Assembly (NCBI GenBank): GCA_000002435.2
Contig: CM018793.1
DNA: 64,000 nucleotides
Strand: one strand, 5' to 3'
Source of the DNA: Giardia intestinalis
Lineage: Eukaryota
Shown here: positions 1-64,000 of the stretch, one piece after another
Layout of the letters: each line of letters begins with the position of its first letter
Numbering within the stretch: position 1 is the stretch's first letter
Program-made: the position numbers and the translations under genes
Notes under the pieces: model-generated
Databases searched by the model: none
What the model was told of the DNA's origin: nothing
The model's input: the letters and a program-made list of their open reading frames with translations, nothing else

Positions 1-598
1 TAAACCTGAGGTTGAAGCGAACGCGCTCTGTGGGTGTAATAGCCAGGAACTTTCGCAGCTCAGTAAGGTGTACAACGAAACTTCCTGTTTGAAGAAAGGA
101 CTCTGAAAGAGGAGGAGCATACATAATTATGTCATGGAAATCTGCGGAATTAAACCGTGGTGGAATGTAGGAATGAAGCGCTGTTTCGAAGTCAGGGGTT
201 GTTTTGATGATTCCGTATGATGCCACCAACATTTTGTTATCACAGGAGTCAAGGAAGACAGATTCTGATGTTATGTTTCTGTGTAGCGTGTTTATTGAGT
301 GTATCTTAGCCAGTATTTCAAGGCATGCGATGGCAAGGACCACAAGCTGCCCGGGTTTGCGAGACCACGAGTCTGGAGTAAAGTGGGAGATTGGTCTACC
401 AGGCGTAGAGATAGAGCGAATGAAGATAACGTCCCCAGACCTCTCCAAGTAGTCTGGGATAATCACTCCATTCTGGCCACGGAGGATAACCCTCTGCATT
501 TCGAGTGAATGGTAATAGGCATCGGCGTGCTCATCGGCCCATCCGAGCGTAAGAACCGAAGTTTCAATACACACGCGCGGCTGTGACCTTACAGCCAT
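1..598 (-). CDS. Hypothetical protein, 5' part only (runs off left edge); ATG at 598..596, about 199 codons without stop to position 1; not in supplied ORF track
   Basis: Manual translation of the minus strand gives a stop-free frame (MAVRSQPRVCIETSVLTLGWADEHADAYYHSLEMQRVILRGQNGVIIPDYLERSGDVIF...) with protein-like composition. It begins 12 nt past the stop of the neighbouring minus-strand gene, in a different frame. Confidence 0.3.
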   Translation of the reverse strand, partial: MAVRSQPRVCIETSVLTLGWADEHADAYYHSLEMQRVILRGQNGVIIPDYLERSGDVIFIRSISTPGRPISHFTPDSWSRKPGQLVVLAIACLEILAKIHSINTLHRNITSESVFLDSCDNKMLVASYGIIKTTPDFETALHSYIPPRFNSADFHDIIMYAPPLSESFLQTGSFVVHLTELRKFLAITPTERVRFNLRF

Positions 599-609
599 TG
601 GTTTTAAAT

Positions 610-2457
610 TTACTGTGTTTTTTGTATCGATAGATTTTGATCTGCAAAGAGGAGATCGTCGTCCATTGTTTCGAGCATGGCGTGGATATCATCAATGGAA
701 AAGAGATTTTCTATTCCCAGCTCTTTAATATCAGTAGCAACTTCTGCAAGGGAGCCCTTTGAAAGGCGTTCCATTAGGAGATAGACCTTCGATCCTTCTG
801 CTTCTCTCAGAAGCGGACTATTTTGCGCATTCTTCTCCCACAGATGTTCAGCATAGGGCCTGGCCTCCAGTATACGATAGTCTAGAGCATGGGATATGGC
901 TAACCCCAGGTCGACATAGTTCATTTTCATGCACTGGTAGTAGGTGTTGTGGAGAATGGTCACCCCTAGATCGGCAAGTTCTTTGTAGGTACTCTTGTAA
1001 ATGCAGAGGCCCAGCTGTACTGCGCATTCCAATCGATCAACCTTAATCAACAACTTTGCAATCCACTCTGTTGCACGCAGCAGAGGCACAGAAAGCTTTA
1101 GGCTATTGTTGTCAAGAAGAGTTGGCTCTACTGCAGCAGCGTCACGGATGTGCTCAAGGCTAGAAAGTAGTGCTTGTCCCAGTGTGACAATCTGCTGCTC
1201 CAGAATATCTGGCAAGCCGTCCGTAAAGATAGACAAGGCATTGCTCCCAATTGTGTCTTTCCAAATGCCAACTAAGATGTCTAGGCTGTCATCCTGGAAC
1301 CTTAGCGGTATATCCTTTGGCTTTCTAGTCTCCAATCTGTTTGCGAGCTCCCGGGCAGCAAGGATAAATGAGTCTGCGTTTTGGACAGTGAACGCAAGGG
1401 CGTGATTGGGATTCGCTGAGAGGATATGATGTAAGAAAAGGGTGTGCTGGTTCAGGTGCTCCGAAAGTCGTATAAACAGGGGCAATGCCCGCTCAAATAT
1501 TATCACCAAGTGACCAGCTAGCAAGAGGATACGGAAGACAACTGGTGTGATAGATAGTAATCTCTTGAGGTCAAGAAGTGCGCTTTCAGGGTGAATGGGT
1601 ATAGGGCACAGTCCTACATCATAGAGGCATATCTTTCCGCTCGTGGTACTCATAACCACGATACCCAGCTCTGACGATACAGCACAGCAAGTTGGGATAT
1701 CTCCACTCAACAGTGCTTGATCAGCAGCGTCTGTCCAGGTATGTTTGACGTGAAGATTAGCTAACGGAATAGTTACCTCCTTCCCACGATCATCCACACC
1801 ATTCCAATGGGCGAAGAGGCTAGATATCGACCCGAGGATTAAGGTTCCAGTCCTGTCTATGGCAACAAAGTGGTGCATGCTTGCTGTAGCATAAACGGGA
1901 GAACTTGCCAGTTCAATAGCGAATTGAGAGCAAACAGTATTAGAAGGAGTGATAGTTCGCTTGATAGATATAACAAGGCGGGACGGCTGAAACTTTCGTA
2001 CGAAAAATGTGATCAACATACTCTCTAGTAGCACAGATTCTATAAGAACGGTGTCGCTAGGAAGGTCTAGGGAGGCGACCACAGCAGTTTCTCCGTTAGA
2101 GCTACCCCTGTGAGCCTCTATCAGATTTTCACTTCTAACGTAGTGCAAAGGAAGGGCATGGAGAGGTATTTCACTGATCATCTCGAGGCTGGCAACCTCC
2201 TGCAGAAATAGGGTACGCAAATCAAACATAAAAGCGTGTGACCGAGAAAACCCCACAACAAAGTAATAATCGCCAGCAGCATGTGCAAACACTGGACACG
2301 ATGTAAGTGCGACGCGGAAGAAAGGCATATATAGTTCAGGCAGGGGTCGTTTGAGAAGCTCATGTGGGCGTAGCAGAGCAGAAGGCTCACACGTATCACT
2401 GAGGTACAAAAGTTTAGAGAAAGGAGCGTCAAGGGGGTTATGTTCAAAGGAGCGCAT
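610..2457 (-). CDS. Hypothetical protein, 615 aa, no recognisable domain
   Basis: Long uninterrupted ORF. Only antisense ORFs of 95-134 aa overlap it. Confidence 0.55.
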   Translation of the reverse strand: MRSFEHNPLDAPFSKLLYLSDTCEPSALLRPHELLKRPLPELYMPFFRVALTSCPVFAHAAGDYYFVVGFSRSHAFMFDLRTLFLQEVASLEMISEIPLHALPLHYVRSENLIEAHRGSSNGETAVVASLDLPSDTVLIESVLLESMLITFFVRKFQPSRLVISIKRTITPSNTVCSQFAIELASSPVYATASMHHFVAIDRTGTLILGSISSLFAHWNGVDDRGKEVTIPLANLHVKHTWTDAADQALLSGDIPTCCAVSSELGIVVMSTTSGKICLYDVGLCPIPIHPESALLDLKRLLSITPVVFRILLLAGHLVIIFERALPLFIRLSEHLNQHTLFLHHILSANPNHALAFTVQNADSFILAARELANRLETRKPKDIPLRFQDDSLDILVGIWKDTIGSNALSIFTDGLPDILEQQIVTLGQALLSSLEHIRDAAAVEPTLLDNNSLKLSVPLLRATEWIAKLLIKVDRLECAVQLGLCIYKSTYKELADLGVTILHNTYYQCMKMNYVDLGLAISHALDYRILEARPYAEHLWEKNAQNSPLLREAEGSKVYLLMERLSKGSLAEVATDIKELGIENLFSIDDIHAMLETMDDDLLFADQNLSIQKTQ

Positions 2458-2551
2458 GCTCTAGTCTAAATGGGGACAAACGAGTGATGTGCAAGCGATC
2501 GCTTGAAAGGATCAGAGATCTGGGACAGAAAAATAAAAACGCAGCGAGATT

Positions 2552-3841
2552 ATGCAGTCGCTGAAAGACCATGAATACGATTACAACGAGATTGACAATA
2601 TTCTCAACCAATACCTAAATAGATACGGCATCTCCTACACTGGATCCGTAGCGGCAGATGAACAGTCTCAGACCCGTAAGGATGTATTAACAGCAACTCC
2701 AGTGAGTTCGGCCCTTCGACCGAGTCAACTAGGGCCAGCTCGTGAGAATGATGCTACTACATTGCATGACACACCACGGACTGTGGGGTATGAAGCTAAA
2801 CAAGAAGGCTCCTTGATGATGACGCAGAACGATGGTGACGACCCAGTGCAACTTGATTTGGTAGACTTGGAGGACCAGTCACATGTCAACGAATCTAGGA
2901 CGGTTCCCAACGTGGAACGCAACGAACGAAAGATAGTCGCACACGAGCCATCCATCTCCACACTTACCAGAGATATTAATGCATTGGAACAACGGGTTCT
3001 TGGTAACCAGAGGCCCAACGTTCATTTGGCTAACCTAGAAGATGACAAGAGCAGGGCAGAGACAGCCATCCAGCTCGATGACCTGGACGATGTACTAACT
3101 TTGAGTGAAAACATGAGCGAATCTCTTAGTCAGCACACACGTGCCCTTGCACGACTTCAGTCTAATCTTAGAAACTACAGTAGACATACGAATTCCGCAA
3201 ACATTTTATCTAATACTCGGAAATATTCAGGATACAAACATGCACTTGCCCAGCAGTACTACACTAAGGGGAAGCGTCCACCATCATGTCAGCGGACAAA
3301 TAGAAGTGGGCCATCGACCTCACACAGAATGTCCTCCTCACTTCCTGACATGTCTCTGCAAACACCAAAGACTCTGACGAAGAGTACTAACAGCAATCCC
3401 ATTTACACATCAAGATCCGAGAGTCAGCGGAGGTCACAGTCCCAAACACAATACTCGCGCAGCGTGCTGGACGACAGCCTGCTGGACTACCCGTTCGACA
3501 CCAGCAACAAGCTTGTCGGGGCGAGCAGGGCTCTCGACGCCGACGCCGCCTCGACGGTCGTCGTCAACGGGAAGCTGACGTCCATCGAGGCCAGAACCCT
3601 GTTGGGGCGGGTGCACACCATGGAGCTTCTGCTCGACCAGTCGGCCCAGACGATCGGGGAGCTGCGCCGCGAAAACGCCAGGCTGCAGCGGGTCATCCTG
3701 TCCAAGGACGCATCGACGCAGAAGATCTTGACCCTCGAAGCAGAGGTCCTCGCCCTACGCAAGAGCCTCAAGCAGTCCGAGGAATCCCGACGGCGACAGG
3801 CCACCCTCATCGAAAGACTCAAGGCAGATTCTGGCGTATGA
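2552..3841 (+). CDS. Hypothetical protein, 429 aa. It has a Ser/Thr/Asn-rich low-complexity middle and a C-terminal coiled-coil, and contains copy A of the 288-bp duplicated segment
   Basis: Long ORF with AAAAATAAAAAC about 10 nt upstream of ATG. Heptad-like RRENARLQRVILSKDASTQKILTLEAEVLALRKSLKQSEE. Confidence 0.55.
   Translation: MQSLKDHEYDYNEIDNILNQYLNRYGISYTGSVAADEQSQTRKDVLTATPVSSALRPSQLGPARENDATTLHDTPRTVGYEAKQEGSLMMTQNDGDDPVQLDLVDLEDQSHVNESRTVPNVERNERKIVAHEPSISTLTRDINALEQRVLGNQRPNVHLANLEDDKSRAETAIQLDDLDDVLTLSENMSESLSQHTRALARLQSNLRNYSRHTNSANILSNTRKYSGYKHALAQQYYTKGKRPPSCQRTNRSGPSTSHRMSSSLPDMSLQTPKTLTKSTNSNPIYTSRSESQRRSQSQTQYSRSVLDDSLLDYPFDTSNKLVGASRALDADAASTVVVNGKLTSIEARTLLGRVHTMELLLDQSAQTIGELRRENARLQRVILSKDASTQKILTLEAEVLALRKSLKQSEESRRRQATLIERLKADSGV
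3430..3717. repeat. Copy A of a 288-bp dispersed perfect duplicate (partner at 27325..27612)
   Basis: Base-by-base comparison shows 288/288 identity. Both copies give the identical antisense ORF MHPPQQGSGLDGRQLPVDDDRRGGVGVESPARPDKLVAGVERVVQQAVVQHAARVLCLGL in the ORF track. Confidence 0.92.
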
Positions 3842-3878
3842 GCCAGCGAACGAGCACGGTGAATTCACTGGTTGCGGC

Positions 3879-4913
<1,035 letters not shown>

Positions 4914-5395
4914 TTAAGTTTTTTCACTCAGAATACTTTGGACATTCAGGTGGCTTTAGAAAAGATTAGCAGGAGTAAGTTCCCAGGAATACAAGGCTGC
5001 AGACCGGATTTACCTCACTTTGAAGGCTCATTAGCAATGATCAATTTCCATCATCTGTAAATTTTAAGGTAGATCAATCTTTCTTAAGGACTGCACCGAA
5101 CAGATGGTGACCTACAGATCAGCTCATGGGTCTTCAGGCTTCAATGTCACTCTTTCGGCTTTTCATTTACATTTTAGGCAGCCTCTGGATCTTTAGAGCT
5201 GTCCTTGATGTGTCAAAAGCGTTTCAGGACAGAAGTAACGATAGGCCTACCTGACACAACAGCTTAGAAAGAGTGGAGCAAGCAGCCACATTCGACAGAC
5301 GATTATTTAAGTGCGAGGGGAGTAGCGAGGCATTGTTCTTAGAAGTTTGTTCAGTAAATTGCATGGAACATACATGAAGGTAAGTTAATTGTTTG

Positions 5396-6043
5396 CTAAT
5401 GCTGCTTTGATTGTCTGCATGTAGATTTGGGCTTTCGAGGTGTGGCGGCAGAGGACAATCTTGTGTGAACATTAGCTTCTGTATACAACAAGTTTCTTCT
5501 TGATTCTTCTGCTTTCCGCTTGGCAGTAGCTTCCCAGTCGTACCGAAATGGGGGCAGGCGAGCAGAGACAGAGCTCAATCTACTAATGTCTGCATAGTAC
5601 CGCGGCGATTTACCATCTATATCGAGTGTAGTGACATTAGCTCCAGACTCAATTAGGACATGGGCTATGTCTGGATGACCCTTGATGCACGCTATGTGAA
5701 GAGGTGTCCTGCCATGGTTGTCGACTGCATCCAGGTCGAGGTAGGCCTTTCTTTTAAGGAGACACGTCAACATTTCGAGGTCATTGCTTGCAGCGCATCT
5801 ATGCACTACCGTCCCACCGTGAATCGCTGGGTCAGCCACGTTAAAATTAAAGCCCTTTTCGAAGAGATAGTCCAATGTATTTACGTTGCCATTGGCGACT
5901 GCTATGTGAACCGGAGGAACCTCGAAGCTGTACTTTTGGAGCGGAAAGATTGCTTTTGCAAAAATCCACTCCATACGAGCCAAATCCCCCTCATATGTGT
6001 ACGCTGTGAACAGCTCGGCAAGTAAATCCTCCGTCTTACTCAT
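5396..6043 (-). CDS. Ankyrin-repeat protein, 215 aa
   Basis: Three to four 33-aa ankyrin repeats, for example HIAVANGNVNTLDYLFEKG and GRTPLHIACIKGHPDIAHVLIESGANV. Confidence 0.7.
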   Translation of the reverse strand: MSKTEDLLAELFTAYTYEGDLARMEWIFAKAIFPLQKYSFEVPPVHIAVANGNVNTLDYLFEKGFNFNVADPAIHGGTVVHRCAASNDLEMLTCLLKRKAYLDLDAVDNHGRTPLHIACIKGHPDIAHVLIESGANVTTLDIDGKSPRYYADISRLSSVSARLPPFRYDWEATAKRKAEESRRNLLYTEANVHTRLSSAATPRKPKSTCRQSKQH

Positions 6044-6106
6044 CAGGCGTGCCTTGCGAGAAGCCTAAACCTCGCCTACTTCTAAAACAAAAATATCCGG
6101 GTTCTG

Positions 6107-6829
6107 ATGACACAGAACGGAGCATCGCAAATCCCCGAAAATGTACTCAAGTGTGCATACACACGCATCACCGATGATCTTCGGCAGGCCCTCCTAAAGT
6201 GCATTGATTCTACTAAGAAGGCACGCACATTTGGGAGCGTTTTTGCAGAACCGGTTGATTACGTTGCGTTGGGCATACCAGACTATATCGAGGTCATTAA
6301 GCGGCCGATGGACCTCAGTACTCTCAAGAGCAATTTACTTGTTGGCGAGTATATCTTTCTCCACGAGTTCCTCAAGGACGCAGAACTTATCTTTTCCAAC
6401 TGTAGGACGTACAACGGAATGTCGAACGACGGATACTTTTGGAAGGCCGCCGAAGAGGTTGAGAAGTTTTTCATCAATACAATCTCGCGCATAGATGGCT
6501 TGAACCTCACTTTAGACATCTATAAGAAGATAGTCCAATCTCCCATACCTGTCATTCCAGAGTACAGTGAGCTTCCTATGACGGTCTCCGAACTGCAGAT
6601 AATGATCAAGAGAATGTCCGAACTGCCCAAGCCTGCGTTGACAGCGTGCATCCAGTACTATCTGCAGAGGAAAGGTGCGAGCGCGGAGGAGATGGCCGGG
6701 AAAGAGTTTACTTTGCACTTTGTCAGCACTGACAGCGCAATCCTTAGAGACCTTGACAAACTAATAAGAAAGAAAGCAATGGAGGCCAAAGAAAACAAAA
6801 CTCAACGGGCAAAGAAGCTAAAGCATTGA
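6107..6829 (+). CDS. Bromodomain-containing protein, 240 aa
   Basis: FAEPVDYVALGIPDYIEVIKRPMDLSTLKSNL...FSNCRTYNG matches the bromodomain ZA-loop and conserved Asn region (FxxPVD...Y...IxxPMDL...N...YN). TAAAACAAAAATAT upstream of ATG. Confidence 0.75.
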   Translation: MTQNGASQIPENVLKCAYTRITDDLRQALLKCIDSTKKARTFGSVFAEPVDYVALGIPDYIEVIKRPMDLSTLKSNLLVGEYIFLHEFLKDAELIFSNCRTYNGMSNDGYFWKAAEEVEKFFINTISRIDGLNLTLDIYKKIVQSPIPVIPEYSELPMTVSELQIMIKRMSELPKPALTACIQYYLQRKGASAEEMAGKEFTLHFVSTDSAILRDLDKLIRKKAMEAKENKTQRAKKLKH

Positions 6830-7011
6830 TGTGTATCTCAAATGAATAAGCACGCTACTACTTGATACACAATCGTCACGCTTCTGTATGTTTCCGCTTT
6901 ACCTACTGTGATATGTTAACGAAGAAGCAACCGAAGCCCAAACGTACGGCAAAGTACGTAGCCAGAGGAAGTCTTGGGCCACTATGTGGGCTGAGCTATC
7001 TATATCTATCT

Positions 7012-8040
7012 TTAGAATGACTCTAGAGCCGGTTGGAGAGCAGAGCGCCACGATTCACCCAAGTTCTTCTCCTGCTCTGCCAGCGACAGGCTGTTTGCCG
7101 CGGCAGCAGTACTGGCTGTACTAATCCCAGCTCCATGGAAAAGTGAGCCACGAGAGTTCGCAGTTGATGGCCGCGAAGATCCTTGAGCAGCTGCATATGT
7201 GTTTAGGCCAGCACTTGTAACATTAGGTGCTGTCCCCGTTAAGCCTCTACTATGCTGTACAGGTTGCTTCTGTGTGCGGGCCGTGGATCCATGGTGGAGC
7301 CTGTCGAGCCCTGCAGCCTCCAATCGTTGATGAGAATCCATACCCTTGTTTAGTAGGTTCTGAGACAGGTGCTGGTTCATCATCTGCTCGCAGGCCGTTA
7401 TGTTCTCCGTGAGTGTGTTCCTGTACGCTATTGCAGAGGTAGTAAGGTCCAGATGGGCGGTTGCATTCATCGACCTGTCCACATCAAGGCCACTAGTATT
7501 AAGCTGGGATGCGCTACCCGCGGTGTACTGGTTCTGTGATCGCATATATGTGTTATAGATCATACGATTTGTGTTATTTGCCAGCGTACGTTGCTCTTGT
7601 GGGTCAATCTGATGTTTGAAGCTGACAGTTGGCGTCGTAGCTTCAGCCGGTCGTTCTGTGGCAGTCAGATTGCGATATGTGAGTGTAGAAGTAAAGTAGT
7701 TATCACGAAATGTGTCTGTGTCCCATATGTTCGTGGTGTTCAGCAAATTCATTAGCCTTAGGGTGTCAGTTGCATCGCCTTGTGGTAAAAGTGCTGTATC
7801 TAGAGTGAGGTTCATCAGAGTGTCATTAGGCTTCAAACCATTGCGAGCTTGCATGTAGTCTCGGAGCCTAATCTCCTCGAATTGAAACTCAATAAAGTTG
7901 TTTGAGAAATCAGAAATGATCAGTGTCTCTTCCTTAAAGGGCAATACCTCTTGAGTTACCCGTGCCCCCTGACGAGATGGAGCGACTGGTTTTGCGTCTG
8001 GAATGGTGGTGGGCTGGATTGATGAGTGTAGGGTGGGCAT
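7012..8040 (-). CDS. Hypothetical Ser/Thr/Asn-rich protein, 342 aa
   Basis: Long ORF, low-complexity, no domain recognised. Confidence 0.45.
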   Translation of the reverse strand: MPTLHSSIQPTTIPDAKPVAPSRQGARVTQEVLPFKEETLIISDFSNNFIEFQFEEIRLRDYMQARNGLKPNDTLMNLTLDTALLPQGDATDTLRLMNLLNTTNIWDTDTFRDNYFTSTLTYRNLTATERPAEATTPTVSFKHQIDPQEQRTLANNTNRMIYNTYMRSQNQYTAGSASQLNTSGLDVDRSMNATAHLDLTTSAIAYRNTLTENITACEQMMNQHLSQNLLNKGMDSHQRLEAAGLDRLHHGSTARTQKQPVQHSRGLTGTAPNVTSAGLNTYAAAQGSSRPSTANSRGSLFHGAGISTASTAAAANSLSLAEQEKNLGESWRSALQPALESF

Positions 8041-8176
8041 TTTTTTGAATCTGTAAAGCTATTTTTTAAATTGCTGTGTCGTTAGTATCTCTGCAATTTC
8101 CTCCACGCAAGGTCCCTGGTGCAATGAGCAGTGTGAGCAAGACGTAGACAGACGCATATGTAGTATCATTTACTGT

Positions 8177-8770
8177 CTAGTCGTCCTTCCACTGTCCACG
8201 CTTGTTCTCCTCGATTGGAGTGGAAAATTGGGCATGCCTTGGATAGCGGCCCAATTCAGGGCCAGTGCGGCGCACGTTGATTGTTCCTGTACTGTACAAC
8301 GTCACAGGGTGGTCATAGCGCGCTTGAGTAAGCGGTCTTTCAATCTCTGGCTTGGAGTAGTCTGCAGTGTATGTACTAATCTTTTCGCCATCCGCAATCC
8401 GACCGGCCCTTCCATCTAAAGCATCTTGACGTAGCTGGACATAGCTAGCCCATTCCTTTTCAGCTTGTGCACGAAATCTGGCCTCCAAAGCGGTCCCACT
8501 GGTGACGGGGCGGCCCACTGTATCAAAATTACAGTTGGGGTTGAAATACTCCTTCTTATTGGCACGAAAATCTCCATATTCCTTGTTCGTTGTGTCACTG
8601 GGCATCTTTTGATCCGGATTCGTTGTCTGTACATATACCGTTGGCACTCTACACGTTCCCATCTTGACGGTTCCATCGGGATTCAAGGCGGTCTCGTAGA
8701 GAGATCTCTCCTCAACCCAGTTATCGATCAAGACACGAGGGGGGCCGGGTTCCCGATTGTAAAGGTTCAT
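8177..8770 (-). CDS. Hypothetical protein, 197 aa
   Basis: Uninterrupted ORF between two other genes; no domain recognised. Confidence 0.45.
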   Translation of the reverse strand: MNLYNREPGPPRVLIDNWVEERSLYETALNPDGTVKMGTCRVPTVYVQTTNPDQKMPSDTTNKEYGDFRANKKEYFNPNCNFDTVGRPVTSGTALEARFRAQAEKEWASYVQLRQDALDGRAGRIADGEKISTYTADYSKPEIERPLTQARYDHPVTLYSTGTINVRRTGPELGRYPRHAQFSTPIEENKRGQWKDD

Positions 8771-8813
8771 TTCTTTGAAGAGTCCGAGGGTTCTTTGAAT
8801 TACGTTTTGAAGT

Positions 8814-8825
8814 AAAAATTAAAAC
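8814..8825 (+). promoter_or_regulatory. AT-rich initiator-like element AAAAATTAAAAC, 3 nt upstream of the ATG at 8829
   Basis: The identical 12-mer also precedes the unrelated gene at 20887. Short AT-rich initiators abutting the start codon are the known promoter type in diplomonads. Confidence 0.4.
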
Positions 8826-8828
8826 AAC

Positions 8829-10904
8829 ATGGATTATCAGCGGTCACGGCAAAAGAGCCCAGTCGGGAAAAAACAGTGGCTATCTAGTAGTCAGCGGGAT
8901 CATCGGGCTTCCTGCACTACTGCTTCAGTTGATCTCCGCTGCGGATCCCAAAAGTATTTTGACAATTGTATGTCATCGCCTCAGATTTCTCAAGAATCTA
9001 GTGGGATAACACCCGTCCCAACAAACTATCACTACAAAGACTGTGCTGTTCAGCGGAAGGGCCATCAAAGCCTTTCTGGGATCGGTGTTATGGACACTGA
9101 ATGTTGCTTTGATTTACCTTCTATACCTGCCTCTGACCGGCAAAATTCATCATCGGAGATATCCCAACCATACATGCTTCGATCAGACCGTGCTCAGCAA
9201 ATATACAAGCCTCGCGCTATACGGCCAGCAGCTGGCCACACCGCGGTGGTCTATGGGCACAATCAAAGTCAACACCAGGAGGATATGCTCCCGCGGAATG
9301 TCTATAAAAAGCTAACTCAGATGCTTCAAGCCAAAATTGCCGCTGATAGCGCATACACTGAGGAAGACCTTGTCCGGCTGTTCACTTCCCTTTATTTTTC
9401 TAATGCTACGTTGGACAAATATGCGCTTGTAAAGTACATAGAGACAATGGCCGAGGCGTTTGCAGTCAGTGACCCGCTGCGTATTATTCGGGAGAAGAAC
9501 CTCGCGCAAGGCCTGGACATCTTTGGCAAGAGCATAGCCGATACAAGTATACGACTACCTAGCGAATTATCTCATGAGTCTATTTCTAAAGCTGCAGATA
9601 AGTTGCTTCTACGAACTTTAACGCGTAGTTCTAACAATCCACGGACACAACGAAGTTCTGGCACTCATAGCTTGCCTGTCTCTTTGCCAGCTTTGCCAAA
9701 CACCCTGAGCACTGGACAGAAGAGTAGTTCTTCTTTCCATAATCACTCAACTGTGCAACCAACTACTTGTCTGCAATCTCCTTCTCCTCCATCGATCTCT
9801 ACAAACCAAGGTTTAAACACTGATTCTACTCTTAAAATCTTAAGTCTAACCACTCCAGTTTGTCCTCCACTAGTGCAGTCAAAGCAACAGCAACAACAAC
9901 AGCAATCTGTGTCTCAAATACCTCCTGCAACCCTCCAGGAACAGTTTCAAAGAATACTAGAGCAGCAAGCTATTCAACAAGCTCAGCAGCAGGCCCAAAT
10001 ACAGCTTCTACAGCAGCAGCTATGCATCCAGCAAGAGTTGCAACAGCAGCAACTGCTTGAACATCAAATTTATAATGAAAGGATCCGAAATCAGGAATAT
10101 ATCGATTATCTACATACAAACAGGCAGGTGGAACCCTTTCCGCATCTCGCTCGCATGCCAACTGCGTCTCTATCTCTTCCTCGGTCTACAACTGTGGCAA
10201 CCTCTCGATCTGCAGGGGGCATGGGTGTTTTCAAAATACCAGTAAGAAGAAGGCAAACTGTCAATTGCCACCAGCTAAACACTAGAGCGAACGTATCTCC
10301 TGATAGAGCGCATGTTAGTGATCGACGGCAGCAGCTTCTCTATGAGTGCCGTTCTCGTGCACAGGAGCTGGCTGATATCCTTCTCTCTAATAAGATAACA
10401 GATAGCCAAACAGCGAATGAACTGGCAAAGGTTGATTGGAACCAGTTTACCTATTCAAAGGAATTAGAGAACGACCGGGTTTATGATGCACCCGCGCTCC
10501 CCAGTCAGGTAGATATACCAACGGGTATGCAGAACAGCGCTTCCCAGGCTCCATTAATCGTTGTCGAGGAGCTTGACAAGGCCGTACAGAACACAGTACA
10601 GGAGGATCTGCCAGACACCCCCATCCTTCTTTCTAAGTGCAGGCCAAGACGAGCAGGAACTCCTCTGTTATACAGAGAAGGAATTACGACTATTTTATCA
10701 TACGATGATGAAGATACAGACCCTAACATCATTTGTAAGTTAGAGTCTAGAGGCAGAAGTAGGCTTGGAAGGCGTCATATGAATTCAGATCTGGATCACC
10801 ACCAGTTTAGTGTCGACATTGATGTTGAGTTAGAGGCAGACTCTGTTACACTCGACAATATGCCCACCACCAGCAAGCGCCCCGCAGATCATCCTGTACT
10901 ATAG
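8829..10904 (+). CDS. Hypothetical Gln-rich protein, 691 aa (polyQ/Q-L tract around residues 350-410)
   Basis: Long ORF; QQQQQQQSVSQ...QQAQQQAQIQLLQQQLCIQQELQQQQLLEHQ; no catalytic domain recognised. Confidence 0.5.
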   Translation: MDYQRSRQKSPVGKKQWLSSSQRDHRASCTTASVDLRCGSQKYFDNCMSSPQISQESSGITPVPTNYHYKDCAVQRKGHQSLSGIGVMDTECCFDLPSIPASDRQNSSSEISQPYMLRSDRAQQIYKPRAIRPAAGHTAVVYGHNQSQHQEDMLPRNVYKKLTQMLQAKIAADSAYTEEDLVRLFTSLYFSNATLDKYALVKYIETMAEAFAVSDPLRIIREKNLAQGLDIFGKSIADTSIRLPSELSHESISKAADKLLLRTLTRSSNNPRTQRSSGTHSLPVSLPALPNTLSTGQKSSSSFHNHSTVQPTTCLQSPSPPSISTNQGLNTDSTLKILSLTTPVCPPLVQSKQQQQQQQSVSQIPPATLQEQFQRILEQQAIQQAQQQAQIQLLQQQLCIQQELQQQQLLEHQIYNERIRNQEYIDYLHTNRQVEPFPHLARMPTASLSLPRSTTVATSRSAGGMGVFKIPVRRRQTVNCHQLNTRANVSPDRAHVSDRRQQLLYECRSRAQELADILLSNKITDSQTANELAKVDWNQFTYSKELENDRVYDAPALPSQVDIPTGMQNSASQAPLIVVEELDKAVQNTVQEDLPDTPILLSKCRPRRAGTPLLYREGITTILSYDDEDTDPNIICKLESRGRSRLGRRHMNSDLDHHQFSVDIDVELEADSVTLDNMPTTSKRPADHPVL

Positions 10905-11137
10905 TGAAATGGCACAGAAAAGCTGACCACTAGTGAATTATTATCTCCTGTCGAACACTGCCTTGTGCTAGGCCATAGTTCTTACACATTAGCCCCAAGA
11001 ATGAATTTACCTGAGAGTTGCACGCAACCCTTGAAGTATACAATCCTAGTATCTACTGAGGTCTTATCTTACGAACTGACCCTGCACAGTGCAACGAGAT
11101 ACCTCTTTAACGTGGCAGCCAGCCAGCCAGATGCAAA

Positions 11138-11401
11138 TCACTGGAAGATGGAGAGAAGTCTCTGGAACACGGTTAGTCGCTCTGTTCTGCCTCTAACAGG
11201 CTGCCAGGCAATCTCCATTTGGTTATAATAAGGCCAGTCTGGAACTGTCGCCAGTGCTGCCAGACACAGGCCAAAGGCGTGAACAAGAAGACCAATGCCC
11301 ATGTTCTTGAAGGCCCAGGCTGTTAGAAGACCGAACAGTGCAAACAAAATAATGATCAGACGCATCAAGTGCCCCGCGCGAATCTGTCCTCTATAATCCA
11401 T
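11138..11401 (-). CDS. Possible small two-TM membrane protein, 87 aa
   Basis: Sits in an otherwise empty 520-bp gap between genes. Two hydrophobic helices (LIIILFALFGLLTAWAF / GIGLLVHAFGLCLAALATV). Could be spurious. Confidence 0.3.
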   Translation of the reverse strand: MDYRGQIRAGHLMRLIIILFALFGLLTAWAFKNMGIGLLVHAFGLCLAALATVPDWPYYNQMEIAWQPVRGRTERLTVFQRLLSIFQ

Positions 11402-11424
11402 TCTTTTAAAAATAGGAGAGTCGA

Positions 11425-13410
11425 ATGCCCCTTCCTGTTGGTGATATCTGTAGAAAATTCAATACCGTTGTGCAGATACTGATTCTGATGACTACCAGCA
11501 TCGTCCTGTTCTCCTCTCCCTTCTGCCTTGTCTACTATGTTTCTTTCTCATACAAATTAGATTTCCTTGGAATGCTTGTAAGTCCCGTGACTCTCGTGCT
11601 AGTTGCCTTGATTTATAATGTCTCTCTTTTAGTCTACACGGCGTGTCTATTCTTCTCTAGGACACGCGCTCCAGAGCTGGAGTCAGATGCCTACATGAAC
11701 AAACGGTCGAAGAGTGACCTTGAGCGACAGCACCTCCTAGCCAATGAGCACCCTCTAGGAGATGTGGATGTAGATGATCGGTATACGAGAACAGCAAAGA
11801 CTCACCTTGGCCCTCTTCAGAGCTTCTTTATGAGGTACATTAAAAGACATAACATCACGGCACTGGTCTTATTCTTGCTTTCCTGGGTATTCGCACTGGC
11901 TATAGCTTGTTATTATTATGCTCCTTTTAACCCAATTAAAATTAAGTCAATCAAACCATATCAAACCCTCGCATATTCGAATGCATCAGAATCCATTCAA
12001 ATCACGTGGAACAAAGACAAGTCGCGGGATAACAAGCTCCTGGTGTTCAAAGAAAACTGGATGCCAACCCGGGACGACATGGTGAACCCCTCTCTGTGGG
12101 ATGAGATTGTCCCATCTGTTAACAGCAATCAGCGCTACGCAGTCTTTACTAATTTGACACCGGGGCGATGCTACTACTACTATGTCCCATCATTTACGAC
12201 ATCAGATGAGCTTAATAGCATGTGCCTCCTCCCCACTGATGCCCAGCCAACAATAGCGATTATCGCTGATATGGATTCCTCCCCGTACATCAATCGGCTG
12301 CTCAACGAGAGATTGCATAGTCTCAACCCAAATCTGACAGTCCTCCTGGGCAACATGGTGAAGTTTGGAACTCAGGAATCTGAATGGCTACTATTTATGC
12401 AATCGCAGGGGGTGTTCAACTATTTTCGAAAAAATCCTGCTGTTGCACTTCCGGGTTTTAAAGAATCTAAGGGGTCTGCCTTCTTTTCAAATCGCCCCCG
12501 TTACTTCTATTCCCTGGTGTTTTCTGACTCCCAAGTTCTTTCTCGACACAACAATAACAGTAACAGCAGCAACAGCAAGGCCCACTATAGCACAGAGGTA
12601 GCCAAGAGTACGCAACCCATATTGCATCGACGCACACACTCATACACCCCCAAGACCGTCAGTTCTAAGCCACAGCCATATTACACAGACGATGATATGA
12701 AGTATATACCAGAGCATCTGCGCGAATACTATCATGATGAGCAAGTGATATTGGAGCAACAGGAGACAGTGGGCGAGTACAAATACTATATAACCGGTGA
12801 TATGGCCCTCGTCCTCTTGGATTCGATGCAAGAAACCAAGCGTGCACACAAATATAAGGTCCGGCTTGGCTCATTTTTGACGGTTGAGCAGGTCAATTGG
12901 TTAGTTTCAATCCTGGAGACCGATGCTGTGAAACGGGTATCACATGTGGTCTTGTTTGTGCAGGCACCTCTTTATAGCACAGCTGAATTCAGCGGGGTAA
13001 CACTGCTTGCAGAGTTACTCGAGCCGATTATTTGTACATATAGGATCTCTGCTGTCTTTGCTGCAGATTCACGTATTTATGAACTCTATCATGATAGCAA
13101 CACCTGTAGTACATATGGGGTCAACCACACCTTCCTTCACGTAACAGTTGGTAGCGGAGGCTCGCCGCCTGCGTCCATGCTATCCCTCTTTCTGGGGAAG
13201 CGGCGCTGGAATGCACTGAGCTACTCTGCCAACTCCTCTGGAGAGGATCCAGAGCCTGCCAACGGCCTGCGTACCAGGGTGTATGCAAGGTCAGGGTTTA
13301 CATATGCGACACTGGCTCTTACTACGGATCATGCATTAGTGGTTACCGCGTACGATATCACCACAGGAAAAGAGGTCAGCAACTTTCAGCTATCCGTGCA
13401 GAAGCGATGA
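11425..13410 (+). CDS. Membrane-anchored purple-acid-phosphatase-like / calcineurin-like metallophosphoesterase homologue, 661 aa; metal-binding motifs look degenerate
   Basis: N-terminal TM helices, then an FN3-like segment (IQITWNKDKS...YAVFTNLTPGRCYYYYV). Blocks IAIIADMDSSPY, LTVLLGNMVKFG and HVVLFVQAPLYST resemble PAP blocks GDxG, GDxxY and VxxH, with the key D/H/Y replaced. Confidence 0.5.
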   Translation: MPLPVGDICRKFNTVVQILILMTTSIVLFSSPFCLVYYVSFSYKLDFLGMLVSPVTLVLVALIYNVSLLVYTACLFFSRTRAPELESDAYMNKRSKSDLERQHLLANEHPLGDVDVDDRYTRTAKTHLGPLQSFFMRYIKRHNITALVLFLLSWVFALAIACYYYAPFNPIKIKSIKPYQTLAYSNASESIQITWNKDKSRDNKLLVFKENWMPTRDDMVNPSLWDEIVPSVNSNQRYAVFTNLTPGRCYYYYVPSFTTSDELNSMCLLPTDAQPTIAIIADMDSSPYINRLLNERLHSLNPNLTVLLGNMVKFGTQESEWLLFMQSQGVFNYFRKNPAVALPGFKESKGSAFFSNRPRYFYSLVFSDSQVLSRHNNNSNSSNSKAHYSTEVAKSTQPILHRRTHSYTPKTVSSKPQPYYTDDDMKYIPEHLREYYHDEQVILEQQETVGEYKYYITGDMALVLLDSMQETKRAHKYKVRLGSFLTVEQVNWLVSILETDAVKRVSHVVLFVQAPLYSTAEFSGVTLLAELLEPIICTYRISAVFAADSRIYELYHDSNTCSTYGVNHTFLHVTVGSGGSPPASMLSLFLGKRRWNALSYSANSSGEDPEPANGLRTRVYARSGFTYATLALTTDHALVVTAYDITTGKEVSNFQLSVQKR

Positions 13411-13458
13411 CTTGCTATCACCACTATTGCACACCCACAGACCCCTTAGAGATCCATC

Positions 13459-14913
13459 TCACTTGTATTCTTTTATCTTGTCCAACAGCATATTGAATTT
13501 GGCGTTTATTTCTTTCTCTCTAATGTTTTCACTCAAGCTCTTCTTCAGCCATGTGCGGTTTTGATGAGCCAGAGCTTGTTCGCAAGACTTCGTCTCCTGC
13601 TCTTCTAATCTCACTGCCAATTTTAGATGTTGCATCTCCTGTTTTTCAAGCTCCCTCTCCTGTTGTCTGGCCATTTTCTTGAAGTGCATATCTCTGTCGT
13701 ACTCTTGCTTGAGTGCAACAGCCTCTTCTTTCTTACGAGCAATGTAGCTAAGTTGGGCATTGTGAATATCTTTCCTTATCGCACGGGCCTCCTCTCTGTC
13801 TCTGTCTTGCTGCTCCTTTTCCTCCATAGCTCTTTGGCCACGTTCATGCCTCGCCTCGTCATCAGCGTCTTTTAGAAATTCTTTCACCCTTATCTTATGT
13901 GCCCGCAGTATATTAATTTTATCCTCTGGGCCTGCGTAGCAATCCATCATCCTCTCAGCAGCCTTCTCCGATATTTTTGCCTGCCGCTTGCTCTCAATTA
14001 AAGAATCTACGAATTCTTGGTTTTTAATTGCTTCGAGTCTCCGCTGCTCGGCCTCCTGGGCGGCTCGTAACTTCATTTCGTTCATGTATTCATGTGCTTT
14101 TCTGCTCTCCTCCTCCTTCTCTGCCTGTTTAATGGAATCTTGAACCTTCCTTATTTCATCTTCCTGTTTTTTAAATTCTTCTACTTCACGTTGGTAGTCA
14201 GCCTTCTTCTTTAGCTCTTTTTCACTATCAGCTGCACGCTCAGTATAGATCTCTGTTAATATATCTTTTATCTCTTGCCTTTCTTGCTTGAGTCTCTCCT
14301 GCTTTTCTTCGTCGGCTTTGCGTTTATTGTCCGCAATGGTCTCCAGCTGCAATCTGGCCGCTTCTGTGTCTGGACGATGAGTTTGCCGAAGGTACATGGT
14401 GTTCCGTTTGTTGAACAGGCCTCTTGCTTCCTTCTCTGTTGACTCTAGGAGAGGCAAGAGGGCAGCCTTTTCATCGATACTCATGGAGTAGTCAACTACT
14501 GCTACTGTGTTATTCGTCAATAGTTTAACGAGGGCATCTGCTTTTATGGCAGATGAAGCGCTAGTAGACATCGATTTGGTATCAGATGGTAGAAAAGGCT
14601 CCACATTAGACTCTGAGACAATAGGGTCTCTACCACCAGACTGGGGGCTCATGATGTGTAGTGGGGTCGTAGATAAGCGCATAACCTTGTAGGTCTGTGG
14701 TGTCTGGGCGGTTAGCTCAGCGTTACTGACCCGTGATCCCGAGAGCGAAGCAAGGAGCGATACGGGCTGCGACGGGCGTAATCTGCCAGGAGTTTGTGTA
14801 GATTGCGATGCTATCGGCAAAATGGGCTCAGCAGGCACGGTTATACCTAGATGATCTAGAACATTAAAAGCCATCTGAATTTTAGTGAATTTCCACCTCA
14901 AGACCTTAAGCAA
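13459..14913 (-). CDS. Charged coiled-coil protein (E/K/R-rich), 484 aa
   Basis: About 300 aa of continuous E/K/R/Q heptad-like sequence (KKADYQREVEEFKKQEDEIRKVQDSIKQAEKEEESRKAHEY...). Confidence 0.55.
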   Translation of the reverse strand: MLKVLRWKFTKIQMAFNVLDHLGITVPAEPILPIASQSTQTPGRLRPSQPVSLLASLSGSRVSNAELTAQTPQTYKVMRLSTTPLHIMSPQSGGRDPIVSESNVEPFLPSDTKSMSTSASSAIKADALVKLLTNNTVAVVDYSMSIDEKAALLPLLESTEKEARGLFNKRNTMYLRQTHRPDTEAARLQLETIADNKRKADEEKQERLKQERQEIKDILTEIYTERAADSEKELKKKADYQREVEEFKKQEDEIRKVQDSIKQAEKEEESRKAHEYMNEMKLRAAQEAEQRRLEAIKNQEFVDSLIESKRQAKISEKAAERMMDCYAGPEDKINILRAHKIRVKEFLKDADDEARHERGQRAMEEKEQQDRDREEARAIRKDIHNAQLSYIARKKEEAVALKQEYDRDMHFKKMARQQERELEKQEMQHLKLAVRLEEQETKSCEQALAHQNRTWLKKSLSENIREKEINAKFNMLLDKIKEYK

Positions 14914-14994
14914 GGACCTTAAAGCAGATGCCTTGATTACATTAGTAGCTTTAGACTCAATAAGAATTCAGTAAGGATTTACTAATAAAGACGA

Positions 14995-15855
14995 TTACGA
15001 AGTGACTGGCTTCAGTGATCCGATTACCTTTTGGACAGCAAGGACAGTCTGCACGAGGTCGCTGACGACATAGCCACAGGCCATGGCTCTGTGCTCACTT
15101 CCAATAAGCTCTGTCACATCTATACCCAAGAGAAGGTTAATTGTCTCCTGCACAAGGACCAAGATTTCCGGGTCCACATCTGCTTCTCTTTCCTCAAGGT
15201 GAGAAATAATGTGGCGAATTTCCTCTTCAAGAATCTGAAGAGCGGCCGAATATTGCCTAATCTGCATAGGAAAGGTGGAACTTCCTGTGTGAGACGTTAT
15301 TGCTCCAGTAGAGACGGAGTTATCTGTGGCAGAGTCCCCGCTCAAAACGACCCGCTCAACGTCTGAAACCATGACCTTTGATGCAATAAGGTGTGCAGAT
15401 ATCACCCCATTGACTGTAGCGAAGGCGTATGCACGAATGCACGGTCTGTAAACATCGATGTCCGAACTGAGCTCAGTGCAATCGACACACAGTAGAACCT
15501 TTGTGTGATCATTCTTAAACCCTAGGTGCTCGTGGATGACCATATCTGCAACCTGAATGGCAGTCCCACTTGTGTACCAACCCACCACACCCTCGAAGTG
15601 GTAGACGCGTTGGTAGAGAGACAGCATCTTCTTCTGGTACAGCATGTCTATATAAAATACGCCATCCTGCCCGCGAGCTTCAGAAAATGGAACGGGAAAG
15701 CTCGTTGTTACCCGCACCGTTCCCTCTGAACAGGTGCCAATTAAACAGCCCAACACTCGGCGGTTTTCCGGTCCACCATCTGCAAGTATTCGCCGACGGT
15801 GATCTGCGACGGATAAGATGACTGTTGGGCTGACCTGGACCTCAAGCTGAGCCAT
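14995..15855 (-). CDS. MPN-domain protein without JAMM histidines (Rpn8/Mov34-type proteasome lid or eIF3f/h-like subunit)
   Basis: VSPTVILSVADHRRRI...RVLGCLIG...SFPVPFSE...FYIDMLYQKKM...EGVVGWYTSG parallels Rpn8 VHPLVLLSVVDH...VVGVLLG...FAVPFDED...ERIVGWYHTGP. WYTSG shows no HxH zinc site. Confidence 0.7.
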   Translation of the reverse strand: MAQLEVQVSPTVILSVADHRRRILADGGPENRRVLGCLIGTCSEGTVRVTTSFPVPFSEARGQDGVFYIDMLYQKKMLSLYQRVYHFEGVVGWYTSGTAIQVADMVIHEHLGFKNDHTKVLLCVDCTELSSDIDVYRPCIRAYAFATVNGVISAHLIASKVMVSDVERVVLSGDSATDNSVSTGAITSHTGSSTFPMQIRQYSAALQILEEEIRHIISHLEEREADVDPEILVLVQETINLLLGIDVTELIGSEHRAMACGYVVSDLVQTVLAVQKVIGSLKPVTS

Positions 15856-16170
15856 AGCAAACTCCTAGTTTAATTAAAACCCTGTTACCCTGTTTCAATC
15901 AGGCATCATCAACAGCTCCCATCAATCCGCTGGAAGCCCTCTGTGCTGCTTCATCTGTGTATGCTCTGTGGTAGTGGTGTCGTGGACTTGCGCAGACGCT
16001 AGACAACGTGCTAATTTTCGGTCTTTTTGTACGTTGATGGGAGATGTACCCACAGAGTAACACTCCTAACATTATTACCTGTTAGGTACACTGATCGAAA
16101 TTGACCGGGGCGATCTGAGAGCATAAAGGTCAAAGCCATGGACACTATTCGGGATGTGAGTGGCTAACTT

Positions 16171-16193
16171 GCATGCATGCATGCATGCATGCA
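16171..16193. repeat. (GCAT)n microsatellite, about 5.75 units, in a 540-bp intergenic region
   Basis: gcatgcatgcatgcatgcatgca read directly; self-complementary (GCATGC palindromes). Confidence 0.9.
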
Positions 16194-16394
16194 CTTGTAG
16201 CTAAAACCGTGGGGCAAAGGTCACTTGGGCTCTTTCGTAACCTGTCTGTGACCGTAGCAAAGCGCTCGGGCTGATTAAAGAAATCTATGGTTGTGTTTAC
16301 CTTTTTGGACACGTAAACGCACGCGCTTAATTACGTAGCCGGCCACGAAAGCAATTGAATGAAGGTAAATTTGACTTTGGGTAAATAAAGTTAA

Positions 16395-17033
16395 ATGTGG
16401 CCCACCTTCGCTAAATATGAAGAGTACTATGACTTCACTGTCTCGCGTTCCATAGAAAAGGATTGCTACTGTTATACTTTAGCCCCATCATCACCCATTT
16501 CTGTTCCTGGTGTAATCAAATTTTTGAACTGCTACTTCTCCTCCGTGCTAATACTTTTCACTCACGTTAATACGTCAACTCGCGTACAGGCCACGGAGTG
16601 GATTCAGCTCATGCCAACTCCATACCTTGCCGAGGGAGGTACAGATGTCTTTACAATTTACCGCGAAGCCTTTCTTCCACCGTACAACAAAGAGAATGGT
16701 GCCTTAGATAAGCTAGAACTAATACATCTTCTTTGCAAGCAGCCATCGCCAATGTGGGCCAACACCTCATTGTCACAATTTACTCTGTTTCATCGCATAT
16801 ATACCGATGTGTCGCGCTTGACACAGCCGCAGGCGCCCCAAATGATGTTTCAAGACAGATGCGAGCGGAATGGTACGCTTGTTTCCAAGAAAATATATAC
16901 ATTATTAAATTCCATCGCAGGGGCTCAGTACTACCTAGAGCAAGTTCAGGAACTGGATAAGAACGCACAGGTAAGCCCCACTACCAACCCAACTTCCACA
17001 GATGTCATTTGCACAGACTTGTCTAAGTACTGA
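16395..17033 (+). CDS. Hypothetical protein, 212 aa
   Basis: ORF with AAATAAAGTTAA upstream of ATG; no domain recognised. Confidence 0.4.
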   Translation: MWPTFAKYEEYYDFTVSRSIEKDCYCYTLAPSSPISVPGVIKFLNCYFSSVLILFTHVNTSTRVQATEWIQLMPTPYLAEGGTDVFTIYREAFLPPYNKENGALDKLELIHLLCKQPSPMWANTSLSQFTLFHRIYTDVSRLTQPQAPQMMFQDRCERNGTLVSKKIYTLLNSIAGAQYYLEQVQELDKNAQVSPTTNPTSTDVICTDLSKY

Positions 17034-17046
17034 GTCCGGCCCACCA

Positions 17047-18819
17047 TCAGTCGATGCTCTCAATGTAATTTTCTAACTTAACAAACGTAGGAAAATCGAT
17101 ATAAGAGGTTCTAGCATACATTTGATTGCAGATGTCCTCAATTATTGCCCTTTTCCTATCGTGGTCTCTCTCCGAAAGATCCTGTCTCCACAGCCTATGC
17201 CGAGAAGAGGCAACGGACTGGTCTGCTTGGCGTCCCTTCTCCACACGCGGAAAGTACCTGTAGCGCCAGCTGACTGCAAAAGCGTGAGGTGGCATGACAT
17301 AAGGTGTTCCCGTGGTCGTGGTCGTGGAGGTGCTTGTGCTAACATTCATTCCGGGGGCGCGTGCATATCGTCCACCAGCCGAGCCCGGCGGGAGCTCAAT
17401 TCGCATGTGCCCAGGGATTCTCACCCTCGCTGGGTGCATCAGCATAGCACCGTTCATTGGGTACTTATTTATCTGGGCCACATGGGGAGGGAGCTCTCGC
17501 CCAGCCTGCTCTACGGCCACCCGATTCATTCTTGCTGATAATGACGTGTCTACTTGCAGTGCCATAACACTAGGAGGAACGCATGTGCGGGCAGAATGAG
17601 TTTCATAGGAGTTCCTGTACTTTGCGGCGGCATCTGCCAGCAATCCCCCAAGGCAACCTCTTGTGATACGAGCATCCCTCTGCTCTCTACCGGGTCTCTC
17701 AATGAGCTTCTCCTCGTCTTCCTCAAGGAACCCGTAGAGCTCGTTATTGATAAAACCAGAATCTACGCCAAAATCGGGCAACATTGCGGTAAGGAGCTCT
17801 TCTGACATGTTAGATGTAAGACCACTACTCTCTATTAACTTGGAATATTCGCCACCTTCCAGTTTGAGATTAGAGTAACTACTTGCACTTCGTATTATAG
17901 CGTTTTGTAGATTGGCTGAGTTGATAAAGGGATAGCGCCCCTGATTATAGCTAACGGGACCCTGCATCTGCCCTGGATGCTGAGCATTTGGGACGGTACC
18001 TATCCGGCTTAACGAGGACTTTATTAGTGTGTCACATATAGTGTTATTTAGAGTGTCTCGGAATAATAGCACGTGACTAGATTGAGAGCCATCTCCCTTA
18101 TATGTATGGTCTAAGATCGCTCCAGATAGGATATCTCGCTGAGCCTGAGTGAATGTGTACTTCCCATAAACGCGTGAAGGAGACGTAGCCGCAAGACAAA
18201 CCCGGGTGTTGAACTGTCTTGCGACCTCTGCTTCTCCTAGTTCAGTAAGGGAGCCTCCTAGATTAGCGTAGAAAGCCAGAATTGCAATCGCCTGACTAAA
18301 CTGGACGTAGTTGTCCCTCAGCTCCTCGTCAGTACCTCTAAGTACATATTTATCGTTAGTAAAATTCTGCTTCCAGAGAATAATATTTGCGTACTGCTGA
18401 AATGCATGCAGACAGGTGACAGGTGAAAAGTCTCTGTGCTTAAGTCGTGACGAAACGGCGATGAAGTTGAAGCTGTTCTCTCTTGTTAGGTCAACGATTT
18501 CCACTAGCTGCGCGAAGGACCAGCGAGGGAAGTCGTTTATATGCAATAAGTAGGAATAGTAGCGCTCTTCCGATAAAAGGGGGAATGGAGGAATAGTAAG
18601 GCTTTTGATTGTGCTCCTGTAGCGATTAACCAGGCTCTTGCCGCTTTCGTTTGCGAAGGGTGTCAGTAGTGCCACCGGAGGGATGTATCGATGGTCGCTT
18701 GCAGTTGGATGTACATCAGAGAGCTGCCCTGTTACTAAAACCTTGGTGGCTGGTTTAATATAATGCTGAAGAGATGCAAATGGATGATTGGAGGCCCTGG
18801 GTTCATTGTTGTTGCTCAT
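17047..18819 (-). CDS. Hypothetical protein, 590 aa
   Basis: Long ORF; no domain recognised. Confidence 0.5.
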   Translation of the reverse strand: MSNNNEPRASNHPFASLQHYIKPATKVLVTGQLSDVHPTASDHRYIPPVALLTPFANESGKSLVNRYRSTIKSLTIPPFPLLSEERYYSYLLHINDFPRWSFAQLVEIVDLTRENSFNFIAVSSRLKHRDFSPVTCLHAFQQYANIILWKQNFTNDKYVLRGTDEELRDNYVQFSQAIAILAFYANLGGSLTELGEAEVARQFNTRVCLAATSPSRVYGKYTFTQAQRDILSGAILDHTYKGDGSQSSHVLLFRDTLNNTICDTLIKSSLSRIGTVPNAQHPGQMQGPVSYNQGRYPFINSANLQNAIIRSASSYSNLKLEGGEYSKLIESSGLTSNMSEELLTAMLPDFGVDSGFINNELYGFLEEDEEKLIERPGREQRDARITRGCLGGLLADAAAKYRNSYETHSARTCVPPSVMALQVDTSLSARMNRVAVEQAGRELPPHVAQINKYPMNGAMLMHPARVRIPGHMRIELPPGSAGGRYARAPGMNVSTSTSTTTTTGTPYVMPPHAFAVSWRYRYFPRVEKGRQADQSVASSRHRLWRQDLSERDHDRKRAIIEDICNQMYARTSYIDFPTFVKLENYIESID

Positions 18820-18888
18820 GAAAAGTTACTTTAGATCTGGAAGTTTAAATTTGGAAGCTCTATTGTTGGCATTACCGGTGAGTTCATC

Positions 18889-20709
18889 ATGAGGCCAACT
18901 CCTAGTTCTTCCAAGAACACTACAACGCCTCAGGGACCGGGAGATCTCTCTGCAAGTTCTTCTAATTCCGTTCGCCCGTCGCATAGGACGCAGTTGATAC
19001 ACAGTTCAAAGGGAACCAGTGAGAATGCTACCAATGATAATCTAATACGTTTGACACAAGAAAATCTATATTTACGGACGAGACTAGAGCAAAGCAAGGT
19101 CTTATTACGGGATATCACCAATGCAGCAAAGATTAATAATAGCCAGTTGGAGTTAATGAAGACCTATAAAGAACAGTATGAGGGAATGTCCAAGCGTTTA
19201 GCAGATGTAGAAGCAGCGTACTTAGCAGATGCCGAACGGCTCCAGCAACTCTTGGCTGACAATCAAGTATTACAGCGTCAAATTGGAGAACTAACTGTGG
19301 TAAACAATGCCTACTGTGAAGCCTTGACAGGCCTTCAGAGTATGCACGGGGAGATGGTTGAGACCCATACAAAGGCTGTCACTTCCAATCCAACCCTGGC
19401 TTTGTCAACAGATTATACTGCACTTAATAATGCACTTAAGAAAGACGTCCAAAAACAGCTGCTAGCAGGCATTGAGTCTAGCTTAATGCAGCTAATATCA
19501 AAGCACGATCCTTCTACCGCAAACGCCGGACGTGGAACGTCTAGAAGCATAATATCTAAATCTAAATCCAAATCAAATAGTACAATTAACAATTTACAAA
19601 TAAAATTAGACAGATTGGCAGTAAAATCTAGGTCGCGAAGCAGCTCTTATGGCGCTCATAAAAGGAAGGAATCTGGAAAAGTCGCAAGAACAGCCAGTAG
19701 CGGAGCTAAGCGAGCTCGTAGCACGGGCGGCTCTGGAACTGCTTCTACAAAGGTCACTCTTGATCAAGTTACTAGGTTAACATTTAAAGAAGCGGAGACA
19801 CCGCGACAAAATATTGAGCCAAGACCATCGTTGTCCGAGTATCCGTACAGAGATTCCTCTCATGTATCTTCAGAACTGGAGGGATCTAGGGTCCCCGACA
19901 ATAGCTTTACAGCACGAGATGTGGGCACAATAGAAAGCGGGGGATGTACGCCTTCCTTTTCTACTAAGGGTGCTCAGTCGAGTCAAGTAACCCCTGGTAC
20001 AAGCAATCCTCAACCGAAGCGGTCCACCACACTTAGTGACACCCTTCAAGGAGGCGATGTTTATGGGAGTACTGATAACGTTGCCTTTGTGTCGGTCAAC
20101 ACATCACTAGTTAATGAGAAAATAGACCATGCAGAGCAAGGACTGCACCAAGGAGTAGTAGCTCCTGGGCACATCTCCGAATTTTATAAGCAGCATATCC
20201 GGACAGTTACTGAGCCTCTACTGCAAAGCATTGCTGGCCTAGAACATGATAATAAAACACTACAAGTTGTAGTGGAATCTAAGGACAAGGAGATATGCAT
20301 GTTAAAGGAAATGTTAGCTAGATTATATGCTAAGCCAGAAGGCATACAACCAGGTTCAATTGCTCCAGCATTTTCAGAATCATCGTCCACTATAGGCAGT
20401 AGTGCTGAATATTCTAATCGTTTGTCTAATAATAGCACATCCTATTCGCATACAGATAGAGGACTCAAAGACATGGAATCCATTGGTATGTGTACAGGGA
20501 GCGGACTTAATACGAGTAACACTAGTTTAAGATGCAAGGATCTAAACACATCTAAGGATGCGCTAGGCTCTAGCTCTCCTCGTAAAGACTACAAAATAGC
20601 GTCATCTGGGGACTATGCCGTGTTGAGCGATGTTGAACGGGTGCGCAGCATTTTGCAAGACGTGGAGAAGATGCAGCAACAAATAGTTTCTGAAACGCCG
20701 AGCTCTTGA
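18889..20709 (+). CDS. Hypothetical protein with an N-terminal coiled-coil and a Ser-rich C-terminal half, 606 aa
   Basis: Long ORF; LTQENLYLRTRLEQSKVLLRDITNAAKINNSQLELMKTYKEQYEGMSKRLADVEAAYLADAERLQQLLADNQVLQRQIGEL. Confidence 0.5.
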   Translation: MRPTPSSSKNTTTPQGPGDLSASSSNSVRPSHRTQLIHSSKGTSENATNDNLIRLTQENLYLRTRLEQSKVLLRDITNAAKINNSQLELMKTYKEQYEGMSKRLADVEAAYLADAERLQQLLADNQVLQRQIGELTVVNNAYCEALTGLQSMHGEMVETHTKAVTSNPTLALSTDYTALNNALKKDVQKQLLAGIESSLMQLISKHDPSTANAGRGTSRSIISKSKSKSNSTINNLQIKLDRLAVKSRSRSSSYGAHKRKESGKVARTASSGAKRARSTGGSGTASTKVTLDQVTRLTFKEAETPRQNIEPRPSLSEYPYRDSSHVSSELEGSRVPDNSFTARDVGTIESGGCTPSFSTKGAQSSQVTPGTSNPQPKRSTTLSDTLQGGDVYGSTDNVAFVSVNTSLVNEKIDHAEQGLHQGVVAPGHISEFYKQHIRTVTEPLLQSIAGLEHDNKTLQVVVESKDKEICMLKEMLARLYAKPEGIQPGSIAPAFSESSSTIGSSAEYSNRLSNNSTSYSHTDRGLKDMESIGMCTGSGLNTSNTSLRCKDLNTSKDALGSSSPRKDYKIASSGDYAVLSDVERVRSILQDVEKMQQQIVSETPSS

Positions 20710-20868
20710 AGTCACAAACAGTCGCATTGAGCATTGGGACTCTTTTATCCGGTGCCAATATAACTTAACCACGTATGACCTCTGAGTGACCCCTTGTGCC
20801 TCGAAGGTTTCAAGTTTTGTAAATTGTTATCTTGCTTGCTAATCATATCAACTCAATCCTATCTATCC

Positions 20869-20880
20869 AAAAATTAAAAC
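20869..20880 (+). promoter_or_regulatory. AT-rich initiator-like element AAAAATTAAAAC, 6 nt upstream of the ATG at 20887
   Basis: Identical 12-mer to 8814..8825. Confidence 0.4.
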
Positions 20881-20886
20881 GGAACA

Positions 20887-23800
20887 ATGTCTGAAGCGAG
20901 CCCTCAGGGTATCCAAGTAGAAAATCTGAGAGCCACCCTTGCTGACGACCTAATTCCTAATGAGCTGCGGGACACATTTAATGGAAAGCTGCACTTTTAC
21001 CAAAAGGAGACAGTCAACTTTCTAATTTTACGCTACAATGAATATATGCGCAATTTAGACAACCCAGACATTAAGTCAACTCAGCAACACATCAAGAAGC
21101 TCACTGGGTTCATCGTAGGGCATGAAATGGGTCTTGGAAAGACGGTTATGGTACTGTTTTTCTTGCGCTGCATAATCAAGCATCCACACCCTGTGATGCG
21201 TCCCCAGCGCATTGTCATTGTAGTGCAGAAAGTACTAATCCCGCAATGGAAGCAGGAGATAAGCAGATGGTGCCAAGCAATTCCGCTTTATACATATCAC
21301 GGAAGCCATCAGCAGCGCAGACAAAAGCTTATGCGTGCGAAAAATGAGCGCGTATGCATCATCTTGACAACGTACGCAATGATAAGTAACGATGGGGAAT
21401 ACATTATGAGTGTTTTGAAAGATACAAACCCATCTTACTCCAGCCTTCTCCCATCCGTAGCTTCTGACTCGTCTAGTAGCACTTCTATTGATTCCATTTC
21501 TGCACAACCTATAACAGCTGTGACTCCTAACGCTATAGGCAATGCCGAAACAGGATCTACTGATCAAGTGGACCAAGAGCTTTCCAGCTCCAGTAGCTTC
21601 CTCGACCCAGTGTCTGAGTTCTCTTGGATGATAAAGAAGCGATCAGAGACTCCTGGGAAAAGCGCTGCGGCAGAGGCTGCACATCGTTTAAAGCACCTTT
21701 CTCTTCAGAGTCCATCTGAGCCCAAACCAAAGCATAATAACACTAACGAAATCATCCATCCTTCTTCACAACTGCCCACTCTCCCTGCCTCACAGGCTCA
21801 AACAACAAATAGCACTTCAGTCCAGGGTAATGATAGCAATCCAGAAAATCTCATGTATCTTGCTCCTCCTCCATCCAGCAAGCTTCCAAAGCATTGTATA
21901 GACATCCTTATTATGGACGAGGCGACCGCCATTAAGAATACTGCTACTAAGATATCACGGGGGTTGAAGAGTATAGACGCAGGCTTTAAGCTAGCGCTGA
22001 CCGGCACACCTGTGATCAACAACCTGGGTGAGCTTTGGGCAATCGCCGATTATATTAATCCTGGATACTTTGGAAATCGAACTCAATTCGATAAAAATAT
22101 TGCTAAACCCATTAATACTGGCGAGCTTCAGGACGCCACGGCGCGCGAGAGGTTCATTGCACAAAAGGTACGACGGGCTCTTAAAGCTAAGCTTTACCCC
22201 ATCCTCATTCGCCGCACAACTGCAGATCTTGGGTCCTTAGACGTCAACAAGATAACCATTACGTTCTGGATCCCACTTAACGAAGTCCAGTTTATCCTGT
22301 ACGGTTCTGCACTTAGAGCAAAAGCTTTCCAGGAGATTTATTGCAACTCATCCAACTACACAAAGATGATTTATTTGCTGCATCTCTTGCGTAAAGTGTG
22401 CGACAATCCTTGTGAGCTATCCACAGAGGACGCTGGTTTCTTTAAGGGTAACTTAGAAAAGGCAATCCTTAATATAAAGCAAAAAGCAACGCAACCACAG
22501 GCCCGCGATGGCGACTACCTGCAGATTCTAGAAGACCTACAGATATCTAAGGCATCAGACCAAGATCTTCCTCAGCAAGACCCTCCACGCTTGGCTAGAT
22601 CAAGTTCCGCTAATGATACTGATATTCCTCTTATCAATGGTCAGCCTACCTTGTCTCACGACATGGAACACGTCAAAAGAACCGGTGAGATGGATGCAGT
22701 AGATACACCTGAACGAGCTGGTCTCAATGAAGAAGATAGTAGCGACAATGAGCAGGACGCCCAAGAATGGGCATTGGCGCGCTCATTTGATGAATACATC
22801 CACAAATCCCCAGATCACTACGACCTTACGGTTCGGAGTATCACCGCTCTCTCTAGCAAGTATTCACTTTTCATGGAACTAATTACTCATATCAAGAACA
22901 ACAACCATCGTGCACTCATTTTTTGCGACTACCAGATAATATTCAGCATGCTGGAGCACCTACTGTCCCATAATGATATTCCATATTTACGTCTTGACGG
23001 CACGATAGCCGATGTTTCTGAACGTGATAGGATCTGCAAAAGCTTCAACGCAAACAAAAGGTACACCGCTCTTCTCATCTCAATTAAGCTGGGCTCCATG
23101 GGTCTTAATCTTACTGGAGCAAATAGGGTAATTCTGTTTGCCCCTGCGTGGAGCCTGCAAGTAGAAGAGCAAGCGATAGCTCGAGCCTATCGAATGGGAC
23201 AGAAACACAATGTGGTAGTCTACAAGCTGGCCTGCATCAACACATTGGAGGAGAAGATGGTGGTGCGCCAACTGCAAAAGGCCGGTATAGCTAATGTAAC
23301 ACTCGACGATGAGAAACACAGATCTGTAATCAAGAAAACTGATTTGGGCAATCTATTTGAGTTCAGCCCTAGCAAAAGATTGGAAGGGCAGTTGCCAGAG
23401 AATATTAAACATCACGCAACATCAGAACATGTGCGGTGGACGATTCAACAGGCGCTTGGGTCATCATGGTGCGGTGACGAACAAACAGAAGCGGATAAGG
23501 AGTTGGAATTTGTGAACTCTTTAATCACTAGGGACTTTTGTATCGATGTGTCAGTGCTTGATTATCTACACAGTAAAGCGAACATAGACAAGGAGATGGA
23601 TATCTCCGAGCAGGCATCGTCGCAGCTGGGAGCATCAGACTTTGATAGAATCTTATCCGTGGGGCTAGAAGCGTCTTCCAAGCCGGAAGAAGATAACTCA
23701 GGAGGAGAAAACCATGCGAACCTGGTGTTCATTTATATTGAGTCTCATCGTACTAACTATTTCCGAAGTATCATGGTAGCAATCTTCACTTATTGTAAAG

Positions 23801-24990
23801 TTCGACCATCAAATCTTGATGACGCGCTGAATGCGTACTCTAAACGATTGCGTGATAGCATATACACTATGAAAAAGAACAGCAATCACACCAGGACTTA
23901 CATACCCAGACCATTTGTTCCATTTGTGAATCCAAAGAACCTCGCCCACGTTGCCGAGTGGCAGTGCTACCTCGCGTGGGCAGTTCTGAGGGCATCTATT
24001 CACACAGCCGACGCAGAAGCTTTCCCACCCGAACTTCAGGACTTCAAAATAACATCGCGTGAGAGACTAGCGTTCGCAACATCCGACCCTAAGATTCAAG
24101 AACTGTATGCCTACTTTAACTTTCAGCTTAATAGTATCATTTCTCACTTCACAATTGAAATAAAAGGGAGCCTGATTGCAGAGATGCCAGACATTTGCGA
24201 GATTTGCAGCACAAACACCGTGGAGGAATACGTCATTTACCTGCACAATCTGGTTGTCAGTAGAATCAAGCTCCTAATGAGCAATAAGAGTACCTTTAGA
24301 CCCACTCCCACTTATCCTGCAACGCTGAACATAATATGCTCTTTGTGTCAAGCCAATAAAATACCTTTAGCAACTCTAATTGCAGCATATGACAATCCGC
24401 AGAATTGGATCAATTCAAGGTTCAAGCAAGCGCCTCAGATAGAAAAGGAGAAAAAGAAGATTCCATTACTCTGGGGCCCGATGGCAAATGAGTTTGAGAA
24501 AGTACAGAAGTCTACGCTGACTAAACTGCTACAGAAGATGTATGGTCATATCAATTACGCTATCCTTGACACATGCCTACTTGATTCTAAACCATTGGAT
24601 CCAGCGGGTCAGGCAACAACTAATACCATATCATTAAGCGACGTCACAACGTGCTTTGAAGATGAGATAGTTATCATGCAAGCAAACGACACCTTCAGCA
24701 AGATACTGAGTCAGTACCGCTTGATGAGCAACGAGGTTAGGGCAGTAATTCTTCAGGATACTTATCAGAAGCTATGCCACTATCAGACATTACTGCCAGA
24801 CAATGCTCATCACATAGCTCCCGCCCAATTTACTAACCTCATCGCTGTGTCCGCGCCGAATGCACCTCAGCATACCTACGAACCTGAGTCCAATGTTAGT
24901 GTTAGAGAGAAATTGCAGACTGAGGCACAGCCCAGTGGTTCTAACGCGAAAGGCTACGAAGACGAGGAATCAATTGATATACTTGCGTGA
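20887..24990 (+). CDS. SNF2-family DNA-dependent ATPase/helicase (Rad54/ERCC6-like), 1367 aa, with a long Ser-rich insertion between motifs Ia and II
   Basis: Motif I GHEMGLGKT; DExx-like ILIMDEATAIKN; LALTGTPVINNLGELWAIADYINPGYFG. C-terminal helicase lobe LRLDGTIADVSERDRICKSFNANKRYTALLISIKLGSMGLNLTGANRVILFAPAWSLQVEEQAIARAYRMGQKHNVVVYKL. Confidence 0.85.
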   Translation: MSEASPQGIQVENLRATLADDLIPNELRDTFNGKLHFYQKETVNFLILRYNEYMRNLDNPDIKSTQQHIKKLTGFIVGHEMGLGKTVMVLFFLRCIIKHPHPVMRPQRIVIVVQKVLIPQWKQEISRWCQAIPLYTYHGSHQQRRQKLMRAKNERVCIILTTYAMISNDGEYIMSVLKDTNPSYSSLLPSVASDSSSSTSIDSISAQPITAVTPNAIGNAETGSTDQVDQELSSSSSFLDPVSEFSWMIKKRSETPGKSAAAEAAHRLKHLSLQSPSEPKPKHNNTNEIIHPSSQLPTLPASQAQTTNSTSVQGNDSNPENLMYLAPPPSSKLPKHCIDILIMDEATAIKNTATKISRGLKSIDAGFKLALTGTPVINNLGELWAIADYINPGYFGNRTQFDKNIAKPINTGELQDATARERFIAQKVRRALKAKLYPILIRRTTADLGSLDVNKITITFWIPLNEVQFILYGSALRAKAFQEIYCNSSNYTKMIYLLHLLRKVCDNPCELSTEDAGFFKGNLEKAILNIKQKATQPQARDGDYLQILEDLQISKASDQDLPQQDPPRLARSSSANDTDIPLINGQPTLSHDMEHVKRTGEMDAVDTPERAGLNEEDSSDNEQDAQEWALARSFDEYIHKSPDHYDLTVRSITALSSKYSLFMELITHIKNNNHRALIFCDYQIIFSMLEHLLSHNDIPYLRLDGTIADVSERDRICKSFNANKRYTALLISIKLGSMGLNLTGANRVILFAPAWSLQVEEQAIARAYRMGQKHNVVVYKLACINTLEEKMVVRQLQKAGIANVTLDDEKHRSVIKKTDLGNLFEFSPSKRLEGQLPENIKHHATSEHVRWTIQQALGSSWCGDEQTEADKELEFVNSLITRDFCIDVSVLDYLHSKANIDKEMDISEQASSQLGASDFDRILSVGLEASSKPEEDNSGGENHANLVFIYIESHRTNYFRSIMVAIFTYCKVRPSNLDDALNAYSKRLRDSIYTMKKNSNHTRTYIPRPFVPFVNPKNLAHVAEWQCYLAWAVLRASIHTADAEAFPPELQDFKITSRERLAFATSDPKIQELYAYFNFQLNSIISHFTIEIKGSLIAEMPDICEICSTNTVEEYVIYLHNLVVSRIKLLMSNKSTFRPTPTYPATLNIICSLCQANKIPLATLIAAYDNPQNWINSRFKQAPQIEKEKKKIPLLWGPMANEFEKVQKSTLTKLLQKMYGHINYAILDTCLLDSKPLDPAGQATTNTISLSDVTTCFEDEIVIMQANDTFSKILSQYRLMSNEVRAVILQDTYQKLCHYQTLLPDNAHHIAPAQFTNLIAVSAPNAPQHTYEPESNVSVREKLQTEAQPSGSNAKGYEDEESIDILA

Positions 24991-25017
24991 GAACCCATTG
25001 CGCAAGTCCACACTGAG

Positions 25018-26655
25018 CTATCTTTTGATGCCCTTGGCTCTACCTTCTACAGTACCCGGTGTCACAAAATTGAAAACCTTTTCCGAAATCTTAGCATCTT
25101 CGAATAATAACAGTAGTGAGGATGGAGTGGCAAGTCTCCCCTGCAGCTGCTTGGCAACTTCTTCCACTTCATTCGTAGGCAAGTAGCGCCGAAGATTCTG
25201 CACGAACTTGGAAGTGCCAAGGCAAGAGCACAGGGCAGCGTAATCCAGTTTCAATCTTGCTCCATCTGCACCAAGAGTGCTGCAATCTCCCAGGACATGT
25301 TGTGCATGCGCCTTATCTCCTCTAAAGAGCTTCAAGCTGGATAGCTGGGCTGTTGTTGAACGCTCAGTTAGAGATAGGGACAAGCAGTTCCCCACAATTC
25401 TTGCAAACTCCATCAGCTCTGTTTCTCTACCTGTCTCGTGTCCGAATCTAATCTTTATGCAGCAACTCACGAAATCAATCAGATCGGGCCCTTCCTCCGT
25501 AAGAATATTCTCTATCTCGGGAGAAAGGCTGCCTGAGTGGTCATCGGAATTAGGTTCAAGCAGATTGTGTAGATGGAGATTGACTTTGGCTCTGAAAGCG
25601 TCAGCGGTAGTGTTCGGCGATAACGTATACCCACAAACCATACAGTACGAAAGAAAAAGATCATAAATTTGTTTCTTATATGTTTGAATGAAGAGCATGC
25701 GCATTCTGAACAAATAAACATTGTGTTTTTGCGAGGCATCTTGTCTGGGCGGTTTTGGGTTGGAGGGGCTAGAGTTATTATTTGTGCGAGGGTTGTCATG
25801 CTCTAGTGGAAGAAAGAACACAACTCGAGATATGATTGATTCTAGAAGAGTCAACCCCAGTGAATACACATCTCCCAAAGCATCAAGAGACGTGGGTGTT
25901 ACACTTTCTTGTCGGTCAAAGAGGGAACCATTAGTAGAAAGGAAATCATAGCATCTGAGCGTCGATTCAGGCGCCCTGTACACGAGGGTGCACGTTGTTC
26001 CCGTTGAAATGGGGGAGTAGTGATCGGCGGAAAGAACCTCAGGCTCAGCGTAGTTAGCAGAAGCACTTGGAGAGGAATAAACACAATATTTAGCCATCCC
26101 CAGGTCTGCAAGAAAAGCAGAGCCGTTGCCATCCAGAAGAATGTTCGACGGCTTGACGTCTCTGTGTGCGATCCCCAGTCTGTGAAGGTTCCGAAGACAA
26201 GTAACCACAGAGTGCCAGAAGAACACCATCTGGGACAGTGTAAAGCTGCTTACTAAGTTGTACGTTCGGAACCTTTCACAGTCGTGTGGATAGAGCGGAG
26301 TGACAAGGCAGATTAGCGAAGAGCAGTTCTCGAAATGCTTCGCAAAGGGTAAGTCTTTCGTTGTATCATCGAGTCGTAATTTGAAGCTCGAGATAAGATC
26401 GATTGCAGGATTCTTAAAAGGCTGGCCGCCAGCCGTAACCTGAGCCAGGTATGCGAGTAAGGTCACTTCACGCAGCACCAGATGGTTGAAAACGCCTGAA
26501 ATGCCGACAGCCTTGAGAGCAACAGGTTTGCCCGTCTCCTTATCTATCCCCTTGTAGATCGTGCCGTACGCGCCTGCTCCGAGGTATCCTGCGGGTGACC
26601 AGTCGATCGCATACCGCTCGAGGGAAGAGGGGATGGTCGGCTGTGGCTCGGTCAT
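25018..26655 (-). CDS. Ser/Thr protein kinase with a ~280-aa C-terminal extension; start placed at the internal Met (MTEPQ...) to avoid the tRNA
   Basis: GAGAYGTIYKG...VALKAV (Gly loop and Lys), HRDVKPSNILL (catalytic loop), DLG in place of DFG, YRAPE. The ORF-track start at 26709 would overlap tRNA-His. Confidence 0.85.
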   Translation of the reverse strand: MTEPQPTIPSSLERYAIDWSPAGYLGAGAYGTIYKGIDKETGKPVALKAVGISGVFNHLVLREVTLLAYLAQVTAGGQPFKNPAIDLISSFKLRLDDTTKDLPFAKHFENCSSLICLVTPLYPHDCERFRTYNLVSSFTLSQMVFFWHSVVTCLRNLHRLGIAHRDVKPSNILLDGNGSAFLADLGMAKYCVYSSPSASANYAEPEVLSADHYSPISTGTTCTLVYRAPESTLRCYDFLSTNGSLFDRQESVTPTSLDALGDVYSLGLTLLESIISRVVFFLPLEHDNPRTNNNSSPSNPKPPRQDASQKHNVYLFRMRMLFIQTYKKQIYDLFLSYCMVCGYTLSPNTTADAFRAKVNLHLHNLLEPNSDDHSGSLSPEIENILTEEGPDLIDFVSCCIKIRFGHETGRETELMEFARIVGNCLSLSLTERSTTAQLSSLKLFRGDKAHAQHVLGDCSTLGADGARLKLDYAALCSCLGTSKFVQNLRRYLPTNEVEEVAKQLQGRLATPSSLLLLFEDAKISEKVFNFVTPGTVEGRAKGIKR

Positions 26656-26666
26656 CAAAACAAGGG

Positions 26667-26670
26667 AAAA
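26667..26670 (-). terminator. T4 run immediately 3' of tRNA-His (candidate Pol III terminator), followed by a second T4 and then the kinase ATG
   Basis: Minus-strand read after the discriminator A: TTTTCCCTTGTTTTGATG. Confidence 0.45.
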
Positions 26671-26742
26671 TGCCGGGACCGGGAATCGAACCCGGATTGT
26701 TCGGACCACAACCGAACGTACTAGCCTTTATACGATCCCAGC
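26671..26742 (-). tRNA. tRNA-His (anticodon GTG), 72 nt, discriminator A73; G is also encoded at -1 and -2
   Basis: Hand-folded: GCTGGGA / TCGTATAAAGGCTAGTAC / GTTCGG-TTGTGGT-CCGAAC / AAT / CCGGG-TTCGATT-CCCGG / TCCCGGC-A. The 7-bp acceptor has one G-U; T-loop is TTCGATT; anticodon loop is TTGTGGT. Close to human tRNA-His GCCGTGATCGTATAGTGGTTAGTAC. Confidence 0.85.
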
Positions 26743-27324
26743 CCGGCGGGCGCGACAAGCTAAAACCAACGGAAATAATCGTATTGGCAGATGGTTTGTG
26801 GTGTGAAATGCGTTCGGCTATGGAACAGCTGATCCAATCCACACTACAGACATCATGTGATACTTGCACGAGACTTCCACGTACTATAGCTCCCCACATA
26901 GGGCGGGCTCCCAAGGCTGCAACAGGGCCACTAGGGGTCTGCTCAGGGAGCCGCAAGGCAGCACCAGCAGACTGCTCCCAACGGTGGTGCTCTTTACGCT
27001 ATCGAGACGGAGGCGCCGTTCTTTGTCCTTTGCCTCTGCTGCTGTGTTAGGGCTTGATCTACCGGGCCTGGCAGGAATAGCGGTACCAGAGGGTGCTACC
27101 ATAGCAGGCGTCCCGGTACGTCTTCCGGCAGGATGGATTGCCATACAATGGAGAGTGTGGTTGAAAACCCTGCTGCTTACGGGAAACCAGTTCGGACCGC
27201 CTGCTGTCTTGGTGTGGCCGTGCTGCCCAGCTGGATCAAGGTAGTAGTCCCACTGAAACCCGTCACCTTCACGGACACCTTCTACCCTCTTGCAAGATAG
27301 GAACTGAGTGCTGAGGACAGTACA

Positions 27325-27612
27325 GAGGTCACAGTCCCAAACACAATACTCGCGCAGCGTGCTGGACGACAGCCTGCTGGACTACCCGTTCGACACCAGC
27401 AACAAGCTTGTCGGGGCGAGCAGGGCTCTCGACGCCGACGCCGCCTCGACGGTCGTCGTCAACGGGAAGCTGACGTCCATCGAGGCCAGAACCCTGTTGG
27501 GGCGGGTGCACACCATGGAGCTTCTGCTCGACCAGTCGGCCCAGACGATCGGGGAGCTGCGCCGCGAAAACGCCAGGCTGCAGCGGGTCATCCTGTCCAA
27601 GGACGCATCGAC
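27325..27612. repeat. Copy B of the 288-bp dispersed perfect duplicate: an orphan gene fragment in intergenic DNA between tRNA-His and the ankyrin gene
   Basis: 100% identical to 3430..3717. Flanks are unrelated on both sides, and downstream it runs antisense into the ankyrin gene, so the ORF 27308..27844 is an artefact. Confidence 0.92.
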
Positions 27613-27674
27613 ACCCAATCACAATGAAGAGTGGATCAAGAATATTCACTTCAAGATTTTGCGGAGAGTGGCCA

Positions 27675-30290
27675 CTAGTTGCCTGAGGTTCCTCCTTTCC
27701 CTTCGAGGATGGCTATTATCTTCTTTTGACCCAACTGCCTGGCTATGTCAAGGGCAGTCCTTTTACCATTATCCCTCATGTCTCCCTCCTCTTCCAGGAG
27801 CAGCCTGGCACACTCTGTGTGGCCATTCTGTGCTGCAAACATAAGGGCTGTTAGTCCACCACTCCCTTGCATTCCCCCCTCCTTCTCTAGGAGCAACTCG
27901 ACACACTTCTGATGGCCGTTCCCTGCTGCCCACATGAGAGCAGTCTTACCATTGCTATCCTTCATGCACCCTTCCCTCTCTAAAAGCAGCTCGACGCACT
28001 CTATCTTATTGTTCTGTGCTGCAAACATAAGGGCCGTCATTCCACCACTCCCCTGCATACGCCCTTCCTTTTCTAAGAGTAGCTTGACACATTCTATGTG
28101 ACCTTCCTTTGCTGCAGCTATGAGGGCGGTCCATCCGTCAGTCCTCTGCATGCGCCCCTCCTTCTCTAGGAGTAGCTCGACGCACTCTGGGTAGCCTTTC
28201 TCTGCTGCCCTCATCAGTGCTGTTTCCCTGTAGGTGAGCCAGTGGCCTATCTTGACATCCCCCGTCGCTGTCTGTTTCCCCTGGAGGGGAGCAAGTGCCT
28301 TCACAGTCGTCAAATCGTTTCTGTCGACAGCTCTCATGAGCGCTGTGACTCCATCCTTATCGGTGGGATCGAGGAGCTCCACGATGTCCTTGCACCCCGC
28401 CCTCGCTGCTATGATCAGTGCAGTGTCTCCATTGCTATTCTTTTTGTCCTTGTCAGAAAGGTACTTCTTGACTGTTGTGACGTCCCCATCCGCAGCAGCG
28501 CGCATGAGTGGGGTCCAGGATGAGACATCATGCTCACTCGTGCGCTTACAGAGCAGTCTGGCACAGTCTGGATGACCATATCTCTCGGCTACATCGAGGG
28601 CGGTCTCTCTATCATTATTTTTTATATCCTTTTCTCTCTCTAGGAGTAGCCTAGCACAGTCTGAGTGGCCATATTTTGCTGCACACATAAGAGCGGTCCA
28701 TCCGCCACTATCTCTCATGCCTCCCTCCTTCTCCAGGAGTAGCTTAATACATTCTAGGTGACCTTTCTCTGCTGCAAACATGAGGGCTGTCATTCCATCA
28801 CCCCTCTGCATGCACCCCTCTTTCTTTAGGAGCAATCTGGCACAGCCTGTGTGCCCGCTGTGTGCTGCAAACATAAGGGCGGTCCATCCATTATTATCTC
28901 TCAGACCTCCCTCCTTTTCTAGGAACAACTCGACGCACTCCGGGTGGCCATACCATGCTGCAAACATGAGGGCGGTCCATCCACTACTATCCCTGAGACC
29001 CTCCTCCTTCTCTAGAAGCACCTTCGCTGCCCCTGCATGACCACGTGCTGCTGCCCTCATCAGTGCTGTTCCCTTACAGATGGGCCAGCGGCCTATCTTG
29101 ACATCCCCCGTCGCTTTCTGTCCCCCCTGAAGGGGGAGGAGGGCCCGCACGGCCGGTAGGTTGCTTCTATCAGCAGCTCTCATGAGGGCAGTGACTCCAT
29201 CCTCGTCGGTGGGATCGAGGAGCTCCACTATGTTCTTGTGCCCTGCCCTTGCAGCTATGATTAGCGCAGTCTCGCCGTCATTGTTCTTCTTATCTTTGTC
29301 CGAAAGGTACTTCTTGACCGCCTCAACGTTTCCGTCTGCAGCAGCGTTCATGAGGGGCGTCCAAAACGAACCTTCATGCTTGCGAAGAAGCAAAGCTATA
29401 TCTGTGTGCTTGTTCATGAGGGCATGCATAACGGCGGTGTTTCCGTCCTTATCCTTCATCTCCTTCTCGTGCTCGAAGAGGATCTCCACTGCTCCCTGGT
29501 GGCCCTGACGTGCAGCCCACATGAGTGCCGTCATCCCAGTGATATCTGCACGCCTCTTCTCATGGAGACTGCTCTTGATTGCATTGGTGTCCCCAAAGTA
29601 TGCAGAGTAGATAAGGTTTGTCCAGCCTAAGGCATCACGCTCGCCTTTGCGCTCACAGAGCAATCTGACACAGCCTGTGTGGCCATTGTATGCTGCAAAC
29701 ATGAGAGCAGTCCACCCATTACTATCTCTCATGCCCCCCTCCTTTTCTAGAAGCAGTCTGGCACACTCTGTGTGGCCTTTCTCTGCCGCAAACATGAGGG
29801 CTGTCATTCCACCACTCTTCTGCATGCATCCTTCTTCTTCTAAGAGTAGCTTAACGCACTCTGTGTAACCATTTTGTGCTGCAAACATGAGGGCGGTCTT
29901 ATCATTGCTATCCTTCATGCGCCCCTCCTTCTCCAGGAGTAGCTTAATACATTCTAGGTGGCCGTTCTGTGCTGCAAACATGAGGGCGGTCTTGCGGTTG
30001 CTATCCCTCACGCCGTTTTCTTCCTTCACAAGTAGCTCTACCACTCTTTCGTGCCCACGCACTGCAGCTATCATTAGAGCTGTTCCATCACGTATGACCC
30101 AGCGGCCTATCTTGACACTCCCCTTATTCGGTCCAAGCTGAGTAGGTTGATCATCAATAATCCTTTCCACTTCCTCCGCATTACCTTTGTAAGCAGCCCA
30201 CATGAGGTCAGTTGCAAAATAGTCCCTCGTAAGAGCAAAAGTGCCAACTTCTTCGCCTTCAACTTCTCTAGCAGGAACGTCACTCAGCAT
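27675..30290 (-). CDS. Large ankyrin-repeat protein ('protein 21.1'-like), 871 aa, about 24 ankyrin repeats with an internal ~300-aa higher-order duplication
   Basis: Repeated TALMFAAQNGH/TALMWAAGNGH units. Two near-copies of ...TPLM(N/R)AAADG(N/D)V...VKKYLSDKDKKN..GDTALIIAARAG.K.IVELLDPTD.DGVTALMRA.DR..L..V.AL.PLQG.Q.ATGDVKIG(R/H)W. Confidence 0.85.
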   Translation of the reverse strand: MLSDVPAREVEGEEVGTFALTRDYFATDLMWAAYKGNAEEVERIIDDQPTQLGPNKGSVKIGRWVIRDGTALMIAAVRGHERVVELLVKEENGVRDSNRKTALMFAAQNGHLECIKLLLEKEGRMKDSNDKTALMFAAQNGYTECVKLLLEEEGCMQKSGGMTALMFAAEKGHTECARLLLEKEGGMRDSNGWTALMFAAYNGHTGCVRLLCERKGERDALGWTNLIYSAYFGDTNAIKSSLHEKRRADITGMTALMWAARQGHQGAVEILFEHEKEMKDKDGNTAVMHALMNKHTDIALLLRKHEGSFWTPLMNAAADGNVEAVKKYLSDKDKKNNDGETALIIAARAGHKNIVELLDPTDEDGVTALMRAADRSNLPAVRALLPLQGGQKATGDVKIGRWPICKGTALMRAAARGHAGAAKVLLEKEEGLRDSSGWTALMFAAWYGHPECVELFLEKEGGLRDNNGWTALMFAAHSGHTGCARLLLKKEGCMQRGDGMTALMFAAEKGHLECIKLLLEKEGGMRDSGGWTALMCAAKYGHSDCARLLLEREKDIKNNDRETALDVAERYGHPDCARLLCKRTSEHDVSSWTPLMRAAADGDVTTVKKYLSDKDKKNSNGDTALIIAARAGCKDIVELLDPTDKDGVTALMRAVDRNDLTTVKALAPLQGKQTATGDVKIGHWLTYRETALMRAAEKGYPECVELLLEKEGRMQRTDGWTALIAAAKEGHIECVKLLLEKEGRMQGSGGMTALMFAAQNNKIECVELLLEREGCMKDSNGKTALMWAAGNGHQKCVELLLEKEGGMQGSGGLTALMFAAQNGHTECARLLLEEEGDMRDNGKRTALDIARQLGQKKIIAILEGKGGTSGN

Positions 30291-30940
30291 TTTTTATTCC
30301 ATCAAAGCTAAAATAGAGTAAATGATATAATGTCATTCCATGTATGATAGCATAACTATGCGCTTGCTCTTCTTTTCTTACTTTGCTAGTAATTATGTAA
30401 CATATGGTGTTCACTGCGCCCATGACCCCGGCCTCTGTCCCTTCGTGCTGCAACTGACCGGGATCTTGTGACAGTCATGATCTCCGACGCCTTATGTTTA
30501 CATCTGTGAGTCTTCTATGGTTGAGAAGAATGTCTGTACGAACAGTATGGGGCTCTCCCATGGTTCGCAGCTACACCCATTGCAGAATCTCCCTGAAAAT
30601 AGCCTGCACCACTTCCCCGTCATCCTATCGGAGGAAAGATCAATCTCTTTGTTGCTAATATTTGCGGTGAGAAAGCCAAGCGCAAGGCTGTCGTGCATCG
30701 AAGTCCATTTCTGTAGACCGTAGCAAGCTCCCGCTTTGGTTTGAAAAGCTTCACTGAACCTGCTCTACAGCTGACCATCTAATGCATACTCTTCTATCTG
30801 TCTGAGCAGTAAATTGTAAGGTCAACTAAACCTCAGACATCTTCCTTTTCTAAAATTAGGATTATAGGCTTCATCATGATGGGTATGAGGTTATGACAGC
30901 AATCCTTTGACCTGGGAAGAAGAGTGACAGGGTATCTTGT

Positions 30941-31525
30941 TTATGAACGTGCTTGTTTATATATGAACGTCAAAAGACTGCCTAGCGCACGGAGAAACTT
31001 AAACCCGATTTGAGAATTTAGCCAAGTTCTGCAGTTTGCGAACCTAGCACGAGCCTGCAGTTCATGGGTGTCTATCCCCACAACCCCAAGTATCCAAGGA
31101 AGACCTCCTGTTACTAGATTTAAGTAGGATGCCTGGTAGTCCTTCCCTTGCAGCGCACGTTCGAGACAAGCCCGGAGATCTTCAGCTGCGCACGACTGCA
31201 TTCGCCGGGCCTTCAGTAACTGAATAAGTGGCGCAATCCCTAATCGCACTTGTGATATCTCTTTGCCATCCCCACCGGCGATCTGTTCTCGAGCTCTCCA
31301 CTCCAAGAGAACTCGCTTAATCACAATCAGGGAATACAGCTGTGCATCGTAGGACACTTGCCCGTCTGACAAGTATCGGGAGTTGTATTTATGCAGCTTT
31401 GGGTTGGCGAGTAGCTCCCTCACTTGCGCTGCAAGGGGAGATGCACACAGTGGGCAAGCCTCAACCTGCCCTGAGAGTTTCACAAGCGCCCGGAGACGCG
31501 CAGACGAAGAGAAGGAGAGGGACAC
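30941..31525 (-). CDS. Hypothetical protein, 194 aa
   Basis: ORF only. Confidence 0.4.
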   Translation of the reverse strand: MSLSFSSSARLRALVKLSGQVEACPLCASPLAAQVRELLANPKLHKYNSRYLSDGQVSYDAQLYSLIVIKRVLLEWRAREQIAGGDGKEISQVRLGIAPLIQLLKARRMQSCAAEDLRACLERALQGKDYQASYLNLVTGGLPWILGVVGIDTHELQARARFANCRTWLNSQIGFKFLRALGSLLTFIYKQARS

Positions 31526-31548
31526 TTCTATTTACTACTTCTATTTAC

Positions 31549-32235
31549 TTAAACATAGATAAGGTCATCCAGGACCCGACCCTTTGCATACCCTGGCCGG
31601 CTAAGAATGTCACTGCCATCCTTGGTGGTGCACAGACCAACTGTGTTGTTTGCGGCAGCAACCGCTGAGGCGTAGGCGCCAAAGAGCGTCGCATGCGCCA
31701 CACCATCACCAACGCCACGCGGAAGCGGCCGACCATGGCTGACAGCAGGTGACCCTGAACTCAGCCCCATGGTGCTATCGCGGGACATAGACGAGCGCGC
31801 AAGTGCAGAGTCCTCCAGAAAGCCTGCGGAGCCAGAGAAGATGGGCGCCTTGCCGGCTGAGTAGCTGAGGTAGTCTATGCTCTCAAAGTTGTCATAAACC
31901 GGCCTAGAAACGTCGCGCGAAGACTCCATGCAAGAGCGGATGCTTCTCACTGCGCGATCGTCGTGGTCCGACGACGAAAGGAATCTGCTAGTGGTGGTTA
32001 GCGAGTCGCTCAAAGCGAAGGCATGGTTCAGATCCTGCGGGTGCTTGACGCGCGAGTGCCTGCTGGCGGTCTCTGCAGCAGCCTGAATCCCGTTGAGGCG
32101 GCGAGCAGTCTCGATGCGAACAGAATCGTTCAGGGGCTCCTCGTGGTGTCTGAACTCCCTGCGGACGTAGGAAATTCCGGATCTGTGCTCAGGTCTGGGA
32201 TCAGCGTAACAGTTAAAGGTTTGCTCGAAGTTCAT
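31549..32235 (-). CDS. Hypothetical Ser-rich protein, 228 aa (GC-rich coding)
   Basis: ORF with coding-like GC3 bias. Confidence 0.45.
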   Translation of the reverse strand: MNFEQTFNCYADPRPEHRSGISYVRREFRHHEEPLNDSVRIETARRLNGIQAAAETASRHSRVKHPQDLNHAFALSDSLTTTSRFLSSSDHDDRAVRSIRSCMESSRDVSRPVYDNFESIDYLSYSAGKAPIFSGSAGFLEDSALARSSMSRDSTMGLSSGSPAVSHGRPLPRGVGDGVAHATLFGAYASAVAAANNTVGLCTTKDGSDILSRPGYAKGRVLDDLIYV

Positions 32236-32388
32236 TATTTTTATTTTGGTGTGGCGCGTAAAGGAGGCTCCTGTTTTGCGCGCGTTTTCTTTTGCGCATA
32301 AAAGAACGAATGGCTTTGCTGTGGACTATGGAGAAAAGAACCATTTGCAGTGGCGGGTTCGTGACTGTAAAGGTCTTTGACCAAGCCA

Positions 32389-34422
32389 TTACAGGGTTTG
32401 ATGTCCGCCACCCATGATAGTTCTTATTGCATCTCCATCGTTCATCCTTATGTAGCTAGTACCTTTTGAAGACGCCTGTTTGGCAGGTTCTCGCCTTTTC
32501 CCTCTGCAAGCAAGGAAGTATATGCAAAGCCCGCCTACGGTAAGAACTAGAAGAATAGGCACGATTACAGCCAGTGCTATCACGCTAGAGCTGGGGACGC
32601 ACGTTATCCCATCAGAGCTCTTTTTAAATCCGTCCTTACAATTGCAGACATGCGTTCCAGTGTATGTTGATAGATCACAGACTCCACCCCCGCCGCAGAC
32701 TTTCTCCGATTTAGACGACGCACCAAAGCATGCACTAGGCCAACACAGTCCCGTTGATGAATCAAGTCTATATGTATTTGCGCAACTACATTGCCATTCA
32801 TCAGATCCTAAACTTGTCTCAAGACACTGCCCACCGATGCCACATGGGAGATTCCTTTCTCCACGCACCTCGATTGGACAACTAGGGTGCCAGCACTGAG
32901 CACCTAGTAAGAGGTAGCCGGCTTCGCATACGCACCCAAAAGAATCGGAGGATTCGTCGTATGAACATGTCCCCCGATTGCTGCACACAAGGCCGTTGTA
33001 GAAGCAGGACTCGTGTGCACAAACACTAGCTTTAGTGCCATTGGAGAAAACCTGCGTAGCTAGTTCAGTCATCGTATCACATTCAGTGCAGAACTCGCCA
33101 GTATATCCCTTGGGACACATGCAAACAGTACTCCCAGCAGACCTAGAATCTCGCCCTTTGCGGTGAGTTAACAAACTTATCGAGTCGTATTCAGCTTGTT
33201 TTAGCAGCCCCAATTGGAGGGCGTTGGAGGCGTCTATGCATACTCCACCATTTAAGCACTCGTTTCCTGGAGTAAGACAGTCACGTAGTGAGCACACATC
33301 ACCCATTCTTCCCGGTCTACAATTGCATTTGGCAGACTCTCCGTCTTCGACACAAGTGCCATAACCGCTGCATGCAACACCTGCGTTATCTATTCCGCAC
33401 GGATTCACGGCACAATCATTACCATAGAAAAACTTTGGGCATAGTTTGCAGACCATGTCACCAGTTGTTTCTATTACACAAACCCCTCCGTTGCATGCGT
33501 TGGGACTAATATCACAATTAAATGTCTCGCATGCAGATCCATAATGCCCCACCCTGCATTCGCACTGATAGATCGGCATTTCATTCTCCAACTTTGACCC
33601 AACAATACAGACTCCAGAGCCTGAACAGAGCCTTATATCACCGGTCTGGTAATCCTGCTCAACACCGCATGAGTTCAGGCCACAGTCCAGCCCGCTGAAT
33701 CCCTCAAGACACTTGCAGTGCGACGTGCTAGAAATATAGGGAGACGTAGTGAAAAAGCACGTTCCCCCATTTAAGCACGAGGAGTCATTGACACAGTTGA
33801 ATTCCTGGCAAAATACGCCAGTGAAGTGTGCTCTGCACTGACATTGGTACTCTCCTTCTTCGGTTTCCACGCATGTTCCTCCGGCGTTGCAAAGTATCCA
33901 CTTGGGATTATCATATTCATCTATGTAATTATAATCGGCTTGGGCGCCACAGTATACATTTTCGCACTTAGGTCCAGAGAAGCCAGTCAAGCATCGACAG
34001 CCACCCGTTGTACATATCCCGCGCTCGTTGCATACTGTTTCATGGCTTCCATTAAAAGTCCTGCAATTCTCGTGATCTTCCTGTCCAACGTGTACATCAC
34101 ATATGGCGCCACTAAAGGAACTAAGGCATGTGCAGCTGAATTCGCTACCAGTATCGGAGGCGCTCCGCCTGCAAAGACCATTGCTCGAGCAGTAAGTGTA
34201 TGGGATATTAGCCTCTGGATCGTCAAGGAGGGTTGGGTCAGTGCCTTCTTTGAGAGATACGCCACACCTGTTTATCTCACAGCTACTACCTTGTACCCCG
34301 AAGGGACACTCACACTTACCATTGTCATTGCAGCGCCCTATCGATGAGCAGTCCTTATAGGATGTGCATCCACTCGCTAAGACAACGGCGATGAGTACCC
34401 ATGCTGGCAGATTTGGCAGCAT
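32389..34422 (-). CDS. Cysteine-rich type-I membrane protein (VSP-like / high-cysteine membrane protein), 677 aa. Signal peptide, many CxxC/CxC EGF-like modules, one C-terminal TM helix, then CRGKR plus a 45-aa cytoplasmic tail
   Basis: N-terminal MLPNLPAWVLIAVVLASGCTS. About 80 Cys in repeated C..G.C.C..G..G..C motifs. C-terminus ...IALAVIVPILLVLTVGGLCIYFLACRGKRREPAKQ... Confidence 0.8.
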   Translation of the reverse strand: MLPNLPAWVLIAVVLASGCTSYKDCSSIGRCNDNGKCECPFGVQGSSCEINRCGVSLKEGTDPTLLDDPEANIPYTYCSSNGLCRRSASDTGSEFSCTCLSSFSGAICDVHVGQEDHENCRTFNGSHETVCNERGICTTGGCRCLTGFSGPKCENVYCGAQADYNYIDEYDNPKWILCNAGGTCVETEEGEYQCQCRAHFTGVFCQEFNCVNDSSCLNGGTCFFTTSPYISSTSHCKCLEGFSGLDCGLNSCGVEQDYQTGDIRLCSGSGVCIVGSKLENEMPIYQCECRVGHYGSACETFNCDISPNACNGGVCVIETTGDMVCKLCPKFFYGNDCAVNPCGIDNAGVACSGYGTCVEDGESAKCNCRPGRMGDVCSLRDCLTPGNECLNGGVCIDASNALQLGLLKQAEYDSISLLTHRKGRDSRSAGSTVCMCPKGYTGEFCTECDTMTELATQVFSNGTKASVCAHESCFYNGLVCSNRGTCSYDESSDSFGCVCEAGYLLLGAQCWHPSCPIEVRGERNLPCGIGGQCLETSLGSDEWQCSCANTYRLDSSTGLCWPSACFGASSKSEKVCGGGGVCDLSTYTGTHVCNCKDGFKKSSDGITCVPSSSVIALAVIVPILLVLTVGGLCIYFLACRGKRREPAKQASSKGTSYIRMNDGDAIRTIMGGGHQTL

Positions 34423-34516
34423 AGATCTTTTTATTTTCTATCTAAAAAGAGTATGCGAAACACAGGTTTGCACTTGTATTAGTGCATTCGCATTAGTATC
34501 ATATCATTGGTACCCC

Positions 34517-35428
34517 TTATTCTGCTTTAATCAGTTCTTTTAAGGTTAAGCCCTTGAGCAGTATCTTATCATATGCTTCGCCAGGATGGAAGAACCCCAT
34601 TTCCACAAGGTCGCTGATGTAGATTCCTATGAGAGATGATGAAAATTGATGGGGAGTGATGATAGTACGTATGGTTCGTAGGCCCTTGTACTTGAACACA
34701 GGACTAAACGCAGGATCTGTGAGCATCCAAAGGCATCTACTAAGCCTAGTGAGAGGAGCAATTATCTTTTCTGTTATGTCAGCGTTGCTAATTCCTGCGC
34801 CTACTTGTTGGACCTTATTAAGGTGTGAAGGCTTAACAGCCATTAGAGCCAGGTTAAATAACACTGATAAAAGACAGTCGGAGTGAATCTCATTATTTAA
34901 AGGGTCAGCTCTGTAGCGGTCCCCGAGAGTTAGCACATTTTCTGTTAGACACTTTGTGAGAGGAAATGCTTCAAGAGGGAAGTCCAGAGCACCGTTTGAA
35001 ATTAGAATGACGTCAAGCACTGCAGATATCTTTGGTATAAACATGAAAAGAAAAGATTGGAGGTCTTTTGAAAAGCGGTTAATTACTAAGCTTCCGGCGG
35101 CTTTATGGGCGGCCAAAATATCTGATAAGATAAGGTCGTATGAGCTGTCGTCAATGGTTACGTGAAACATTAGGTCATCAGTAACACTGATTAATATTGA
35201 ATTGGGAAACAAAAACTGTTCTACAGCTCTAAGAATGTGGACAACGAAGCTTGTGATGCTATCTTGGTTGTCTAGCATCGTTTCTCCTGGGGCAGAAAAC
35301 TTCAAAATGGAGTATAGACGGCATGAAACAGGGTGTCTGTTGTAAGATAAACCGGGAACAGCTGCATATGCCAAGAGCCCATTTCTCCTCCAATCTAAAG
35401 CTTCCTTTGAACAAGTAAGCACCTCCAT
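34517..35428 (-). CDS. Hypothetical protein, 303 aa
   Basis: ORF only. Confidence 0.5.
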   Translation of the reverse strand: MEVLTCSKEALDWRRNGLLAYAAVPGLSYNRHPVSCRLYSILKFSAPGETMLDNQDSITSFVVHILRAVEQFLFPNSILISVTDDLMFHVTIDDSSYDLILSDILAAHKAAGSLVINRFSKDLQSFLFMFIPKISAVLDVILISNGALDFPLEAFPLTKCLTENVLTLGDRYRADPLNNEIHSDCLLSVLFNLALMAVKPSHLNKVQQVGAGISNADITEKIIAPLTRLSRCLWMLTDPAFSPVFKYKGLRTIRTIITPHQFSSSLIGIYISDLVEMGFFHPGEAYDKILLKGLTLKELIKAE

Positions 35429-35543
35429 CTCTTTTTATTTTTGTGAAGTCGGCTAACTATCTCTCCCTGCACTTCTACGAGTGCAGGTCTATGCCCTGAA
35501 AAAACAAAATCTCGAAATAGACAAAATCTGGAATTGAGACTTT

Positions 35544-37109
35544 ATGGATTGCAAGACAGTGAACCTTTACACCACTAGCATGTCGGCAAACGAGCTTGCT
35601 GCGTGTCTTCGTGTAAAGGAGGTCAGCAGCTCCCACTCATCGCCTTATATAGGCAGGTATGTATCGTTACTTTCAGAGCCTAACCTTTCCCACAGAACGC
35701 GCCAGGATAATCCTTTTTTGACCCCCGTGCAACAAGTAGCTAAACAGATTGTGGAGCTACGGCCAGCTCCTGTCTCTGCTGTTGCGACTCTGTCGAATTC
35801 TGCGTTGTCTCGTCAGTCCGGTTATTCTTCTAATAAGCACTCGATGAATACTGTACTTTCTGCACGGAAAGAAACAGGTAAGCTAGCTGAGGGCTGTTCG
35901 CTAACGACCACTGGGCCATCATCTCGGGCAATTTCTAGTTACAAACCAGCAATCCGAAACCTATGTCCCCAACCAGAGTCACATCCTCGGGATTATAGTA
36001 CGCTTAAGATAGTCAGCAGACTGCCAAGTGCCTCAGACCATGTTCTTCGACCAACCACAACGGCTACTGCGCCTTATCTACTTGCTCCCGGAGGACAGTA
36101 TATTTCACAGTTAGTTATTTCTAGAAGTTCGTCGCAGCTCAACCGGCCATCAACAGGCTCTGGTTCTAGAGTACCTTCAATTCGTCCTGCCTCTTTCTCT
36201 ATGTCAACCAGTAATAGCACGACATCGTGCGTCTCACAAACTTCCCAGGCTACACATAGTTCACTAGTACCACTTAATACGCTTGAGAACGACGAGCTAG
36301 ATGCCCGTGAACGAGAATTAGAATTAGAGCTACAACGAATCCAAGTGGAGCGCCAAGCTCGAGCGGTAATTAAAGCATCAGCACAGCTACAGAAAGAACC
36401 ACCTGATCAGACAAATAACCCCCTTATAGATTTACCCGTTCGACTATCCGTGCCAGCAGAAGCTGCGAAGAGTAGTGCATCTACACGAACCATAGTAGAA
36501 TCAGCAAATATACACACAAACGATCCATTAGTAAGCTCCTTGACTGCGTTGTCAAGGTCTTCGTCTAGAAATGTGTTCTTGGAGTCATATGTAGCAGAGG
36601 AAACTGTACGCAGGTGTCTCCAGAGATCCAATATGACTGGGTCACAACCATTAGCCAGCCACAGTGGTGAAGACGTATGTTCCTCTCAAGCCAGCATCCT
36701 CACTGCTGTTCATTTAGAGCAAACAAACACAGAAGATCGAAGCAGCCCACAGGTGGCAGCATGCGCCCTAAAGAGATTGATTTCGGAGCTTCTGGAGCAC
36801 CCCCGGGCAATGTCCCCAACTGCGGACCGTTCAGGGACATTCACGAAGCAAAGTGTGGAATCTCAGTCAGAATCTAGCAGTCCATATCTAAATACGTATT
36901 CAGCGCGAGACTATGTGACACACGAAGACGTCCTCTCTGTTTTTGACGAAGACAACTCTTTGAATTTTAATCGGTTTAAGTACCTAGCAAAGAAATTCTA
37001 TGGACGTATAAGCAAAGCAAAACTCTGGTCCGTTGCAAAGGAGATAGACTTGATGGATAGCATAGACGAGAAGGTAGACTATTTGTATTCGTTCTTATTC
37101 AACAGGTGA
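35544..37109 (+). CDS. Hypothetical Ser/Thr-rich protein, 521 aa
   Basis: Long ORF. Its 3' end overlaps the convergent gene 37099..37887 by 11 bp. Confidence 0.5.
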   Translation: MDCKTVNLYTTSMSANELAACLRVKEVSSSHSSPYIGRYVSLLSEPNLSHRTRQDNPFLTPVQQVAKQIVELRPAPVSAVATLSNSALSRQSGYSSNKHSMNTVLSARKETGKLAEGCSLTTTGPSSRAISSYKPAIRNLCPQPESHPRDYSTLKIVSRLPSASDHVLRPTTTATAPYLLAPGGQYISQLVISRSSSQLNRPSTGSGSRVPSIRPASFSMSTSNSTTSCVSQTSQATHSSLVPLNTLENDELDARERELELELQRIQVERQARAVIKASAQLQKEPPDQTNNPLIDLPVRLSVPAEAAKSSASTRTIVESANIHTNDPLVSSLTALSRSSSRNVFLESYVAEETVRRCLQRSNMTGSQPLASHSGEDVCSSQASILTAVHLEQTNTEDRSSPQVAACALKRLISELLEHPRAMSPTADRSGTFTKQSVESQSESSSPYLNTYSARDYVTHEDVLSVFDEDNSLNFNRFKYLAKKFYGRISKAKLWSVAKEIDLMDSIDEKVDYLYSFLFNR

Positions 37110-37887
37110 ACATAAACTGTCCGCCCTCTTTCGCACGTCTATTGAAGGTGTCTAAGAGGGTGAGAATCTTCATCTGCTCTAGCTCTATGTCGAGAAGAAT
37201 GTGTTCTATTGATACGGGCTCGTCCGTCGCAGTGCCATCTCCAAAGACGAACGGGGCTCGTTCTCGTTTGCGCCCAGCCTTGAAGACGAACGGCGTGCTG
37301 GCCAAAAGGTTCGTAATGTCATATAAACGTCTTGTCTCTACTCCAGTCAGCTTATGCAGTTCATAAAAGGTTGCTTTTCCGCACCGCTGGAGCGCCTCAA
37401 CAACCTTTCTGGTCATAGCATCGAGCCCCTCATGCGCTCCCTGGCGTTGGGGACGTGTGCTCGATATACATGGGTATGCTCTTTTTGCAAGTGGCTCCAA
37501 CGATGATATTCCCTCAAAGACTTGGTGAGTAGCGCCCTCCCTGTTTGTGTTTGTTGTAGTTAGTGCACGTTTTGAACCAATCATACTAGCCATATCAGAT
37601 GCCTTTTGCTGGAGATTGGTGTCCAGATAGGCTGGCGTCGCGGGTCCCGGATGTGGATATATGTCTGTTATCATTTCCTCATGCCAGTGCATCGGGAACT
37701 GCACCGAATGAGAGAAGGAGGGAGGTCTGAATTCGTTTGTACAGCCAAGTAAATTAGCTGGGAAGTGAGATTCACAGACTGCCGAAAACGCATACAGGTC
37801 ATCACCGCCAACGGTGTGCTCAGATACATCTTGAATATAAGCCGGGGAGTCGCGGCCTGCAGATGGGCCGGGAGACTTGGTGGTCAT
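37099..37887 (-). CDS. E2F/DP-family winged-helix DNA-binding protein (candidate cell-cycle transcription factor), 262 aa
   Basis: C-terminal GLDAMTRKVVEALQRCGKATFYELHKLTGVETRRLYDITNLLASTPFVFKAG matches the E2F/DP DNA-binding core (RRIYDITNVLEGIGLIEK). Confidence 0.6.
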   Translation of the reverse strand: MTTKSPGPSAGRDSPAYIQDVSEHTVGGDDLYAFSAVCESHFPANLLGCTNEFRPPSFSHSVQFPMHWHEEMITDIYPHPGPATPAYLDTNLQQKASDMASMIGSKRALTTTNTNREGATHQVFEGISSLEPLAKRAYPCISSTRPQRQGAHEGLDAMTRKVVEALQRCGKATFYELHKLTGVETRRLYDITNLLASTPFVFKAGRKRERAPFVFGDGTATDEPVSIEHILLDIELEQMKILTLLDTFNRRAKEGGQFMFTC

Positions 37888-38769
37888 TTGGTTTAATATA
37901 AAATGTCTCGAGAGGTGCCAAAGCTATGATAGTAACCCATTGCATATTAATGCGACACTTATGAAGATTTCAGTGGATACCTTTCTTTTAAAAATGGAAA
38001 CCCAAAAGAATTAAAACCATTTTCTCTAATCCCGTGGATCAGTTGACCTGAAGGTGTGGGCGCCGGAATAGCTGTGGAATCTCCCTTATTATGGCCTTTC
38101 TGTGCTATAGTATCAGTGTTGGTCTTCTACCGCAGCTTTTTGTGTCTTTGCAAAGACTTACGAAGTCTACACAACTCAAGTAATCTATTGTATTAATCTA
38201 CCAAGTAGTCAACTAATGAAATTATTCTATCGCCACTGAGAAGCTATACAATTGTGGGCAGATGTGTGTTCTGTTTCTCTTCTTTTTATCTACGTTCTGA
38301 TTGAACCTGCTCTTTTGTTATCGAACTACTACACCTTAATGCAAGAACATTTTTTAATATCTGGTCTTTTGTGGCCATTAGTCGACGGGTATTTGGTCCT
38401 TATTAGTAGTTGCAGGAGACTATTGCCTCAGATTATGTTTATAGGGTGGATATAGATTGAAGTGAAAAAACCACTTTCAGAAGCAGAAGCCTGCAAGATA
38501 AAGAACTTCACTATCTTTGCAATTAGTCTAACGGACGGAAAAGATTTGAACAGTTGTTAAGAGCTTTTACATAACCCTCGTCACTGCTTAAGGCTTAACT
38601 ATCAAGAAATTATGGTTTCTTCTCCATCCTGTTGCACCAGGGCATAACGACGCAGTAGTTTTGGAAACGGCTGCATATAGTTCCGCTTAAGTGACGCGAT
38701 AGGCGCCTGCCAACGTTTGATCATTGTCTAAGTTCAGCTTCGTTTCCACATCGGCAAAGACTCCAGCAA

Positions 38770-39582
38770 ATGGAAAAGAAAATGGACAGCACTGCAGATA
38801 ATCTGATCATACGCCCAGACCACTTATCATCCACGCTGAGTATTTACGGTCCCTTGAGCCCGAGATACCCTTCCTCGCCATCACAGTATCTTCAGAAACA
38901 GATCCCCAGAGTGTCCTGTGCTGCTGATACTGCGTGTGCGTCGGTACTGCTGAAGCTTAAGTCCTCTCGGGTCATTAAGTTGTGGAGCCCTCAGGAGGAG
39001 GCCATGCTCATTTCCTTTTACGGTTATTTTCAGAGTAGCTGGAGTCTTTATCGTCCATACTTTGACCGTACAGTGTCGTCCATAAAGATGAAGTATCATA
39101 GCATCTCTAGAAACCGACGTAGTTTGGTCAGGAACGCTGCTACAACTTTCAAACCAGACGAGGATCGGGTGCAGTGCAGTGGACCATCCATACTTATGAC
39201 AAACAGACTCGAGGCAATGAGGTACATTGAGCGTCTAGAAACCGTGGCTGCAGGTAATCCTGCGCTAGCTCTTCAATTGATGCGCATCTGTGGAACCTCC
39301 GCAGAATTAGACCAATTTACACAACAATTTGCATGTGATCTGCAAAGAGCAGATATGCACGAGGTCCTCAGCTCAATACCGCCTCTTCAGTCCGGTGGCG
39401 CACCAGCTGGCTTCGGTGCTGGTATCGCATATCGACAGGGGGCCCAGACTGACTTTACTTCTTATTCTGTCAATCAGTGCAGCACGTCACCAACAAACTA
39501 CCCTGTAATAAGGGATCCTAGTGTATCTTTGTTCACAGCTGACTTTCTCTCGATGGATTCTGCCTATAATCCTGACCTGTGA
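38770..39582 (+). CDS. Hypothetical protein with one possible Myb/SANT-like repeat, 270 aa
   Basis: WSPQEEAMLISFYGYFQSSWSLYRPYFDRTVSSIKMKYHSI resembles W-x-EE-L...G..W..I...R. Weak. Confidence 0.4.
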   Translation: MEKKMDSTADNLIIRPDHLSSTLSIYGPLSPRYPSSPSQYLQKQIPRVSCAADTACASVLLKLKSSRVIKLWSPQEEAMLISFYGYFQSSWSLYRPYFDRTVSSIKMKYHSISRNRRSLVRNAATTFKPDEDRVQCSGPSILMTNRLEAMRYIERLETVAAGNPALALQLMRICGTSAELDQFTQQFACDLQRADMHEVLSSIPPLQSGGAPAGFGAGIAYRQGAQTDFTSYSVNQCSTSPTNYPVIRDPSVSLFTADFLSMDSAYNPDL

Positions 39583-39587
39583 CATTT

Positions 39588-42500
39588 CTATACATTCATG
39601 CTTATCGCTGGGGCATCCATGGTGACCACGGTCTTATCTACGCCCTTCAATACCTCACCATTGATGATTATTTTGTTATTAGCGTTGTACTTCTGAATGG
39701 GTAAAAAGGGGGCTTCAAAGAGCATTGACAGACATGCGAGTAACGTGAAGAATACCATGCATTTTTCCGTAGCGAAGAATACTACGACACATATGAGAAT
39801 TATAATCACAGTAAGAAGCCGCTTTGTGAGTACATTTTGGAGATATGCGAACAGTCTGTATGGTCTGCCCGTCAACAGAGTAAACGGTATTAGTGATAGA
39901 GTACTACAACAGAGGAGTGCGGCTGCATCGTACAGGATGTATCCTAGATAACCTGTCGCATTGACACTCGCTCCACTGAGATGAAACGGTGCTCTGATAA
40001 TACTATACATGCACCGCAGTATTATGCTACCATACAACGCCACACAGACATTCGTTACTAGTTGCAATCTAGCCACATCACTAAGAGAAGACCCGCTTCC
40101 CCCCGTACCGAAGTACCCACCAATGGCACGCACACTAACAGGCGTACCACTGCTTGATCTAGAAGATCCTGGTGAAAGCTCAACTGCAGGAAGCAGAAGA
40201 GAGGTGAGGGACAAAAGAACGACAACAACCGGCGCATAGCTCCACATGGAAAGAAGCACACACGAAGTAGCGATAAATAGTCCCACATTGAGCCTCAGAT
40301 ATCGAAGTCCATTGGAAAGGCCGCCAATCCAATAGCATAGATATGTATCCCTCAGTTGAATGCTTCCATTAGGCTCCACAACAAACAAATCCCTAACAGT
40401 CCAGAGGCTATCTAACAAATCTGCAGAGGCCTTGACCTTTATCGTGGGATCCTTGTGTCCCTGTTCTACAAGCGGATAGAGAGCCATTCGTATGTAAAGC
40501 TCACGGTTAAACCACAATCTGGAAAGAAAGGCAAGCGCATTTGTGCTCCAAAGACCAAGTAAGTAGTCCTGAGGAACATAGAGTAACGATACTGCATTAA
40601 GCAGCTCTGGAACAAAACATAATGCTACGAACGCCAATCCAGCTACGGATGCAGGGAGGGTCATGATGCCCACCAGGCCTATGGTATAGACAATGGTTAT
40701 TGGATAACGAGATGACAACCCTATTAACATTAGCAGGAGTAGCACGCTTGATACAATAAAGAGCGTGGTTGAATTCAACAGCGTTACGAGCACAGGGGAG
40801 ATAGCAATACAGACCACAATTCCTAAGGAAATAGCCAACATTTCAGGGGTCAATACAGCTTCAGCTCCATAGAAGTGCAGCAGCGAGGGAGCAGTCAAGA
40901 ACATTCCAGCCAACGACCCTGTGATCAAGGCTATTAGACTAACTTGAAGATTTGGTAGGCTGAACAAACGCCTAAGGATGGTAGAATGAGAAAAAGTATC
41001 TTCCTTGGTATCCTTCTCTTTGCTGGAGGAATTGGTGGCCGCAAAAACACCAGATACACGCATTAGGCCATATAGCAATGAAGTCCAGATACACAGGCCA
41101 ACTAACGTCGTCAGTACGAAACGCAGCACTATCATTGTCTTCGGGTATGCAGTATACTGCTCGATGTGTGCACTGTGGAACCCACGATAGACAGTTAAAA
41201 GGAGCAGGCTTGGGTCACCCTGAGGGACATATCCTACCAGCATGAGAAAACCTGTGCAAAGTAAGGGAGTTATGTTGCAGAAAATTACTAGCAACAAACT
41301 TGCAAAAAGCGCAATCAAACCAAAGGATATCCTTGCAGCTTTCTTACGTCTTTGAGACGCGGCGGATAATGCAGCAAGTCCACTCTCAGAAAACGGAATA
41401 AAGAGCGAAATAAACAAGAGGACGTAGCACACTAAGCTAATTAACAAATAGCTACCACGTATTTTATATCCAATATGGCGTAGCTTCCCTACGTTGACAA
41501 GCGTTACCAGAATCATGAAGATGGCCCGTACAAATATAACAAAGAATAGCTTCAGTGCAAGCTCCTTTCCGGTATACTTGGAGAGAAACGAGAGACAGTA
41601 GTATCCGCCAGTAGCTATCAAGAGGAGGCCGCTCAGAAGCGCAGCCGTTCTGGACTGCGAATAAAGGGTAATGAAGAACACACAAAAACAATGCATAAGC
41701 GCGTGGTGCCTGAGTGTGGATTTTGCCTTTTGATATTGCTGCATTATGGATGTACTTTCGGGTCTCGTATCGCCCCTGCCATCACTAGTATTACCACTAT
41801 TGAGCTGAGACACTTTCTCTTGCAGGGCGTAGGCAGTGAGCACGCTATCAGACCATCCGGGGAGAGCTGCGGATGATAAGAATGCGTTGCATATCAAGTG
41901 GATAATAAAGTATGCCATATAATGGCGCCCAGGGCTGATGTTTATGGTCAGTGTGATGTACTCAGCCGCGAGAAATGCATAGGGTGCATAAGGTTTCCCT
42001 TCAGTCATGGCGGAGATTGCTTGCAAAGAGCATAGAATGGCTCCTCCCACTGCCGTAAAGGGATTGAATAGAGGGCTAAGCAATAAGAGAAGATAGAAGA
42101 CAGTGCTATTTGCGACCATTATGCACCTTGAGGAGAGGTATGAATAGATGGCAGTGCACGGAGCCAAGAAGAGAACAACCTCATAAGGCAATAGAGTTAA
42201 AGTGATGCAGAGATTGCAGCAAAATATGCAAGGAGCCCAGATAAGATCACCGAAGACGGGTTTGTGCAGCAAAAGAGAAACACCTATCTTTAGTTTTTCA
42301 AAACGCCTCTTGCTCGTGGCCGCTATAGTCTTCTCCTTACCATCTGGACTGAGTTCAGATTTGTATAAAACTTGCTGCTCTTTGGCTCGATCAGAAAATT
42401 TAACATAACCTTGCTTAAATATTCTTGGGGAGAGCTCCCGAAGATACAGGCCTTTCTTCATAAAGTAGAGGATAAGGGCGGAAAGGGAGAGTGTCAAGGT

Positions 42501-43268
42501 GGTAGAAACAATGCAGAGTGGCACTACTAAAAAGATACTGATTGGACGTGCATAGAAAAGGCTCAAAACAGGAAGGACATAGCTAATCGATATATAAGTG
42601 AGACCTCCTAACAACATAGAACACTTACGGGTCTTGTCCGCTTGAGATAAACCCTTGTGCATAATCATGCCCCTATTACCTACCCCGTCTGAATTGGTGA
42701 CTCCAAAGCCTGCGGTAAAAATGGAGTCGCCTGTGCAGTATAGCGTTAGTCCCTTGTTGATCAGCAACTCGTGCACGATCCTGCTGATAGGGAGAAGGAA
42801 AGCCAGTGCCAGAGGGTACCAGGCTCCAAAGAGAATCGGGGAAACACTGAGGAAGGAGAAGGCCAGAGTAAGAGAGGAGCAAAAACAGAGAGCTGCAAAT
42901 CCATAGGGAATGATCTGCCTGTCTCCGACTGCTAGTAATAGAGCCAGTACTGCTATGGCCAAACCAGCACCGAGCGCCAGGAAAAAGGCAAAGATATCAA
43001 ATCTTTCAAAGACAAGGCGATTGTGGACCCTGAACGACACGTAAAGCAAGTACTCTGCAAGGAAAGAAGCCAGCAAGTAAACTATATGTGTTTCGAAGTA
43101 GTTCGAGGAAATAAGATCTAGGATAAGCCCGGCAACAAGAGCCCGTAGCACCCCATCCCCTCCTGCAAGATATATAGAGGCTACGACTATCTGTGGCACG
43201 CAGACTAGTGTGCACGCTTTAGCCCAGCCCTTCATAGACAAAAGTGAAGGAAAGCAAACTAAAAGCAA
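39588..43268 (-). CDS. Very large polytopic integral membrane protein, 1226 aa, probably more than 25 TM helices; family not recognised
   Basis: Almost continuous succession of 18-24-residue hydrophobic segments separated by short charged loops over the whole length. No soluble domain is evident. Confidence 0.7.
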   Translation of the reverse strand: MLLVCFPSLLSMKGWAKACTLVCVPQIVVASIYLAGGDGVLRALVAGLILDLISSNYFETHIVYLLASFLAEYLLYVSFRVHNRLVFERFDIFAFFLALGAGLAIAVLALLLAVGDRQIIPYGFAALCFCSSLTLAFSFLSVSPILFGAWYPLALAFLLPISRIVHELLINKGLTLYCTGDSIFTAGFGVTNSDGVGNRGMIMHKGLSQADKTRKCSMLLGGLTYISISYVLPVLSLFYARPISIFLVVPLCIVSTTLTLSLSALILYFMKKGLYLRELSPRIFKQGYVKFSDRAKEQQVLYKSELSPDGKEKTIAATSKRRFEKLKIGVSLLLHKPVFGDLIWAPCIFCCNLCITLTLLPYEVVLFLAPCTAIYSYLSSRCIMVANSTVFYLLLLLSPLFNPFTAVGGAILCSLQAISAMTEGKPYAPYAFLAAEYITLTINISPGRHYMAYFIIHLICNAFLSSAALPGWSDSVLTAYALQEKVSQLNSGNTSDGRGDTRPESTSIMQQYQKAKSTLRHHALMHCFCVFFITLYSQSRTAALLSGLLLIATGGYYCLSFLSKYTGKELALKLFFVIFVRAIFMILVTLVNVGKLRHIGYKIRGSYLLISLVCYVLLFISLFIPFSESGLAALSAASQRRKKAARISFGLIALFASLLLVIFCNITPLLCTGFLMLVGYVPQGDPSLLLLTVYRGFHSAHIEQYTAYPKTMIVLRFVLTTLVGLCIWTSLLYGLMRVSGVFAATNSSSKEKDTKEDTFSHSTILRRLFSLPNLQVSLIALITGSLAGMFLTAPSLLHFYGAEAVLTPEMLAISLGIVVCIAISPVLVTLLNSTTLFIVSSVLLLLMLIGLSSRYPITIVYTIGLVGIMTLPASVAGLAFVALCFVPELLNAVSLLYVPQDYLLGLWSTNALAFLSRLWFNRELYIRMALYPLVEQGHKDPTIKVKASADLLDSLWTVRDLFVVEPNGSIQLRDTYLCYWIGGLSNGLRYLRLNVGLFIATSCVLLSMWSYAPVVVVLLSLTSLLLPAVELSPGSSRSSSGTPVSVRAIGGYFGTGGSGSSLSDVARLQLVTNVCVALYGSIILRCMYSIIRAPFHLSGASVNATGYLGYILYDAAALLCCSTLSLIPFTLLTGRPYRLFAYLQNVLTKRLLTVIIILICVVVFFATEKCMVFFTLLACLSMLFEAPFLPIQKYNANNKIIINGEVLKGVDKTVVTMDAPAISMNV

Positions 43269-43272
43269 TTTA

Positions 43273-44346
43273 TTAACCGGCGACGTAATGCCCAGAACCA
43301 GACCTGCAGTCAGGGTACTGATCCCTCACAATTGTTGAGCACCTACTAACGTCATCAAGCTGTCTCCGATAGTATTGCTTGTCTGCACCTGTCATATTTA
43401 AGAGGGGAAGCCCAGACTGGACATGGAAGTAGTAGCGCACGTTTTCAGCGTAGAGATCAGGGTCCTTGGACTCCTCCGTTGTTGGCACATATCTTGGCAA
43501 ATAGCGGACAGTGCAAGTAGTCCTGAAGCACAGCATCATTTTGAGGATAGCCACCACCATGTTCTGGTGTGCGTCGCTGACGTCTAGTATTCTTCTGTCA
43601 TATGTGATATGGCAGGCGTGAACCGGTTTCCCGGGAACAAAGAGACCGCGTTTGAATGTTATAAAGACAGTCCCATTTGTTGTAGTTCCCTCGGGTGCGC
43701 CCGCAACAAGTGGCCACTCTCGGGGGAGTCCCAGAGGCCCAGAGGCTAAGAGTGTCCTCTCTTGAATAGCCTTCTGAATTTTCTTCTTCGAATCAGGATC
43801 GTTACGGTCGACAAACAGCCCTTGGTTTGATAGTTCTACAAGTCCAAAGATGGGCATGTTGCGAATACTAGCTTTGTTGATATGCGAAGTAAATCCTAGC
43901 ATCGCCAAGATTGCTCCATCGAGAGAGGTGGTGTGATTGTATATTAAGAGATGATCTACTTCGCTATTCGGCTTATTCTGCACATCCTTCTCTATAATCC
44001 TACAACCCGTTGACCAGACAAAGAGCCAAGTGACGAACATGGTCTGCGCCCGTATGAGGGTCCTCCGAAAAGGGTTGATAGGCCTTGTAAGATCTAGCTT
44101 CAAGGTTAGAATGCGCAGTGATACAAAGGCTATTATGAACGAGAGCACCATAGTTAATAATCTGAAGGGAAATAAAATCGGAGAGGCGATGAACTGCAAG
44201 CTCCAGAGATAATAATAACGCAGAGTCCTTTGAGGTCTAACGGGGACAAATGCATGCAAACCTTTCAGTTCCTTAGAAGGTGTGTCCATCCTTGGGTCAA
44301 AGACCGAAGAGCAAGGGGCCAAATAATTTGCACAACCCTTTTGCAA
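43273..44346 (-). CDS. PlsC-family lysophospholipid/glycerol-3-phosphate acyltransferase, 357 aa
   Basis: N-terminal TM; motif I NHTTSLDG (HX4D), motif II GLFVDRND (FxxR), motif III PEGTTTNG, motif IV region ITYDRRIL. Confidence 0.8.
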   Translation of the reverse strand: MQKGCANYLAPCSSVFDPRMDTPSKELKGLHAFVPVRPQRTLRYYYLWSLQFIASPILFPFRLLTMVLSFIIAFVSLRILTLKLDLTRPINPFRRTLIRAQTMFVTWLFVWSTGCRIIEKDVQNKPNSEVDHLLIYNHTTSLDGAILAMLGFTSHINKASIRNMPIFGLVELSNQGLFVDRNDPDSKKKIQKAIQERTLLASGPLGLPREWPLVAGAPEGTTTNGTVFITFKRGLFVPGKPVHACHITYDRRILDVSDAHQNMVVAILKMMLCFRTTCTVRYLPRYVPTTEESKDPDLYAENVRYYFHVQSGLPLLNMTGADKQYYRRQLDDVSRCSTIVRDQYPDCRSGSGHYVAG

Positions 44347-44403
44347 TCTTTGTAAAAATGTCTTTTAATATTAAATTTCCATAGCTCTCCTACAAATCCT
44401 CTT

Positions 44404-46251
44404 ATGCCTTTCCACAATCTCTTGATGGCGACGCGGGCGGGAGCTCTCTACATCTCGGACCAGATGCTCACGGTGGACCTGCGGCCGACCATTCATTATG
44501 AACCCTTACTATCACTTTTGAGCCGCGCTACTGTATCTCTTCGAAACGAGCCAAACATAGTCAGGCTAGCGCTTGGAGATGCTCACCCAGGAATCGTTAC
44601 TTTAAACCGGCGCAAATGGGTGCTCTCTCGGGAGGCTATCGACTTTCATTGTTCTGAAAAGGTATATGTTGTTGGAGACCTCCATGGAAACTACTCTGCA
44701 TTAATAATCTTACTGTTAGAGGCAAACATTCTTCGCCGTAATGATGCTGGCTACCTCTCTATTGACCAGAATGCCTTCCAGTCCACGCATCTCGTCTTCT
44801 TAGGAGACTATGTGGATCGAATGTCCCACTCCATAGAGATCATTGCTCTCCTTTGTTATCTAAAGCTGTCCTATCCTAGCAAGATTACATTGTTGCGTGG
44901 AAATCACGAGACTATCGCAACGTCTATGGGAAACACCACTCACAAAGAGCTTTGCATCAAATACGGTAGGGAGCGCGGTGGTAACATCTACAGAATGCTG
45001 ACGAAGTTCTTCTGCTCTCTTCCACTGGCGTGTCTCATAAATTCCATTGCCCTATGCATTCATGGGGGAATACATGCCCCAGAGCCGGCTCGAATAGGTG
45101 ACCTGGACATAATAAACCGGTTTCGCGAGCCTGATCAATTAAGAAAGAAAGCAACTCCCTATTATGACCACCTACAGAATCTTCTATGGTCAGATTATGT
45201 TGATGAAGATCCTGACGAGGCAGACAAGGGGGGAATATGTCATAACGCCGATCGCGCTACCGGGATTCTATACGGTCCAACCGCGCTTCATTCTTTCATC
45301 AGCTCTAACGGGCTATCAATGATAATTAGGGGTCATGAGTGTGTCCCAGATGGCTTCCTCACCAATGAGTTTGGAGCTCATAACACGATATTCTCATCTC
45401 CTCTCTACGATGATAAAAACAGCGGTGCAATAATGCTTCTTATCAAGCCATCCGAAGCAGATATTCCTGCATCATACAGGCCTCAAAACATACATCTAAC
45501 TAAGAAGGAATTTATAGCCACATTTTCACTAGCATACACTAATATCTTTCAACACGATACAATGAAGATACATCCTCTCATATTAGCAAGATCTACTGGC
45601 CTAGTTCCAGTTCCTCAGCGAATATACAAGATAGCCAACGCCCTGGAGCCTCGTGAGCCTGTCTCTAAGCATCTTAATCTTGAGTGCACTACTACAGCTC
45701 TTAGCCAACAGCATCCTATAGTGTATGATTCTGTCTTGTGTTTGGACGGGTGCTTACTTGACATCCCTCCCGATCACAACCCTCTAGCTGGCACTCCTGC
45801 GCCACTGTATGAGCTTCACGGATGCGATGGATCTTTTATCCTGGCCATACCTAGTATCAGACGATTCATTCGCTTACTATCAGAGCTGTGCTTGCATCTT
45901 GGGATCCCCAACTATGCTGTGCTGAGTGCCGTAGCTGACCACTACAAATGGCTTGTTGCTCCGAATGGATATAAGTACGAGTTTACCAAGGTCGAGATAT
46001 CACAAGGGAGTATGCGGCACTACTATTTACAACTCGGAGAAAGGACTGTTTGTGTCCCAAGAGTTCTGTCCCAGCCCATATTCCCCCTCAAAACGCTGAT
46101 TCTCTTGGCCAGAAAGTCTGAGAAGAGCTTTCTACATGCCTTGGCATGTCTATCTAAGCTTCAAACCAAGCTCCTGGCCCTAAATACCAGTGTTGATGCC
46201 GGCCCATCTCTTTTCAATAAGTTGGCCTCCGTGCTCTTGGCTCACGCCTGA
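44404..46251 (+). CDS. PPP-family Ser/Thr protein phosphatase catalytic domain with a ~300-aa C-terminal extension, 615 aa
   Basis: VVGDLHGNY (GDxHG), LGDYVDRM (GDxVDRG), LRGNHE (GNHE), HGG, RG..H metallophosphatase motifs in canonical order. Confidence 0.8.
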   Translation: MPFHNLLMATRAGALYISDQMLTVDLRPTIHYEPLLSLLSRATVSLRNEPNIVRLALGDAHPGIVTLNRRKWVLSREAIDFHCSEKVYVVGDLHGNYSALIILLLEANILRRNDAGYLSIDQNAFQSTHLVFLGDYVDRMSHSIEIIALLCYLKLSYPSKITLLRGNHETIATSMGNTTHKELCIKYGRERGGNIYRMLTKFFCSLPLACLINSIALCIHGGIHAPEPARIGDLDIINRFREPDQLRKKATPYYDHLQNLLWSDYVDEDPDEADKGGICHNADRATGILYGPTALHSFISSNGLSMIIRGHECVPDGFLTNEFGAHNTIFSSPLYDDKNSGAIMLLIKPSEADIPASYRPQNIHLTKKEFIATFSLAYTNIFQHDTMKIHPLILARSTGLVPVPQRIYKIANALEPREPVSKHLNLECTTTALSQQHPIVYDSVLCLDGCLLDIPPDHNPLAGTPAPLYELHGCDGSFILAIPSIRRFIRLLSELCLHLGIPNYAVLSAVADHYKWLVAPNGYKYEFTKVEISQGSMRHYYLQLGERTVCVPRVLSQPIFPLKTLILLARKSEKSFLHALACLSKLQTKLLALNTSVDAGPSLFNKLASVLLAHA

Positions 46252-46285
46252 TTGGTTTTCTAGTTAATGATGCCTGAAAACTACT

Positions 46286-47161
46286 CTAGAATAGGCTATG
46301 ACCCCGTCTTCGGCGACCGCTGTAACGACTAACGGGCTTAGCATCCTTTCCGTCTAGCCTAGCCTTGACTACTTGGTGCAGTTTCCACTCACGACTGAAT
46401 TTAGCAGGTTGTTGCCATTTTTTACCCTTAAGGAAACCTCCTGCGCGTCGCTTTTCAGCGTTACTCATTTGCCTAACCTTAGAGTACCCTATTTGCTCTT
46501 GCGCCTCAGTATCCCCAGTAGGGTCGTCTCCATCTAAAGCCGCAGGTAGCTGTTCAGGCTTATGCCCCGAGAATAAAAGGAGATAGAACTTCTTCGCCAT
46601 AGTACTGTTTGGATAATCGATAATAAGGCCGCCAGTGAAGCCCGCCTTGATGGCGCAGTCTTGCATAAGCGAAATCTGGTCATTATTTTCAGGATATATC
46701 TGCAGAGCTGCCCGTGCTCCATGACAGAGACACGAGTATAAACTCTGAAAGAACCGAATGAGCCTTGCACGGGGATTCTCGCTCTTCTTGTTAGAGTAGC
46801 AAAGCCACTGGAGAGCAGAAACAGAAATGCAGCCGTCAAAAAGACCGTGGGTAAACGTGAGGCCATCACCCACGTCTTGTTCGACAAGATGGGGATTGTC
46901 GTTTATGCTCAGCATTGCAGGTGAGATGTCAACGCCTATATGCTCATGACCAGCCTCAGTCAACACCTGACCAGATATCCCGGAGCCACACCCGACATCC
47001 AAAATCAAGCAGGGCTGATTGGGAGGTAAAGCGAGGAGCTGCAGTGCACGCTCTGCCATCTGTCGCTGGATATACATTATTCGTGTGTTCTGGGTGTATT
47101 TGGCGACTTCAAACTGATTGTAAAACAGGTCAGCAGGGCCTGAGGCCTCGGGTCTAGACAT
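46286..47161 (-). CDS. BUD23: 18S rRNA (guanine-N7)-methyltransferase Bud23/WBSCR22
   Basis: Near-collinear with human BUD23: LFYNQFEVAKYTQNTRIMYIQRQMAERALQLL, LDVGCGSGISG (SAM motif I), GVDISPAMLS, FDGCISVSALQWLC, LYPEN, TGGLIIDYPNSTMAKKFYLLLFSG. Confidence 0.9.
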   Translation of the reverse strand: MSRPEASGPADLFYNQFEVAKYTQNTRIMYIQRQMAERALQLLALPPNQPCLILDVGCGSGISGQVLTEAGHEHIGVDISPAMLSINDNPHLVEQDVGDGLTFTHGLFDGCISVSALQWLCYSNKKSENPRARLIRFFQSLYSCLCHGARAALQIYPENNDQISLMQDCAIKAGFTGGLIIDYPNSTMAKKFYLLLFSGHKPEQLPAALDGDDPTGDTEAQEQIGYSKVRQMSNAEKRRAGGFLKGKKWQQPAKFSREWKLHQVVKARLDGKDAKPVSRYSGRRRRGHSLF

Positions 47162-47325
47162 AAGATAAATAAATCAATTATTTTTTAAGTTTAGAAGGAG
47201 CAAGCTCTCGTGTGATCGGGGGACTCGATGAGGTGTCTAAGAACAAGCTTACATACAATTAACAATATTTTAAGACTAAACAGAACACCTTTTTATAATT
47301 ATCGCAATCAGTCCCTTAAAACAAA

Positions 47326-48690
47326 ATGACCATTGTTCCTGGTCGAAACATTGACAAGGGATTTGCACTGATTAAGGAGGCCGTCGTAAGCGACAATGCC
47401 AAGAAGTATCCTGAGGCATATGAAAAGTATAAGAAAGGAATTGAGCTCATCTCCATTGGCCTTACGTCTGAGACCATAAAGGGTCGAAAGGAAAATCTAG
47501 AGAGTTATCTCGAAAAGGCCAGGTTTAGGATGAAACAACTTGAACAGGTCCTGGTTACCGCACGCGAAAAGGCCAACATGAAAGGTTTGGGACCAAAGCA
47601 AAGTCCTGCTCCTGCACAGCCAAAGAAAGATTTGACACCTCAAGAGCCTCGTAAGAATAATTCTGCCAACGACAGTGTAGAAGACTCAAAGCCAAAGAAA
47701 GCGATTAAGCAGAAGACTGGGGAGGATGACGCCCTCAAGGCTGCGATCTCTAATGTAATTATTCGCATGAAGCCTGATGTTAAATGGGATGACGTTGTTG
47801 GTCTTACAACGGCTAAAGAGGCCCTCAAAGAGGCTGTCATTCTGCCGTTTAAATTTCCCCAGCTTTTCCAAGGCAAGCGCGAGCCGTGGCGCGGGATCCT
47901 CCTGTACGGATGCCCCGGCACCGGCAAGTCGTTCCTCGCGAAGGCGGTCGCTGCAGAGTGCGACGCCACCTTCTTCTCTGTCTCGAGCTCGGACCTGGTG
48001 TCGAAGTACGTCGGCGAGTCTGCCCGCCTCATCAAGGCCCTCTTCGAGCTGGCCCGCGCAGAGAAGCAGGCCGTCATCTTCATCGACGAGATTGACGCCC
48101 TTGCCTCTGCTAGGGGCGGCGGAGAGGAGAGCGACGCGTCTCGCCAGATCAAGACCGAGTTCCTCGTGCAGATGCAGGGCGTCGGCAAGACCGGCGGGAA
48201 CGTCCTGGTTCTGGGCGCGACAAACTACCCGGAGGCGCTCGACAGCGCCATCCGCCGCCGCTTCGAGAAGCGCATCGAGATCGTCCTCCCAGACGCCGCT
48301 GCCAGAGCAAATATCATAAAGAATTGCATCGGCACTACGCCCAATGTGCTAGCAGATGAGGATATCACTGAGCTCGGACAGCAAACAGAAAACTACTCTG
48401 GCTCTGACCTCAGCATATTGTGCAAGGAAGCTCTCATGGACCCCGTGCGCGTGTTGCAGAAGGTGTCCTACTTCCGCCTCAATAAGATCACAGGCATGTA
48501 CGAGGTTTCAGCATCAGACATGCCCGGCGCTGAGAAGAAAGACTTTATGGATATTCCCAACGATAAGCTGACGGTTCCCTATGTCACTGTGAGTAGCCTG
48601 TTGCGTGCCAAGGCAGCCGTGAAGTCGAGCGTCTCCCAAGCTGACAAGTCGCGCATAGCGAAGTTCACAGCGGAGTTCGGCTCCACCTGA
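47326..48690 (+). CDS. VPS4: Vps4 / SKD1 AAA-ATPase (ESCRT-III disassembly)
   Basis: N-terminal MIT domain (FALIKEAVVSDNAKKYPEAYEKYKKGIELIS). Walker A GCPGTGKS, Walker B IIFIDEIDAL, SRC/sensor region and Vps4 C-terminal helix. TTAAAACAAA directly upstream of ATG. Confidence 0.92.
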   Translation: MTIVPGRNIDKGFALIKEAVVSDNAKKYPEAYEKYKKGIELISIGLTSETIKGRKENLESYLEKARFRMKQLEQVLVTAREKANMKGLGPKQSPAPAQPKKDLTPQEPRKNNSANDSVEDSKPKKAIKQKTGEDDALKAAISNVIIRMKPDVKWDDVVGLTTAKEALKEAVILPFKFPQLFQGKREPWRGILLYGCPGTGKSFLAKAVAAECDATFFSVSSSDLVSKYVGESARLIKALFELARAEKQAVIFIDEIDALASARGGGEESDASRQIKTEFLVQMQGVGKTGGNVLVLGATNYPEALDSAIRRRFEKRIEIVLPDAAARANIIKNCIGTTPNVLADEDITELGQQTENYSGSDLSILCKEALMDPVRVLQKVSYFRLNKITGMYEVSASDMPGAEKKDFMDIPNDKLTVPYVTVSSLLRAKAAVKSSVSQADKSRIAKFTAEFGST

Positions 48691-48717
48691 GCTGTTATAG
48701 CTCTGCCGTCATAGCCT

Positions 48718-49647
48718 TTACAGCCGCCTTTCCTCCAAGGTCGAAGTGAGATATCCAGTTGTCTGTGTCTGTGCGCTTATCAGTCTTCGTTTTTCTTTCT
48801 GATTGGGCCTATTAAGGCTGGAGCAGTCTACCGTGAAGTGACGCGTGGTCTCGATTGTATGGTCGTGCGAAAGCATTTCCAGTCGCAAGCACAGGCTTCC
48901 AACAACCTCCGAATCGAGGACGATTGGGTAGGTGTCGGATATTTGTGTAAACTGACGATCCTTATGTGTCATGTTCCTGCTGAATGTAAATGGGCGGGCC
49001 GCGACTTCACCGACCACTCGGGAGTCAGCACCTGGGACCGGCGCCGTGCAGAGCTGCAGCTTCACCAAGAGATAGTGCAAGGACTCAAGAAAGAGGGGCG
49101 GCGGGGGACAGAGCACGATGCACTCGTTGGGGATCTGGACGGAAGGTCCGTGGTTTGTCTGGATTCTGGTAAGAATGCGATTGGCGGCGTCGTTAGTCTT
49201 ACAGCGTGTGCCAAGCTCCGACCTGACTACGATGTTGTGGACCGATAGAAGAAGAGGGGCACAGGAGTTCACGCGCAGAGACACCCACCTTGGCAGTCCT
49301 GGCTGCACCGGGACGGTGGGGCAGATGTTTCCATGCCCATCCAGGTATAGTACATGCAAGGATGTCTCGGCCGAGGACGCCCGAGTCTGTGTCTCTTCGT
49401 CCACGGATACGCGGCTGTCTGCGAGACGCTCGGTGTGGTCCATAAGTCGTGTGCGCTGCCTTGCAAGCTTGTCATACCGTATCATGTATCCCTTGAGACG
49501 CTTCGCCCTCTGCTTGGCCTCCATGTTGTTTTCCAATCCACACATGCTTTTATTATGACAGAGCCTCAATCCAACAATTTGGGTGTCACTGACCGCAAAA
49601 GACTCGTTTCTGCGGGGTGTCGATCGCCCTGCTACCTGTCTACGCAA
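48718..49647 (-). CDS. Hypothetical protein, 309 aa
   Basis: ORF only. Confidence 0.45.
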   Translation of the reverse strand: MRRQVAGRSTPRRNESFAVSDTQIVGLRLCHNKSMCGLENNMEAKQRAKRLKGYMIRYDKLARQRTRLMDHTERLADSRVSVDEETQTRASSAETSLHVLYLDGHGNICPTVPVQPGLPRWVSLRVNSCAPLLLSVHNIVVRSELGTRCKTNDAANRILTRIQTNHGPSVQIPNECIVLCPPPPLFLESLHYLLVKLQLCTAPVPGADSRVVGEVAARPFTFSRNMTHKDRQFTQISDTYPIVLDSEVVGSLCLRLEMLSHDHTIETTRHFTVDCSSLNRPNQKEKRRLISAQTQTTGYLTSTLEERRL

Positions 49648-49678
49648 GCGCTCTGTGGATTTACTAGCATATGCTAAT

Positions 49679-52600
49679 TCACATCGACGTAAGAAAATCG
49701 ACGAGGTCTTCCGAATCTACCGAACACCTTACCATATTGGCAAAGATACTGTCAGGCTTGTGAAACAGCACGCGCGGAGGACCCTGCTCGACTATTTGAC
49801 CACCGGCCATAACAATAACCCTATCCTGGTTGCAAACAGTGCGGAGTCTATGGGCTATCGTAATAATGATCTTTTGCTCCTTATATGCCCCCAGGGCATC
49901 CTGGATAGCCGTCTCTGCGGCACTATCCACGTGTGCTGTTACCTCGTCCAATAGGATGACTTCTGTGTCTCTGAGCAGCGCGTGGGCTACGCACAGAAGC
50001 TGTCGCTGTCCGAGCGAAAGGTTGCTGCCGTTATCAAAAAGGTGGTAGTCAAGTTGCTTTGACTGAGCTCGAAGTATTCACGCAAGTGCGTCTTCTCCAA
50101 GACACGCCACAGCTCCTCATCTGAGAACCGTCTATCCCCGGAGAGATAGGCTCGCAGTGTCCCGGAGAAAATAAAAGGATCCTGTGGTATCAGCGTCACC
50201 TTAGACCGTGCCTGATGTAAGCCCATCTTCAGCAGGTTCAGGCCATTCAAGAGAATCTCAGACCCGCCTCTGGCTCGACAAGTCTGAGAATCGCATTGAC
50301 AAGGGATGACTTGCCAGACCCTGTCTTTCCTATGATTGCAACGCGCTCTCCCTTGCCGCTGTGAATGAGATCCCATGAAGCACAACTGGCAAATGCTGTT
50401 GATAGCGTAGCGAAAGATCTTGCACAATAAGCCCGAGAGTAGAGTCTGCCGGCAGCTACTTGGGCTATGCGGAGCGCTTGTACTCTCTGGTTCAAGAGTA
50501 GCGTACTCTGCTACCCTTCCACGCTGGCCATAGAAAGATCCATTGCAACAATCCCGAAGCACATATCTATTAACATCATGACAACATCAAAGCCATTCAT
50601 GAGTACGGTACCTGAAAATATCTCTCCGTTAGCAAAAGAAGACGTTATGATAGTGGACACAGTAACTACTGCGGACACACAGATAGATAGAAGGGTAGTT
50701 GTAAAGTGTAGCCATCTGTAGAGGGAAACATCCATCCAAAATGCCGCCTCCATAGCTAGGACGGCTCTGGCGTAGTAGCTTGCCGCCTGGGCTTCATACC
50801 TATACGCTCTAAGAGATGCCAGGTTGTAGTATGTGTCTAGAATAAAGTTACACACATGGCTATTCAAGAGGGAGGTGGTGCGTCGCAAGAGGGGCGACAC
50901 AGCACGAAATCCCATGAACATCCAAAGGAACAGTCCCAGCAAGGGAACTAGCACAAACGTAGATGGCCAGCTCATCAGCAAAGTGGCCAGTAATGAACCC
51001 AGCACAAAGATGGAGTTCTCACATGTCGCTGCTAGGCCATTCTTCACCGTCAAATCACATGTACCTGTGTCTGCTATCAGGCGGTTAAGGATCCGTCCAA
51101 TGGGGTGTGCGTCATAGAACGACATCGATGTATTGATAAGCCCCTCTTCCATGCTGTAGTACAGCTTCTCTGCCGCCTTCCGTGTGAACAGCATATAGAA
51201 GAGCTGCCCAACGAAGAGGATCACCATAAATGCAAAGGAGAACGACAAGAACAGACCTATGCAACCACCTGTGCTCAGCCCTAGCCGCTGTCGGTCCAGA
51301 AGTTGATGAGCAGCGACGCCAGTTGCAACATAAGTATACAGAAGACCCACATGACAACATAAATGACGAATTCCAGGTCCCGCCTGCCTTGAACCATAGC
51401 TTGTAATATTTAGAATTAACAGATCCCAGCTCCGTGCATTCTCCTCCTTAAGCACTGCTGCCATTCGATGCACTTGATAGTCAGAGTCGTGTTTCTCTAC
51501 AGCCTGTATAGAGGTTAGTGAGGGACTTCTGCGACGGGCAGAGGAGAACAGTCTATATCTACGCTCTCTGGTGTCACTTCTTTGATCGTGCCAGCATCTA
51601 TAAATAGCACCTTTAAGCACGAACGAAAGTAATGCATCTGATTGGTCGCCAACACAACGGTCTTCCCCCTTGCAAGTAGATACCCTTTGATGGTCTCGCT
51701 CCATAACGACTTGCAAACATGAGAGTCCAGAGAGGCGAACGGATCATCAAACAAGTAAATATCCGCGTCGGAGTAGATGGCCCTGGCAATTGATAATCGA
51801 GCTTTCTGTCCTCCAGACAGTGTCACACCGCGGCTGCCAACAAGTGTGGCAAGCCCCCCTGGTAGTTCAGAAAGGTCCCCATCCAGACAGGAGAGCCGAG
51901 TTGCAAGCTGCATTTTCTCTTCATCATAGGGTAAGAATAACTGGATATTGAACTGTATGGTCCCTGTAACACGGACGGCACCTGCGAGCAGTATGCAATA
52001 CGGCCCACCGAGTGTATATGAGCGGAATCCGAACTACTTGATGTCGAAAGGGCCACCTCTCCCAGAATAGCCAATAGGAGCTCGACTTCCCGGAGCCAAC
52101 ACAGCCCCCCACCCCAACCAGGCACCCCCTAGGAATACTAAACTGCAAGGATCTAAGAACTGGCACGCACTCTGTCTCTAATTCGCGTACGGAAGACTGA
52201 AGTACGGTAATCTGCCTATGCATGGCTGCTAGCTCAACATAGTACTTCCTTAATCTGTCAGTTTGAGAGGAGCACCTGGAGGCATCAGGCGTTGCCGGCT
52301 GGGGCTTTGGAAGTAGGAGTCCATCGGGGGCATGGGGCTCGTCGCCCCTAGGAGAACCAGCGGCTGCCAGGGACGGCGTCTCGATCGGACCGTCCATTCC
52401 GCACCTACCAGCACATCTTCAGGAGCCTCTTCTCGAGTGCATTGTATGCGCCGAGCAGTTTAGAGCCGCCCTCATGGACAGCAATCTTCTGTTCCTGGCT
52501 TGTAAGATTGCTGTTAGAATTGAAAGAAGAGGGTATGTGTCTGTGGCACTGTCTCCCCCACGAATAACTCGGGTTGCCCACTGTCCATATAACAAACTGA

Positions 52601-53866
52601 GCCGCTGTGGAGTCGTTCTTTTCATGGAGCTTCCCACAATAATCGCCCTCGGGCAGAGTAAGAACCTGCCTCGCTCTGTGGCAGCTGACAATTGCAGAAC
52701 TCAATGAAGAGATCAAGTACGGTAAATCGATAATGACGCGAGCAAATATAGTGAATAGATACGCAGCCGTATAGGCGTGGCCGTGTAAGGTGCCCGCTTA
52801 GCACTGACAAGAAGGCACAGAGAAGCATGGCGGGCCAAGTCATGTAGCCCACCAAGTGGATGCATGATCGCGCAAGGGTCATCCTTCCCACGTATATGAG
52901 CTCTTGACGCCTACGTGGGTGCATTCGACTCCTGCACAGCTCCTGATAATTATAGGCCTTTATCACCCGTAGCCCTGCTATTACTTCGGTGACATGCCGT
53001 GCACGGACATCGCGCGCAGCAGCATATCGTTTTTCCAGAAAGAGATTGTACAGGGTCAGGAGACTAATGAAGGGGAGCGTAACGAGGATGCCCCCAAATC
53101 CAGCAAGAGCACTCCTATCAATTTGAAAAACCAGGAATAAAACAATCATCAACAACTTAAGTGGCACCGCTATCATCCTTGGTATGTTCGACACTAGATT
53201 AGAAATGGAGCGGGCATCACCACTAATGAAAGTAATCACCGCCGGAGATAAAACGTGCGTCGCTGCAACATTGGGAATGCGTATGAGCTTCTTGTACAAT
53301 AGCATCGAGATGGCCTGGGACACACGGATGCTCTGCTCAGCACAGATTGTTGATGCAATGGACTGGAAAAACGCCGTCAAAAGCTGTGCAACAAGGTTAA
53401 TAACTATCCATACCCATGCCTCGCGGAATAAGCCAACAAGCACACTGCTACTAGAGTCGCGGAGGTCAGCTATATGACCAGTATCTAAGACCTTAAGGAG
53501 CTCTGTCATAGTCTTTGGTTGCACAAAAGAAAGAAATACAGCAAGTCCCATTAGTATGGAAGACACAGCAAAGAAGGGCCAGCTCGTCTTCATGACTAGA
53601 GAGCCGATTCGGGCGGGTCTAGCAGTTGCCCGTGCCACCGCCAAAGTGCCTTCCAGCTTAGTCAAGACCTTACCATAATTCATGTTTGTTGGCAGAGAAG
53701 GAATGTCTGATGGTTTTAATACCCTCTGCTTTCTCGCTCTTGCCACGAATGGTGTCATCCATAGAAATGTATAGTAGAGGATGAATGGGCAGCGCTCGCT
53801 CTGCGGCCGTGCACTGGGAAACGCAGTAAACTCGTAGCTCTCATATCGCTCAGCCCTATCTGCCAT
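49679..53866 (-). pseudogene. ABCC/MRP-type full-length ABC transporter (TMD1-NBD1-TMD2-NBD2) split into at least 8 reading-frame segments; either a pseudogene or a locally error-rich assembly
   Basis: Segments in collinear order. MRP-like N-terminus CPFILYYTFLWMTPFVARARKQRVL. NBD1 Walker A LVGVGGCVGSGKSS | SLLLAILGEV... | signature [27 protein letters not shown]. TMD2. NBD2 Walker A AIIGKTGSGKSSLVNAILRLVEPEAG | SEILLNGLNLLKMGLHQARSKVTLIPQDPFIFSGTLR | signature LSLGQRQLLCVAHALL, Walker B ILLDEVTAHVD, H-loop IAHRL. Each '|' is a frame change. Confidence 0.75.
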
Positions 53867-54035
53867 ATGTCCCCTATCTGCCCGATTCTCGTCTGCCAGA
53901 GTCTAAGGGCTTTTATGGATTGGGGACAGAGGGGCGGCGAGGGGTCAGGCACGCGGAGCAGAGGCACCCCTCGCAGCCAGCCGTGCGCCGCTAGCGAATC
54001 CAGCAAGACGACGCCGGGGCCATGAAAACACAAAA

Positions 54036-57000
54036 ATGGGGGACAGAAACCTGGACTGGAACCGGACGACCGCCCCGCTCCCGTTCGTGTGGTCGGACAT
54101 GGAGCCGGCGATCTACGAGCTCAGCGAGTCGTTCCTCCCCGTGGACCTGTCCGCCTCCCACCTCGCGCTGGGCAGGTCGTCGTTCCTCTCGCTCTTCGAG
54201 GACGAGCTGGGCGCCGACGAGGCGAGGCGGGGCTACGACGGGCTTCTGCCGGAGAGGCCGGGACCCTGCACCCTGGCGGCCTCGCCCCTGCCGGCCAAGC
54301 GGGCGCACGTGAGCTCCCTACTGGCGGAGGCCAGGCGCGGCGCATTCGAGTCCCAGCTGGAGCGGAGCGTCCTGCCCAGCTCCACCGTCTTCGCGCGCCT
54401 GGAGCAGGCCCTCCAGCGACCCCCGGAGGGCAGCAAGGCGGCGCTCCAGGCGGCCCTGTTCTACGTGCTCGGCCTCCGCATAAGCTGCGCCCTGCCCCTC
54501 CCCCTGGACCCCGACACCGTGGTGAAGCGGGCGCTCCTCCTCTTCCTCCACAACGGCGGCTCCTTTTTCAGGCAGGTCCTCAAGCGGTTCGGCGTCCTCG
54601 CCGGCGAGTGCGCGGTCTCCCTCTCGGACTTGAGGGCGGAGTCGACGCAGAACGCAAGCAAGCAGCTCCCGCCTCCCCTGACCCACTGCATCCAGGTCCT
54701 GCATCTTGTGCTGACCTCCCTGAACCTGCGGGGGGTCACCGTCTTCGAGCACACCGTCTACGATCGCCTGGACGGCTCAGTCGACTGCTCGCCCTACCTC
54801 CACACCTTCGAAGGCTTCGTCAGGGCTCTGGTCCACCCCCTTGCGCTCCTACTCTCCAAGCTGATCCAGGCAGACGCAGGCCCGCACAACAACACCTTCA
54901 ACAACGCGATCGCCCGCTGCGTGGCTTGCTGCCGCCCGGTGGCCCTGCTGAGACAGGCGCTCCTCCTCCTCCTGGGCCCGCTGGGCGACCACAAGCAGGC
55001 CCGGAAGTGCCGGAGCATCCGCAGGATGGCCCTGGAGGAGCAGGGCAGCGCCGGGTCTTGCGCGATCAAGACCGTCAAGCGGCTTCCGCCCCCGCGCTTC
55101 CGTGGCTACGTCAACCCCACATCCTCGTCTGTCGCGGCCCTGCTGCGGTTCTTCGAGGGCTCGTTCAGGCCGAAGGACACCCCCTTCTCGTCCGGCAACG
55201 TCTCCCCCTACGCCGATAAAGGCGTCGCAGACCAGATGGCAGAGTGTGCAAGCGTCATTACGGCCTTCAACGCCCGCCAGCCCAACAGGCGGCGCCCGGG
55301 GCTCTTCCCGGGGCTCGCAGAGGAGTACGCCAACCGGAGGGACGAGGCCGCGCTAGGCCTCTTCCAGCTGCTCCCCAGGCCGGACGTGCGGATCGGCCTG
55401 CAGTCCCTGGCAGACCTCCACGGCGGGTACATGGCCATGCGGTACAGCTGCGACGCCAGAGAGTCAGTCATGTCGCGCTCCCAGGAGACCTCTGTCGGCG
55501 GCCGGAGCGACCTGGACGGCGGGTACGACGCCGAGCTGGAGCGCACCCTCGGCAACGTGGTGGTCACCAGCGACTACCGCATGTACCTCAACAGGGTCAA
55601 GCGGGGGCTGACCGCGTCCTTCCCGTTCTCGGGGAGGCCGGTTGCGAAGGGCAATCTGCCCTACTTCGAGCGGTGCATAGAGAAGGTGCTGTCCTTCAAC
55701 TACCACGAGGAGCGGTTCCGCAGCATCAAATACCACGAGCTGGTCAACGTGCTCACCTACGCGCTTCCCCTGGACGTCCAGCGGGCGATGCTCGTCAGCA
55801 TTTCCAACGAGGCCGACTGCGTCCTGGAGCACCAGTTCTACCACCTGATCCGAGAGGTCGACATGCCGGCGTTCCTCTCGTCGCTGCTCCGCCTGGCGCT
55901 GTGCGGGGTCCCCCACATGCTCGAGACGGTCCTGTCGGCCAAGGCGACTGCGGGCACGACGAAGGACGCTGAGAAGGGCGCGTTCTCCAACAACACCCCG
56001 TCGTCCACGCGGCACGTCCGGGAGTCTGTGCTGAAGAGCTGCCTCCACGTCCTTCTCCTCCTGCAGGCGAAGGCCCGCCAGGTCCACCCGAGCGTGGGCC
56101 TTTTCGTCTCCAGCATAATACAGCGGTGCAACGGTCAGGGGTGCGGGCTCGACGCCGTCATCGCCACCATGTGCCTGCCTGCGGCCGCGTACATAACGGG
56201 CGTGGACCCGCGGACCGCCGCGCTGGGCACGTGCCTTTTCCTCCCCGGCCAGGCCGCGGACGCGCTCGCTCCGGACGAGCGGGTGGCCGACGCAGGCGAG
56301 TTCCTCCAGGCCAGGCCCGCCAAGCAGGGCGCCCCGCCGGACCCGGCGCTAGACCCCGCGAGGCCCCTCCACAGCATGGCGAGCGGCAGGCGGCTGTTCT
56401 GCCTGCTGACGGCGTCGCGCTGCTTCTACGGCTACATCTCGCACTCCGCGTCCCGGGCCCAGGAGGCCCTCGCCCTCTACTCGAAGGTGAGCGCCAATTA
56501 CATCTCGTACATCCTGCAGTCCTCCAGCACGGCGGCCAGCCAGGGGTCTGCCGCTGCCGCCGCAAGCCAGGCCCTTCCAGACAACCTCAGCCAGACGACC
56601 GTCTTCACCAGGGGCGCCCTGCAGCGCAAGGCAGGGGCCGCGGCGCAGAGCGTCCCGGGCGGGGGCTCCAGGCCGCCGATGGCGTACATCCCGAACAACC
56701 TGGCCAACCTGATGGAGTTCCTGCGCGGAGACAATAGCACCAACAACCCCGCCAACATAAACACGGCGGGCACGCTCACGTGCAACTTCCCGGGGTACCA
56801 GCTGTCCAAGGTCAACAACCTTTCGTCCATCGTCGTGCTTCTGAAGATCGCCAAGCACATACTGCCCTTCGCGGCGGGGGACTACTCGCGCATATACGGG
56901 GTGTTCGAGCTGCAGGGCCTCCCCGCCTTCCGCGAGTACCTGACGAAGCTCATCTACCAGCTCTCCATAAGCCCGTGCAGCGAGGACAGCTGGCGCTGGA

Positions 57001-57224
57001 CGAGGGACGTCGTCGCGAAGAACGCGGCGATCTTCGCAGAGTTCGAGCGCGCCGCCTTAATAGCCTTCACCGAGAAGTACCTCCTGCCCGACCGCCACCC
57101 GTCGCTGGCCCACTACGGGTGGCTCTACGAGAGCAGCCTGCCCGACGCCCCGGAGCAGTACGCGGCGGAGGAGGCCGTTGCGCTCTCCCAGCTCCACGCG
57201 GGATGGCCCTGTAACCGCATCTGA
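54036..57224 (+). CDS. Hypothetical protein, 1062 aa, encoded by a strongly GC-rich ORF
   Basis: 3.2-kb uninterrupted ORF with GAAAACACAAAA directly upstream of ATG. The many same-region ORFs on both strands are stop-free by-products of high GC. Confidence 0.6.
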   Translation: MGDRNLDWNRTTAPLPFVWSDMEPAIYELSESFLPVDLSASHLALGRSSFLSLFEDELGADEARRGYDGLLPERPGPCTLAASPLPAKRAHVSSLLAEARRGAFESQLERSVLPSSTVFARLEQALQRPPEGSKAALQAALFYVLGLRISCALPLPLDPDTVVKRALLLFLHNGGSFFRQVLKRFGVLAGECAVSLSDLRAESTQNASKQLPPPLTHCIQVLHLVLTSLNLRGVTVFEHTVYDRLDGSVDCSPYLHTFEGFVRALVHPLALLLSKLIQADAGPHNNTFNNAIARCVACCRPVALLRQALLLLLGPLGDHKQARKCRSIRRMALEEQGSAGSCAIKTVKRLPPPRFRGYVNPTSSSVAALLRFFEGSFRPKDTPFSSGNVSPYADKGVADQMAECASVITAFNARQPNRRRPGLFPGLAEEYANRRDEAALGLFQLLPRPDVRIGLQSLADLHGGYMAMRYSCDARESVMSRSQETSVGGRSDLDGGYDAELERTLGNVVVTSDYRMYLNRVKRGLTASFPFSGRPVAKGNLPYFERCIEKVLSFNYHEERFRSIKYHELVNVLTYALPLDVQRAMLVSISNEADCVLEHQFYHLIREVDMPAFLSSLLRLALCGVPHMLETVLSAKATAGTTKDAEKGAFSNNTPSSTRHVRESVLKSCLHVLLLLQAKARQVHPSVGLFVSSIIQRCNGQGCGLDAVIATMCLPAAAYITGVDPRTAALGTCLFLPGQAADALAPDERVADAGEFLQARPAKQGAPPDPALDPARPLHSMASGRRLFCLLTASRCFYGYISHSASRAQEALALYSKVSANYISYILQSSSTAASQGSAAAAASQALPDNLSQTTVFTRGALQRKAGAAAQSVPGGGSRPPMAYIPNNLANLMEFLRGDNSTNNPANINTAGTLTCNFPGYQLSKVNNLSSIVVLLKIAKHILPFAAGDYSRIYGVFELQGLPAFREYLTKLIYQLSISPCSEDSWRWTRDVVAKNAAIFAEFERAALIAFTEKYLLPDRHPSLAHYGWLYESSLPDAPEQYAAEEAVALSQLHAGWPCNRI

Positions 57225-57235
57225 AAAGGACCCGC

Positions 57236-57520
57236 GTGTCTTTAGCCAAACAAAATATAATGAACAATGGGAAGCATCGGTTCTACAGTAAACCTTGTCT
57301 GGGTGGATTGATGGGAAAGAGGGTCAGGGTGGATCTTGGCTATGGCCGCTGGGTGGAGGGGGTGCTTGCAGAGGCAGACGTCTTCACAAATCTGGTCCTG
57401 TCAGACTGTCACGGGTCGCGTCCGCTGGCTCCTTCTGAGGCTGCACCAATCACCGTGTTTCCGTCCTGTGTGGTTCGTGGCGCAGCTATCAAAGCAATCC
57501 TACTGGTGAGCCCCGACTAG
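57236..57520 (+). CDS. Sm-like (LSm) protein, about 85-94 aa
   Basis: Sm1-like GKRVRVDLGYGRWVEGVLAEADVFTNLVLSDCH and Sm2-like ITVFPSCVVRGAAIKAIL. True start may be the second ATG, preceded by CCAAACAAAATATA. Confidence 0.6.
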   Translation: MSLAKQNIMNNGKHRFYSKPCLGGLMGKRVRVDLGYGRWVEGVLAEADVFTNLVLSDCHGSRPLAPSEAAPITVFPSCVVRGAAIKAILLVSPD

Positions 57521-57556
57521 GTGGACATCTGCAGTGCGTGGAGCGCCTCTTGGCGT

Positions 57557-58315
57557 TTACTTGAAGACCTCCATGAACTCCTCAACTGGCTTATTGCAAG
57601 CAGGACAGACCTTGCTGGCCACGTCCTTCCCGCAGTCCTTGCAGAGGACGTAGTGCTTGCACGGCATGCAGACCAGGTTGGGGGCGTTGGCGCGGCACTT
57701 CACGCACTTCGTGTACTTCTTCGAGTTGAGGAGCTTGCGGATCTCGCCCAGGCACTTCTCGAGGGACTTGTTCAGCTGCTCCTCCGAGATCTCCGCCCCC
57801 TGGTCGATCCCCGAGCAGGAGAGGAAGTAGAACGCCTCGAAGAACGAGCGGAAGATGGCCATGTTGTGGCTCTTGACCTCGGCCTGCTGCGACTTCTTGG
57901 CCATCTCGGTGTAGGTGGCCGCGACCCTCTGCCGGAGCTGCTCCAGCATCGCCGCGTCCATCGTCTCGATGGTCTTCAGCCGGAGGACCTTGGCCGCCTC
58001 GAACTGCTTCGCCCTGGAGGCGTGGTTGAGGGCGGAGAGCTTGCCGGCGTCCCGCAGCCTCCCCTCCTTCTCGAAAAGGGCCTGGATCAGCTCGAGGTTC
58101 CCCCTCTTTGCCGCCGCGATCAGCGCGAAGGACCCGTCGTTCGAGACCAGGCCCGCCTCTGCGTCGACCAGCTCCAGGGCGACGGCGGTGTGCCCGGCCT
58201 CGGCGGCCCACATGAGCGCCGTCTTCCCGTCTGCGTCCCTCTGGCCTGCGTCCGCGGCCTTGTGGGCCCTGACGTAGTCCAGCCTGTTCTCCTTGGCCGC
58301 CTCAATAAGTGCCAT
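57557..58315 (-). CDS. Ankyrin-repeat protein with a C-terminal C3HC4 RING finger (candidate E3 ubiquitin ligase), 252 aa
   Basis: Ankyrin repeats DGKTALMWAAEAGHTAVALELV... RING-HC spacing CVKC-x11-CKH-x3-CKDC-x8-CPAC at the C-terminus. Confidence 0.75.
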   Translation of the reverse strand: MALIEAAKENRLDYVRAHKAADAGQRDADGKTALMWAAEAGHTAVALELVDAEAGLVSNDGSFALIAAAKRGNLELIQALFEKEGRLRDAGKLSALNHASRAKQFEAAKVLRLKTIETMDAAMLEQLRQRVAATYTEMAKKSQQAEVKSHNMAIFRSFFEAFYFLSCSGIDQGAEISEEQLNKSLEKCLGEIRKLLNSKKYTKCVKCRANAPNLVCMPCKHYVLCKDCGKDVASKVCPACNKPVEEFMEVFK

Positions 58316-58477
58316 TCTTTGCCTCCCAATTGCGATCGCGGCTCTTCATAAGACATATTGATAGAAAACTTGGAGACGTTGTTTCATGGCACTTTGGCAC
58401 GGACCGGAAGCATGGGGCGCTGGTCCGTAAGGCCTGTTCTCCAGGGCCTTCTGCTTCTCGTGAAGGGAACGACGGGT

Positions 58478-60584
58478 TTACTCGTGAGATCGTGGAGCAG
58501 CTTGGCGGCTGTTGCGACCACCGAGGCCCGGTATACGGCTGTCCCTAAGGAAAGATGCTATCTCAGAGTAGCCCTTGGCCTCAAGCTTATCAAAGAGGGA
58601 TTCGTCAGACTTGTCTATTAGATGCCCCTCCTTTTCAAATAGCAGCTTCACTATCTCTAAGCGGCCGCCATACGCTGCGTGCGTGATAGCGGGTAAGCCA
58701 TGGGGATCCAGCATGCAGCCTTCGCGCTCCATCAACAGCTGCACTACTTCTGCATGATTCTCAGAGGCAGCCTTCATGAGGGCGGTCGCATTACAAGTAT
58801 TCCCTGGGCCACTCTCATATTGCATTAGCAGTTGTACTGCTGCTACGTGGCCGCATACTGCTGCTTGTATTAGCGCCGTCCCAGTATGTGTCCATCGCTT
58901 CTTCTGAATGGGTATAAGTGCGCTTACTGCTAATGTGTCGCTTATTTTTGCGGCTCGCATGAGCGCTGTGACGCCCCTATCATCGGTTGGGTCGAGAACC
59001 TCCACTACGTTTTCGTGTCCTGCCTCTGCCGCAAGGATCCGAGCCGTCTTGCCTTGTCTGTCGGTCAGGTCCTCCTCGTACGGAGCCAGAACAGAAGCAG
59101 CCTCCGCATGGCCCTCCTGTGCAGCAATCATCAGAGCAGTACGGCCGTTCTTGCTCTTCCTCCCATGCTCATGAGGGATGAGAATCCTAGCTACCTCAGG
59201 ATGGTTCCCGTGTGCGGCGTGCATGAGCGCGGTCCAGCCGTTTTTATCTTTGATACCCTTCTCCTTCTCAACAAGCAGCTCAACAGGCCCACCGTGCCCC
59301 TGCTGGGCCGCGTGCATGAGGGCCGTCATCCCCCGCTTGTCGCGCTGGCCGATACAATCTTTCTCGTTGGCCAGCATCCGGACGGTCTCCATGTCATTCG
59401 TGTGTGCAGCATATATTAGTTTGAACAAGGAGAGGTCCGTCTGGGTGCCAACCACTTTCATTTCACTATTGGATTGTGTAAACTTATCCTCCAGTGCTTT
59501 TATCCGGCCTTCAAGCGTGCCAATCCCGGTGGTCTTAACTCTGGGTTCTTGCCCCAAGGCGTTGGCTTCACTTGGCCTGCTCTCAAGAGCGCCCTTGAAA
59601 GAGGCAGTCTCAGCAGACTTGGCGTCGAGGACTGCCTCAAGAATAGCAATCCTAGCATTAGCATTATTCAGAGCAGTCTTCAGGGAGCCGCATTCGTACT
59701 TCAGCACCGCATATTGAGCCCCCAGCTCACTAACTGGGATGTCGAATGTAGCGAGCGTCTCATGCAGCTCCCTGGCCGTCGGCCTCCTCTCTGGCTCTAG
59801 TACAAAGATCCTCTCCAGAACATTCTGCATGAAGCCATCAGTGATGCCACTCAGGTCCGGCCTCCACCCATCGACGAAGACCTCTGCCGGCTCCTTGCCC
59901 CCCAAGAAGTCCGGTCTCCTCAAAGTAGTAAGCTCGTAGACGATGGCCCCGAGGTTCCACATGTCGGAGGCGGGGCTGGCCTCGTTGCGGAGGAGCACCT
60001 CGGGGGCCACGTATGCCATTATTCCCATGAGAGTGCTCCCACTCCACAGGGCGTCCTTGCAGAGGCCGAGGCCAGTGATGACGAAGTGTTCACCATCTGC
60101 GCTGATAAGGACGTTGGCAGGCCTGAGGTCACAGTGGACAAGTCTCTCGGTATCTGCCCCACTGGCCCCGTAGAGGTAGGCGAGGGCGGCGGCGACCTGC
60201 CTCAGGACGGAGAGAATCACAGCGATAGGGACGAGAGTCTTCCTTCGTTTGTGCTCGGTGAGGAGGTGCTCAAGGGTCTTGTCTTGGCGATCCGTAACGA
60301 CGTAGATGAGGCCTTCGTCCTCGACCACTTGATGGTGCTTGAGGACTCCTGGATGGGAGAGGTCGGGGAGGGCGGTCAGCCCACGCTTTAGCATCCACAC
60401 CGTGCTGACCCAGACCGTCGAGCCGGATCTCCTTCACAGTGAGGTAGGGGTATCCCCTGAGAGAGTAGACTGTTCCCGCGGCACTTTCACTAAGCACATC
60501 ATCCAGCCCCTCGTAGAGCTCCCTGGGGGTGAACTGCGGGGCACTGAGAGCCACCGTTGCAGACCCAGACGAGGCGGCGTACAT
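58478..60584 (-). pseudogene. NEK-like protein kinase fused to C-terminal ankyrin repeats, interrupted by a frameshift at about 60390-60405. Motifs are degenerate (HCDLRPAN, GLG for DFG), so it is probably a pseudokinase
   Basis: N-lobe in ORF 60270..60584 (LSESAAGTVYSL...YLTVKEIRLDGLGQHGVD) is in a different frame from the rest (LKRGLTALPDLSHPGV...HCDLRPANVLI...YVAPE, then 6 or more ankyrin repeats). The supplied ORF 58478..60400 starts on GTG, not ATG. Confidence 0.7.
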
Positions 60585-60885
60585 CTTGGTTTCATTTTGG
60601 TAATCTACCGTTTTGGAAACGATCCGTTTTACATGGGTTCATATCTACAGGTCTACAGCAGTCCCGTGCCTGTAGGGGCTTCTGCATAAGAGATGAGAAG
60701 GCCACCTGTGCGACCATTTCACCCACCGGTGTCCCAGTGCTGACCGAGGGTGAGAAGGCCTGCTCCCCCTAGCCTCTGTGGAAACGGGTGGTTGTGTGCC
60801 TCACTGACAGCCACCACTTCATTAGGGTGTCTGTTCGCTGCACAACTGGAGGGAGATTCTATCCACCGCCGGATGCAACCAACAG

Positions 60886-61785
60886 TTAGGCGCGTTCACT
60901 CATGGACTTTCTGGGCGGCATCCGTAGCCGGGGCTCCGTCAGTCCAATACCCTCACTCTCAAGAAGGGACACCACCTCGGAATGACCCTCCATATCAGCT
61001 ACACAAAGAGCAGACTCCCCGCCTATGTCCTTCTCCTTCTCTAGTAGCAACTTAACACAATCTAGACGACCAAAGTATGCTGCAGCTGTGAGGGCGGTAA
61101 AGTCTTTGTCCTTCGTCATGCCTCCCTCAACATCCAGGAGTAACTTCACTACCTCGGTGCGACCGTTTGCTGCTGCCCACATGAGGGCCGTCAAGTCGTT
61201 GCTGCTCCTCATACCGCCTTCGCACCTCATCAGCAGCTTTACCGTCTCAACGTGTCCAAGCACTGCGGCGACCATCAGGGCCGTCCCGTCGTATATCTCT
61301 ACCATCCCTGCCGTAACAAACCTCGCCACCATCCTTGCTTGATAATGGATGTAGCGCTTCACCGCGTCCACGTCGTTCCTCTTAGCTGCCTCCATAAGTG
61401 TGGTGACGCCATCCTCGTCCACGCTGCCTTCATCATCCATTTCTGAAGGCTCAGTTGGGTTTCCTGCGCCCTCTTCGCTCGTGTCCTTCTCTGGTGCGAG
61501 GGGCGGGGTGTCGTCGTGCTCCTGAGAGCAGTGATCCGAATCATCTGCAGACGACATTTTTATTCCATGGCCACAAAGGAAACGCATGTACTGGTAAACT
61601 TGCGATTCACGGTATTGTTTACAGATCATCCAGATAGCGCACCAAACATGAACTGCATGCCCTGGGTTCCCTCTGCCCTTCTTGCCTTGTGTGGTAAGTG
61701 CCCAATGAGAGATGACTTCAATTGTGGAGTTGTAGTCTGCTGGGCACCAGTGCAGGGTGGGCACTAGAGCTTCGGACTTCTTCAT
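60886..61785 (-). CDS. Ankyrin-repeat protein, 299 aa or shorter if it starts at the internal MSSADDSD; acidic N-terminal region
   Basis: GVTTLMEAAKRNDVDAVKRY, GTALMVAAVLGHVETVKLLM, LTALMWAAANGRTEVVKLLL, FTALTAAAYFGRLDCVKLLL. Confidence 0.7.
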   Translation of the reverse strand: MKKSEALVPTLHWCPADYNSTIEVISHWALTTQGKKGRGNPGHAVHVWCAIWMICKQYRESQVYQYMRFLCGHGIKMSSADDSDHCSQEHDDTPPLAPEKDTSEEGAGNPTEPSEMDDEGSVDEDGVTTLMEAAKRNDVDAVKRYIHYQARMVARFVTAGMVEIYDGTALMVAAVLGHVETVKLLMRCEGGMRSSNDLTALMWAAANGRTEVVKLLLDVEGGMTKDKDFTALTAAAYFGRLDCVKLLLEKEKDIGGESALCVADMEGHSEVVSLLESEGIGLTEPRLRMPPRKSMSERA

Positions 61786-62646
61786 TCCACCTACCAGTCA
61801 CCTTCAGCGTTGTGCTGCTAGGACCCTTGCCCACGAGCACACCCCAAGGATCCCGGGAGTAACTTCAGTCAATGCTCGATTGTGTCCGGAAACAGAAGCG
61901 AGTCGTGGTTAATAGAACAAGGGCTTCTCCGTTGCACTGCTGGAGGCCTGACTATCTTATCACCACCTTCTTTCTGCCGGGCCTCTGCTTCAAAAACCCA
62001 CCGTGATGTCGGGGAAGAAGCCTGACAGCCTGTAGTAAAACAGCTCCTGTGAACCGTAGACGTTGGGGATCCTCTTGGCCACCATCCATGCACATCGGCA
62101 AGGCCCTCTGACGTTCCCAGGGCCCAGCAGCTCGCCATGACTGGAGAGGAGGGCTTACTGGGTCCTGAGCAGCAGTGATTATGAATTCCTACTATCAAGC
62201 TTCCCTCTCCACAGTCTTGGAGCCGTTGAGATAGCCTCAGCAGATCATCGAAGAAGAGCATAAGCTCTGGCACTGCATCGGCAAGCTCTGGGGACTTCGC
62301 CTTCCCTTGCTGCAGGTCTTCAGGAGCAGTCTAGAGCTGTGGCTAGATGACTGCGTTGTTACTGCCTGGAGTGCCTACTCAATGGGCCTCTCGAAGGCAG
62401 GTTGCTAGACAGCAGCAGTGGCAAGTGTCGATCACAGATACTCTGTCCGCCACTTGTGGAGGCTTATCTCCATTTAGGTTTCCTTCTCATCCTTGCAGTG
62501 CTCACTCGAGCGAACCAGAGCCTGAGATTGATAAGCCCAGCGAGCCTAGTACAAACCTCAGAGGACTCAGGAGGTCATGGCTCCCTGGTGATTGCCATGT
62601 CGTTCTCCTCGCTCGGTTGACATGCACCCTGCTAGAGGGCCCTCAT

Positions 62647-63993
62647 TTACTCGAGCTCGTACATCCGCGCCGTGGTGATCTCTAAGAGCTCGGTTGTGAG
62701 CATGTTGGCCTTAACCCACGAGACGAAGGCGCTCTTGCAGTACGCCTCAAACGCCGCCTTCTGCTCGGCTGTCAACGAGGGATCCCGTATCTTCCTACCA
62801 AGCACGGTCAGCTTTTCAGACCTCTCCTTCATGGTCTGCCGGAAGACCGAGGGCAGAATGATCGGCAGCGCTTTGGTCTTTCCCGTCAGAAGCTTCGAGT
62901 CGAACGGGACCACCGCGGTGCAGTACGTCTTTGGATCCATGAATATCAGATTCTCACACACTCCCAGCCCCAGTGGGCTGTAGAGCTTCATCCCAAAGCT
63001 CTCGCCCTGCTGGCAGATGTCCGCTAGTCCTTGCTGCTGCAGGCAATCCTCCAGTGAGGGGAATATGTAATTGTAGGGGGCAATCTTATTCGTCTTTGTG
63101 TTGCTGTCATGCACACAGGAGTTCCGACTGGTGACATACATCAGACAGTTCTCAATGGTATTTGCCTTGAAGAAGTCCGCTACGGCAGAGAAGGTCATAC
63201 GCATGCAGTAGCACATGGAGACGGTCCCCGCCACGGTCCCCAGGACGATCTTTACGTTTCTGCAGTTGGCAATGACGACGTGTGAGCAGGGAGCAATCAG
63301 AAATATGGTGCAGTTGGCGCAGTTGGCAATGACAGCTGTGGGGGGTCTATGGGTAGCGGCAGCGAAGACCCCTATCCCTGCCTTGGAAAGGCTTCTGATG
63401 CGAATGTGGTTATAGCGATCATCATACTCATATGTGGGGATCCCCGATGCAGACGTACCTGGACGAGCCTGCGGGCATCCTGACGCCAGTGCTGGGCTAG
63501 CAGGGGCACTTAGCTGCGCCTTGGCTTCCAGTGTCGGCGTCGACAAGGTTCCCGAGGTACTTAAGACGTTAGACGAAGAAGACGACAGCTGAGGCTGATA
63601 GGAGCGAATAGGATCGGGAGCTGATGAAAATACAATATTTGCACAGTCGTACGTCGTGATGTTAAAGAAGCGAGAAATAGAGCTTGCTACAGTAAGAACT
63701 GGATCACCAATAGAAATCTCGAAAAATGCACAGAATGAGTCAACGAAATCTTCCTGCTGACTTGTCTCTGCCTGAAGCAATATATCCAGGCCTTCGATAG
63801 CATCCTTCGTCAGCGCAATATCAGCTCCATTGATAGATCCTGCTTGTACAGCTTCAGGGGTAAGGCAGAGCGCAGCAATGAGGATGTTGACATTGAGTGA
63901 AAAGTAGCTTTTTATCAGCGAGTCCAGATCTTCCCCGTTCATGCTCAATGGCCACGCATCATCCGTGGCCATGGCAGACTTCTTTGAGAGCAT
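62647..63993 (-). CDS. TBCC (tubulin-folding cofactor C / RP2-like) domain protein, 448 aa; N-terminus may lie beyond the right edge
   Basis: Beta-helix CARP/TBCC signature IANCANCTIFLIAPCSHVVIANCRNVKIVLGTVAGTVSMCYCMRMTF (alternating C/N-x-hydrophobic rungs). Confidence 0.6.
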   Translation of the reverse strand: MLSKKSAMATDDAWPLSMNGEDLDSLIKSYFSLNVNILIAALCLTPEAVQAGSINGADIALTKDAIEGLDILLQAETSQQEDFVDSFCAFFEISIGDPVLTVASSISRFFNITTYDCANIVFSSAPDPIRSYQPQLSSSSSNVLSTSGTLSTPTLEAKAQLSAPASPALASGCPQARPGTSASGIPTYEYDDRYNHIRIRSLSKAGIGVFAAATHRPPTAVIANCANCTIFLIAPCSHVVIANCRNVKIVLGTVAGTVSMCYCMRMTFSAVADFFKANTIENCLMYVTSRNSCVHDSNTKTNKIAPYNYIFPSLEDCLQQQGLADICQQGESFGMKLYSPLGLGVCENLIFMDPKTYCTAVVPFDSKLLTGKTKALPIILPSVFRQTMKERSEKLTVLGRKIRDPSLTAEQKAAFEAYCKSAFVSWVKANMLTTELLEITTARMYELE

Positions 63994-64000
63994 GGAGTGT

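Follow-up and report, generated by a model that had tools for sequence, protein, structure and literature searches.

Why should a block of very high GC content begin and end abruptly inside the Giardia gene for the AAA ATPase Vps4a? A sequence-only reading of the window, that is, of the whole stretch of 64,000 nucleotides that was analysed, placed the edges of this block at 47881 and 48300, equated it with the conserved AAA core, and proposed that it had been produced by interlocus conversion between Vps4 paralogues, accompanied by GC-biased repair.

Vps4a and its paralogues

The 454-residue product of the gene was found by exact-sequence look-up to be Vps4a of Giardia duodenalis WB (KAE8305545.1 / XP_001705076.1), the gene ID of which is GL50803_101906 in the nomenclature of PMC12611102. 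Vps4a is a Vps4/SKD1 AAA ATPase with the full domain set present: an MIT domain (aa 9-73), a single AAA domain (aa 191-319), a lid (AAA_lid_3, aa 344-375) and a C-terminal domain (Vps4_C, aa 399-452), all matched by Pfam. The tract to which the following lines refer is the segment shared with Vps4b that is defined further below.

47326..48690, plus strand: Vps4a coding sequence, an intron-free orf of 454 aa (exact protein-sequence look-up, Pfam)
47350..47544, plus strand: MIT domain, aa 9-73, paralogue-specific, outside the tract (Pfam)
47896..48282, plus strand: AAA ATPase domain PF00004, aa 191-319, wholly within the tract (Pfam)
48355..48681, plus strand: AAA lid (aa 344-375) and Vps4_C (aa 399-452), paralogue-specific, outside the tract (Pfam)

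The published work on the Giardia ESCRT system describes three Giardia-specific paralogues, Vps4A, Vps4B and Vps4C, the last of them absent from assemblage B, and is silent on gene conversion and on concerted evolution (PMC8394649, PMC10758263, PMC12611102). Differences of localisation and of partners have been reported between the Vps4a and Vps4b proteins (PMC12611102). Vps4b (KAE8305497.1, GL50803_16795) is encoded on the same 4,018,654-bp WB chromosome record as Vps4a, and the accession numbers of the two proteins, which are 48 apart, suggest by their numbering only that a few dozen genes separate them. Neither Vps4b nor any other paralogue of Vps4a was found in the window, where tblastn and blastn searches with Vps4a returned the self-match alone. 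The paralogue comparison covers two of the three paralogues, Vps4a and Vps4b; the third, Vps4c (GL50803_15469), would be a further possible donor.

The coding DNA compared with Vps4a of the window consists of Vps4b of assemblage A (L003, a short-read contig whose product is XP_001704753.1, the WB reference protein), both genes from DH (A2), from GS_B (assemblage B) and from G. muris, Vps4a from an assemblage-B-like metagenome contig, Vps4a from P15 (assemblage E), and Vps4b from a third Giardia lineage, here called X (Logan run SRR22936437). Exact look-ups with the window protein or with a 483-aa model of Vps4b found no matching contig, whereas a 519-aa model and the members of its cluster were matched. 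A protein search with the tract only returned short fragments alone and zero Giardia entries, and the Giardia-specific WRGILLYGCPGTGKSF motif was absent from the JGI metagenome contigs scanned.

Composition of the GC-rich block

In windows of 150 nt along the Vps4a gene, GC content rises from 0.44-0.49 (47650-47899) to 0.60-0.67 (47800-48349) and then returns to about 0.50. Over 47866-48306, the interval delimited below by identity with Vps4b, it is 0.660, versus 0.454 in the 5′ part of the coding sequence and 0.518 in the 3′ part, and just 0.02% of the 441-nt windows at positions 1-53000 of the window are as GC-rich. The abrupt tract of high GC proposed at 47881-48300 is therefore confirmed, as is its correspondence with the conserved AAA core, since the Pfam AAA domain falls inside it.

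The shift in Vps4a is almost wholly at third codon positions, i.e. synonymous. When GC was computed by codon position in windows of 20 codons, GC3 was found to climb from 0.30-0.60 to 0.85-1.00 in the tract, with GC1 and GC2 nearly flat; the tract averages a GC3 of 0.88, versus 0.47 upstream and 0.67 downstream. Likelihood change-points computed from the GC3 series alone delimit a rich segment at 47872-48288 in Vps4a and at 47857-48288 in Vps4b, which is about 10-20 nt or less from the edges originally read from the sequence. Such a profile is uncommon in this DNA: Vps4a and the orf at 2552-3841 are the sole two of 38 long orfs in the window that span a range of 40-codon GC3 from 0.33 or less up to 0.95.

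Identity of Vps4a and Vps4b within the tract

The codon alignment of WB Vps4a with assemblage-A Vps4b (L003) shows 440 of 441 nt identical over 47866-48306, while the flanks differ at 52.8% (5′) and 45.9% (3′) of aligned sites.

47866..48306, plus strand: tract common to Vps4a and Vps4b, 441 nt, 147 codons, GC 0.66, GC3 0.88
47961, plus strand: lone mismatch in the tract, C in Vps4a and T in L003 Vps4b (synonymous, TGC/TGT); DH Vps4b has C

The first flanking mismatches are at 47865 and 48307, and divergence is dense on both sides: the 158 nt that precede the tract (47708-47865) contain 47 differences, and the 57 nt that follow it contain 22. The tract comprises aa 181-327 and spans the whole of the Pfam AAA domain. 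The longest identical run of this pair, 345 nt, greatly exceeds the maximum of 46 nt obtained in 20000 permutations of the variable sites, a test of the Sawyer/GENECONV type; the two other runs so tested measure 299 and 145 nt, with permutation maxima of 37 and 54 nt, so that no permutation attained any of the three. An alignment with a paralogue thus shows near-identity limited to the tract, as the sequence-only reading would have it.

No part of Vps4 is better conserved across eukaryotes than the AAA core, which has 65-73% protein identity to distant homologues, and one might suppose that strong purifying selection has kept the paralogues alike here since their duplication, with no conversion at all. 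The synonymous sites leave this explanation a negligible probability. Codons that specify the same amino acid in both paralogues are identical in 144 of 145 cases in the tract, while for the flanks the count is 52 of 110 (Fisher p = 2.6e-25), and the tracts of orthologues differ by 9% (A-B) and 25% (A-muris). The grouping of informative sites that follows refutes it outright.

Grouping by genome within the tract and by orthology outside it

A near-identical, sharp-edged tract is present in four pairs of Vps4 genes from the same genome or the same assemblage. Besides the pair just described, the DH pair has 5 differences within the tract, the GS_B pair has 2 over 47854-48279, and the G. muris pair has 3 over 47840-48275, and shares another patch that corresponds to 47721-47804. 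The G. muris genes occupy separate chromosome-scale records (CM016925 and CM016929), so the exchange is independent of linkage.

Within the tract, the within-genome distance between Vps4a and Vps4b is 0.2% in A, 2.3% in B and, over the interval defined in assemblage A, 3.2% in G. muris, whereas orthologues differ by about 9% (A-B), 4.4% (A-E), 14.5% (A-X) and 25% (A-muris). In the quartet of the two A and two B genes, all 34 informative sites of the tract group the sequences by genome, leaving none for orthology. The opposite grouping prevails in the flanks, with 135 and 93 sites by orthology versus 10 and 7 by genome. The corresponding quartet with G. muris has 104 tract sites by genome and 0 by orthology, with flanks of 29 versus 14 and 19 versus 20, the G. 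muris flanks being saturated at the nucleotide level. The proteins follow the same division. Both copies have LFEL, ASARGG and PEALD in the core in assemblage A, but LFEM, ASSRGG and PESLD in assemblage B, and many core residues specific to G. muris are common to both of its proteins. Outside the tract, the residues diagnostic of each paralogue (FKF versus MMF or LMF upstream, ANIIKNC versus KNI(L/I)RSG downstream) are kept across assemblages.

Common gene neighbours speak for the orthology of the Vps4a flanks across lineages. A methyltransferase gene and a metallophosphatase gene recur next to Vps4a in WB, P15, GS_B, the B-like contig and G. muris, the G. muris methyltransferase having 60% identity to that of WB, and Vps4b adjoins an NFACT-R gene in A, B and X. 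A 229-aa gene upstream of G. muris Vps4a was considered as a possible counterpart of this NFACT-R gene, which lies upstream of G. duodenalis Vps4b, and rejected, its likeness being a coincidence of length.

Tests of phylogenetic incongruence and of fragment length therefore agree, and with opposite groupings in the tract and its flanks, the interlocus conversion envisaged from the sequence is upheld. Recurrent interlocus gene conversion between Vps4a and Vps4b, confined to the AAA ATPase domain, very probably made the tract, and nothing was found against conversion itself.

Identity of this kind could in principle be false, if reads of the two paralogues were collapsed or swapped during assembly, and two ENA metagenome gene models (P0123 and P0128) do fuse the N-terminus of Vps4a to the C-terminus of Vps4b. 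These chimeras are most simply explained as jumps of the assembler across the identical tract; a real unequal crossover might also account for them. As the source of the tract itself, misassembly is extremely unlikely: the same mosaic occurs in six independent assemblies (the window, a Logan contig, DH, GS_B, an ENA metagenome and G. muris), in each of which the tract has a lineage-specific version, is flanked on either side by unique sequence and contains a few differences specific to one copy, and the NCBI proteins of WB Vps4a and Vps4b are identical across the tract.

Tempo, direction and edges of conversion

In DH, a derived C>T change at 47901 is present in both copies, along with five changes that are not shared; WB has one unshared change. 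The shared and unshared changes indicate that homogenisation is recent and episodic on a sub-assemblage timescale. The edges vary from lineage to lineage as well, the 3′ end of the tract being at about 48279 in B, at about 48275 in G. muris and at 48306 in A.

48280..48306, plus strand: 3′ extension of the tract found in A and E only, about 27 nt, by which IEVSLP became IEIVLP in Vps4a (eight-sequence codon alignment)

At this 3′ edge, IEVSLP is found in Vps4a of B and of G. muris, and IEIVLP in every Vps4b of the G. duodenalis clade and in Vps4a of A and E. Because Vps4a of A and E has the Vps4b-type sequence, the tract was extended in A and E with Vps4b as the donor.

These observations bear on whether ongoing conversion is needed, or whether it would suffice that the domain was replaced once, anciently, or that each lineage underwent a recent partial duplication of its own. 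The saturation of the G. muris flanks, which prevents proof of a/b orthology with G. duodenalis, leaves some room for such an account. It is nevertheless very unlikely, since a separate homogenised version exists in A, in B and in G. muris, which requires at least one event per lineage after the splits, the edges vary by lineage, and the changes in DH and WB bring the process down to the sub-assemblage timescale. Moreover, each such event would itself be a gene conversion.

The sequence of events under recurrent conversion may be envisaged as follows. DNA breaks in one gene would be repaired with the dispersed paralogue as the template, and the segment encoding the AAA domain would be copied non-reciprocally from gene to gene, repeatedly, such that both cores evolve in common as a single sequence and only the part with the MIT domain and linker and the part with the lid and C-terminal domain stay paralogue-specific. 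The edges might be held in place either by a divergence of the flanks too great for pairing or by selection against overwriting paralogue-specific residues. A bolder proposal is that selection for identical ATPase cores, for example in mixed hexamers or for common core partners, has kept the tract precise to the domain since before the split of G. muris and G. duodenalis, with the MIT and C-terminal modules free to diverge, which would make conversion a maintained device of modular evolution and not a passive by-product of similarity; this is considered rather unlikely.

Origin of the GC-rich third positions

The presence of conversion does not by itself say why the tract is rich in GC3. Either GC-favouring mismatch repair or fixation during the exchanges raised the GC3 of the tract, at least in part, in the G. 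duodenalis clade, or conversion merely homogenises a tract whose GC3 is high owing to codon-usage selection for translational accuracy or efficiency in the catalytic core, with the preferred codons ending in C or G as they do in highly expressed genes of Giardia, biased repair having no role. The former has slightly less than even odds and is adopted here tentatively; the latter is less probable but a serious alternative. Two further segments of Vps4a bear on the choice.

47740..47865, plus strand: internal control, protein-conserved, unconverted in A, about 30% nucleotide difference from Vps4b, GC3 0.40
48406..48495, plus strand: second GC3-rich patch (0.8-1.0 in GC3 windows), in Vps4a only, absent from Vps4b

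In assemblage A, composition and conversion coincide closely. Tract GC3 is 0.88 and 0.87 in the two A copies (flanks 0.43-0.67), and the change points derived from composition only are 6-18 nt from the edges of identity. Tract GC3 likewise exceeds that of the flanks in B (0.80 and 0.78), E (0.82) and X (0.88), and in B the composition edge at 48273 matches the tract end at 48279, a match that holds at the 3′ edge only. The codons that newly entered the tract in A and E changed from ATT GTT CTA, which are kept in Vps4b of B and X, to ATC GTC CTC. The highly conserved internal control has a GC3 of just 0.40, hence protein conservation alone does not bring GC-ending codons with it.

Codon selection is favoured by the example of the GAPDH gene of the window (3879-4889), which has a GC3 of 0.78 and a similar preference for C-ending codons, and by the finding that codons for the same amino acid differ between A and B at 22% in the tract versus 44% in the flanks, as would fit a synonymous constraint. 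The expression level of the gene fails as an explanation, however, for the same mRNA has a GC3 of 0.47 upstream of the tract; the low GC3 of the conserved internal control also counts against selection on codons, and the edges of GC3 track the lineage-specific edges of conversion (48288-48306 in A, about 48273-48279 in B). The bias of the tract at two-fold sites (25 C versus 0 T, and 25 G versus 1 A) also goes beyond that of GAPDH (66 C versus 16 T). The tract lies wholly in coding sequence. At four-fold sites it has C at 0.58 and G at 0.24, and its codon pattern, intermediate between those of GAPDH and of the C-and-G-rich genes of the window, does not tell selection from biased conversion.

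The other lineages are less favourable to GC-biased repair. The G. muris tract was converted without a gain of GC, which speaks for codon selection as well: its GC3 is 0.63 and its GC4 0.50, versus 0.63-0.79 in the flanks, which is no excess, and a change-point search found no GC3-rich segment in it. The 5′ third of the B tract has a GC3 of 0.4-0.7 though converted, and the patch at 48406-48495 is GC3-rich in Vps4a without being shared by Vps4b, which counts against biased repair as well. Polarised substitutions in the tract (S>W versus W>S) number 12 versus 1 in B, 10 versus 1 in E and 4 versus 5 in A; these counts are small and made by parsimony, and saturation of the G. muris outgroup left 22 of 34 sites unpolarised. 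A fixed excess of W>S changes within the tract is thus absent from A, B and E, the three codons of the A/E extension being a local exception. The polarised counts indicate that the GC-rich state of the tract is old, eroding in B and E and stable in A. Its origin lies between the separation of the G. muris lineage and the divergence of A, B, E and X from one another.

GC-biased repair is accordingly plausible but unproven as the cause of the high GC. That part of the sequence-only reading fits the edges in assemblage A and is weakened by the lack of an excess in G. muris and the net loss of GC in B and E.

Enrichment of GC3 in converting paralogues was reportedly found by Kudla et al. in 2004 for mammalian Hsp70, by Galtier in 2003 for histones, and by Benovoy et al. 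in 2005 for yeast and Arabidopsis duplicates. As in the Hsp70 and histone cases, Vps4 of the G. duodenalis clade has a far higher GC3 inside the converted tract, with coinciding edges; unlike those cases, the effect is absent in G. muris and decaying in B and E, so the link is lineage-dependent and does not demonstrate causality. The idea of GC-biased conversion has been cited for Giardia rDNA (PMC10123126).

Comparison with other converting paralogues

Interlocus gene conversion is a textbook process, and the Vps4 tract is a new example of it, previously unreported for Giardia Vps4 as far as the literature search reached: no mention of gene conversion or concerted evolution of Giardia Vps4 was found, the coverage of the search being incomplete and its outcome no proof of novelty. 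Conversion that outlasts speciation has kept mammalian gene pairs alike for more than 100 My (PMC2720389), and the ribosomal-protein paralogues of fungi undergo concerted evolution by the same means (PMC6993855). As in both cases, the Vps4 paralogues are closer to each other within a genome than to their orthologues in other species, in a sharply bordered tract that was homogenised repeatedly in several lineages. The Vps4 tract differs from these precedents in being limited to one domain of a three-module protein and in occupying the same place in G. duodenalis and in G. muris, where each gene has a chromosome to itself. In the GOT1 paralogues of Tigriopus, too, homogenised stretches alternate with islands of strong divergence that have withstood conversion and that functional selection likely protects (PMC3728101); in Vps4, unlike GOT1, the diverged parts are whole domains (MIT on one side, lid and C-terminal domain on the other).

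The history of the Vps4 family would be easily misread from the proteins. Trees of full-length Vps4 would join the copies of each species and suggest species-specific duplications, whereas the flanks and the gene neighbourhood point to one older duplication. Recombination and sexuality are debated in Giardia, and the tract implies active homologous recombination between dispersed loci throughout the genus, as recently as the split of A1 and A2. For experimental work, the common 441 nt and 147 aa mean that knock-down reagents, probes, primers and antibodies directed at the core cannot separate Vps4a from Vps4b, and that short-read assemblies yield chimeric Vps4 gene models across the tract. The GC3-rich tract of G. 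duodenalis and the unenriched tract of G. muris amount to a small natural experiment on the bias of conversion in diplomonads.

The 288-bp repeat and the orf at 2552-3841

The second gene of the window with a wide range of GC3 contains one copy of an exact repeat, to which the sequence-only reading ascribed the same GC-rich signature.

3430..3717, plus strand: repeat copy 1, in the C-terminal part of the orf at 2552-3841 (exact repeat, 288 bp)
27325..27612, plus strand: repeat copy 2, an isolated piece of a gene, flanked by a kinase gene and an ankyrin-repeat gene

The two copies are 100% identical, with a GC of about 0.58-0.72 in 60-nt windows. GC3 in the orf at 2552-3841 rises abruptly at 3430, where the repeat begins, from about 0.5 to at least 0.9, and remains high as far as the stop codon at 3841, which lies 124 nt beyond the repeat; the comparison with the Vps4a tract thus holds at the 5′ edge, which lies at the GC3 step, and fails at the 3′ edge, past which the patch continues. 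The orf encodes a Giardia-specific protein with zero Pfam matches and no paralogue in the protein collection besides the 288-bp fragment of the window, and with no further paralogue, no conversion partner could be assigned to its GC3-rich C-terminus. This GC3-rich part overlaps the best-conserved region of the protein. The window as a whole is gene-dense and intron-free, with a GC content of about 49%, and its ankyrin-repeat genes have a period of 93 nt.

Layout of the Vps4 tract

The Vps4 pair of G. muris (L004:2001-3326, L005:2001-3221) has an additional patch in common, situated upstream of the main Vps4a/Vps4b conversion tract in the interval equivalent to window 47721-47804; it is 84 nt long with one difference between the copies. 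In assemblage B (GS_B loci L008 and L002), a comparison of Vps4a from an ENA contig with Vps4b of GS_B gives 47 identical nucleotides at 47758-47804. Vps4a and Vps4b of the WB isolate lack both upstream patches, and therefore the layout of the tract varies by lineage.

Vps4a also contains a second patch (window 48406-48495) in which GC at third codon positions (GC3) reaches 0.8-1.0. The Vps4b counterpart has no such patch, its GC3 being 0.4-0.6 and its identity to Vps4a 50-77%; conversion between Vps4a and Vps4b does not account for this feature.

Two protein models from ENA metagenome assemblies, one of assemblage-B type (and the other of assemblage-A type), join a Vps4a-type N-terminus to a Vps4b-type C-terminus (P0123, 516 aa; P0128, 514 aa). 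In both, the junction falls within the interval equivalent to window 47866-48306, the tract identical between the paralogues, over which the assembler probably jumped, although the chimeras may be products of a genuine unequal crossover between the Vps4a and Vps4b loci.

The older WB annotation named Vps4b "Topoisomerase II" (P0005, XP_001704753.1) and placed its start 36 codons further upstream, giving 519 aa; the current WB record is named Vps4b and has 483 aa, while the GS record retains the old name.

The 288-bp repeat

An exact direct repeat of 288 bp has two copies spaced 23.9 kb apart:

3430-3717, copy 1, inside ORF 2552-3841
27325-27612, copy 2, an isolated fragment in the short ORF 27308-27844

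The parent ORF, 2552-3841, encodes a Giardia-specific protein for which a Pfam search returned zero domains. Its GC3 steps upward exactly at 3430 and stays high as far as the stop codon.

Other GC-rich genes

GAPDH served as the comparison gene, being one case within the window of GC3 enrichment in whole-gene style. A GC-rich island is found at 53.8-58.4 kb (GC 0.63-0.73), and two neighbouring genes on opposite strands are GC3-rich along their full length. GAPDH and these two genes are:

3879-4889 (-), GAPDH, GC3 0.78 throughout
54036-57224 (+), 1062-aa protein, zero Pfam matches, GC3 0.92
57557-58315 (-), ankyrin plus RING protein, GC3 0.94

At four-fold sites the two neighbours use C and G about equally (0.49/0.42). 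GAPDH has another codon style, with C at 0.47, T at 0.24 and G at 0.22.

Ankyrin-repeat genes

One gene is made of 93-nt units:

27675-30290 (-), ankyrin-repeat gene, 871 aa

It contains 13 copies of a 78-nt core with 60-91% identity, and an internal duplication of 300 nt (28202-28501 versus 29048-29347, 79% identity). The kinase-ankyrin genes around 59-61 kb (59251-61286) carry units related to these.
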